Below are positions 1-64,000 of a stretch of DNA of 64,000 bases, in pieces. Below the pieces are notes generated by a model. The model worked only from the letters and a program-made list of their open reading frames with translations. It had not been told where the DNA came from and made no database searches. Within the stretch, counting starts at the first letter, position 1, and the number at the start of each line of letters is the position of its first letter. Made by a program: the position numbers and the translations under genes. The stretch comes from Podarcis tiliguerta (lineage: Eukaryota). The DNA lies in assembly GCA_965153285.1 (NCBI GenBank), contig OZ229115.1; one strand, 5' to 3'.

Positions 1-1509
1 GATTAGAATTCAAAAGGTTTTTTTGAAATATGCTTTTCTATGCAGAATTAATTTAAGTCTCCAGCTGGAACAAAAGCATTGTGTAAAAGTGATATTCTAC
101 AGTTTCACTACTGAACCACATCCATGTGGCCTTGTTATCATTGCAAGAGCTGTTGACTTCAATCAGCACATACTGATAATCACAATAGAAGAATATATGC
201 AGAGCAATAATTTGCATATCAAAATATATTCATATTTGGAATTGTTGGAATGAAAGACAGAAAAAGGGTTTGATTGCTTTCTATCTTTTTGCAAGAGGGC
301 CCTTTCACAAAAAAAGAAAAAAAATACAGTATTTACAGTTTTACTTTCATAAAAGAACAAGAAAACCATTCTTTACTATGGAGAAATCACCCAAAGGTTC
401 CTTTTCTTCTTGAAACAGTTAACTTACATATAGCTATATTTCACCATGATATACCACTTTCATGTATGTCACACTATTTTCACGTATGCCAATGTCATGG
501 AGTGCCATGACTAGCATGTGAGCTAGTTGAAATATCATCTAAAGTAATTCATACAGCATTTTCACACAATAAACTTAATTCACTTGGTCGACAAGCAGAT
601 GTAAAATCTGTAATGTATATAGAAATTTTGCTTTTCACATTCCATGTGATATCATCAATGGTCACAAGTAATACAAATAATACAACATGGTCAAATGAAC
701 AATTTTAGTATCTTGTGTGAAAACTGTCAGGAAGGAAAGGTGACGTCTTCAACCATGCATGAAAAGTATGGGGAAACCATGCAACTATGGTTGCTTTGGC
801 TTCTGGCCTAACCTAAATCTGTTAAGGCATCTGTGAAACACGTTAAGCAGAAGACTTAATGCCTAAACAAGAGTCTTGAAATGCTGTATTGAGCCTAGTT
901 CTCAATGAGGTTATTAGGTTGTGCCTAGGTTGTTACCCTTGGGAATGCAGGGGGAGTACCCTTGAATGTATGGCCACCCATACAAAAAACAATCTCCCCA
1001 TATAATAATGGATGTTGAGATAAGAGATCTGTTTGCAGGGTTGGAAGGGTTTTTTGTACTGGAAGAATGTTCTGTCATGTGAGTCCCCACCTCCAATTAC
1101 TACCTCAATTGAGAACTAGGTGCAATATGGCATTGCATTAACACAGTAGTGAGGTTAAACTGGGCAGAGCATCCATCAGTTTTAAATTGTTTTCCTGAAT
1201 GATACAGAAGTGTGTAAAATTTTGTGGGCCTAATGCCAACTCCTATGTCAATTAATACAAATTATTCTTTTCTGATGAGGTTTTTTCCCCACAATTAGAT
1301 GCAAAAGTTACCAATGTGCAAAATATAAATAAAAGCATTTCCAAATTTTTAATACCAGATTACTGGCAGCTTAATTTAGAACAACTAGAAAGTATAACAC
1401 AAGTGGATTCTGCTTTTTTTTTTAAATGAGTGGAAATGCAAATAAATTATGAACTTATTATTTCAATATTCTCAGATACAGTATTTTATAATAAAAAGGG
1501 GTATGGGGC

Positions 1510-1510
<1 letters not shown>

Positions 1511-1543
<33 letters not shown>
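1511..1543. repeat. (TG)16 microsatellite
   Basis: Directly visible. Confidence 0.97.
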
Positions 1544-1544
<1 letters not shown>

Positions 1545-2962
1545 TAAACAAAGTGAACAAGTCTGGGAAATGGAATGTGATTTTGTAATACTGGTATCTT
1601 TCATATGTGAAAGGGCTGTCCAGTTATAAATATGGTGCCAAAGAAAAAATCTGATTGGGCTCTAATTAGAAGCTATTGATAACTTTCTGAGTCCAAAATG
1701 GTTCTTATTAATTTTTATCAATACAAGTAAGAAATAGAGCAGAACAGAATTGGAATTTTTTTGGTAGCTTCAAAGATAGCACAAGTTAACTTTTGGAAAT
1801 TTCCAAAAAAATTGCTTTCCACTTTGGGAGGTTTATGGAATGATATCAGCATAGCCATAGCAGGAATGCATATGTTAAAGAATCCATGCCTGAGTTGGCT
1901 TTTTTCTTTTGTACCTTCTTCTTTTGTGTTGTGTATTTTAGATTCTAAGCCTTAGGGCAGGGGCTGTGTTGGATCACTAAACTTTAATTGGAAAAAGCAG
2001 TATGAATAAATAAATAAATAAATAAAGCTTTAGCAAACACTGTCCCAAAGAAGGCCTTTTATTTTCTCAATAACTACAATAACTTTATTTAGTATGTGAA
2101 CACGAAGTGTCCACATGAAATTGCAGGACAATGAACTATACATCTTAGGGAAAGTGCAACATACGCATTAAAGGAACATATAAATTCAACTTTCAGCCAA
2201 ACCCCAAGCATAGAGGACTTCCTTTCCATACTGTGGTATCTGAATCAATATAATACTACCAACATGTGTGGTGCTCATCATTTTTTAAGCCCAGGATACT
2301 CTCAATGAGATTTGTGGTGAGGCATAGGGCAAGGCCTATCAAATAAAATGCCCTGCCCTTCTGCATGCATAAACAGGCTCTCTCACCAAAATCTATGATC
2401 TTCAAAAGTATTTTCTAAAACAACCTCACTAACTTTTTGAGTAATACTTTTTAAAGTATGTATGTTTGATGTTGTCTCAAACAACTGAGGTACATGAGGA
2501 TCTACAACTTGCTACATTATAATCAGGGTGCCATCTGATAGTGAATACTAACAACTTGACAAATGACAATAATCTTCAGAGCATGACAACAGTATTAAAA
2601 CAATCAGCTGATCTAGCAGTTGCTATTAGCTGGTTATGTTAACCTTAAAATATTTAACAGCCTATAAAAACTATATACCAAATTATGCAATATGTAATTT
2701 TGAACGCAATTAATAGCAAAATAAAATATGGGAAAATATTATGCTAAATCATGTGTTGCGTGCAGTAAGTAGTTATTTTAAGTAGCTTACTTAATACGTT
2801 GTTGGAGCACTGTGCAGCTTAGTTTTAAATTCAGAATAAGAATAAGTGTGTGATGGATTTCTACAGTCTACTCATAACCACATATTAGTAGAGTAGAAAT
2901 TCCTATAGAACTATGACATATGACACCCTTGAAACATAGCAGTATAGCCTCACTGTGCGCAT

Positions 2963-4006
2963 CTATTTTTCAGAGAGTTTCTTTTTCAAAGAGGCAGGCA
3001 TCTCAGGTGGTGGGGGCCGGGGTAGCTTGAGATAAACCTTAACTGAGTCATAGATGAACCACTGAAGGGCAGTGAGGGTGCCAATCATTAAGATGCGGGT
3101 AAATAGCCCTTTCCAGATGCCTTTCATACCCAATTTCTTGAGGACGCCTACAGCAGTGCTGCCCTTTTCTTTATTGAGCACAGATATCACAGAATCAGCT
3201 GGGTGTGAGACTACAGCGCAAAAGACTCCAGCAATATATCCACCAACAAATGTGACTCCAAGTTGTTCCATTTTGGTGCACTGATCCCGTGGTTTGGGCA
3301 TGACGTATTTGTAGAGAGCCTCTACAGTTCTTTCAAAGCAGGAAAACTTCATCATGGTGTAAGGGATCTGCCGCATCCAGAGTGGAGCCACCCCCTTGTA
3401 GAAAGCCCACAGCCCTTCTTCAATGTACATCTTGGGAGCTGCCTCCCGCAGAGTGTTGGCAAAGCCATGCTGGGTCTGAATTCGTACCTTGGCAGCTTCC
3501 ATTGGGGACAAAGCAATGTCAGCAAAGAACTCAGCACTGGCTGAAGCAGCGAGGTAAACGCTGGTACGCCACAGATAAGCTTGTTCGGGACCCAACAAAT
3601 CAGAGTAATATATCTTGAAGTACTCGTAGAGGCCAAACTTGGCAAGTCCTTGCATGGAGTAGCCTATGGCTGTTGGAGCCCACCCCTTGACCAGACCACG
3701 CATTCCCTCCTCTTGCACAGTGAGACTAAGCCCCTGAAAAAGTCCCCGATAGCGCGTAGGTTCCACTTGCATGCGGCACTTCACCACATCCAGCGGGCAT
3801 ACTGCTGTATGGGTTGCGCCACAGCTCACCACGCCACCCAGGGAGCATAGTATGAGGTAAGTCGTTGACCCATACTCACAGCTATACTCTTCCTCTGGTG
3901 GAGGTGGAGGAGGGGCCGCTTTTTTGGTTGCAGCTGCTGCTGACAGGCAGCGCCGATGTTTGCACACAGAGAGTGGACTGCTGTTCAGGGAGGCCACTGC
4001 ATCCAT
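2963..4006 (-). CDS. Intronless SLC25A3-like mitochondrial phosphate carrier (retrogene), 347 aa from the ATG at 4006; the frame stays open upstream to an ATG at 4324
   Basis: Single uninterrupted ORF with phosphate-carrier motifs: YSCEYGS, THTAVCPLDVVKCRMQ, KGWAPTAIGYSMQGLAKFGLYE, LSPMEAAKVRIQ, RQIPYTMMKF, SHPADSVISVLN, LQWFIYDSVKV and PRPPPPEMP. The ATG at 4006 has a strong Kozak context (GGCCATGG) and is followed by a basic, Ser/Ala-rich leader resembling a mitochondrial presequence. The parental SLC25A3 has multiple exons. Confidence 0.93.
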   Translation of the reverse strand: MDAVASLNSSPLSVCKHRRCLSAAAATKKAAPPPPPPEEEYSCEYGSTTYLILCSLGGVVSCGATHTAVCPLDVVKCRMQVEPTRYRGLFQGLSLTVQEEGMRGLVKGWAPTAIGYSMQGLAKFGLYEYFKIYYSDLLGPEQAYLWRTSVYLAASASAEFFADIALSPMEAAKVRIQTQHGFANTLREAAPKMYIEEGLWAFYKGVAPLWMRQIPYTMMKFSCFERTVEALYKYVMPKPRDQCTKMEQLGVTFVGGYIAGVFCAVVSHPADSVISVLNKEKGSTAVGVLKKLGMKGIWKGLFTRILMIGTLTALQWFIYDSVKVYLKLPRPPPPEMPASLKKKLSEK

Positions 4007-7000
4007 GGCCCTGTAGCCGCCTGAGGCCTTGTACAAAAGTGGGGGTGGAGGGCTGCCTCTGCTGTTTCCCTTAGAGCTCCAGGAAGCGGGGCAAGCAACT
4101 GTCCAGAGTCGAGACCAGAGCTTGGGTTGGGGGTAAGTGCAAGACCTAGAGGCCTCCATTTCCTCCAGGTCCCTGATGGATCTGCTGTTGACACCCGTTC
4201 TCCAGGAAGTATAGGCAGCTGCACTCCACAGCCAAGGTATGTTCTGGGAGGTGGTGAACCTGGTGCTGCTAGTCTCCTCCTTCCAGGATCTGCATTTTCC
4301 CTGGTCTGCAGAAGGACAAGGCATATTCAGCGCAAGGGAGAAGGGCCAGGAGCAGATTAATGGCTACTTTCCCAACTGCCACGAATCCCAGGGTTCTTCT
4401 AACCATAGAGACTCAACCTCCAAAGGAAGGATTGGCCCTCCCAGTGGGTGCGGACTGTGCACTGCATACACTCTAGCCTACTCCACGTGGCTTTGCTGAA
4501 AGCCGCAAGGCCTCAGTGGGCCAAAACAGGCCTAGCACTATGGAAGCAGGCTTTTAAATACATAAAAGAGGATGGGCACTGGTTATGTTGCCCTGAGGAT
4601 TAGACTCTCTTTAATAATAAGATTTAACCACAATATAGAAGAGTTTGCTGGAGGTTAAAAGTAACAGGTGTAAAAATACATTTATCTTCCATATTTAAAT
4701 AATCAGAGGCTGGCTGTTCACTCATTCATTTCTTCCTAACACCTTTGGGAGAAATAAGACAACATGGGATTCCCCAAAAGATGTTAAGCCTTAACCTTTA
4801 ACTGCTAAAGGTTTGAGTTTGATGTAAATAAAGTAGACAGTGGTTGTATGTTACTGGCTAACAGATAGCCAGCACGGTCCTAGTGGCTATATGTCACTCA
4901 GCATAAACTAAATGGCACCATGATCTCCTAAGAAGGAGGTGCATGGATACTTAGAAAACAAACATTACTTATTGGATGTGAATTGTGAAAAAAGGTAGCT
5001 TGTTAGTGGAAAATAAAGCTGGGGGAAAGATGGGAAATATAATGGGAGAGAGTTACAGGATAAAAGAGGGATACAGAGAAGTGGGGATTTCAGGATAGTG
5101 TTTTGTGGTAGAATGGATTATCTGAGAAAAGGTTTGCCAGATCTGCATGACCAGTGCTTGTTTTGTAATGGTACTCACTGGTAGAAAGTACCATTGCATC
5201 TTTTTTTTTTGCTGCCTATGGCAGCCATTTTGTATTGTCTTTGATCAAGATTACATAAATAAATAAATGTCTCCTGCCATTAGATTTCTGAGCATCAAGG
5301 TTTAAAATAGTGATCTTTTTAACCTCAATGTATTATTGGGGATTTTAATGTACATAAAGCTAGTTGGATATTTCCATCTCATATTCAGATTAACCCTCCA
5401 GTGTCTGTCCAGGTGTAATCTGTCAGAAACCACATACCAATGATGGGTGGGGCCAGAGACAAAAGTGTATGGGACACCCCTTCTCTTCCCCAGCTCTCTT
5501 TCTGAAACCCACTTTCCCCACACCTACAGGAAATTAGTCTGAGGGTCACATAAAAGTAGGCTGAGGACTGAAGGTTGCCTTCCTGTGCTCTAGGGCTACA
5601 GGGGAGTGGTGCTAAGAATTTTCCACACTGTTGTAAGAATGTATTAGAAGGCTGAAAATACGTTTTGACAAAGATAAAATAGACCTGGCAAAGCTTTCCT
5701 TATTTTCTGGCCAAACCTCTGCTGCTGCCATTGCCACTGCTACTACGGCTGTGGCTTAGAATATTACCTTTCATCGTTCTCTCACTGTCATCTGTTCACT
5801 GTCTTCTTTAAAACAGCACTTTAAATATTTGAGAGCTACTAATATGCCCTCATTCTCCTCTTAATGCAAAGTAACTTGCATAAATGTTTGTTTCTGACTC
5901 TACCTCATATTCATAGTGCTAAATTTAAATTCAAATTTTTTAACTGTAATGAAGGAAACAAAGCTTCAATGTGCTCTCAGGCAGGGATTTATTGTGGGAT
6001 TGATGCTGTTCATGCATACAAGTTTTTTGCAGCACCCACACAACATCATTGGCATAAAAATGACAACCTGTATTTCCCCCTATTTAATGTGGCTTTACAC
6101 TTTCCATGGAATTTTCAGTAAGTTAAAGAATACCTCTTGTCCATTTGCTTTCTGTAAATGACCCATTTGTAATAAGGTGCTATCTGGAAGCACCATTAAG
6201 TTTAATGTTTTCAAGGATAAATGATGAGCATATTAGTTGTCCCCACTACATGCAAAAGGAGAATGCTAGGCAACTAACTACAGTATGTGGCTGTTTCATT
6301 TCCTCATGTTATTGTGTTTTGCAAGCAAACTGCAGCTTCACAAAAATGGCCAAGAGGGACAATGTCAGGGCCTGAGAGAAGGTCTGCTTTTAAAGCAGAT
6401 TGCTTGTCCTGCTGTGAAGTAGCAAAAAGCTAGAGAGGGCAGTGCCTGGAGGAGGCACTGCTGTGTAGGTCAAGTTCTTCGACAGCAGAACCCTCTAGCA
6501 GAAGTTGACCTTTCGGCAACTGTTGGACACAATAGCTCCTAAGCAGTTTCTGAAAGGACTTCTGAAAGTATCTATTTTCACAAAATTAGAGTTGTGGACA
6601 ATGAACCAGCTTCGTGATCCACATCGTCGTCTTTTTCCTGGAGTGGTGGTATGATTTAAAGCCGGTACGTGTTCCCAGGTCTGTTTCCTTCACAATAGAA
6701 AGTCCTGGATTCTTGTACATTTCAGAAGGTTAGCGGCACCCATATTTAACAATATAAATTATGAAAAGAACACAGGCACTTCAAAGCTTAGCTGAGTAAA
6801 CAGTACATGAAGTTTTGTAGATATCAGGGAGTTTCTGAAGCTGCACTTGGCCATTTTCTCTAAGCCAGCCTTTTTGGACCTGGATATTTGGCTAATGGAC
6901 ATTTTTTTAAAAAATAGATCCAGTTTTTATAGGTTTTTATTTTCACTAAAATTCTGTTTCTGTTAGTTCTTGCTTGTTCCATTGGGAGGCTCAGACTTCA

Positions 7001-8501
7001 CTATTAACCATTGTAAAAAACCCCCTCTTTTTTTACCTCAACTTTTCCTTTGAGTCCCCAGAAGCCATTTCCTTAATTTTATAAGACTGACAATTTAGAA
7101 AAACTTTTAACCGGTTTGGACTGATTGAAGTTCAGGAAGATGCATTTTAGGGGGTAGCAACACGTATACATGCATTATTGGTAGTTTGGTTAATTATTTT
7201 TATTTGCAGCTCTAACCTTGCTTTCCATTTATAAATTGCAGTTTTATATTTCATTCATGCATTCTTTTTATTCTTATATTTCAGTTACTGCAGAGTTTTT
7301 ATATTTTTGTCACTTATATGCTTTGATTTAATAAATATTTCCAATTAATTTTGTTTTTCAGTATATACATACATAAGAGGGGATCAGCATTACACCCATT
7401 GCCTCTGCCCATGATTTCTATGTGTTAAGTGAAAGTGACCTTTTTGGTTATAATTTATCTGTTTCTGTTTTTAACGTTGTTGTTTTTATATTGATGCATG
7501 ATACTTTTAACTTGTAACTCTGAAATTGCTTGCAATGAAGAAAGGGATATAAATATTTATAACAAATAAATAACAGTGTTAAATTGGCCTCTATGTGTGT
7601 ATAGCTATGACCCTGTGTGAACAGGGTTCCCAATTTATTATCAGACTTTTGCACAATTAAGTACCGTACAGTGTACAGCAATTAGCTTGATGGTTATATA
7701 GCTTGCCTTGTAACATACTGAATATCTTGTGTGGCTGTTTGGAGTTTTTAAAGAAGGCATATTAGTGCCCGTAAATGAGCTATCCATAATTGTCCATGAG
7801 TAAAAGCTGACCAAGGAATCTGGCAGAAATGGGTGGAAAAACAGCTGAAATAATATTTTTGGGTGAAACAATAGTTTATGGTTGCCCTTCATTTATTTTA
7901 TGAAAACAAGGTGTTGTATAACTAAAGACATACATAAGTTGCTTGTTTCTGTAAATGTATTATATGGAAAACTCATATAATAAAAAGAACAAAGCATTGA
8001 GGGTGCTGTCCCATAACATCTGAGGGGCCACATGTGAAGCTGGCCAGTTTTTAATTAACCAAAAGCCAACACTGGTTTAAGCAGCCCCAGGTAGGGCCAG
8101 CACAAGAATCACTCAGCCATGTGGTTAACCAGTGCCAGTAAAACAACACTATCTCAGTGAATGCTGCCGCTCTCATGTCCGGTTAAAGCTCAAAACTGAG
8201 CAGCCTGCTTCTTAAGAAAAATTATTGCAGGACCACTAGAAGACAGAGTTCCTTATCTTCTGCTAGCAATCGCCTGCAGTCCTTAAACCAAAAGCCCCAC
8301 CTCCTTTCTGACAGAGGGAGAAGAGAGTCAGCAAGCTTAGAACACTTGATTTTAAAAAACAAAGGTTTTTGAGGATATGCAATGCCACCCACCCACCTAT
8401 TGCTCTGTTGAAGTCTTCTACAGGAGTTCTACTGGGGGCTGGCCAATTGTTTCTTTTCTTTTTGGAGCCGAACTCCTCCCCTTCTGCAGGCCCAGGCTTA
8501 C

Positions 8502-8518
8502 TAGCTATATTGTAGCTA
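8502..8518. promoter_or_regulatory. Candidate DM-domain binding site about 75 nt upstream of the DMRTB1 ATG
   Basis: TAGCTATATTGTAGCTA. The core GCTATATTGTAGC is one mismatch from the DMRT pseudopalindrome GCTACATTGTAGC. Confidence 0.4.
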
Positions 8519-8591
8519 TTCTCTGCAGCCTCTTAAGAGCAGATTCAGACCTGCTGCCTTGGTGTGGTGGGGCTGCAGACGGTTGCCTGCC

Positions 8592-9024
8592 ATGGAGTCG
8601 CAAGATGCAGCTGCTCAGTCTCTCCGGGCCCCCAAATGCTCACGCTGCCGGAACCACGGCTTTGTGGTACCCGTGAAGGGCCACGCAGGCCACTGCCGCT
8701 GGAAGCAGTGCCCATGTGAAAAATGTGCTCTCATTACTGAACGCCAGAAGATCATGGCTGCACAGAAGGCCTTGAAGAGGCAGGGACCGGACTCCCCGCT
8801 CAGGGAAATGTTGCCACCTGGTCAGCACAGTCCCAGCGATGAACAGGTGGCAACCACAGGTAGCGGCAGAAAGTGCTCCAGGCTGAATCTTTCAGAACCC
8901 CACACCCAGGGGTCTGTTGTGCAGGAAGGAGCCAAGGGGACTTCTGCAGCAGTTAGCCACTCTATGAGGACAAGGACTGCCAGGACACCACCCAAAGCCA
9001 GCTCTCCAACCTTCATAGACTTAG
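8592..9024 (+). CDS. DMRTB1: DMRTB1 (DMRT6) coding exon 1, containing the DM domain
   Basis: Start context [58 protein letters not shown] carries the DMRTB1-type signatures VPVKGHAG and QKIMAAQK. Donor TTAG|GTATGT at 9024/9025, phase 1. Confidence 0.95.
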
Positions 9025-9105
9025 GTATGTGGCCCAGCTCAAAGCTCTGCTTCAAACAGGCGGATGTGTTCATAGCCATTATTTTAATGTATTTTTAATC
9101 TTTGT

Positions 9106-9176
9106 TGGAAGCTGCCCAGAGTGGCTGGGGAAGCCCAGCCAGATGGGCGGGGTACAAATAAATTATTATTATTATT
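9106..9176 (+). mobile_element. L2 LINE 3' terminal fragment in DMRTB1 intron 1
   Basis: GGAAGCTGCCCAGAGTGGCTGGGG...GATGGGCGGGGTACAAATAAATTATT is near-identical to the tail of the L2 at 18086-18150. Confidence 0.8.
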
Positions 9177-11193
9177 TTATTTTGCATTTATGCACCAAAT
9201 GTTCCACCCGCTCTGCCTCAATAATTTCTGTTTTCTGTTGTTGAGATTTAGTACTGGTGCTGCTATTTGGGATTTATTCTTCCCTGAAAAAGATAGTATG
9301 GATATATTTATTTATTTTGCAGTTCCATATCCTGCTTGAGGACTTTGTAGCTGCAGGAATTTAGTCTTGGATGCTGCTTGACCATGTTTCATTGTTGCAG
9401 AAAAGAAAGAAAAACCACCCCACAAATCTATACAGCCGGTCTTTGTTTTAAGAGTGAAATGAGCTTGCAGCAGGCCCTGCGCAGCACAGAATTGCCAATA
9501 GAGCAACAAGACTAACCCAGAGTCTGGACTTAAAATGAAGTTTGTTGTATTTTACAGGCATCTCCTTTAGCAAGGGGAATATATCACAGCCAGTGCAAAT
9601 AAACAGGGAAGTTACTGCCATTTGTTAGGACCGGGTGTGTAAAATATAAAAGAGAAAAGCAAACCTGGGATTTGACTGTCGTCTTATGAAAAAATATTTT
9701 TGCAATGAAAGTGGTGCTCATATGTGGCTGCTTTTACAAATATCTAGAGCTGCAGTGAATTTTGGGAGGGGAAAATCAAGATCTAACTTTGCAAAATTAA
9801 ATTTTATTTTACAATACTTAGATTTTTTGGGTCTGCATTCTCATTATTGAATTTAAGGGTTAAAGTAACAACATGGAGTTTAGAAAATGTTAAATCTAGC
9901 AAGTTGATAGCAATAGTGCCTTAAATCAACAAGCTGTAAGTAAAACAAATTTATCAAAAACATATATGTTGCAAAATGTTGTCTTTAAGCTCTGCAATTT
10001 TCCTCAGTTTTAAATTTTCAGAACATGTTGGTTCAGTTCTAAAAAATATGTGGTTAATATGACTTCAACATGCTCTCTAGCTGTTTAATTCTATTATCTC
10101 TATTTTGTGCTAACTTTAATTGTGGTTTGCCATCTACTGGTTTGTTAGTGTACTAAACACTATTAAAACAGCCTGTATGTTATTCTTTTATTTAGACTTA
10201 GCATTAAACCTGTGAGCTTGTTTTCAAATGCATCAGGTTGTGTTTTGTTTTCTTTCGAAATACGTACTGATAAATCTTCCAGCCACAAGTGCTGCAAATT
10301 CAGAGGCCCTGGTAGTGTTTAACTTAGCTTCAATACTACATGGTGTCTAGAATCTTTTAACCTGTGAGTAGGAATGGTGTCTCTGGACATTCTCCAGCTG
10401 GGTGGGAGCCATTTATCCATGAGTACCTCTACATAGCTGTAAAAACATTTAGATAACCCAGCCAGAGGCGTAACTGGGTCCCTTGCACCCTTGGCAAGGA
10501 GCTGTATTGGTGGCACCACCCCCAGAAAAAAATCTGACTTTACAGTAATAGCCACATTAGAAATTGCTGAATTTTATGCTACCTAAGTACTTGAAGTGAC
10601 CGGAGTTAGTGTGAGGATTGGAGGAAGGGTGAAAACATTTGCATGTCTTTGTTCTGTGGTGCAATAAGGATGGGAAGCTTGTTCCACTTTTGATCTCACC
10701 ACGACAGTGGTCTACCTTCATACCGCCTTGCCATTTCTCCTACAGCTCAGCTCCCCACTCTTGTCTAAATTCACAACTTTACACAGATAGCTGGAGAAAG
10801 ATTTCTGGGGTGATTATTCCTTCTCCCTGGGCCTGCGCCTTCAGTGAAGGCCTGTTTCACCAGCCCCTAAGTACACCTCTGAACCCAGCTATGTAGGTAC
10901 AACCCAATTGTAAGGTTCTTTCCCACAGACCTGGCAATTTGCCCCAGTGCAGTGAGAATTATGACCTTCTCTCCATGTTTTGGCAATTGAAGCATCCTAG
11001 CTGCACAGAGCTGGTCCTGGATAATCATCTCATACAATCTCAATCATACAATGTTGGGAGGACATCTAAAAAGGACCTACTCATGAATATTCAAATAGTG
11101 GAAGCACAGCATTTTCAAGATGCTAAAATACATGGAAATCTTACATATATTGTTTATAACACTATTCCCTTCAACTATTCTATTTCTCTGTAG

Positions 11194-11420
11194 ACCAGCC
11201 TCAAGAATGTGCTGTTGTGGGCCCAGAATCTGTGGAGAGGGAGCCTCCGAAAGTGTATCCCGGGTACTCTGGGATGTACCCTTACCATCCATTTTCTGTT
11301 GGATTCACTATCAACCAATCAGGCTACAGAGGTCCTTCACCTGCCTCTGTCTTGCCCCTGCAAGCAGGTTTCAGACACTTTCCTAGCAGTCATGGGCCAG
11401 GAGGTGTTGCTTCTATGCCA
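11194..11420 (+). CDS. DMRTB1: DMRTB1 coding exon 2
   Basis: Acceptor tatttctctgtag|AC matches phase 1. Pro/Tyr-rich translation (..EREPPKVYPGYSGMYPYHPFSVGF..). Donor CCA|GTAAGT, phase 0. Confidence 0.88.
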
Positions 11421-13476
11421 GTAAGTGACGTTTTATCCATAGTACTGCTTAATGCAAGCTCTGCTTGAATGCAGGAGCTCAGGTCTTGAAATATACTGAA
11501 AGAAAGAAAGAAAGAAAACCCTTTGCCTCTGGTTGCATCAGTCTTGAATTGTATGTAGACAAAACAAAAAAAGGGGTAAATTTCAGGATTAAACAAAACT
11601 TGTCCCTTTAATTTTATTGAGTTTTCCACCTTACCAACTCCTGGTCTTGAATATAGATAATATCTCTGGTAGTGTTTCAGATCGGCTACTATTAGGAACT
11701 GTACAAACTGGATGCACATTGGAATGAGCTTCCAGACAGGCAGCTCCTAGTACCATCCATTCATGGCTTTTCTGCTGTAAGCTACAATTGGAATTGACTT
11801 TCTACACTATTACTCTATGTATAGACCTGCTATGTTCCATCCTCATCACTGGATGTGAAACAGCTGGTGTGGGTGGAAAAGAAGGTCCAAATCACGTGAG
11901 CAGCTACTGGAAGAGAAGCATGTATTTGTTATACTGATAAAGCAGTCTATAAATTTTGTTAAATGAAAAAATAAAGACAGCCTTTGTAGCTGGTGCCATT
12001 TTAGCAGCTTGCTTAGTTTTGAATCAATATTTAATGCCAGTGTGTATTTTATGGCTATCTGCTTTTAATCAAAGGGGTATTATACTGGTAATAAAAACTA
12101 AAAATCCTCCCTGATCACTGCCATTAACCACATTGCTAAAATGGTGTTGACGACAAAGGGGTTTTTACTTCATTTAAAAAGGTAAAGCCAGAAAAGCGTT
12201 TTAGTGCTAATTAAAATATCAATTAAAAAAAGGTAGAGTGATATAATTGTTTCCACCACAAAGGTAATAGCATATATATGTTGTGATAGATCAATGCCCA
12301 CAGGAAAATATTGCTGTTCTAAAAAGAAGAGATTGCGTTACTCTTCTGTTCTCCTGAAAAAGGTGTCTGTTAGGCATCAGGGTGCATCATGGAAACTGAT
12401 TAATCAATTGCATAATATAGTCAGACGTTTCGGTACATGTCTGTTCTTCTGAGGAAAGACAGTAGAACAGGAAAAATACAATTGTAAAGAGTAAGTGAAC
12501 AAAGCATGACTATCCCACACAAAATGCCAGGTGTGAAGTACCTTAAATGTGATTTAACCACTACTTTCAACAGATATGTGCATCCAAGTTCAGGTGTTCT
12601 CCTTTGCTTTCAGTGGGGTACATATTTGGTTGTTCACTCAGAAATAATCCTCATTTTAAATACCCAGCTCCTAGTTGGCACAAAATATAGTGTATCCATG
12701 CGCTGATAATTGTTTCTTCAAAGTGAAAGTAAATCGGACAGAATTTGACAGAAGGTGGTTTCAAGGTATCCCACATCAGAAATAGAGGAACCCACATCAG
12801 AAATTGAACCCGCTGGATAACTGAACTAATCATTCTCTTGGGGTTTTAGGGGCTCCCCCCTTTTTTAGTACATATTGCAACTGGCTCCTGTTAGGGCACA
12901 TGTACATGGAGAACTTTGCCCATGTTCACAGTTTTGCATTTGAATCAGGAAACCGTAAATGGAAATGGTATGGAAATGTAAATGCAAAATGGGTTCCCAG
13001 TATGATGAAAACTGCCATAATTTCCCCAGTCAACCTGGAATAGGGTAGCTAGGTGCAAAAAAGGACAGGGCTCCTGTAATTTATCGGTAGCAGCTTGTAA
13101 TGCAAGCTACAGCTGTAGAATTTCCTTCTTCTGCAGGACCCTGAACGTAAGTTCATAAGGAAAGCCAAAGGCCCATCTACTCCAGCATACTGTCCTTTCA
13201 GTGGCCAACCAGATGGAAGCCTGCAAGCAGGTCTGGAGTGCCACAACACTTTTCCCACAATTGGTTCCTAGCAAATGGTATTCAGAGGCATCCTATATTT
13301 GACACTGGAAGTAGAGCATAGCCACAATGACCTCTTTTGCTCCTGGTCAACCTACACAGAAATCTTCATAAACGGTTCAGAATTATATGATGATAAAACA
13401 CATTTTGTCTTAGCCTTCTGCCCTTTTATGTATTCACACTGAAACCAAATACCTTTGTCTCTTTGCCTTCATGCAG

Positions 13477-13621
13477 ATGCAAGATGTAGGTGGAGATTTT
13501 TGTCCAGGTTATTACACTCCATTGCCACCTTTTATACCTCAGGGATTTCTGCCAGGGATTCACTACATTCCGCCGCCTCTCCCACTGAATGTTGTGGCTG
13601 AAGCTACAAAGGAAACATCTG
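13477..13621 (+). CDS. DMRTB1: DMRTB1 coding exon 3
   Basis: Acceptor ctttgccttcatgcag|ATG, phase 0. Translates to MQDVGGDFCPGYYTPLPPFIPQGFLPGIHYIPPPLPLNV. Donor TCTG|GTAAGC, phase 1. Confidence 0.88.
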
Positions 13622-14169
13622 GTAAGCATTCAAAAGGTTCCGTTTGTTGCATAGCAGGTGTGTTGTGGCTGTCCAGCCAGACAGGAAGGGGATAAATAAC
13701 AACTAAGACAAGTGTATGGGCCACAGCTTTCACATGACTACAGTGAGGTAAGCATGGCATTAGGTTAGGATCCGTTATCCTGAAAGACTCCTGATATGGA
13801 TGCCAATACGCCATCCCAGCATGCCTGTTGGGGAATCCCATGGAGCTTGGCTAGTGTGAAAGGACGCCATGTGACTAGTATCCTGCTGGTAACCTGATAT
13901 GAATAGTGACAGGAGTGGAGCGCCTGGGCCAGACCTGGTGGCAGGGTCCCAAAGATGACAATGATTATATATTTATTTATAATCTCCCTTTCTCCCTGAC
14001 AGGGACTCAAGGAAATTTACGGATAAGAACAGCTAAAAGCATAGAAGAAACTATCATTAAAAAGCAATTAAACAGCAATAGAAAAAAAGGCTTTGGCAAT
14101 CCCACCTGCCACTGAACTAAATCTGTTTTCATTATATGCAATTTTGGCTTTATGCACTATCCCTGGAAT

Positions 14170-14330
14170 GTAACTCCTGCATTAGCTGAGAGTCACCTGT
14201 ACTCTGTACTGACTGGCAGCTGCTCTCCAGGGTTTCAGGTAGGAATATTTCCGTTACCAGGAGACACTAGGCATTGGACCTATAACCTTTTGCCCCGTGT
14301 GGGGTGTGTTTTACCACTGAGCTATAGCAC
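14170..14330 (-). mobile_element. Degenerate tRNA-derived squamate SINE (Squam3-like)
   Basis: Minus strand begins GCTATAGCTCAGTGGTAAA (A-box-like). The body contains CCTGAAACCCTGGAGAGCAGCTGCCAGTC; related body sequence also occurs near 57185-57280. Confidence 0.6.
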
Positions 14331-15403
14331 TTCCCTCTTGGTCCTCCTTAAAATATTTAGCTCCTGTTTGCTTTTCATCTTGAATTGTGGAAATATAAAT
14401 TAATAGCTGCTTTCAGATTTGGTAAGGTCAAGGAAAAACCACACACACACAAACCCTTAAGTATTGTATTTACTTTTCTTGGTTTCATGCCTTTAGCCCA
14501 GTATAGGGGAAAATCAAGCATACTATGGGCAACCTTTGGCTGGCTCACAGCCGTGATACAGAAACATTTTCCACAGTTTCAAACAGAGTTAACTTTTCCC
14601 TTCAGAAGAAATACTTTTCCTGTTCTGCCACAAACATGGCTGATATAAACATGCTGAAATAACTCATGAAATAGCTCTTATTTGTATGTTCATGGCTACC
14701 TGTTGTTGTTTTTTAAAATCCTATGTATGAAAAGCTAGCACATCAAAGAAAAGGCTAGACTTGAAACTCTTTCCCTATACATGCGCTTTGTTTTTGATGC
14801 AGAGAAGCACTCACAACTATGTGACCTAAATACATACTCTGAAGCACCACATACTGTTTTGTGTACATAATTAGGTTGCCTGAAAACTGAAAAATTGTTT
14901 GCTTCCTAGCAGCAGCTTGTCTCAAGCTGAGAAGGTATGTTTTGAAAAGCTGCTAACTTCAACATGGGGACAAAGTTCATTTTGTAAAAGCACTATATGT
15001 GTATTCTCCTTTGCTTGCAAGATGCTTTTTTCTAATGGATCTAGCTGATAGTGCTGTCTGGCAGGCACACTTCTGCTAGTAGTGAAATTCTCCTTCAACC
15101 CTTGCTTTCACAAGTATATTTATCTGGTTTAGTCCTCTGTGTATTTAGTCATACGTATCTTTAGCCAAATGGATTTACAGAAAGTCAGGTATCATTGACG
15201 GTCAGTTCTAAGTCATACTCATAGATGACCCAGACTAACAAATCCATTAATTTCAGTAATCTATTCAGGTTATGAGTCAGATACCACCCCAGATTTTAAA
15301 GGAACAGAGACAATCTTTCCATTCTTTTCTCACATTCTATAGCATGAATGTGGGACGTGAAAATTATTTTTGGAATTTTAAGTTCTGATGTTTAATTTTT
15401 GAG

Positions 15404-15420
15404 TAGCCACAAGAGGGCAA
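15404..15420 (+). promoter_or_regulatory. CTCF-like motif in DMRTB1 intron 3
   Basis: TAGCCACAAGAGGGCAA fits the core CCACnAGRGGGCR. Confidence 0.45.
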
Positions 15421-15768
15421 ACTACTTGGAAATTAATCTCAAACTCTTTAGAGTTGTCAATTTGGGGGGGGGGGCGGTTGTTTGAAACTTTAAGGATTTA
15501 ATAGCATCTTTGTAGACTACATAAAATTGTATATTTGCAGTAGTATTGGGGAGTTGATCTAATAAGCCACCATCTGCAAACTAGAAAGATACAAGCTATA
15601 AAAACATGAGGTGATAAGCTTATTTGTCTTTCAAATATTTGTATGATTCAAGATCAAAAATGGACATGAAATTAAAACAAACAGAGAATTCCTTGGATTA
15701 TTTGTAAAGAGCAGATTCATACAAAGAACCTGAAATCACTGGATTGTTCTTCTGCTTCTGTATTTCAG

Positions 15769-15872
15769 CTACACCTGCAGATAGCCAGGATTCTGGAGTG
15801 GTATCTGAACGCAGCCTGTCATCTTCTCAGGAAGATGCCAGTGGAAAATGTTTCTCATATTCTGAGCACTAA
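15769..15872 (+). CDS. DMRTB1: DMRTB1 last coding exon
   Basis: Acceptor cttctgtatttcag|CT, phase 1. ATPADSQDSGVVSERSLSSSQEDASGKCFSYSEH* resembles the acidic, Ser-rich DMRTB1 tail. Spliced CDS is 909 nt (302 aa). A candidate AATAAA lies at 16176-16181. Confidence 0.8.
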
Positions 15873-16709
15873 ATGCACCAAGAAGTCATGTTCAAATGTT
15901 GACTTCAAGTGGTGCCATTCTGAAAGCGATGTTTTGTTTTGCGTCACTGACTGGTCACGTCAGTATTTGGGTTGGTATTGTTCACAACATTTGGTCTATC
16001 AGGTGCTATCCACACAGGAATTTCTGCTGCTTGGTGCCTTAGTGCCAAAGTGGAAGTTTAGGAATCTTCATAGTCTGTTTCTGACATGCAGATGGGCAGA
16101 AAGTTAATGCAGGCTCAACTCAGGATTAATGTAAACTGTAGGAGATCAGATGTGCTCAAGTACATGCGATCCCCAAATAAAGTTGTGTCTGGTCACACTT
16201 TCACACCACCTACCAGCCTGTGCTTGTGAAAGTGGATATTCTAGCCATTTCTTGGCTTGCCAGCTTTTGTTATCTGCTTCTGTCTGAGCCTTTAACAAGA
16301 GTTTGCTATGTAGATAATAGCAGGCGATAATGATTATCTCCATTGCTTAATTTGCTAATTCTTCCATATCAGGCTGGTATTAAAACCCCAGAATCAGGCT
16401 AATTCTTTTTCTGACAAGTTGGCAGCCCTAACTTACGCTTGTGCTGCAGCTGTGTATTTCTTTCAAAGTTCAGGAGAGGAACTATAGAGGGATGGCTCAG
16501 ATGCTTTTTTATGCTTCAGCAGGTATTAGAGCTGCAATACACATAATGGGAAGAACCTTCTCCCTAAACAGAAATGTTTATAGGGAAATAACTGTTGAGT
16601 TTCAAGGGCCTGCTAATGATAATAGACCATGAATAGAGTTGTGGTTCATATGGCTGAACAGTTGGGATCAATTTGGGATAGCAGAGTTAACAGTTACCAC
16701 TATGATTAA

Positions 16710-17019
16710 GGCCCCATCTGCACTATACATTTAAAGCAGCGTCATCCCACCTTAAAAACAGTCAGGGCCTGCCCCAAAGAATCATGGGAACTGGTTTTTT
16801 TGTTTATGATGCTGTGAGGGATTAGGAGACCCCCGTTCTCCTCCCAGAGCTACAATTCCCAGAGTTCTCTGAGGAGAGAGGTTGGCTGTTAAACCACTCT
16901 GGGAGGAGAACAGGGGTCCCCTAGCAACTCTAAGCACCCTTAACAAACAAGTTCCCAGGATTCTTTGGGGGAAGCTCTGACTGCTTCAAGGCCTTTAAAT
17001 ATACAGTGCAGCCAGGGTC
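16710..17019. mobile_element. Palindromic MITE, PIF/Harbinger-like
   Basis: Imperfect terminal inverted repeats GGCCCCATCTGCACTATA / TACAGTGCAGCCAGGGTC, TAA on both flanks, and internal dyad symmetry. Related remnants lie near 44860-45020 and 62370-62660. Confidence 0.65.
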
Positions 17020-17771
17020 TAAGTGTAGCTCTTCATGCTCAGCGTTTGAATTGTGTCATTTATATAACTGTTTCATGTTAATTATGGCTTAGTCCAAAAC
17101 CAGAGACAAGAAGTGGGGAAGAGCCTTTACTTACTCAGCCTTTACTTTGGGAAAAAGTAGCATCCTTGCAAAGAGCACAGTTCTTACCTGATAGGATTTA
17201 TTTTTGTAATAAATCAGAATAAGGATGAAGAACAGCATTCCGCTTTAATGTGTTCCGTTGTAAAAAGACCAGCTACAAATGTTAGTTTCACTTTCTTTGC
17301 TTAAATCTATTAAACATTGATACTGATCTTAAGTTTTGAAATGTCACATTTTTGTTCTGAAACAGACTTCAAATGTTTAAAAGGCGGAGGGGACATTAAC
17401 AAGGTTACTTTTATCTGAATACAATTACTAGTACAGTGTTGAAGAATTAATGGAAAATTCAAACGTATACCTACTTGGCTTACCTAATGAGCAGCAATAG
17501 AAGGATTAATAAAAATTTCCTATTTCAAGTGACCGAACAACATCCAGAGCCAAAGGCATTTTAGTCAGGATGCGTTTTGCCATATCACTGCATGGCTGAA
17601 ATCACTCTTTCATATCACAAATGAGCCAGGATGGACAAATTATTGTGGCCTAGTTCACAATAATGCACTAGTGCACTAGGTCAAAATCCACCATGTAAGA
17701 GATTCTTGTGTGCAAACTCAACCAAAATGAGTGAGAGCTGTGCAAGACTACTTGTGTGAGCATGTAGTCTG

Positions 17772-18150
17772 GTGCTGGTGTTGACCTTTAAAGCCCTAAA
17801 CGGCCTCGGCCCAGTATACCTGAAGGAGCGTCTCCACCCCCATCGTTCTGCCCGGACACTGAGGTCCAGCTCTGAGGGCCTTCTGGCGGTTCCCTCATTG
17901 CGAGAAGCAAAGCTACAGGGAACCAGGCAGAGGGCCTTCTCGGTAGTGGCGCCCGCCCTGTGGAACGCCCTCCCATCAGATGTCAAAGCGATAAATAACT
18001 ACCTGACATTTAGAAGACATCTTAAGGCAGCCCTGTTCAGGGAAGTTTTTAATCTGTGATATTTTACTGTATTTTTTGTTTCTATGGAAGCCGCCCAGAG
18101 TGGCTGGGGAAACCCAGCCAGATGGGCGGGGTACAAATAATAAATTATTA
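17772..18150 (+). mobile_element. L2 LINE, 5'-truncated (end of ORF2 plus 3' UTR and tail)
   Basis: LVLTFKALNGLGPVYLKERL...RTLRSS...RAFSVVAPALWNALP is the typical L2 ORF2 C-terminus; it ends in an AT-rich tail. Confidence 0.9.
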
Positions 18151-18490
18151 TGTGTTACAACTACTTAGGTGAACACGTGTTACAACATGGGGGGAATTAT
18201 CTTCTAGTATTTTAGTTCTGAATCAAACACTATATTTAAAAGTTGACCCTGAATTTGAAATTCATAACACTGAAGACAAACAGCAGTTGGATCAAGAGAT
18301 CATGGATCATTGCTTTGCAATGATGTATGCAGTTCTGCTTGTTTTTGTAGTGCTACAGATGTAAGCTTTTGAATTTTCTGGCTTTCAAGTCAATATTCTA
18401 TATTTTAAATAACTGTAGTGTATTTAAATATAAAACAATGTTTCTTTTTTGTTTGTTTGTGGATCCATGAGAGTGGACTTTTGTGAATTA

Positions 18491-18716
18491 AAGTGGTACC
18501 TTGGGTTACATACGCTTCAGGTTACAGACTCCGCTAACCCAGAAATAGTACCTCGGGTTAAGAACTTTGCTTCAGGATGAAAACAGAAATCGTGCTCTGG
18601 CGGCGCGGCAGCAGCAGGAGGCCCCATTAACTAAAGTGGTGCTTCAGGTTAAGAACAGTTTCAGATTAAGAACGGACCTCTGGAACAAATTAAGTACTTA
18701 ACCTGAGGTATCACTA
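18491..18716. mobile_element. Tc1/mariner-type MITE, copy 1
   Basis: Terminal inverted repeat ~CAGTGGTACCTCGGGTTA with TA flanks; homologous to the copies at 43649 and 60498. Confidence 0.85.
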
Positions 18717-19829
18717 TATAGGAAAGTATGAGAGAGAGAAGCCAATTGTCATAAGTATGGCAAACTATTTTTTTACCTAGTCTTGTAGTTATTGGTGCTA
18801 CAAGAGCCCCAAATCCTGAAATTTATTGTTCATTTCATCAGTTAGTTAAGAGATTGTAATTGTAGATTAAAATGTTAGTTTATCGTACCAATTAATAGGA
18901 CTATTACCCTTTTAAATAAATCTTAGTCAATTAATCATGTTAGTTTTAATCATTTAAATGATTAAATATGTATACATCTGCATTTGAATGAGGAAAAAAG
19001 TATACATAGTTTGAGCGTTCTAGACTCAAAACTGCACTTAGATGCTCAGATATCAGTGGTGGCTAGGACAGCTTTTTACCAACTTTGAATTACACGCCAA
19101 AAGTAATTTCTTGTTAATTTGAGATTGGATTACAGTACTGCAGTATGTTCTACATGGAGCCGTCATTAAATAATGCCCAAAAGGTTCCATTAGTTCCACA
19201 TGCAACTGCCAGCTGTATCACATTATGCCAATCCTTTACTAGCTTCACTGATTACTGCTTTGCTTCCAGCCATGATTCAAGGTGCTAGTTTTGACGTTTA
19301 AAATGCTAAATGACCAAGTCTCAAGACTGTGAACCACTGAAGAAAGTTCAGTAAAAACTCTTATTTCAGTGGAGTTTTTCAGGACTGTTTCCTAACTATT
19401 TACAAAAATTATTTTTTTAAAATCTGCTGTTGCAGTCTCCATTATTTTTTTCTCCTTTCTGGCTGGGGGAGGAGTTGCATCTGTTTTTGTGCGTTTCTGC
19501 TGTAAACTGCCTTGAGTATCTTGCCAGAAAGGTAATGAAGAAACATAATAAACACATCGCCCTAGTCCTTGCTCACTAGTAGGCGTAATTTTGAATTACC
19601 GTCCTCACTTACTGTGCCTTGCAAGGCTGACAGTCCAGGTTCTTCTCATAATGCATCTGGGGTGTGCATCCGATTCTTGGCAATAATTGATGTAGTACAG
19701 GACTCGAAAATGGGTCGATACGTGTGTGTTTTGTGGGGAGGGAAGGACGGCAAAACAGAGCCTTGTGTCCTGTAGCATTTTAGGGGTTAAGCCTGGAATA
19801 GATTTGATTGAGCGGAAAGTGGTGGGGAG

Positions 19830-20560
19830 AAGTGGAGAACTGACGTCAAAGATCAAGGCTGGGCCGGGCTGAGCCTTCATCAGAAAGGTGCTACTAATAC
19901 GCAGGACAGAAGAAGATACGGCTGTAGAGAGCCGACGGGAAGCAGCCGCAAACTCGGCCAGAGGGCGCTACAGTCCCAACAAGTTGCAAATGCGACGAGG
20001 CTTTGCTGCCGTCTAGCAAAGTGAAGCCCAACCTGTGCAGGTGCCTTCAGGCCCACCAAAAAAAAGTAGCTACAGTTTCAGAAGGCCTGAGACAGCGAGC
20101 AAGAGTTCCGTCATGTTGCCCTTGCCCTCCAAGCGGCAGCGAAAAGCTAATTCTGCCCGCCCCGTCAACTCTTCAGAGCGCCCCGGTCATGAGGGCAAGG
20201 GCGAGGGCGGCTGCGGCGCTTTCGGCACCGGCTCGCGGCGCCTGCTGAGCCAGCGACTGCCCAAGTGCGCGCGCTGCAGGAACCACGGCGTGGTGTCCAG
20301 CCTCAAGGGCCACAAGCGGCTGTGCCGCTGGCGGGAGTGCGCGTGCGCCGCCTGCTTGCTGGTGCTCGAGAGGCAGCGCGTGACGGCCGCGCAGGTGGCG
20401 CTGAGGAGGCACCAAGACCAGGTGGCTGGCCAGGTGAGTGGGCGCGCGCGCCTTGCGCGGGGGAAAAACCCAGCAGGGGCGGGAAACACAACGCTGGCGG
20501 CAGAAGAGGGCCAGCAGGGCTCCTCCTCGGGCCCCTCTCTCCTTGCTGACGGCTCTGGAG
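19830..20560 (+). promoter_or_regulatory. CpG island / promoter of DMRT2B, with a palindromic CRE (TGACGTCA, 19841-19848)
   Basis: Most CpG-dense stretch of the window; it covers the 5' region and the DM exon. Confidence 0.75.
20113..20433 (+). CDS. DMRT2B: DMRT2-family gene (DMRT2B) coding exon 1, containing the DM domain
   Basis: [52 protein letters not shown] is a DMRT2-type DM domain with all zinc ligands intact. First in-frame ATG is at 20113, with an upstream in-frame stop at 20014. Donor CAG|GTGAGT, phase 0. Confidence 0.9.
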
Positions 20561-20619
20561 TCCTTAAGAGGCCATAAAACAATAATAATAATAAAGGTGA
20601 GGATGATGGTGACAGTTAA

Positions 20620-20690
20620 TAATAATTTTATTGTTTATACCCCGCCCATCTGGCTGGGTTTCCCCAGCCGCTCTGGGCGGCTTCCAACAA
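20620..20690 (-). mobile_element. L2 3' terminal fragment in DMRT2B intron 1
   Basis: TATACCCCGCCCATCTGGCTGGGTTTCCCCAGCCGCTCTGGGCGGCTTCC is the reverse complement of the L2 tail. Confidence 0.8.
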
Positions 20691-21269
20691 AATATAAAAA
20701 TAATAATAAACTGTCAGACATTTAAAACTTACCTGAACAACTTGCTTCAGCACTGAGTTGTATTAATTTCGGTGGTGGAGCAGCAGAACGGTGAGTAATG
20801 GCTAAAGAAATCCTCTCAGGCGGCGGTGGCGGGTGGGGGAATGGCGGAAACGCCTCAGGGCATGTGATGTGGGGGCCCCTCAGAGGGCCACACTTGCCAG
20901 TATAGGCAACTATGGCAAGTTGAATAGTCGCTGTTTAAACCAAGAACGTACTAGTCCCTGTATAAGCAGGATCCCCGCCCCAGAGGCATACCCCCCAGCT
21001 TGCCTTTATTCGTTGCAATGCAGGAGCATCTTCAGCTGTGAAGTTTTCCCCCCTGTATCAAAGCACAAAGCTTCAGCTGCTGAATTTGCTCCTGTAAGTT
21101 CAGCTGGCTTTCGTTTTAGCTTCATTGGTGGGTGCTCTGGGCAGTGGGGTGGGCTTTTTGCTTAGCTTCTGGGCCTATGCAAGCTTTATAGGGCAGTAAG
21201 CTTTTCCAGAACAAAAAATAAAGCATCTGCATCAGGAAGACCTTTCTGGTGGTAAGTGGTGTTTGACAT

Positions 21270-21437
21270 TGGAATGGACTCCTTGGGAAGGTGGTGGACT
21301 CCTCTCCTTTGGAAGTTTCGAGGCAGAGGTTGGATGGTCAACTGTCATGGATGCTTTGTTTGCAATTCCTGCATTGCATGGGTTTGGACTAGATGACCCT
21401 TGAGGTCCCTTCCAACTCTACGGTTCTATGATTCTAA
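21270..21437 (+). mobile_element. CR1 3' end fragment
   Basis: GGACTAGATGACCCTTGAGGTCCCTTCCAACTCTACGGTTCTATGATTCTA is the canonical CR1 terminus. A more degraded copy lies at about 60020-60160. Confidence 0.8.
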
Positions 21438-21983
21438 GTGACACAAGAACAAACAGGGGGAGGATGTGGAGCTGAGGAATAATGTAAAGAAAGTAACCTT
21501 AAAACTGCCCTCTCCTGAAGCACCTTTTCCTGAGAAAGTCACTGGAATCTGGTTCTGCGTTTCAGCTAAAAACAAGTCCCAGTCTTTAGTGAGCTTTGCC
21601 TCATGTAGATCGAAGTTGAGTAACTTTAACTTTTAAATGGGATGGATTCAGTGTAAATAGTTTAAGCTTCTTAAATTACCGTAATTTGGGTGCTGGTGGA
21701 GCTGTCTGGGCCTGGCGCTGTAATTGGTTTACTGCTATTGAAGACAAGTTCCCTTTCTTTGAGCTCATGTTATATGTTGTATGTATTTAAAACAGCAATA
21801 ATAAACCCCAATGTAAACTATATAATTGTAATGCATCCTGGAGGAAAGTTGCAACTTTTCTTATTTGCTTCCAAATAGCTTGAATGTTTTCAGTATTATC
21901 TTAGCACGCAAGCATGGACATTGTTAGTAAGCAAAAATAGCTATGGTGTTGCTGAATGTCCTCTTCTTTTTGTCATTGCATAG

Positions 21984-22092
21984 GTTAAGAAAGGAATGAG
22001 GAGCAGTGAATATTCAGTTTCTGGCCACAGATTAAACTTCCATTGCAAGACCAAGCAGACTGCCAGATTGTTGGCTAGACACTCACAGGAAG
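21984..22092 (+). CDS. DMRT2B: DMRT2B coding exon 2 (not in the ORF track)
   Basis: Acceptor ttttgtcattgcatag|GTT. VKKGMRSSEYSVSGHRLNFHCKTKQTARLLARHSQE resembles the short middle DMRT2 exon (xKKG...LLAKS.LE). Donor GAAG|GTATGT. Phases 0 and 1 bridge exons 1 and 3 exactly. Confidence 0.85.
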
Positions 22093-22797
22093 GTATGTGC
22101 CGGCATGTAGGAAATACACTTGAAGCAAATCTAGTAGGTTCTCCCTTTTAATGTATTCCATTATAAAATGTGGTATTGATATAGGACAATAAGTTGTTAT
22201 AGCTGTGAAATGAATGTTTATTTTATATTCCTGACACATTCCATAAATAAGTATCTGCTTATGAAGACCTCTTTAGGCATGACTCTCCAAACCCTTAAAA
22301 AACATCAAAAGATTGTGTAACAATGGCATTTCTAGTCAAGGACTCTGGTTGACATTACATTTCATGAGTGAATACTGGATGCCTTCCAGAGAAGCTAAGT
22401 ATACCTAAGTGCCACTGATTTGAGTATGAACTGAGTGTTCTTGATTTTATTGGTGTCAGTTGTATTTAAGCACAAAGGCTGCTTCAGATGTCTTAATTAC
22501 ATATGATATTACCTACACATGAAATACACTGGTGTAGTTAGCTGTTAGCTGTTGTATGTGACAAGCATATGGGTGCACTTTCACTATGCTACACTTTCAA
22601 CTATACAACGTGTACAAACAGTTAATGACTGGCACATGCAACTGTTACCTGTGATGTGACAACTTACACACAGGTTTCTTAATAATACCGTTTTTACCGC
22701 GTGAAATGCTTTCTGTAAAGGAAATGCGTAATGTTTGAAAGCACCTAATGCCAGGCTTTGCACAATAACTGTCCTTTTCCTTTGGATCTTGTTGTAG

Positions 22798-33812: not shown

Positions 33813-36800
33813 CTGCAGCACAGGCCAACCTTAACTCTTTGGCTTAGCCTGACTAAAAGAAACATGGGCTGACTTAGAAGTTATGTTGGAAGGTTCAGAT
33901 GTGATAGTGTTGATTCAACAGATAATGGTTTATCTGTCAGTGAACAGTTTATCTAATAGTGCATGAGCCGTGTGCCTGCATGTCCCTCCCCTTCCTTTCC
34001 TCCTGATTCTTATTCAGACATCACAGGAAACTAGTTTACATGTGTCTTGGAGGAAGTGGCACAATGTCTTCCCCATCTATGGGACGCTGTTGTAGACACA
34101 CTCTGTAGTGCACTCTGATTCCTAGCTGGAAGAGATGGTGGCAGTAGAAACTGGGCAGGAGAGTAGTCAGAAAGTTGCAAGAATGACATATCAAGCATTT
34201 CAATTACATTGGAAGAGGGATGGTGAAGTGTTATACTCATATTTGAAGATTTCGTATCAGAATCTTTTGCTTGGATCTGCTAGTTTTCTTGGTTAGACCA
34301 AATGGGCATCTGTGGTTCCCTCTATTGCTGTGATTGGATCTTGAAATTGGATTCTGCAGAAAAAAGTATTGCTGAGATGGTCAAACCAGTTTCTTTGTTA
34401 TATAAATGACCCTATCTTTTTAGGTATCCTTGAGCCAAAGTGTTGCCACAGAAACTTACTTGCTGCAGATCATTTCTGGAAGGTGTGCAGAGTGTTACGC
34501 TCATGAGATTTCTATCGTGAGTGTGTGCAAATAAACCTTATAATGCAGAAAAGCCACCAGTTTCCAGTGACCTTCATTGCACAGAAACCAAACTCATGGT
34601 GTAAACCTCTAGACCTCTTTCTGGAAAATGAAGACCAACCATCAGAAGGGTGGGTGAGTGTGTTGGTTATAGCAATCATTGTAGGATACATAAACTTCTG
34701 TCCATGCGGCCTTCCACAATCAGGGTGCTGATCTAAACAGCCCAGGATTTCATCTCTTCTATTCCCTGGGTCACAAACTGCAGCATTCCTTCATCTGCTC
34801 AGAATTAAAAAGGGATTCCAGGGCAGATGATATCTTTCTTTTTAGAAATGAACAAATCTAAATTCAAGCACCATCCCAAATTTGTCAAGTGTCTAACTGT
34901 ATGTCTCCCAAGACTGAGCCAGCGAGTAGAAAAATTTTCAGTCCACCCACCTTCTTCTCACAGTCCTCTGATCATATATTACATTCTCTGTACTAAGGGG
35001 ATTCCATCTGCAAGAAGGAAAGTCAGCAAAATCGTACACACACACACAGCGAGCGCAAACTAGTCACCTTCCACTGTCTTTCCTTTCACTCACATCCAGC
35101 CATTCCTTTCTGCAGGATCCATCCTCTGTTAGTTGCTCTGTATAAAACAATACTCTGTGTTTCCCCCATTCACTGTAATAGGGAATCTAAATACTGCTAT
35201 AATCTGTTGCCCTTTTGGCGAAAGTGGATGAAGCTCCATTATCAGAAGCAAGCTAGGTTGGGTGGGTGGGGACAGTTTCAAGCAGTAAATTGTGGAGATA
35301 GAAGGCAGGAGATGGGGTGGGTTTGATCTTATCTTCCTTGCTCTCAATGTAGTCTAAAAATGCTGCATGCTAATGTAAGCCTATGGAGAGGTGTAGAGAC
35401 TGTAGCTATCAAATCGGGATCTGTAACAAAGCACATTTAAATATTGATATAAAAGAGCTGACATCACTTCATGCTTATATGCTGCTTATATGATTGCTTC
35501 TCATAGCAAAACAAGCACAAAGGATTATGAAATTGATCCCAAATGTGGGACACAACCATATTTTTCTCATTGCTAAACAACTTTTTTCAACCCTCTTCCC
35601 AATAGATGCATATGTGTCTAGTTAATACAAAGAATCTACCACAAGCCTCAAAAATCAGGGTTGCATTTATAGCCAGGATTTCAAATTATTGCCAGAGAGT
35701 TGACCTTCTATTGGGTCCTTCACACAACCTTTACCCCATACGAATTATACCACAGTGTGACTGGAGAAGAATTGCCCTCTGAAGGGAGAAAAGTGATTCT
35801 GGTGCCGCTTGTTGAATGATACTATAAGAGGGCATTTGAATGACTAGTAGTAGTTGATTATGTTCAGGGACTAATTCCACCCCCTTCCCCTTAGTCAGAA
35901 AAAACTGACCGCATGATCTTTAAAAATGCTTCAATACTTTATACCGTTTAGTCATGTTTATATAAAATGTCTTCCATAGTGTGACTGGTCCTACAGCTGT
36001 GAATAGCTAGTTAGACTACGCAGCCAAAATACACAGCCTTCTATGGTCTTCCAAATTCTGGAAATCTGCAGGGTTTTATTCCCCAGGAGACTAGCTCATT
36101 CCAAAGCTTTATTATTATTATTAAAAAAAATATCTCTAATGTTTGCACTCTTGCTTCATTGTGCCAGGTTCATTCTGGGTGTAACTTGACGGAGTTCAGG
36201 GAAACCTACACCATGGTTAAATTTGGTGAACCGCTTTCTGCTAGCATTGGAATGGAGTGGAATGCTGCTGTCAGCTCTTTGGGTGTCCTTGTACTTCTCT
36301 GATTCTTTTAATTATCAATAGCAATATGTTGTCATTGTATAATTGAATTAAGCACATATGGATCCGATTAAGTAACAATCATTTTACACTGTTTCCTTCA
36401 CGATCTGTTCTGTACAAAAAGAATGTTCAAGTGTGTTCTAATTGCTTCCATATTGGTAGTCGTTACTATAAACACAAAATAATTCTTTTTCTTATTTCCT
36501 TGTACAGTTGCCACCAGCAGCCATCACGATGTATCAGGATCCTAGTCAATTCCCTTCACATGCAGTCATTTGTTTACTTTATTGCTATTATTACTTCCAA
36601 ATAGTTAACTAATACTACCAATAGACACCAGCTTGCAGAAAAATAGTTGGCTCGTTTCACAGGTCTGATCTAATTTTGTGACTTGCATGTAAAATATCTT
36701 AATTTCGCCTCTAATTTGGCAGGCACAGGATGAATAGTGTTATTTGAAAAAGCATTGGATTGGCCGATCTGGGTGTTTGCTAACATTTTATTGCAAATTG

Positions 36801-37944
36801 GGAGCCCATCGTGATTTCCTGCCAGTTTATGGAACTGGCAGACCAGAAAGTTTGTTGGCTTCCTGTGGCAAGCAAAGCAGAACCATCTCAAAAGTAATCA
36901 GTGTTATCTGCTTCTCAAAGGTGTGTGAAAAGTGTTCTGTTTGCAGCTAACATCCATGACAGCAGGGGCTGGCAGTAGCTGGGCTTAAGAGAGCAAGGGA
37001 GATTAGAACCACTAGCTAGAGGCGTGTTGGGCCACCCAGACGTGCACCAGGCATTTCTGTCTCCCAGTGACGATTTCAAGCTTTGGGGGCCTTTAGTCAA
37101 GGTGCTATTAGCAGCTGACCCCCTCCTGATTTAGCCCACTTGCCACTCTTGCTACTGCTTATTTGCCCTCCTCCTCAATTGTGTTTGACCTTCCAGGTCA
37201 GCCGCAGTATGCTTCTGAACATTGGTTTCTGGGAATGACAAGTAGAGAGAGTGCTGTTTCATCCAGGTGCTCCTTGCGTGCTTTCCAAAAGCATGACTGC
37301 TGTGTCTGCAAGGAGCCAGGCCAGGAAGCTCTGGGTGTCAGCAGATTATGCCAACCCAACTGTCTCTTCCCCACATGGCCAAGACAGGGCAGCATCATTG
37401 CAAACATTGGCTTCTCTCACAAACCTCAATGTTACTTCAGGTACTGTTGGTGGATTTATGTGTGATATTGGCAATTTGGTAAATTCATCTATACTTAAAA
37501 CTGCTATTGTGGACCGGTTGTTATCCTGGAATTTGAACCTGAGTTGATTTCCTCGTCCTTCCCAATCCATTTTCTTCTTGTGTTGCGTCTTTTTAGATTG
37601 TAAACCTGAAGGCAGGAAATCTCCCTCTCCCTGCATCCCCCACCCCCTTTTCTGATGATAAACTGCTGTGGGACTTTTTTTTTTTAGCAGAGGAACAAGA
37701 TTTTGTTTGATTTTTTAAAAAAGAAATTATAAATAATTTGCTTTTATCTATTATAGACTGAACTACCAACATGACTCCCAAAATATTTTAGATAGTAACA
37801 AATAAGGGATTAGAATTGCACTGCTCCTGCCTGAACATATTGTGTGCTGTTACTACAGTAAAAACATAATGCCTGGAAGTGGAGCAATCTGGGTTGCATT
37901 CAGGCTTCAGGGTTAGTGCATTTTATTGGTTATAATAATATGAA

Positions 37945-38298
37945 GAGACACGGGTGGCGCTGTGGGTTAAACCACAGAGCCTAGAACTTGCTGATCAGAT
38001 GGTTGGCGGTTCGAATCCCCGTGACAGGGTGAGCTCCCGTTGCTCGGTCCCTGCTCCTGCCAACCTAGCAGTTCGAAAGCACGTCAAAGTGCAAGTAGAT
38101 AAATAGGTACTGCTCCGGCGGCAAGGTAAACGGCGTTTCCGTGTGCTGCTCTGGTTCGCCAGAAGCGGCTTAGTCATGCTGGCCACATGATTCGGAAGCT
38201 GTACACCGGCTCCCTCGGCCAATAAAGCGAGGTGAGCGCCGCAACCCCAGAGTTGGCCACAACTGGACCTAATGGTCAGGGGTCCCTTTACTTTTACC
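37945..38298 (+). mobile_element. Full-length Sauria SINE (Squam1), lacertid type
   Basis: tRNA-like head (GGTGGCGCTGTGGGTTAAAC...GGCGGTTCGAATCCC), core GCAAGTAGATAAATAGGTAC, and an (ACCTTT)-like tail. Confidence 0.92.
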
Positions 38299-39080
38299 TA
38301 TAATGCTGGTGCTTCTGTCCCAGTTTCTAACCTTCCTTTTACACTCCATTATGGAGCAGTGGGTTTTGGATAGCTATAGCACCATGTTGCTCTGAAATTT
38401 AAATGGTATGGAAGAACTGTATGCTGGGATACTGCCCAAATTTTTGTCACATGAAATTGCAATGTAAAACTCCTGCAATTTTCTTAGTTAATGGGTTTTC
38501 AAATGGATTGTGGTGGTTTTTTTAAGCAACATAGAAATGAGCAACAAACTTTTGCTGGATTCCACTAGATTTCCAGAAGTTGTTTTTGTGTTGCGTTTAA
38601 AAAAATGCCTTAAATGCAGAAATTAACAGATCAAGAAATGTCGAGAAGGTAGAATAAAGTGCCATCTGAAGGCAGCCCTGATGTTTTCTGCCCCAGCATT
38701 CCAGGGAGCCAGTGATGGTTGGGGTATCCTTGAGCCACCTCATTTGTATTAGTGTACATGCGTATTAGGCAGGACCTTTGCTCTACCACTAGGACTTTTA
38801 TTCTCAATACTGGGTCACATGAACCACTTGTGTGTGAAGAAGCTGGAATATTGGTGGCCAGTTGACAGGGGAAGTGGTTTAACTTCTGACGAGAGAGAAC
38901 ATAGAGTTAGATAGAATTAGGTAGATTGCCTTTATGCACCTTTACCCCTTCTCTCTCATTAAATCTCTTTAATCTGTAAAATATTGCCTAGGATTGAGGC
39001 GTGCAACCAGTAGGAGGATTGGTAAAGCATAGGCGTTATTAAATACTTAGGAATTTTGAGGTTGCTGCCATTCTGTAAAC

Positions 39081-39326
39081 CAGGAGTCAGCAAACTTTTT
39101 CAGCAGGGGGCCAGTCCACTGTCCTTCAGACCTTGTGGGGGGCCGGACTATATTTTGAAAAAAATAAATGAATGAATGAATTCCTATGCCCCACAGAGAT
39201 GCATTTTAAATAAAAGGACACATTCTATTCATATAAAAACACACTGATTCCTGGACTGTCCGCGGGCTGGATTTAGAAAGCGATTGGTCCGGATTCGGCC
39301 CCCAGGCCTTAGTTTGCCTGCCCATG
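39081..39326. mobile_element. hAT-type MITE, copy 2
   Basis: Homologous to 29182-29438; 8-bp target-site duplication CTGTAAAC/CTGTAAAA. Confidence 0.88.
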
Positions 39327-39931
39327 CTGTAAAACAAGGCCCTATGAATTCAGCTTGTGCTTTCTCAATGCAATTTTCAAGCTGAGAACCAAGCTAGATA
39401 CAGTATCTTGATATCTGAGCTGTGGAAGGAGGAAGGGCTGATTTGAATGAAGGCTGCAGTGTGAATCCCCATCCCCATCTTCCATTTGCTCCAGGGGGCA
39501 ATTTCCAGGGGTGGAGGGTTAATTCAGACAGGAAAAATTGGGTGGAAAGGCTAGAAAATCCCTTTATATTATGGTCCTGTTCTGAATCAAACTTGCCCCC
39601 ATTCCAGCCACAGTTGCATTTACCATGCTTAAAAATATAGAAGATTAACTAATGGGTCTCCAGACATCATACGTGATTTGTCCCTAAAAAGCTTCACCTG
39701 TTAGAGGCTCATAGCTGGAATGCTGGATTAAAGGATCAGGTTAAGACAACTGCATTGGCTTATTGAATTATGTATCACAAAGCAAGTAATTGAAACAGGG
39801 TGTTTGAACAGATCTTACAAAACTGAAACAACATAAGGACTTAAAATTTTTTTTTTTCTAATGAACAACAGCTAGATCTACTATCTGGTTTGAATGTACT
39901 TACAAGATTATTGTTATATATTCCTTTTTAA

Positions 39932-40134
39932 TGGAAAAGACCCTGGTGTTGGGAAGGATGGAGGGCACAAGGAGAAGGGGACAACAGGGGACGAGATGGT
40001 TGGAATGTTGTTGTTGTTTAGTCGTTTAGTCGTGTCCGACTCTTCGTGACCCCATGGACCAGAGCACGCCAGGCACTTCTGTCCTCCACTGCCTCCCGCA
40101 GTTTGAGCAAACTCCTGCTGGTAGCTTCAAGACA
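39932..40134. mobile_element. BovB (RTE) 3' fragment whose terminal ~130 nt are inverted
   Basis: 39932-40004 (+) encodes EKTLVLGRMEGTRRRGQQGTRWL. 40005-40134 is the adjoining 3' UTR and (CAA)n tail on the minus strand. Confidence 0.8.
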
Positions 40135-40327
40135 ACCCAGAAGTAACAGAGTGCATTACTTCTGGGTTTCGCCGCATGTGCAGACGCTCAAAATGAAGTC
40201 ATGCACATTCGCGGAAGCGGCAAAACACGACCCACACACACACAGATGTGCCGTTGCGTCTTACGTTCTATTCAGGATGCGAACAGGGCTCCGGAACGGA
40301 TCCTGTTTGCATCCCAAGGTACCACTG
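40134..40327. mobile_element. Truncated Tc1/mariner-type MITE (right terminal repeat only)
   Basis: Ends GGTACCACTG|TA like the other mariner MITEs; contains the internal hairpin AACCCAGAAGTAA/TTACTTCTGGGTT. Confidence 0.65.
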
Positions 40328-41808
40328 TACTGTAATGCAGGAGAATTATTGCCATTTTACACCATGTGACCACAGCGGTGCATGCACCCACATGGTGTCT
40401 GGCAGAACTGCATGGCCTGGGCTGGCTGCCTTTTTGCATGCTTGCTGAGTAAAAGGCCTTTCAAAATAGTGTTGTCTATAACGTTGGGAGAAGGCAGCAA
40501 GGCAAGACAGCCAGCTAGGCCAGGCCAGCAGCAACCAAATTTTGCTAGTACCAGCCAAGGAAGATAGGAGTGGCTGCTTAGGCCCTCCTTGGGAATGGCT
40601 GGGAGGCAGATGCTGTTGTCACCCAGCATTTGCTGGATTTGAGTTTGTTGGTGTCTCTGGTAACTTCTCTCTCTTACATCATGGATGTTGGCAAATTGGA
40701 TTTTAAAAGGCTAAATAATATTAGAATTGGAGCTGTCAGAGAGGCACAAGGGAACTTGTGTTTTAATGCTCAGGAACTTGGCAAAGGCTTTGCAGATTTT
40801 TATATTATGGGTGTATGTTTTATATTCTTTTATTAATACTATTGCTTAATACAAGTTTATCATGGCCTTTGGCTAGTACAAAAAGCTCATGAACCTGAAC
40901 TGACAACCACAGAGACGTAATGCCTCTTCCAAAATCTGTTTTCTTTTAACCCCATAAAGAAAATTAGGTTCTGTGAAACAGTACATTGCCATGGAAAGAA
41001 ATGCATTTGTATATTTAGAAAAAGTAACATAGTCTCTTGTCTATTTTATTGCTGGGCAGAACTGGGTGGAGTTCAGAGTGATGCTGTTACAAACCTTCCA
41101 AATTACGATTGTAAACAGAATGTAGCATCTACTTGGCATAACCCAGAAAAATACAGTGCTGTCTTCTCTGCACATACTGATCCTGCTCCAATACCTCCAG
41201 ACAGATATTCACAATTGCATCCAGTTTTTCAGTGTAGAAAAAAAGGGGAGCAAGGAGAACTCCGTAAGCCCCATCTATTTCAGTGAGGTGCGCAGAGCCT
41301 CAGCTGGTACATTGGGCTAGAACACAAGTAAACATAGTGCCCACTGATGTTGTTAGACTCCCAACATCCATCAACACCCAACCACTATGGGTAATGGTCT
41401 GAGAAGGTGTGAGTTTGAGGCCATCCCAGACTACTGCCATTGAAGTCTGCTTTCATGGAAACATAGCACTAGCATGATAGGGTATTTATTCATATTCAAA
41501 ACTTTCAAGCAGTGTGTTGTTGCCTTGCATGCTCTCATAATCAAATAATAATAATATGTATATGTATATACCCTGCCTGTTTCCCTGTAAGTGACTCAGG
41601 GTGGCTTACAGATACAAATAAGAATAAGAATCAACGAATGTCACCAACAATCAGTAGCATTGGGAAATGCTGTGTCTAATGCACAGAAATTCTAAGTTTC
41701 ATTTCCTTGTGCGAAATCACCCAACTTTGTGGTACTTTTGATTAACTGCTGAGGATAGGATTGTATTCTTTCAGAGAAATATAGAAGTCTTCATAGCTTT
41801 GCATTAAT

Positions 41809-41827
41809 TAGCCACAAGAGGGAGATA
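41809..41827 (+). promoter_or_regulatory. CTCF-like motif just downstream of the GLIS1 3' end
   Basis: TAGCCACAAGAGGGAGATA; the first 14 nt are identical to the motif at 15404. Confidence 0.4.
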
Positions 41828-42463
41828 TGGGCATGGCCTATGGAAAGTTTACAGTTGATTAGGCTATCTTCTGATTTTATCATTTATATGCTGTTGCTTT
41901 CTTTAAAAAAAAAGAAAACCGATGGTGAAATATAATGGCCTTGGTTCAAGAAGCACAAAGGCATTTGCATACTTTGAATATTTATTATTTGGATGATGCA
42001 TTCACCTTTGGCTGTTTAAAACTTTCCTTGTCCAAAGAGAAGGCAACCCAATATAATGCTAAACATAGGTCATGATCTAGCAAGGAAAAGTCCATTTGGA
42101 TAAACAGACTTCCAGGCACAGACTTCTCCTCCTGCATATAGTTGCTGCTGCTGAGGATGGTGTTAAAAATGGTTATTCCCTTTTCCTCTGTGAATAACCA
42201 AGGTAAACTGGTTTCTGTAACTGCAAAGGGCAGCTTCTTCTTGACACAAAATTAGTCAGTTTCAGCACCATATCAAAATGGTAAGTTATACTAACACAGG
42301 AATGTATCATACAGAATACATTCAGAAAGAAGAATAGTTTTATGAGAAGCTAGTGGAAGATGACCAATTACAGCATTTGGGAAAGAAGATATAAACTGCA
42401 GCAAACAACTGCATGTGCTCTTAAGTCACTGATGTTAAGGTTCAGCAAAACGGCAGATGAAAT

Positions 42464-42506
42464 TTTATTTTTAAAAAAGACAGTAGACTTGTTTCCAGTT
42501 TTTAAT
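42464..42506 (-). terminator. Candidate GLIS1 polyadenylation signals (ATTAAA 42506-42501; AATAAA 42469-42464)
   Basis: Hexamers on the minus strand about 500 nt past the stop codon, after an AU-rich 3' UTR. Confidence 0.45.
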
Positions 42507-42987
42507 GCTTTCTTGTAAAATTGAAAATATAAAACCAGCTCAGCGTAGTGAAAACTTTTATGTACATGAGGTCTGTGACTTTTAAAGAAGTCCTTTTATA
42601 GTCAAGAAAACATCAGATGAATTAACTGTGATTAAAGAGACCAGGATTCTTAAATTGAAAACATACTTTTCAAAAAAAAAAAATCTTTACAAGCATATTA
42701 TATAATTTAGATTTATATTTTACTAAAAGAACTTACACAACAAGCAGTTTCGGATGCTCTCCCTTCTCCCTTAAGAGAATCAATTTCAAAGTGCCACAGC
42801 AAAGGAATAGATTCCAATAATTGTACAGTATATTCCTTTATAAAATAGATTGGTAAAATGTGAGAGGTTGACTTAAATGAGCACATACATTTAGTTGCAG
42901 ACTAAATACAGTAAAGGTAGTTGAACAACAATTCTGTAAATACAAAAGTCATAAGCATGGTAAAGAAAACAAATATTTTAGCCGGGC

Positions 42988-43127
42988 TTAGGTATCCGTA
43001 TAGATGGGAGGAATGTGATTCAAACAGTGATCAAAAGTGCCATTTTGGAAAAATCCATTATTGTCTTCTGTTCCGTTGATAACTACTTCTTCCGACACAC
43101 ATTGTGCTTCAGAAATGACCTCATAGC
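42988..43127 (-). CDS. GLIS1: GLIS1 terminal coding exon
   Basis: Minus-strand acceptor atattttcag|GC, phase 1. GYEVISEAQCVSEEVVINGTEDNNGFFQNGTFDHCLNHIPPIYTDT* matches the GLIS1 C-terminus as I recall it (..FDHCLxHIPSIYTDT). Confidence 0.93.
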
Positions 43128-43648
43128 CTGAAAATATGGCAAGCACATGAGACTGATTAATACGATGAAAGGTGGCAAATACAATCTGAGTACGAGGCAC
43201 AAACTAAATGTGATGCTCAGTTCTAAGATTAATTTTCCTTTCATTGTGTATTTTTTTAAATGCAAAGCAGCAGGTAGGCTTGAGAATGGGAAGCGGAGAG
43301 GAGCTGCTCAAGCACATTCCCTTCCTACCACTTGTTCTCTCAAAACCTCCCGTTTGTGCCTGCAGAGAAAAATATATGCAACTGAGCTCATAGCTTGAGT
43401 CATAACTCCACAGCTTCTGATACATGTTATTGTTGCATAGCAGCTGTTTGTGCTTTCTTCACTCAATACCATAGGAGCCAACTCCCAGCGGCTGAGGACC
43501 CTTTGTCCCCCCTAAAATATTTGAGGCCCCCCAAATGGGCACTGCTGTTTTAATGGTGTGTGCGCGTCAGGTCTTGTGTTCAATTATGTGGGCTTACCTG
43601 CCCCCCCCCCAATTTTTATTCAAGTTGACACTCCTGCCCAATACAGTA

Positions 43649-43857
43649 CTGTGGTACCTCGGGTTAAGTATTTAATTCATTCTGGAGGTCCATTCTTAAC
43701 CTGAAGCACCACTTTAGCTAATGGGGCCTCCTGCTGCTGCCGCGCCGCCGGAGCACGATTTCTGTTCTCATCCTGAAGCAAAGTTCTTAACCCGAGGTAA
43801 TATTTCTGGGTTAGCGGAGTCTGTAACCTGAAGCGTATGTAACCCGAGGTACCACTG
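43649..43857. mobile_element. Tc1/mariner-type MITE, copy 2
   Basis: TA|CTGTGGTACCTCGGGTTA ... TAACCCGAGGTACCACTG|TA. Confidence 0.88.
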
Positions 43858-46199
43858 TATTCACAAATTGTCATTAAAACTTTCAGTAACCGTGATCTGC
43901 TTTGAAGTTACAGCATAAAATTCCTCTGCATGGCTTTGTCAATGATTTCCAATTAAGACTTGGTAGCCTTACTGGTAAGATGTTAAACTGCTGGACACAA
44001 TGTGGGGAGTGACTGTTTATTTATCCTGGGTCAGGGGATACACAAAATATGTTTCTAAAATGAAATTATAGTGGCTGGACCTTTGGCTGTTGTATGGATG
44101 GAGGACTTTGTTGTTTAAGTTTTAAAAATATGACTTAGAGATATGTGGATATAATTTGTGCAACACCCTGGCAAAAGATAATTAACAACCACACAAAGCT
44201 CACCTTTGCATCTACTTGTATAGCTAGGCAGGCAAGTCACTTTTAAGTTTAAAACCAGCCAGCCACGTGAGCAGCTGCAGCAGAAACTTAAAAAACAATT
44301 CTGTTTGCAATTGCAATTTTTCCTTGTGCATTTTATAGCTTCACAGTGCTGCAGCCTTAGAGATGCTGCTTATCAACTATAAAACATTTTTGGAGAACAA
44401 GTATCTGTTCCTTATTATCATTTAAATTCCTGTTTGTAAGAGACCCAACTCTTAACAGCACTCTTCATCCTTTTTCACCTGTGGAAACCAAATGCAGTTG
44501 GCTGATGAAAATGTGGCTGGGAAGGGGAAAGGGGTGAACAGCTATGCTAAAGAATGCTGCAGAAGGGCCAATACTGTCAAAATTATCAACTTTGAATCTT
44601 CTGGCTCCAATAACACTGTTTAGAACTGACAAAATGTCAGAGTTATCACACTTTCTTCTAAATTGTTATGCTAAGAGGAGCTCAAAGGGAAAGTTGTAGG
44701 AATGGGGGGCAGCGGGAAGGAAGGTACTTGACTGACAATGAAGATAGAGATTGAGAAAGTATGAAGTCCTGGAACTTATCTCCCTTTCCCACAATGTCCA
44801 ATTCATTCTCCAGTTTCAGGATTTTTTGAGAGCCTCATGCTCAAAAGAGTGTATAAGCAAACATCCAGGTTGTATACACAATACCTTTAAAACACATTCT
44901 TTTGCTCAAAGGATTCTGGGCACTGGGCTACAACCCCCAGCAACCCTTAACAAACTACAGCACCCAAAATTCATTGATGGAAATAACATATTTTAATGGT
45001 ATAGTGTGTACATAGCCCCAGAAAACGGTAAGTGGGACCCATTGCACAAGGAACTTGTTTATCCTCTGTGCTACAGCTCAGTCTACAACACTCTGCTGAA
45101 ATAAATTTGGAACCAAATCCCATATACTCCTGTCTTGGTCTGTGTGGCAGCTTCTTCCATTCAAATGATCAATAGAATCTGAATAAACATGGAACTCAGA
45201 TCTGCTCTGGGTTGCACTCTTGAATTTATTTTATTTCAGCTCTTGGTACATAACTATTTTATTATTTCTATATAACACTATCAATGTGCATGGAACTTTG
45301 CAGATTGCCATAAGTGACAAAATAAAACATAACCACCACCACCACCCAGTCAACCCAGGAGTTTACAATCCAAATTTCAACAGTGGGAAAACAGCAAAGG
45401 AAGGTTGGCAAGAAAGGATAACAAGGATAAATGATAGCAAATGCACCTATGTGCATTTACTAGGTTCTGTTTCACCCACAATGAATGGACAGTAGTAAGC
45501 CATGACAACCCAGATGCCATTGTAGCAACCCAGATAGCACAAAACATCCAAAATACTAAGATAAAGAATTTATTCTCTGTTAATAGGATTTTCTGTCGGT
45601 CATACCAGGCATTTTTAGTAGATGAGATCTCCTTTATATTGATGGTACCATAAAACCAAGAAAAAGAAACACTAAACTAAGACCCAGTGAGTACAAATGG
45701 TCTATTTGGCCAACAAATTATCTATGAATTGCAGGGTTGTTTGTTTTTGTGTTTAAGACTCTTAAGTATTTGCCTAAATATAAAAAGTACCAAAGTGAAA
45801 TATCTCATAGCAGTTTAGACGCCAGACATAAAAATATCAATGGCTGTTGAATTTGGTTTCTTGCCATGATATTATTCTTTGCTCCGATGACTTCTTTTGA
45901 AAAGTTTATTTAGTCTGCTCTATACTAATCCTAATCTTCAATCTGATGTTAACCTGAATAGAGGATTTTTAAAAAAACATCAAAAAAGCAACTTCCAAAA
46001 AGGCAGAGAACATGAAAGAACATACAGAAATGTCAACTGTAGGTTAAAAAATCCATCCTTAACTTTTTGCTAGATTTTAACTTGTGCTAGTTGGAACAAG
46101 GTAACTGCATATGATAAACCAGTCTGAATCTGAGGCAAACTACCTTCTGTGAAATGACTGTTTTGCTTATATTCTATGTAATATATGTAAGATTAGCTT

Positions 46200-47145
46200 C
46201 CATATTTGAGGACTGGAAAATGGCCTCATGCAACACATTTTTTAAAAAAGAGATCTGGGGATGGGGGGAGGCAGTCCTGGAATTTACAGGTGGGTTAACT
46301 TAACGTCTGTCCCAGAAAAATGGGAAGTATTGTTAAAGATAATATTACAAACCATATAGAAGAACAAGCCTTGCTGTAGCAGAACCAGGATGACTTATGC
46401 AAGGTTAAGGTCTATTTCATTACCCTACTGGAGTTCTTTGAGAGTGTCAACAAGCCTATAGATAGAGGTCATCTGGTTAACATAATGTATTTGGATTTTC
46501 CAAAAGCTTTCACCAAAGTACCTTTCCAAAGACTCTAGAAACTGGTTACATAACAGGAAGCAGAAAGTAGGAATAAATGGACAGTTCTCCTGATGGAGTG
46601 ATGTAGAAAGTGGTATTGGTATTGGGATCTGTGCTTTTGAACTTGTTCAGAAATGATCTAGAGTTGGAGTGAGCAGTGAGGCAGCCAAGTCTGCTAATGA
46701 TACTAAATTGTTCAGGGGCATTAAAACAAAAAGGGATTGTGTAAAGCTCCAAAACAACCTCTCCAAATTGAGTGAATGGGATTAAAATGACAAATGAAAT
46801 TCAGTATTACAAGTGTAAAGCAATGCATGTTAGGACAAAAATTAAAAATTTTGCATATGCATTCATGGAGTCTGAATTCACAATGCCTGACCAGGAATGA
46901 GACCTTGAAGTCATAGGGAATAACACAATGAGCCTATCAACCCAGGGTTCCATTAGCTTAGAAGAAGGCAAATTCCATGTTGGGATCATTAGGAAAGAAA
47001 TTCAAAATAAAACTGCCAATATCATAATGTCAGTATATGAATCTGTTGTGCAACCGCATTTGGAATACAGCATACAGTTCTGGTTGCCTCATTTCAAAAG
47101 GGACACGGTAGAGTTGGAAAAGTTTCAGAAAAGGGCAAGCAAATT
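46200..47145 (+). mobile_element. Degraded CR1 reverse-transcriptase fragment in the last GLIS1 intron
   Basis: LEFFESVNK..DRG..MYLDFPKAF and YESVVQPHLEYSIQFWLPHFKRDTVELEKFQKRA, with stops and deletions. Confidence 0.88.
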
Positions 47146-47923
47146 AAGAGAATCTTGGGGGGGGGGGGGCTTTAAGCATGCCAGCAGGAGTTTGCTAAAG
47201 CTATGTATGTTTTACAGCTTCGTTTTTACATCTTTGATTATTTATTTATTTATTTTAAAAATTGCATTAAAAATTATTGGCTGGCACCTCAGAGACTGCA
47301 TGTGTATAAGCAATTTGAAGTTATGAAAATAACCTTTTAAAAATACCTTTTTCTAATATTTGGGTAACATTTTATAAACTCAAAATTTCCACAGCCATGC
47401 TACAATTTTGTGAACTTAAATACAGAAATAAAAACAGTTGTCTCAGTATTAAAGGATATGATAAATCTGCAAATATTTTTTTATATCTATGAAACAGAAA
47501 CCTTTAGCTGCAATGTTAGCTGATCAAGCTGTAGAACTAGATCTAATCTAGACATTAAATGAAACATGTAGTCACTGCCAATCAACAATTCTCCTGCATG
47601 CCTTCAAGTAATTTTTAACTGAAACAGGCATGTGATGTTAATACAGTATTGTTGTGCCATGTGTCTGATTCAACTAGATAATACAGGGAGACATGGGGAT
47701 GGATAAGAGCCACACATTTCCTGTAACACTTGACTCAGAGACTGAATTCTAGCTGTGCAGCTTCAGATAATTCAGTCTCTGAAAGAAGAGAATTAGGGGA
47801 CCTTAACACATACAAAAAAGCAGCATCCCACTTTCCTTATTTATAAAATATAAAAAAGATGTTTGCTTTCCCCCTATAAAAATTACTGAGCAAGATTAAT
47901 CCAGTACAGCCCAGATCAGTTAC

Positions 47924-48091
47924 CTGTTGAAGCTATAGGTGCACTGAGGATGTGATAGCCATTTTGTCGCAGAGGGTTAAAGCAATGGGAGTCTCCTGAC
48001 AGCGCATCACTGTTGACAGATGAGTCCATTGCTCGGTAACAGTCCTCATAGTGGAAACAGTTCTGTATAGAATGAAAGCTGCCTTGATAAC
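47924..48091 (-). CDS. GLIS1: GLIS1 penultimate coding exon (frame not in the ORF track)
   Basis: Boundaries tatttgcag|GT...ACAG|GTAACT; 168 nt, phase 1-1. GYQGSFHSIQNCFHYEDCYRAMDSSVNSDALSGDSHCFNPLRQNGYHILSAPIAST matches GLIS1 GYQGSFHSIQ...FNPLRxNGYH. Confidence 0.93.
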
Positions 48092-51000
48092 CTGCAAATA
48101 GACATTTGCACAGACATTTTTAGTACTAGAAATATGCATTTGGTTTCATTTACGAAATTTTGTTTCATGGCGGTACTGCCTATTGTAGTTTGACATCAAT
48201 CTTTAAACTTTTAATTTTAGCGGTATTGTGGAGTTTATTTTCTAGGCTTGTTGTTGGGGCAGAGAGACAGTCCTAATGCTAGCTCCTGCACACTCCTAGA
48301 ACAGATTTATGGGGGTAATGGGGGGGGGGAGTTCTGTTGTACAGCTAGAGGTCTTTCACTTGCAGGGTAACTTCAGTGGATTAATAATAATAGTAATATT
48401 ATGTGCATGGAGCAGCTCACTGCCACCACCCCCCTGCCAATTAGTTAACTAGTGGGGGACACTGTGGGCAAATCCACGACATCCCCCCTGCCCCGCAAAA
48501 TGGAGTCAGGCCCAGCACAAGGTATTTCCAATCACACATGACAGGGAGTCGGAATGAAAGCTGCCTTGATAAAATTAGGTATATCCTCTTTGGCACTGGG
48601 CAGGGAGTGTCTGGCTGAGAGATTCAAAGAGCTCTTATGCCAGGGTGATCAGCTATCTCACTCTGAGACTTCAAGGACAGTACCTTATTGATGTTGAGAG
48701 TTATCCTCATTTCTATATTTATGAACTATGAAGTCCTCTGCACACACCTTCTAAGATGACTGTATACTTTAGAGATGGGCAGTGAATCAATGAGACACTT
48801 GGATTCCACTGAGCCATCCGTTCAGCTCCAATGAGCACTTTGTATGCATTGCTAAGGGAAAAGCTGAACATTTTCCAGCCTGCCCGGTAGAGACATCTTC
48901 CAGAAATGATGACATGTCATCTCTCTTTCCCCACGTTTCTCTCCAAATTAGGCATGACATATTGCTGAATGTATGTTTCCCCAGCAATACGAAAAACCAT
49001 TTTGGGAAGTGGTAAATTTAAGTGGAGAAATGGGGGCGGTATAGGGGGTTGCCTAACCCATCCTCCTCGTCATGTTTTCCCCACTCAAAATAGCATTCTC
49101 TAAGCAGTTTGTTTCTCTTCCCATAATCTCCACATCTATAGGAAAGGTATATGATCTGTCAAGCGTTCAAATAAAAGCATGACATCCATACAGGGTTTTT
49201 TTTCCTGTTTGATGGGGAGGGGAATAGATTTATCTCATGCTTCCTCTCCCAAATAACTGAACTGCAGAATTTGTTTCGAAAGGGATTTCAAGAGAGGTGA
49301 TGGCAGCATGGCAATCACAGCATTCAGTGCAAACAATTCCTCTGCACCAGGACCTTTGCCAGTCTGCTAGATGGCAACAGGGAAAACACTGGAATACAAC
49401 AACTAAGATTCTCTACAATAACTGTCGGACCATATGTGTTTGTTCCAATCATGGAAGGCCTTGAGATCAAATTAAGGTCTCTCCTAATAAAGGAGGAGAT
49501 TCTCACTAATATCTTCTCTCCCTGTTGCACCCCCACAAATCAGCTGGGGGTGTTGGGACCCTTGAGGGCAGCATGGGAATTGGCACAGGAGGGACCTGTT
49601 AAAATTACCTCCCTACTTTTGTTAGCAGGTGCTAAGGGGATCAAAATGGCTAGAGAAAATGGATAGAGTTGCCTTAGTTTGCAGCTCTGCGGAGTGACTG
49701 ACAATACAGCCGATTTAATCAGAAACACCGGTTCAACTGCATTTCCATTCCAGATAAAAGTAACATACTGTGATGAGTATCATTCAACTTGGCTTGCTGA
49801 ATGCTCAAGTAATGACAAAATAATTACTTAGATTACACTGTTGCTGCACTTCAGAGTGAAGTCTCCCACTGTCATTCCCTCCTCACCCTACTTTGCAAAC
49901 AGTTACCCGGCTGATATTTCAATTTGGACATTCTGTCAAATATGTCATAGATATTCTTCATGTTACTCATCATTCCACTGTTAGATTACTCTTGTTAGTT
50001 TCAGGCAAAGAAGGGGAAACATTTATATTGTTGTGGGTTTTTAAAAGCATTTTGTTCTTAAGCTCTTACAGATTTGTCGGTCCTTCATGCCAAAGTGTCT
50101 TTCAAGATCTAACACAGAGTAACAGCAGGAGCTTAAAACAAGGTTCAAATCCCATAACGATAGTGCAATTAACAACCACATGTGGTTTAGTACTGCAATC
50201 TAAACATGGAGCTTTTAAAAGGATTTCCAAACTCTTAAGGGGCTAAAATATGAACCATTCCATGGAACTGTATAAAATTGGTCTTTCTCCACCCCCCATC
50301 TCTTTTATTTTTGTAAGTTTCATAAAGTAACATTTCTATTTGTGTTAAGCAAAGTCCTGGCAGCAGCAGCAGAGTTGACATCCCCCCCGCCCGCACCCCA
50401 AACGATTTCAGCATTCCTTCAGTTTGTCAGATTTAAATCAAATCTGTGGCAGCTAATTTCCAATGAAGAATTTCCCAAACACCCTGTCGGTTTAAATGAT
50501 CACTGTTAAATGTTTTATGTGGAATAAAATGTAGAAGTATAACAGTTAATAAAGGAATCAACTATGTTCCAAACATAACATTCAGTTACAATTTTGCTTT
50601 GAATGTGACACAGAAAAGCTGTAGTTAACCACATCACAAAGTATGGTCGTTGCCTCTATTTCCCTCAAGCCACAACCCAAAAATCTAAAGCACTTTTTAA
50701 ACGAATGATGTAATGAGGAAATTATTGGAATATGCCTATTAAATGCCAATTCGTTCATGTCATTCCACTTAAATGTATGAGCACAAATAAGTCAAACTCG
50801 TCAAATTACATAAAATCTCTATGAAAAGACATCATGTAAGATATATAAATAGCTGTGCTATTTCATTTGGTTGCCAAATTCCTTCAACGCATAACAATTT
50901 CCATCTGATCCTACTTTAGCTGAAGTCAAAAATTCTGCTGGGTTTTTGTTTTCATCCATTGTCCATGCATTCTCATCCATAATGCGTCCAAATAGGATTT

Positions 51001-54000
51001 CTTTGAGACTTCTATTACCCAGAGGAAGGAGAAGTATAAATATGCCTTTTACTCTCATGAGCAAAGATTTTACATTTGGTTGACAGTTGTTATATTTTCA
51101 TTTTTAGAGTTAAAAAAATTGAGCACATGCTACTACTTTACTAATTTAAAACACTCATTATAAGAAAATAACTTATTTTTAAGGATATTAATGACATTTA
51201 CTTGGCCTGAAATTAAGGTGATATTTTGGTGTTTGGCTAAAATAATTGCTTTTTAAAACCTCTATGACACAGAACAATGAAAAAGCAACACTTCCCTCCA
51301 ACAGGATGTGTGATTTTCTTATAGAATAAACTTATTACAATAGTTCAACAGTTATTCTGTATGTTTGTTTCTGCTTTACTCTTAAGCAGCTAAACCCTTG
51401 TGGTTTCATAGTTACTTAGCTTGTTACTGTAATGTGGTTATATGTTATTATCAGCTATCATAAATCAGCTATTGTGCTTCAGTGGCATTAATTTTTTTTA
51501 AATTTAATAACCTGTTCAGCTTCTGATCAAGTCAGCTTTTATGTAGGGACAAATAATGTATTGCAACAAGCTCCGTTTCATGTAATTTGTTGTCCACTGG
51601 AACCTTAATTGATTATGCTGCTTATGAAAGATTTGCTATGTCCATTTTCGCAAGGAAAAAATTGTTCTGCTTGTCATGGTTGCACGCAACAAGAACATGC
51701 AAAAAATCAAATAAAAACATGAAAGATATGCAAGATTTTAAAAAATGAGAAAAGGTCTGGAAGTCTCCAGTTTGAATCCACTTTGTATTGCAAATTGTAT
51801 TATTTGGATTCTGGACTGGATAAGTTACCGAATTCCTAAGGAACATGTTTCAAATAAGAATCGGAGACTGTCCATAAGATATTATGGGGGAAATAACAAC
51901 TGTAGGATTGAGATGGTAAATAACAACGTTTTATTTTGTATTTTAATGATAGATTGATTTTATAGTTGCTTAGAAGCCATTTTGACATATCTGATCCCAA
52001 AACTAAAGCATTTGCGATTAATATAAAAGATTATTTAGCTCATGCCCATCACCCTTAGAATCAGTGCTTGACAAATTAAATACAATGTGCATACTGGCTT
52101 TGAAATCTACAACTCAAACTATTTAAGGTTTAAAGCTTTTGTGCGTCAGAACACCACGTTAACATATTCTGAGATTAAATATATTGAAGACTAAATAGAA
52201 AAATCCAACTTGCTTTGAATACTTATAGATGAGATCATTTCTTTAGGAATATCTTAGTGTGCATTAGCAAATATGAGATTTAATGGAGTTCTGAGTAATT
52301 AATTATTGAGAACAGCAGTCATACACATTCAAAAATCCATAAACTAAAATTGTCGTATGACACAGAATCAGAACACATTACAGAATACAGGGTTTATTTG
52401 CCCAATAATATAGGTAAAAATACCCCAATGGATGTCTGATAAAAATTATGGAACAGTGCACATACATTTTCTTTAAACATGGCCCAAAAGGGACAGCTGC
52501 TATAAAATTATGTCATTATGTAATGTATAGATAGTACATTACTCCACAGCTGAGAAATAACTACATAATAACTACTCCCCAATATATGCTGGAAGTGCCA
52601 AGAAATAAGAGGATTTTTACCAAATGTAATGGGAATGTAAAGACACAGATTTTTTTGGGGGGGGGGATTTCCTGAACTCTTAGATATAACTGTAGATATA
52701 ACTGTAAGTTATAAAATTCAACTAGACCCTGTGTTCTTTTTCTTGAAATATGTGCATGATCTAGTAAGGTATGATCATATGATAACTGCTGCTAGGATAA
52801 TGTTGGGTTTCAGTGATATATCCTAAAGAATGGACAGAAAAATTGTGCAAATTTGCCTCAGTGGTTAAATTGAGGCACTATATCAGATTTAAAGAAAAAT
52901 ATGAAATTGGGTGTATCCACTTCTGCAACCATACTTCCTCTTTCCCCGTGTGCCCCCCAAATCTGCTCCAGAGGGTCTCCCAAGCCATCAGGATTAGATT
53001 TTGAGGGCACACAGAGGGCTGCAGGGGAGAGGGAGAAGCTTCATTGTGCAAGTTGGTGTCTGATGCATGAGTGGGCCAGGAGCATTGGTCACAACCCAGT
53101 GACAACTTACATTCATAACATAGAACCCTTTTGTTGACTATAGCAGGAGAAATGAGTTGTTTCCAGATATAAAACATGGTTTTGCAATGTTTGGGGTATA
53201 CTTACGGTAACTATAAGATGTTTTATGTCATACAATGTATTTTGTTTGTAGTTTTGCTAATTAGCGTAAAATTACACTTTATTTCCATTTTTTTTAAGCA
53301 AAGATAACTTTAAAGGGATTTAGGTTTGCTTATAAGCCTAGTTTCAAGACTTGTGGATTTTGGCTTAATCTACTCTAGATGTTTATCCTTTGTTGATGAT
53401 AAACTGTTAATGTTTACTATCATTTTTTATTTGATACTGTCATTTGCTGATGCTTGTTGGCTGGTTTGTGGCCTTGCTTGAGCCACACAGACCTGAACTA
53501 GTCCAAAAAATACTAAACTCAGGAAATTTCCGCAGCTAACTGAGCTTGGGCCTTATACATCTTGTGTAAGACCACATGACTGCTGGTAGCCCTGCTTGTA
53601 CCCAAATCAAATGGGCAATGGTGGGGACAGGTATATAATTGGAAATGGGCTCAGATGGAGTGGGGATTTCCCCTGTGTGTTGCTCTTTTGTGCTAGCTTA
53701 AACACAGGACATACTCTTTCCCAAAGTCTAGGCAGTTGTCACCTGTAGTACTAATGCCAACAAACATAAAAACATGTCACAGTGGATGTCCACATTTTCA
53801 AAAGAGCTCTGTCTTGTTGAAAGGGCACCTTCCATTGAAATACATGGAAATTTGGCAGCACTAAACAGAACACACTATCACAGTTTCCACATCTGTATTT
53901 AAGCTCCTACTTCATTTGTACGCTTCAAAACCTATACAAAGCACTTGGTTGACACTGCATTAGCTTGTCAGGGGTGGCTGCTTCTACCAGTCATAAATAG

Positions 54001-54494
54001 TTATCATTGATCACAGATTACAGCCCATTATGCCACTGTTAATTATAGCGTTCCTCTTTCATACTGCAGAAGATGAAGTGCTTTCAATACAGAATAAATG
54101 TGGTGCAGTTGCCATTTGCTGCCTTAATGTAAGTAAGCACTGTAACCAATCAAACAATGCAGAGCGTCAATGAAAATATTAGCAGACCTTCCAGACATAA
54201 CTAAACATGAGGAACATTTAGCTGCTGACAAGAATAGCAGCCTCAAACCCTTCTCGTCTATAATGGGTTGTACAACCGACTGTACTAATATCACCATACT
54301 GAACATGTTCCTACTATTTCTATTCCACTACACAGCATAAATCATAGCACCATGATGTCAGGACAAGCAGCATGGTGCACTATCCCCTTTTTGGTCAGCT
54401 CTTTAAATGAATCTGCACACACATTTGGCATTTCTTGTACGCACTGTGCATCAACACACGCACACACATATGCATGAACATAGTATAGAATTAC

Positions 54495-54673
54495 CTTGTG
54501 GTCCCTGCTGTGCAGACTGGTTTTGAAATTGCGTATATGTTTTATTTGCTGAGAAGTGCTGCCCACTTGGAGATTGGCTGTGTGATGATGGGGAGCTGTG
54601 TTTCGGAAGTAGGGGAGGAGCAACTATGGTTTTCAATGGACTAACGAGAGGAGGATGAATATTTGGAACAATC
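54495..54673 (-). CDS. GLIS1: GLIS1 third-from-last coding exon; the zinc-finger exons lie upstream, apparently beyond the window
   Basis: Long polypyrimidine acceptor cttccttcttgttctag|G, phase 2. Translates to IVPNIHPPLVSPLKTIVAPPLLPKHSSPSSHSQSPSGQHFSANKTYTQFQNQSAQQGPQ. Donor CAAG|GTAATT, phase 1, joins the exon starting at 48091. Confidence 0.88.
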
Positions 54674-54760
54674 CTAGAACAAGAAGGAAGAACGAGAGAG
54701 ATGATAAACTTGATCCCATATCATTGAGTGCATAAAACACTTGGGCGAGTGTAGCTTTAG

Positions 54761-54788
54761 TGTGTATGTGTGTGTGTGTGTGTGTGTG
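54761..54788. repeat. (TG)n microsatellite
   Basis: Directly visible. Confidence 0.9.
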
Positions 54789-57409
54789 AATTTTACTTAC
54801 AATTCATGTAAGTTAAAAGTACAGTATTAATAACTATAAACCTGTCTGTGAGACATGACAGCAACAACAAAAATAGCTTAACAGAAATATACTTTTAAAA
54901 ACCAAGGTGGAATCTACACACATATAAAAAAACGCTATGAAAATGCTTTTTAAAAAAAGTTTTGAAAAATATATTGTATTTGTCATAGCTCACCATCACC
55001 ATCTAGTGTCACATTTGTATATTGCACTTTACAACACACTTAAAATGTTTTATTTGCAGCTGTATAGCTGAATCCCAAATCTCTAATCACTTGCAAAGTT
55101 TTACTGACAAGAGTTACAGAGTACATTGCATCTACTTCTCATAGCACAGAAGCACTTCATCCTTTTAAAAAGCATTGAGCTTTTAATTGATCAAAAATGC
55201 CTGAGCTGGTTTGTTTTCCAGTTGCAAGAGCTGAGCTTCCTTCTTTGCACACAACCCCAGTATTATTATTTGTCCCACGACTGGCCCAAAAGCAACTTAT
55301 TAAAAACTTCAAAAGGCTGAGGGCTGCTTCCTATTGATGCATTTACTACAAAAGATAATCATGCACGTAACAAGTATTCCACAGTCATGTTTGAAATAAA
55401 GCAGGTGTGCTTATTAATTCATGAGCAAGTTCATTGAATGGTACCTGTCTCCACTGCTGAGGTTTCAAGCACATTACCAAATATAGGACAGCAACAAGGC
55501 AGAAGGGAGACCACATACGATCCAATCAGAAGCCACAATGAAGCTAGCCCTGGCTTGGATTGTTGTAGAAAATCACAGTAGTCAGCAAGAATGTTTGAAC
55601 ATTTGAAGAGTCCAGAGATTTGCATAATGAATGAAGGTTCTAACTGAGAAACCTATCACCATTCACTATCCTGTAAAGGCTCTCCCCATAGGGAGGGCAG
55701 TAAAGTGTCCTAACAATGTGAAGATTTATGACACTGATGCCTCAGGCATCCCCATGTACCTCAGGGTGGAGACAACTGGCGAAAGAACTTGTGGAAAGTA
55801 CTTTTAATCGTGTTTCAGTTAGCTACTTGAAACCATAGGGCAAAATCCACCATGCAATCCATGCTCTGTTGAAAACCTTATTCATTTTGTTAGGAATTGT
55901 GTGTGAAAGAGTAGCATTTAAGTGAAACCCTTCCCAGAATTTGTCTGGTTTGAATGGCACGGGCAGAGCAGAAGAGTGAGGCATCTGTGTTAGATTTATA
56001 TAAGCAATGTGTAAACCAAGAATAATATGTTACACGTTTTGCCAGCCATATGGATGCAAGTACAGTATGGCATTTATTCTACAGATTATGTGTTTTCTTT
56101 GCTTCCGTCCTTGTAGGTCAAACTCATGGGCAGATCAGCTGCCTAATTATTTGATATTGCTAGCGTTGTCTCATATACCTTTGGCAGGGAAAGTTACCCC
56201 TGATTCCACTCAGGTGTTCTGATAATTTAAAGGCTTTCAGTGTTCTATGCAGGGAGTCACTATAGCACAGAGATATGTGAGTGGATGCCATACTTCATTA
56301 ATGGTGTTCCACTCAAAATTTAGGCAGGAGACACCTCCAACTAGACCTTCTGTGCCTGACACAATATGCTCTGAAGTGGGAAAAGAAAGGTATTGTGATG
56401 GATACATTAGGGATTCTTTGGAGCATTCTACAAATGGATTTTAAAAGACCATAAAGTACACAAATTTACAGCAGGGAACACAATCCTAACTCTGATTATG
56501 GTAACTGTACAACACACATTTTTAGTTACATGTCTGACACATTTAGGTATACCTGTAAAAATATTTTAGGTGTTTCATACACATACATCCTGATCCAGAT
56601 GCAGCCATGGACAATAAATCCTTATGAGATAAGGCACAACAAATCAAGTGAAATAACTGATGGTGCTGGATATGAATCACCACCATCATTAAACAGCACA
56701 CTGTATCAGTCCAATATGCCTTGGATAAGCACTGTCATGCAGATGAGGGGACACATTGGTCTCAGCAAGGTGTGTGGATGCCTAGAGCAGGATGTGTGAA
56801 ATGGCAATTGTCATCCAATTCCAACTGAAGTTTACAGCACAATCCTACGCCTATCTAATCAGACGTAGTCTGGCTGCACTGAGTCGGAACACAGTATGCC
56901 TCTAATACCAACATAAGTGGGAAAGCATATATTGCTTCAAGTTTCCCATAGGCATTGGATTGTCCAGTTTGAAGAGAGGATGCTGAATCAGATTGTCTGA
57001 TCCAGCAAAGCTCTTCTTACATCTTTTGGAAGCTAGGTATAGACAAGCTTTATACGTACATCTTCTGCTTGATAACTGGTCTGACCCAGCTTCTCAAAGT
57101 CATCTTCAGCCATTCCTAGCTTTAAAAAACAAGAATTTGTTTTTGAAATGGTTTTGTTGTTTTCATTTTTGTATAAGACTCTTGGCTGAAACCCTGGAGT
57201 GCTACTTCCAGTCATTGTACGCTGTACTGAGCTAGGTGGACCAATGGTCTGGCTCGGTTTAAGGCAGTTTCCTGTGTTCCAATGCCCTGCATTGAGAAGA
57301 GGCAGTGTACGTATTTTGTAATAAATAATGTCTCTGGGTTTACAGAATAAACTATTCCAAAGCCATTAAAGACTAAAACTATGAAAAGGTAAGCCTTTTC
57401 CCACTCTAA

Positions 57410-57487
57410 AAAAGTAAAGGTAAAGGAACCCTGACAGTTAAGTCCAGTCGCAGACGACTTTGGGGTTGCAGCACTCATCTCGCTTTA
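57410..57487 (-). mobile_element. Sauria SINE 3' fragment
   Basis: AAAGGTAAAGGAACCCTGAC...GGGGTTGCAGCACTCATCTCGCTTTA is the reverse complement of the SINE 3' end at 38220-38298. Confidence 0.75.
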
Positions 57488-60400
57488 CAGTCAGCTAATC
57501 TTATTTAATGTATTCCTGACAACAGAAAATACAGTACAGCATGTGTAATTGGTAACTACTTTAAGAGAATATAAAACTGAAACTCAAGAGAAATCCACTT
57601 CTCTTTTACTTATACTTGGGGTAAAATACGACCACAACAGAGACAGGGATGTTTCCAATATGAACAGCCTCACTTTGTTGTTGTTTTGGAAGGACAGCTT
57701 TGACTGTCAAATTCCTCTGCTAAACAATGGATCCCAATATTTCTTCCATCCATCTCAGCAGGAAGAAGATCAGATCCAGAGTTCAGTCCATCTGTACTTT
57801 ATCTCAAATAAATTCCAATATGTTTTGTGATGTGGTGCTTGTCTGTACTTCAAACCATTTATCAAGTACTGTCAAATAGCATATAATAAATGTTGACATG
57901 GAGGGTGATTATTCATTGAATGCTAACACAAAGAAATGCAAAAGTATAGTAAAACCTCAGAGACTAAGGGCCGATTCATACATTATAACCTACCATTTGC
58001 TGGCATGTCAGACACTCACATCAGTGGTCTACATGACAGTATAAACAGTGTACTCTGAGAGGTGCACAAGGTGGACCAGGAGGTGCCACATTAATTTTGT
58101 GTGTGTGAGAGAGAGAAAGTTTAGGGTAAATGTCAGAAACTTGTCGAATGTTTATGTTTAACTGTAATACTTAAGATTTTAGGATGCCAAAGGGAAATAT
58201 CAAAATTTGTAAAAACTACAGACCATTTTTTGATAACCAGCCAAGGGGAAACTTTAAGGACTCTTTTACAGAACTACTCATCTTGGTATAAGCATCAGTT
58301 AATTGGTTTGTGCCTCAAATTTGTTTATGCAGTCATGAAGTATAGGCAAGATTGAATGAAGCAGAATGGAATTCAGGGGGGAAAATCAAGAACTGTTTCT
58401 CCGACTTGAATGTTACTGACATAGTTGTCCGTAAGAAATTGTAAGCACTGCAATATGGTATTTTCCCAGAGTTCACAATTCAGAGCTAACTGGTGTGATC
58501 TACAGTTGTCCTAAATTACTGTGCAAGGAGGTGTGGCAAAAGCATGACAGGATTCCTTGATTATGTAAACAAGCACCGTGCCAAATTGTTAGTTCAGGGT
58601 AGGAGCCATAAATTAGACACCTTAGGACGTATATTTTCCATGATTGTGTAAACAAGCTTTAAGTAAAATAATACTATACCAGTAAACTATAACAAATAAA
58701 CGCAAAATGCCTCATTTATAAAAACTGCACTCTAATCACTCAAATTATAAAAAAAAATAACCTCTCAAGTCAGCTACAGGATCAAAAGACCAAAGCAAAA
58801 TGAAAAGAAAGAGAAAAGGTTAACATCGATTTTCATCTCTTCCAATAATATTAAAAATGATGTGCAAAGCTCTACTAATCTAGTTTCTGGACGATGCCCA
58901 GTTTCTTGCCACGTGTTTCTTTTCTGGGCCCTACCCTCGGGGAATTTCTGTCAACACAAGCTCAGGAAATAGTTAAACCGTTGAGTTTTTAGGGGGGGGG
59001 GGACCCTCTATCTGAAGTTTGGTGAACTTTGCTACTAATCAGTCCCAGGTGCCTTTGCCTTATTTTACAGAATATGCAGGATTCCTTCAACAGCACAATA
59101 CTAAATCAGTCATTGTAGTTTACTCTCCCAAAGAACTGTTCTATTTTATAGTTTTACATTAATATTTAAGCATGCAGCAATAAGCTTACTCTTGGATACT
59201 TGTATGCTCTACTACATTATATTGGAACTCAACAGAAACTCAGCAATATGCTTCTATCCTCTTCGTGAACAATGACTGCTCAGCTCAAGGGCTAGCTAAG
59301 GAAGCAATCACTACCAAGATCAGAATAACCAGGAATTCTTTTGTCATTCAACTTCAACAGGATATTTTTGACTCCCATGTAGTTTAGCACAGATACACCG
59401 GCCACTTGAATTTGCAACAAAACAAATGGGTCACAGTGCACAAAATATCAACATGGATTGACATGCAGAAGTTAACCAAATTTGAAATAAAACTCAAAAC
59501 TAGTCTGACAAGTTTATCTTTTAAAAGCGTGGGGGGGGGGGGAGGTTATCAAGTGGAAGGAGGAACAGAAACAGTTCTACATCTAAAGATGAATGCATCT
59601 TTAAAGAAGGTGCTGGATGCTACCAAAGTTATACTTTTCAACAGTTTCTTTTTACTTTATTATTACAAAAAAGTGGGACACTTCAATTTTAGCAATATTG
59701 AATGTTGTCAATATTTGTTGCCAGAACTGCATGTTGTCTGTAGGGAAAACTCTGCACCAACATAACCTAAATTCTGCCCTAAAAGCAAAATTCTGCACCC
59801 AATAAAAATTAAACAAGTAGTTTATTTTGCACAAGGACAGGCCTTTATATGCAGAAAATTTCACTATGGCTATAATTTTATGGGGGGAGGGAAGCGGTGG
59901 AACCCAGAAGGGCAACCACAGAAGGTGAAGAAGTCAGTGTGGTGTAGTTGAGCATTGAAGTTCACAGGGTAACACTGGGCCAGTCACTATCTCAGTCTAG
60001 CCTATAGCAGCACTCATTACCCCAAAGGTGAGGCTCTGTCTCTGAAGGTCTTCAAGCAAAGGGTGGACAACCATGTTTTGAGGATGCTTCTCGCTCTGGA
60101 TTTCCTGCATTAATTGGGGGGTTGGGTTAGATGGCTGCAAGGCCCCCTTCAACTCTGTGGTTGCCCCGAAAAATATCCAGCATTGCTGTTCACTATTGAG
60201 ACTAGCCCTCTCCTACAACACTTTGCTCTCTTCCACACATCTGTGCCGAATGTAGAAATAACATTCCATGATAAAGAATTTTTTTCCCTGAATCCTTCTT
60301 ATTAGAATCCAACTTTGAAACCAGAAGGTTCATCACGCTGAAATGCCGCATAGTTGATATGCACCAAAGCTCAATAAATATTTGCACATAGTATATGTGT

Positions 60401-60497
60401 TTTTTCCACAAACCACGCTTACATTATCCACACAAACAAGAACCTTACAGTACAAAGCTGCTGCCAAACCTTTAGTAGAAGAATGCAGATTAATATA

Positions 60498-60729
60498 CAG
60501 TGTACTTCTGGTTAAGAACTTAATTCGTTCTGGAGGTCCGTTCTTAACCAGAAACGGTTCTTAACCTGAGGTACCACTTTAGCTAATGGGGCCTGCTGCG
60601 CCGCCGCCACACAATTTCTATTCTCATCCTGAGGTAAAGTTCTTAACCCGAGGTACTACTTCCAGATTAGTGGAGTCTGTAACCTGAAGCGTTTGTAACC
60701 CGAAGTGTTTGTAACCTGAGGTACCACTG
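60498..60729. mobile_element. Tc1/mariner-type MITE, copy 3
   Basis: Homologous to the 43649 copy; TA flanks. Confidence 0.85.
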
Positions 60730-63639
60730 TACTGTACTTAACATTCATAATATTCAGTGGCTATCCCACATACAAGGGTGCAAAAATTCAAATGTCACCC
60801 ACCAATTGAAAAATAGCACAATTATAGCCAAGATAACGTGAATATTTAACACAAGTTTTTTGTTCCCTAGAAAAAAACCAGTAGATTTGTCTTCCTTACT
60901 GGAATCACCTACACAAATTTGCTTTGCAGATGCCTTTTGAAACACACCCACTCTTTGGCAATGACACGCTATGACCTATAATATCTGGATTCATATGCTA
61001 AAAGTTGGTATGTGGCGGATTCCTTCCTTGCTAAAGATGTCTATCTAGCCCCTCTCCAACTCTTGTTATTCTATGAAGAGTGTTCTATAAAAACAGTTCA
61101 ACATATCTAGTCAAAATGAGCAAGCTGGGAACAGCATTGAGACCTGTGGGAGACATAACAGTTTGTGGACACAAGATATACTTACTAGTACATACACACC
61201 ACATTCTACACCACACATATAGCTGTAAACTTTTTTTTAGTGCAGACAACTCTTAAGATGCAGTGTTGTTTTTCCATCTTCAGGCTGCCACAAATCAAAT
61301 TTTACTATCTTCACAACTGGTGAAATTAAACAGAGCTTGTCATTATTTATGGTGACTGTTGTAACTAATGCTAAAATAACACTTCACTACCTGAAACATT
61401 AAAAAAAAAAAAACTGGATCATGACAAGGTCCACTTTCTATATGCCAAAATATTTCTAAATCAAACACTTCTGCTTTAATTAATATTAATATAAATTAGT
61501 ATAAAATTACTTGATCCAGCATTCTGTACACTTCACACACTTCTTTATTGAAGAGAAAAAAATATTATACATCTCATATGTAGCCAGGGTAAATATATTT
61601 GGTAATGAAGTCAGATTTTGTTAGAACATTTTCAAGTAAATTAAATAATTTTTGTCAAACTATTTAAATGTCTTAGCAAACCATTTGGGAAAACTGAGAG
61701 CTGCACTTGTTATTGACTTTGGCAAAGAATGGTATAACAAGGGCTTTTTTTTGTTTTAAAAAGGTTCTAAATCAAAATCTTAGTCTTTCTGTCAAACGTG
61801 AGTAGACTTCTTGTGCTCTGCTTCTTGTAGCTTTTGGCTTCTCCCATATTTGATGACTCAATCATTACGGTTTTTTGATAGCAATCATTTTGGTCCGTCC
61901 CAAAGACTTAAACCCAGGAATCCAACCTTGTCATCACATTGGTTCACAGTGTAGAAATTCTGTACATGTACTTAAACATGGAGGCTGAGATAGGTGATGA
62001 ATGAGGCAAAACATTGCAGGCTTGCCAGAAGTGTATAGCAGCTTGCATAAAAAAGGATAGTGATGGGTTTTTATTTAATTTGTGCCATAACCATTTTTAT
62101 CTGAGGGAACGCAGGTGCACTACAGCAAGGTTGGGAACTTGTGCCCTCCATATGTTGCACTCCAACTCCCATCACCCGCAGTTGTCATGGCCAATGGCAA
62201 AGGAGAATGGGAGTTGCAGTCCAGCAAGATATGGAGAACCACATGTTCTTCATGTTCCCTTTGCTACAATTAACTGACAAAGGTGTAAAATTTCAGTAGC
62301 CAAATCGCACTGAATGTGTATTCTTTTGTTGATAAGCCAACAAACAAGGTCAATTGTGTGCGCGCATATATTTAAAGCATCCCCTCAAAGAATCCTGGGA
62401 GTTGTAGTTTATCCCTCACAGAGCTACACTTCCCAGCATTAGATAACTATTTGACTGTTAGAAAACAATTGAAGGGAAGATTTTGATGTTTCATTGTGTT
62501 TTTATATTTTGCTGGAAGCTGCCAGGAGTGGCTAGGGCAACCCAGTCAGATGGCTGGCATATAAATAATAAAGTAGGAGTAGTTGTTATCCTCAACAAAC
62601 GACGGTTTCCAAGGTTCTTGAGGGAGGGAATTGCACCTTAAATGTATGGTGTATATGTAGTCTTAGTATGCATAAGTAATATTAGGTGTAAGATTATCAT
62701 ATACTCTCAAAATAAATGCTGGCACACACAGTCATCCCATCACAAGCCAAACTTAATCTCTATGCACAAAGATCTGATTTATTTACATTATATTAAACTA
62801 AGATTTATATTCTGATATTTGCCTGGAGGTCATAGGGTGGGTTAGAACAACAGGCAACATGAACAAAATAAAATCCGCACACACAATTTAAGTAGCAAAA
62901 CATTTAAAACCAATATTCAATATTTTTCAATCTGCCACTGCCAAGAACCCCTAGCCAAAAATAAATAGGGTCCTTAAGTACATATGGGTAGTCCCATATT
63001 GAGGCCAATTCAAGTCTAATTTGATTTTCCACAATAATATAGCTCACAATGTATTAGAGATATTATTTAGATTTGAAACCCTGCAGTTAAACTAAAGGCT
63101 ATTAAAAAAATAAAATGTATATTTTAGTACATTTGCTGATAATATATTTAACACTACAATTACTTTGCAGTTTTAATGCTGGTCAAAATATACCACCAAC
63201 AATCAAATCACCATATGACAAAATTAGGTAACACAGTTTTAAAATAAGCATGTAAACATACTATGCTGAAATTTCATAGTTAGTTTTCAGAGGTTTGCAT
63301 CATAGCTAGAGCCTTTTCATTATTTTAGGTTTCAATCCTATACATATTTACCTGGGAGTAAGTTCCATTGAACATAGTTGAGTTTACTTCTGAGTAGATG
63401 CACAAAAGATTGTGCTACTACTCTTGTATTAGGTTAATGATAGGCTGCAATCTTAAACAGACTTTGGTGTGACTTACTTATGAATAAACATGGATGAGAT
63501 GTGATTGTTCATTATACTGTTTGCTTTGCTTAATTACCCAAACATTGGAATGTAATAGATTAGCATGCTCTTCCATGACATGGCTAGTAAAACAACAACT
63601 TTTTAATCTAGTTGTGACCAAAGCCAGTAAATACCAATA

Positions 63640-63775
63640 CAAGCATCCCCAAGCTTCGGCCCTCCAGATGTTTTGGACTACAATTCCCATCATCCCTGAA
63701 CACTGGTCCTGTTAGCTAGGGATCATGGGAGTTGTAGGCCAAAACACGTGGAGGGCCACAGGTTGGGGATGCTTA
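63640..63775. mobile_element. Short palindromic hAT-type MITE
   Basis: CAAGCATCCCCAA...TTGGGGATGCTTA with an internal ACTACAATTCCCATCATCCC / GGGATCATGGGAGTTGTAG dyad and a degenerate 8-bp target-site duplication TACCAATA/TACTTATA. Older relatives lie near 28150-28250 and 62120-62260. Confidence 0.75.
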
Positions 63776-64000
63776 TACTTATATATCCCTGGCAACTGAA
63801 GCTTATAGTGGGACATTAAATAAAAACTTGAATCATTTGGCTAATCATTCCACACAATAGGAACTGACTTAACCAAAATGGAGACTGCTTCATTGGGAAG
63901 GAATAAATCAGCAGTGCAAAGTCAAGCAACAGATTGTGAAAAATGGTTTATCTGAAATAGATTTATCTTGAAAGTCCAAATCAATTCCTATGCATGTGTG

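What the first reader, a model, noticed from the sequence alone, without database searches (positions are those of the whole stretch)
2963..4006. Intact SLC25A3 retrogene at the position of human pseudogene SLC25A3P1
Seen: an intronless, stop-free, full-length phosphate carrier ORF, visibly diverged from SLC25A3 but with carrier motifs kept, and no recognisable poly(A) tail or target-site duplication. It lies on the minus strand just 5' of DMRTB1. Known (recalled): human 1p32.3 runs LRP8 - SLC25A3P1(-) - DMRTB1(+) - GLIS1(-). Inference: the retroposition predates the mammal-reptile split, the lizard copy is still under selection, and the human 'processed pseudogene' is a formerly functional gene. 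This would be an uncharacterised extra mitochondrial Pi/Cu carrier.
Basis: partly seen in the sequence, partly recalled or inferred. Interest (0 to 1): 0.78.

Follow-up and report, generated by a model that had tools for sequence, protein, structure and literature searches.

The report
Ancient extra mitochondrial phosphate carrier retrogene
This wall-lizard DNA carries an intact, transcribed, intron-free second copy of the mitochondrial phosphate carrier gene SLC25A3 that appears to date from before mammals and reptiles split, survives in many amniotes, is labelled a pseudogene in humans, and seems never to have been studied.

Summary
Window 2963-4324 (minus strand) is one stop-free 453-codon ORF. 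It has three Mito_carr repeats and is closest to SLC25A3.

RNA-like assemblies from three related organisms give one unspliced contig of 2.0-2.4 kb. It runs from about 4340-4500 to about 2040, just past an AATAAA.

In the carrier body, 7 of 7 differences from a close relative are synonymous.

Two ML trees put every "SLC25A3-like" protein in one starred clade that mirrors the species tree: squamates, tuatara, turtles, crocodile, ostrich, marsupials and placentals. AU tests reject a squamate-only origin (p 0.010) and a sauropsid-only origin (p 0.019).

The neighbour 4.2 kb away, head-to-head, is DMRTB1. Papers place human SLC25A3P1 at 1p32.3 in a SLC25A3P1/DMRTB1/GLIS1 cluster.

Not shown here:
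- any comparison with the human pseudogene (barred);
- tissue of expression;
- transport activity.

Pipelines already annotate the gene ("phosphate carrier protein, mitochondrial-like"; bovine LOC616319). My literature searches found no paper that describes it.

The parts
2040..2962 (-). 3' untranslated region; the mRNA ends at about 2038-2044, just past AATAAA at 2063-2058 (a second AATAAA lies at 2089-2084)
   Evidence: RNA-like contigs run 357-363 nt past position 2401 (records 9 and 13). Poly(A) signals were located.
2966..3883 (-). Carrier body (codons 148-453): three Mito_carr repeats and the six-helix carrier fold; the stop codon is at 2963-2965
   Evidence: Pfam. AlphaFold block pLDDT 72-92 from residue 151 on, 57 for block 141-150. 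Foldseek matches UCP1 and ADP/ATP carriers, TM 0.74-0.77 normalised to the target. 7 synonymous and 0 nonsynonymous differences against organism A.
3884..4006 (-).
   Evidence: Alignments: LSAA is invariant in 15 of 15 squamate rows. This Met is Val in Rhineura and Gekko japonicus. Kozak contexts.
4007..4324 (-). N-terminal extension (codons 1-106). It is open and alignable in frame across squamates, evolves fast and is predicted disordered. First ATG at 4324, second Met at 4159.
   Evidence: 37-54% identity to the 13 longer rows, gaps in whole residues only; 10 nonsynonymous and 2 synonymous differences; pLDDT below 50. No Pfam or Atlas match.
4325..4497 (-). 5' untranslated region and transcription-start zone
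   Evidence: RNA-like contigs end at 4341, 4344 and 4497. There is no CpG island here.
8592..8765 (+). DMRTB1 exon 1, from the start codon through the DM domain: the head-to-head neighbour used as the synteny anchor
   Evidence: Pfam DM. 99% to P. lilfordi DMRTB1, and every named hit listed is a DMRTB1.

Best explanation
This is a working retrogene. A spliced SLC25A3 mRNA carrying exon 3B (the ubiquitous isoform) was reverse-transcribed and inserted beside DMRTB1 in an ancestor of all amniotes, before the synapsid-sauropsid split. That split is about 320 million years old by general knowledge. The copy has stayed under purifying selection in squamates, tuatara, turtles, crocodilians, at least one palaeognath bird, marsupials and many placentals. 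In this Podarcis lizard it is transcribed as an unspliced mRNA of about 2.3-2.4 kb. The mRNA encodes a six-helix inner-membrane carrier that keeps nearly all residues invariant in SLC25A3. Inferred, not shown: it imports phosphate, and possibly copper, into mitochondria in a restricted tissue, with the germ line as the leading guess. Its long, fast-evolving, disordered N-terminal region would act as an extended presequence that is cleaved at the conserved R-x-L-S-A-A site. The human gene labelled SLC25A3P1 would then be the decayed orthologue.
For: The ORF is intact with three Mito_carr repeats and a carrier fold. The window keeps 174 of 190 parent-invariant columns, and 133 are unchanged in all 33 'like' rows. 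The His of the THT motif and the Leu of ADIAL-PME are kept; within one position of numbering these match the H76 and L175 that preprint PMC13252106 (passages read) reports as needed for transport.

Retrogene marks. There is no intron in the ORF or the RNA contigs. Only one of the two mutually exclusive exon-3 versions is present, and it is B-like in 32 of 33 rows, with 1 tie. The gene sits on a different contig from the parent in Rhineura and Lerista (contig lengths).

Single old origin. The 'like' clade gets 98/94* in tree 1 (58 rows) and 99/92* in tree 2 (66 rows, exon-3 and N-terminal columns removed). Its inner topology follows the species tree: marsupials plus placentals; turtles; tuatara plus squamates. 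AU tests reject the two later-origin trees. Two derived residues are shared by all three groups (232 F>L, 356 V>G).

Position. DMRTB1 lies 4.2 kb away, head-to-head. The 'like' gene and DMRTB1 show the same longest-contig length in P. lilfordi, Rhineura, Elgaria, Lerista, Sceloporus, Varanus, Caretta and Mauremys. Human SLC25A3P1 is listed in a locus with DMRTB1 and GLIS1 (PMC11641332 passages) at 1p32.3 (PMC9434983 passages).

Selection and expression. The carrier body shows 7 synonymous and 0 nonsynonymous differences. With 24% synonymous sites, the chance of this is about 4e-5 by my arithmetic. Divergence from organism A is 0.86% in codons 107-453 against 2.8% in the 3'UTR. All three indels listed inside the ORF are multiples of three. 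Contig depth is 135 and 87 on the gene against about 3 on intergenic scraps. The contigs end about 15-25 nt past an AATAAA.
Against: The runs are only guessed to be RNA, and their tissue is unknown. They are contigs, so neither strand nor expression level can be read from them.

Where the 'like' clade joins the parent tree is unresolved. In tree 1 it sits beside mammalian SLC25A3 at a weak 84/80, and in tree 2 it joins a polytomy. The mammal and sauropsid 'like' groups are both long-branched, so part of their union could be long-branch attraction. The AU p-values (0.01-0.02) are moderate.

Sharing a chromosome-sized contig is weak evidence. In Lerista the two locus tags differ by 25 (011631 and 011656).

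Protein databases list only intact models, so broken copies are invisible and the count of intact orthologues is biased.

The N-terminal extension looks unconstrained in the close comparison (10 nonsynonymous to 2 synonymous, ratio about 1.5), so which ATG is used remains open.

Several positions invariant in SLC25A3 are changed in this clade. No transport, import or localisation data exist.
Confidence: 0.8

Rival explanations
1. Independent retrocopies. SLC25A3 mRNA was copied separately in squamates (or sauropsids) and in mammals, and fast evolution makes the copies cluster artificially.
For: Both 'like' groups are long-branched (stems 0.14-0.22). Only two strictly shared derived residues lie outside exon 3. 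SLC25A3 is highly expressed and, by recall, often retrocopied.
Against: The clade is starred under a site-heterogeneous model in two data sets. AU tests reject both separate-origin trees (p 0.010 and 0.019). The topology inside the clade follows the species tree. Both the lizard gene and human SLC25A3P1 lie beside DMRTB1 (PMC11641332 passages), which two independent insertions would hardly reproduce.
Confidence: 0.07
2. An old DNA-level paralogue, such as a vertebrate whole-genome-duplication partner of SLC25A3, that later lost its introns. On this view it is not a retrocopy.
For: The attachment point of the clade is unresolved. No poly(A) tail or target-site duplication remains.
Against: No fish or amphibian member appears among the best 120 hits of either search; a second Ranitomeya protein groups with the parent. 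The clade nests among tetrapod and sarcopterygian parents rather than outside gnathostomes. All introns are gone, and only a B-type exon 3 is present, which is what a processed mRNA copy predicts.
Confidence: 0.05
3. A transcribed but functionless relic: the ORF is open by chance or recent history, and the RNA is promoter noise from the DMRTB1 region.
For: The N-terminal third evolves as if neutral in the close comparison. There is no CpG island or known promoter. Human annotation calls the counterpart a pseudogene (PMC10070997 passage).
Against: The carrier body shows 7 synonymous and 0 nonsynonymous differences, and diverges at 0.86% against 2.8% in the 3'UTR. It is 80-86% identical to the orthologues of the other squamate families, from geckos to snakes. 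The window keeps 174 of 190 parent-invariant columns. The RNA has a defined 3' end at a poly(A) signal and about 30-40 times the depth of the flanks.
Confidence: 0.05

Closest known systems
SLC25A3 (mitochondrial phosphate carrier PiC, also a copper importer), isoform B
   Same: Three Mito_carr repeats. 74-78% identity to squamate SLC25A3. 174 of 190 invariant columns kept. The PLD..KCR and PME..KVR motifs, the LWMRQIPYTMMKF block and the presequence-end motif R-x-L-(S)-A-A can be read directly in the alignment. Exon-3 region is of the B type.
   Different: Intronless and at another locus, beside DMRTB1. It evolves several-fold faster (branch lengths). In sauropsids the region before the carrier body is about 145 aa, against about 50. 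Clade-wide changes occur at positions invariant in the parent, for example 246 E>P, 219 F>A/C, 228 C>G/A/F and 286 P>H/E/Q/R. Transport has never been tested.
Human SLC25A3P1 (annotated processed pseudogene, 1p32.3)
   Same: A copy of SLC25A3 lying in the DMRTB1/GLIS1 neighbourhood (passages of PMC11641332, PMC9434983, PMC7904932). The lizard gene lies 4.2 kb from DMRTB1.
   Different: The human copy is annotated as non-coding. PMC10070997 (passage) set it aside as 'assumed not to be translated', although it was one of nine genes over-expressed in ovarian cancer relative to healthy tissue. No sequence comparison was made here (barred).
Mammalian 'phosphate carrier protein, mitochondrial-like' / 'SLC25A3-like' gene models (e.g. 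bovine LOC616319, NP_001094724.1, UniProt A6QQ54)
   Same: Same starred clade as the lizard gene. Intact models of about 330-337 aa exist in elephant, armadillo, tenrec, bats, carnivores, horse, ruminants, squirrels, kangaroo rat, shrew, mole, hedgehog, capuchin and two marsupials.
   Different: The mammalian models start at the equivalent of the lizard's internal Met and lack the long extension. Their genomic position could not be checked here. Only one paper mentions LOC616319 (search listing only; I did not open it).
SLC25A31 (ANT4) and testis retrogenes such as PDHA2
   Same: Extra copies of core mitochondrial energy genes kept for the male germ line. By its abstract (PMC3155547), ANT4 is shared by mammals and the anole lizard. 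PDHA2 is a testis retrogene (abstract of PMC12377818). This is the model for my guess about tissue.
   Different: By its abstract, ANT4 has its own intron-exon structure. PDHA2 compensates for an X-linked parent, whereas SLC25A3 is autosomal in humans (recalled). Germ-line expression of the lizard gene is not shown.

Membership tests
SLC25 mitochondrial carrier family | Three tandem repeats of about 100 residues (Pfam Mito_carr) | tested here: met
   PF00153, 3 stretches, E 3.6e-47, 158.5 bits against a cut-off of 22.3.
SLC25 mitochondrial carrier family | Six-helix carrier fold | tested here: met
   block pLDDT 72-92 from residue 151 on; best matches are UCP1 8hbv/8g8w and ADP/ATP carriers, TM 0.63-0.77 normalised to the target, probability 1.00.
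SLC25 mitochondrial carrier family | P-x-[DE]-x-x-[KR] signature on the odd helices (definition recalled) | tested here: met
   PLDVVKCR and PMEAAKVR are read in the ORF. The third repeat has PADSVIS, as the parent has PADSVVS.
SLC25A3 / PiC subfamily | Closest to SLC25A3 in sequence and nested in its tree | tested here: met
   every source-named hit among the 120 listed that carries a functional name is SLC25A3 or a phosphate carrier; the clade lies inside vertebrate SLC25A3.
SLC25A3 / PiC subfamily | Residues invariant in SLC25A3, including those reported as needed for transport | tested here: met
   174 of 190 kept; the His of THT and the Leu of ADIAL-PME are kept. The mapping to H76/L175 of PMC13252106 is within one residue of numbering.
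SLC25A3 / PiC subfamily | Phosphate (and copper) transport across the inner membrane | not testable with these tools
   Needs yeast mir1/pic2 complementation or reconstitution in liposomes.
Processed retrogene | No introns where the parent has them; only one of the mutually exclusive exons | tested here: met
   The ORF is continuous. RNA contigs are colinear with no joints. One exon-3 version, B-like in 32 of 33 rows. The parent's alternative exons 3A/3B are from PMC13252106 passages; its full exon count is recalled.
Processed retrogene | Locus unlinked to the parent | tested here: met
   Rhineura 'like' gene on a contig of 158,443,526 bases, parent on one of 136,227,758. Lerista: 15,080,962 against 4,955,999. 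The parent locus of this genome was not seen.
Processed retrogene | Poly(A) tract and target-site duplication | tested here: not met
   none recognisable. This is expected after some 300 million years, so it does not count against the origin.
Orthologue of human SLC25A3P1 | Same genomic neighbourhood (DMRTB1, GLIS1) | tested here: inconclusive
   Lizard side met. Human side from passages only (PMC11641332, PMC9434983, PMC7904932). GLIS1 is not in the window. Orientation and LRP8 are unverified.
Orthologue of human SLC25A3P1 | Human sequence falls in the mammalian 'like' clade | not tested

The most novel reading that the evidence does not exclude
Amniotes have an overlooked extra member of the SLC25 carrier family. 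It is a roughly 320-million-year-old, germ-line-biased phosphate/copper carrier whose transport properties have shifted, given the clade-wide changes at positions invariant in SLC25A3. In sauropsids it also carries an unusually long N-terminal targeting or regulatory extension. It would be missing from the standard human list (53 carriers, recalled) only because it decayed in the human lineage, and perhaps also in muroid rodents and neognath birds.
Probability: 0.3. Interest if true: 0.75.

Novelty: new member of a known kind. Interest (0 to 1): 0.62.

Why it matters
SLC25A3 is treated as the single dedicated mitochondrial phosphate importer of vertebrates, and it is also a route for copper to cytochrome oxidase. 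A second copy, kept since before the mammal-reptile split, would mean many amniotes, including cattle, cats, horses and bats, have a backup or tissue-specific carrier. Humans seem to have lost it, and no mouse or rat protein appeared among the hits listed. That bears on how far mouse and human SLC25A3 phenotypes can be generalised. It would also recast a human "processed pseudogene" as a dead gene, and it adds a clear case to the small set of very old retrogenes. The gene can be tested directly by yeast complementation and tissue RNA-seq.

Tried and rejected
As a weak substitute I compared the 'longest_contig' lengths of the 'like' proteins and the DMRTB1 proteins. No mammal had both proteins in my lists.

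GLIS1. A scan for C2H2 fingers found none of GLIS1 type in the window.

DMRTB1 identity. The Atlas search gave only a generic DM-domain answer; the homologue search settled it.

N-terminal extension. It has no Pfam match and no Atlas match.

Deep dN/dS. This was not possible because no coding DNA of other species could be fetched. I used only the differences that read laying listed for one close relative. For that contig, 36 of its 37 differences were listed. The lists for organisms B and C were incomplete, so I did not use them.

Literature.
- 'SLC25A3P1' is held by 11 papers. I read passages of five; these cite it in GWAS, methylation or expression tables. The other six I saw only as titles and abstract openings, and none suggests a study of the gene itself.
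- 'SLC25A3-like': 0 papers.
- SLC25A3 + retrogene: 9 papers. I saw only their titles and abstract openings, plus a term look-up in PMC3155547, where the SLC25A3 match proved to be SLC25A31. None looked relevant.
- 'phosphate carrier protein mitochondrial-like': 2 papers, on red-clover honey proteins and Amaranthus.
- SLC25A3, retrocopy or pseudogene, at least 2 of the 3 terms: none of the 15 listed holds SLC25A3.
- DMRTB1 + 'phosphate carrier': 0.
- LOC616319: 1 paper, seen as a search listing only and not opened.
- Supplementary files were not opened. The expression tables of PMC10070997 could show whether human SLC25A3P1 is testis-restricted.

Rejected readings: assembly or cDNA contamination (the copy is diverged, flanked by genomic DNA and present in many assemblies), and a squamate-only origin.
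Full report
WHAT IS THERE

On the minus strand an ORF runs without a stop from an ATG at 4324 to a stop at 2963 (453 aa). Pfam finds three Mito_carr repeats (E 3.6e-47). No phosphate carrier has a solved structure; the nearest solved chains by sequence are UCP1 and ADP/ATP carriers. An AlphaFold model built on a 37-row alignment gives block pLDDT 72-92 from residue 151 onward and below 50 for residues 1-68 and 77-145. Foldseek matches it to UCP1 and the ADP/ATP carrier (TM 0.63-0.77 on the target).

WHOSE GENE

The best hit is the 455-aa 'phosphate carrier protein, mitochondrial-like' of Podarcis raffonei (99%), so the window comes from a Podarcis wall lizard. Orthologues at 80-92% identity come from worm lizard, anguid, iguanians, skink, cordylid, monitor, geckos and snakes. 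True squamate SLC25A3 is only 74-78% identical.

TRANSCRIPTION

Four runs of a close relative, labelled only 'RNA? (a guess)', hold 20-23% of the sampled words of window 2401-8400. Laid on that stretch, runs from three organisms each give one long contig over the gene (2046, 2316 and 2418 nt). A fourth run gives four pieces.
- The contigs are colinear with the genome from 2401 up to 4258, 4344 or 4497. Two of them continue 357-363 nt below 2401.
- There are no joints. Depth is 135 and 87 on the gene against about 3 on scattered intergenic pieces.
- The lower end, about 2038-2044, lies just past an AATAAA at 2063-2058 on the minus strand.

This is the pattern of an unspliced polyadenylated mRNA of about 2.3-2.4 kb. 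Contigs cannot give strand, level or tissue.

SELECTION

For the closest relative, 36 of the main contig's 37 differences are listed.
- 3'UTR: 16 in 562 nt (2.8%).
- Codons 107-453: 9 in 1044 nt (0.86%).
- Positions 4007-4258: 11 in 252 nt (4.4%).

Classified, all 7 differences in the carrier body (codon 148 onward) are synonymous. With about 24% synonymous sites, the chance of this is roughly 4e-5 by my arithmetic. The two changes in codons 107-147 are nonsynonymous. In the extension (codons 1-106), 10 of 12 are nonsynonymous, a ratio of about 1.5.

The three indels listed inside the ORF are 6, 3 and 6 nt. Those listed in the 3'UTR are 1, 3, 4, 4, 9, 6 and 8 nt.

Of 190 columns invariant in 25 parent sequences from Ciona to mammals, the window keeps 174. 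In 133 of them all 33 'like' rows agree with the parent.

THE N-TERMINAL REGION

Across 15 squamate rows the region before the carrier body aligns with gaps in whole residues only. Extension identity to the window is 37-54% for the 13 longer rows and 11 of 30 for one short fragment. An LSAA block is invariant in 15 of 15 rows, and a conserved LWS-LW--CP-SWSS block is also present in geckos. A turtle model starts MAQPPGDPEGCR, against MPCPSADQGKCR here.

In those species translation must therefore start upstream, or at a non-AUG codon.

I read the region as a long, fast-evolving, disordered presequence that ends at the parent-like R-x-L-(S)-A-A site. This is inference. Which of the ATGs at 4324, 4159 and 4006 is used remains open; their contexts are given.

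ORIGIN

The exon-3 region, which in the parent exists as the mutually exclusive versions A and B (PMC13252106, passages), is present once. Over 10 diagnostic columns it is more B-like than A-like in 32 of 33 'like' rows, with 1 tie. The signal is clearest in slowly evolving members (tuatara 7:1; turtle, possum and geckos 6:1 or 6:2) and weak in the window itself (3:2). B is the ubiquitous isoform (same preprint). An intronless copy with one exon-3 version at a locus unlinked to the parent (contig lengths) is what a processed mRNA copy predicts. No poly(A) tract or target-site duplication remains.

AGE

Tree 1 has 58 rows and 297 columns, built with LG+C20 PMSF in a careful search. It unites all 33 'like' proteins at 98/94*.
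- Mammals: 94/89, with possum plus 9 placentals at 99/95*.
- Sauropsids: 97/97*.
- Turtles: 100/94*.
- Tuatara plus squamates: 100/96*.
- Squamates: 100/99*.

Tree 2 has 66 rows and 267 columns, with the exon-3 and N-terminal columns removed and more mammals and turtles added. It gives 99/92* for the clade.
- Mammals: 99/93*, with two marsupials at 100/99* beside 15 placentals at 96/95*.
- Sauropsids: 100/98*.
- Tuatara plus squamates: 99/95*.

AU tests reject two alternatives. Holding squamate 'like' with squamate SLC25A3 costs 51.4 lnL (p 0.010). Holding all sauropsid 'like' with sauropsid SLC25A3 costs 15.3 lnL (p 0.019).

Against this, the point where the clade joins the parent tree is unresolved, both subclades are long-branched, and only two strictly shared derived residues lie outside exon 3. 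No amphibian or fish member was seen among the listed hits. That does not prove absence.

POSITION

The plus-strand ORF 8559-9098 carries a DM domain and is 99% identical to P. lilfordi DMRTB1. Every named hit listed is a DMRTB1. Its start codon (8592) is 4.2 kb from the carrier's ATG, head-to-head.

The 'like' protein and DMRTB1 report the same longest-contig length in P. lilfordi, Rhineura, Elgaria, Lerista (15 Mb), Sceloporus, Varanus (20.6 Mb), Caretta and Mauremys reevesii. This shows the same chromosome or scaffold, not adjacency. The Lerista locus tags differ by 25.

For human, passages place SLC25A3P1 at 1p32.3 (PMC9434983), in a locus labelled SLC25A3P1/DMRTB1/GLIS1 (PMC11641332), and in chromatin contact with a GLIS1 intron SNP (PMC7904932). 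The mammalian loci are therefore unchecked.

BREADTH AND PRIOR KNOWLEDGE

Intact mammalian models of about 330-337 aa exist in:
- elephant, tenrec and armadillo;
- pteropodid, phyllostomid and vespertilionid bats;
- felids, hyaena, bears, panda and mustelids;
- horse, bovids and cervids;
- squirrels, marmots and kangaroo rat;
- mole, hedgehog and shrew;
- a capuchin, plus a shorter 286-aa model in a slow loris;
- two marsupials.

Cattle have a RefSeq NP_ record, 'uncharacterized protein LOC616319'. Turtles contribute a 28-member cluster. No catarrhine, muroid or neognath-bird member appeared in the listed hits. The gene is thus in public annotation under generic names. My searches found no paper that describes it.

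FUNCTION

Shown here: the carrier fold, near-complete retention of SLC25A3-invariant residues, purifying selection on the body, and transcription.

Inferred: inner-membrane phosphate (and perhaps copper) import, a cleaved presequence, and a restricted tissue. The germ-line guess rests on four things: the DMRTB1 neighbourhood; the precedent of ANT4 (PMC3155547, abstract); the precedent of PDHA2 (PMC12377818, abstract); and the report that human SLC25A3P1 was one of nine genes strongly over-expressed in ovarian cancer relative to healthy tissues, alongside PRAME and CTCFL (PMC10070997, passage).

Clade-wide substitutions at parent-invariant sites (246 E>P in sauropsids, 219, 228, 286) leave room for altered kinetics or specificity.

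VERDICT

It is a new, unstudied member of a known kind: an SLC25A3-derived retrogene. It is notable for its age and for being missed because the human copy is annotated as dead.

Noticed in passing
window 20035-23540 (+): A second DM-domain gene lies downstream of DMRTB1 (Pfam DM E 7.9e-22 on ORF 20035-20577).
   Followed up: partly
(protein lists): Ostrich is the only bird in the 'like' clade, although many neognath SLC25A3 and DMRTB1 proteins were listed. This could mean loss of the retrogene in Neognathae, or merely missing gene models.
   Followed up: no
(protein lists): No mouse or rat and no Old World monkey or ape protein appeared among the mammalian 'like' hits, while squirrels, kangaroo rat, capuchin and slow loris did. 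This suggests lineage-specific losses that would explain why the gene is unknown.
   Followed up: no
window 4598-7886: Short low-depth contigs (depth about 3) from the RNA-like runs are scattered over the intergenic stretch between the carrier gene and DMRTB1. They could be background, unspliced RNA or DNA carry-over.
   Followed up: no
window 46928-47326 (+) and 33133-33198 (-): One ORF has a LINE reverse-transcriptase-like tail (…PHLEYSIQFW…) and another has a CPHCGRTCGSRMGLHSHLWTHC zinc-knuckle end. By recall these are typical of LINE ORF2 remnants.
   Followed up: no
P0026 (Lepidochelys) against window 4289-4324: The turtle model's first residues (MAQPPGDPEGCR) resemble the lizard's (MPCPSADQGKCR). 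If real, the long N-terminal extension and its start codon may predate the turtle-lizard split, whereas mammalian models start at the internal Met.
   Followed up: partly
P0007 and P0146 (Lerista edwardsae): The 'like' gene and the DMRTB1-like gene share a 15-Mb contig, but their locus tags are 25 apart (011656 and 011631). Either the numbering is not positional or the two genes are further apart than in Podarcis.
   Followed up: no
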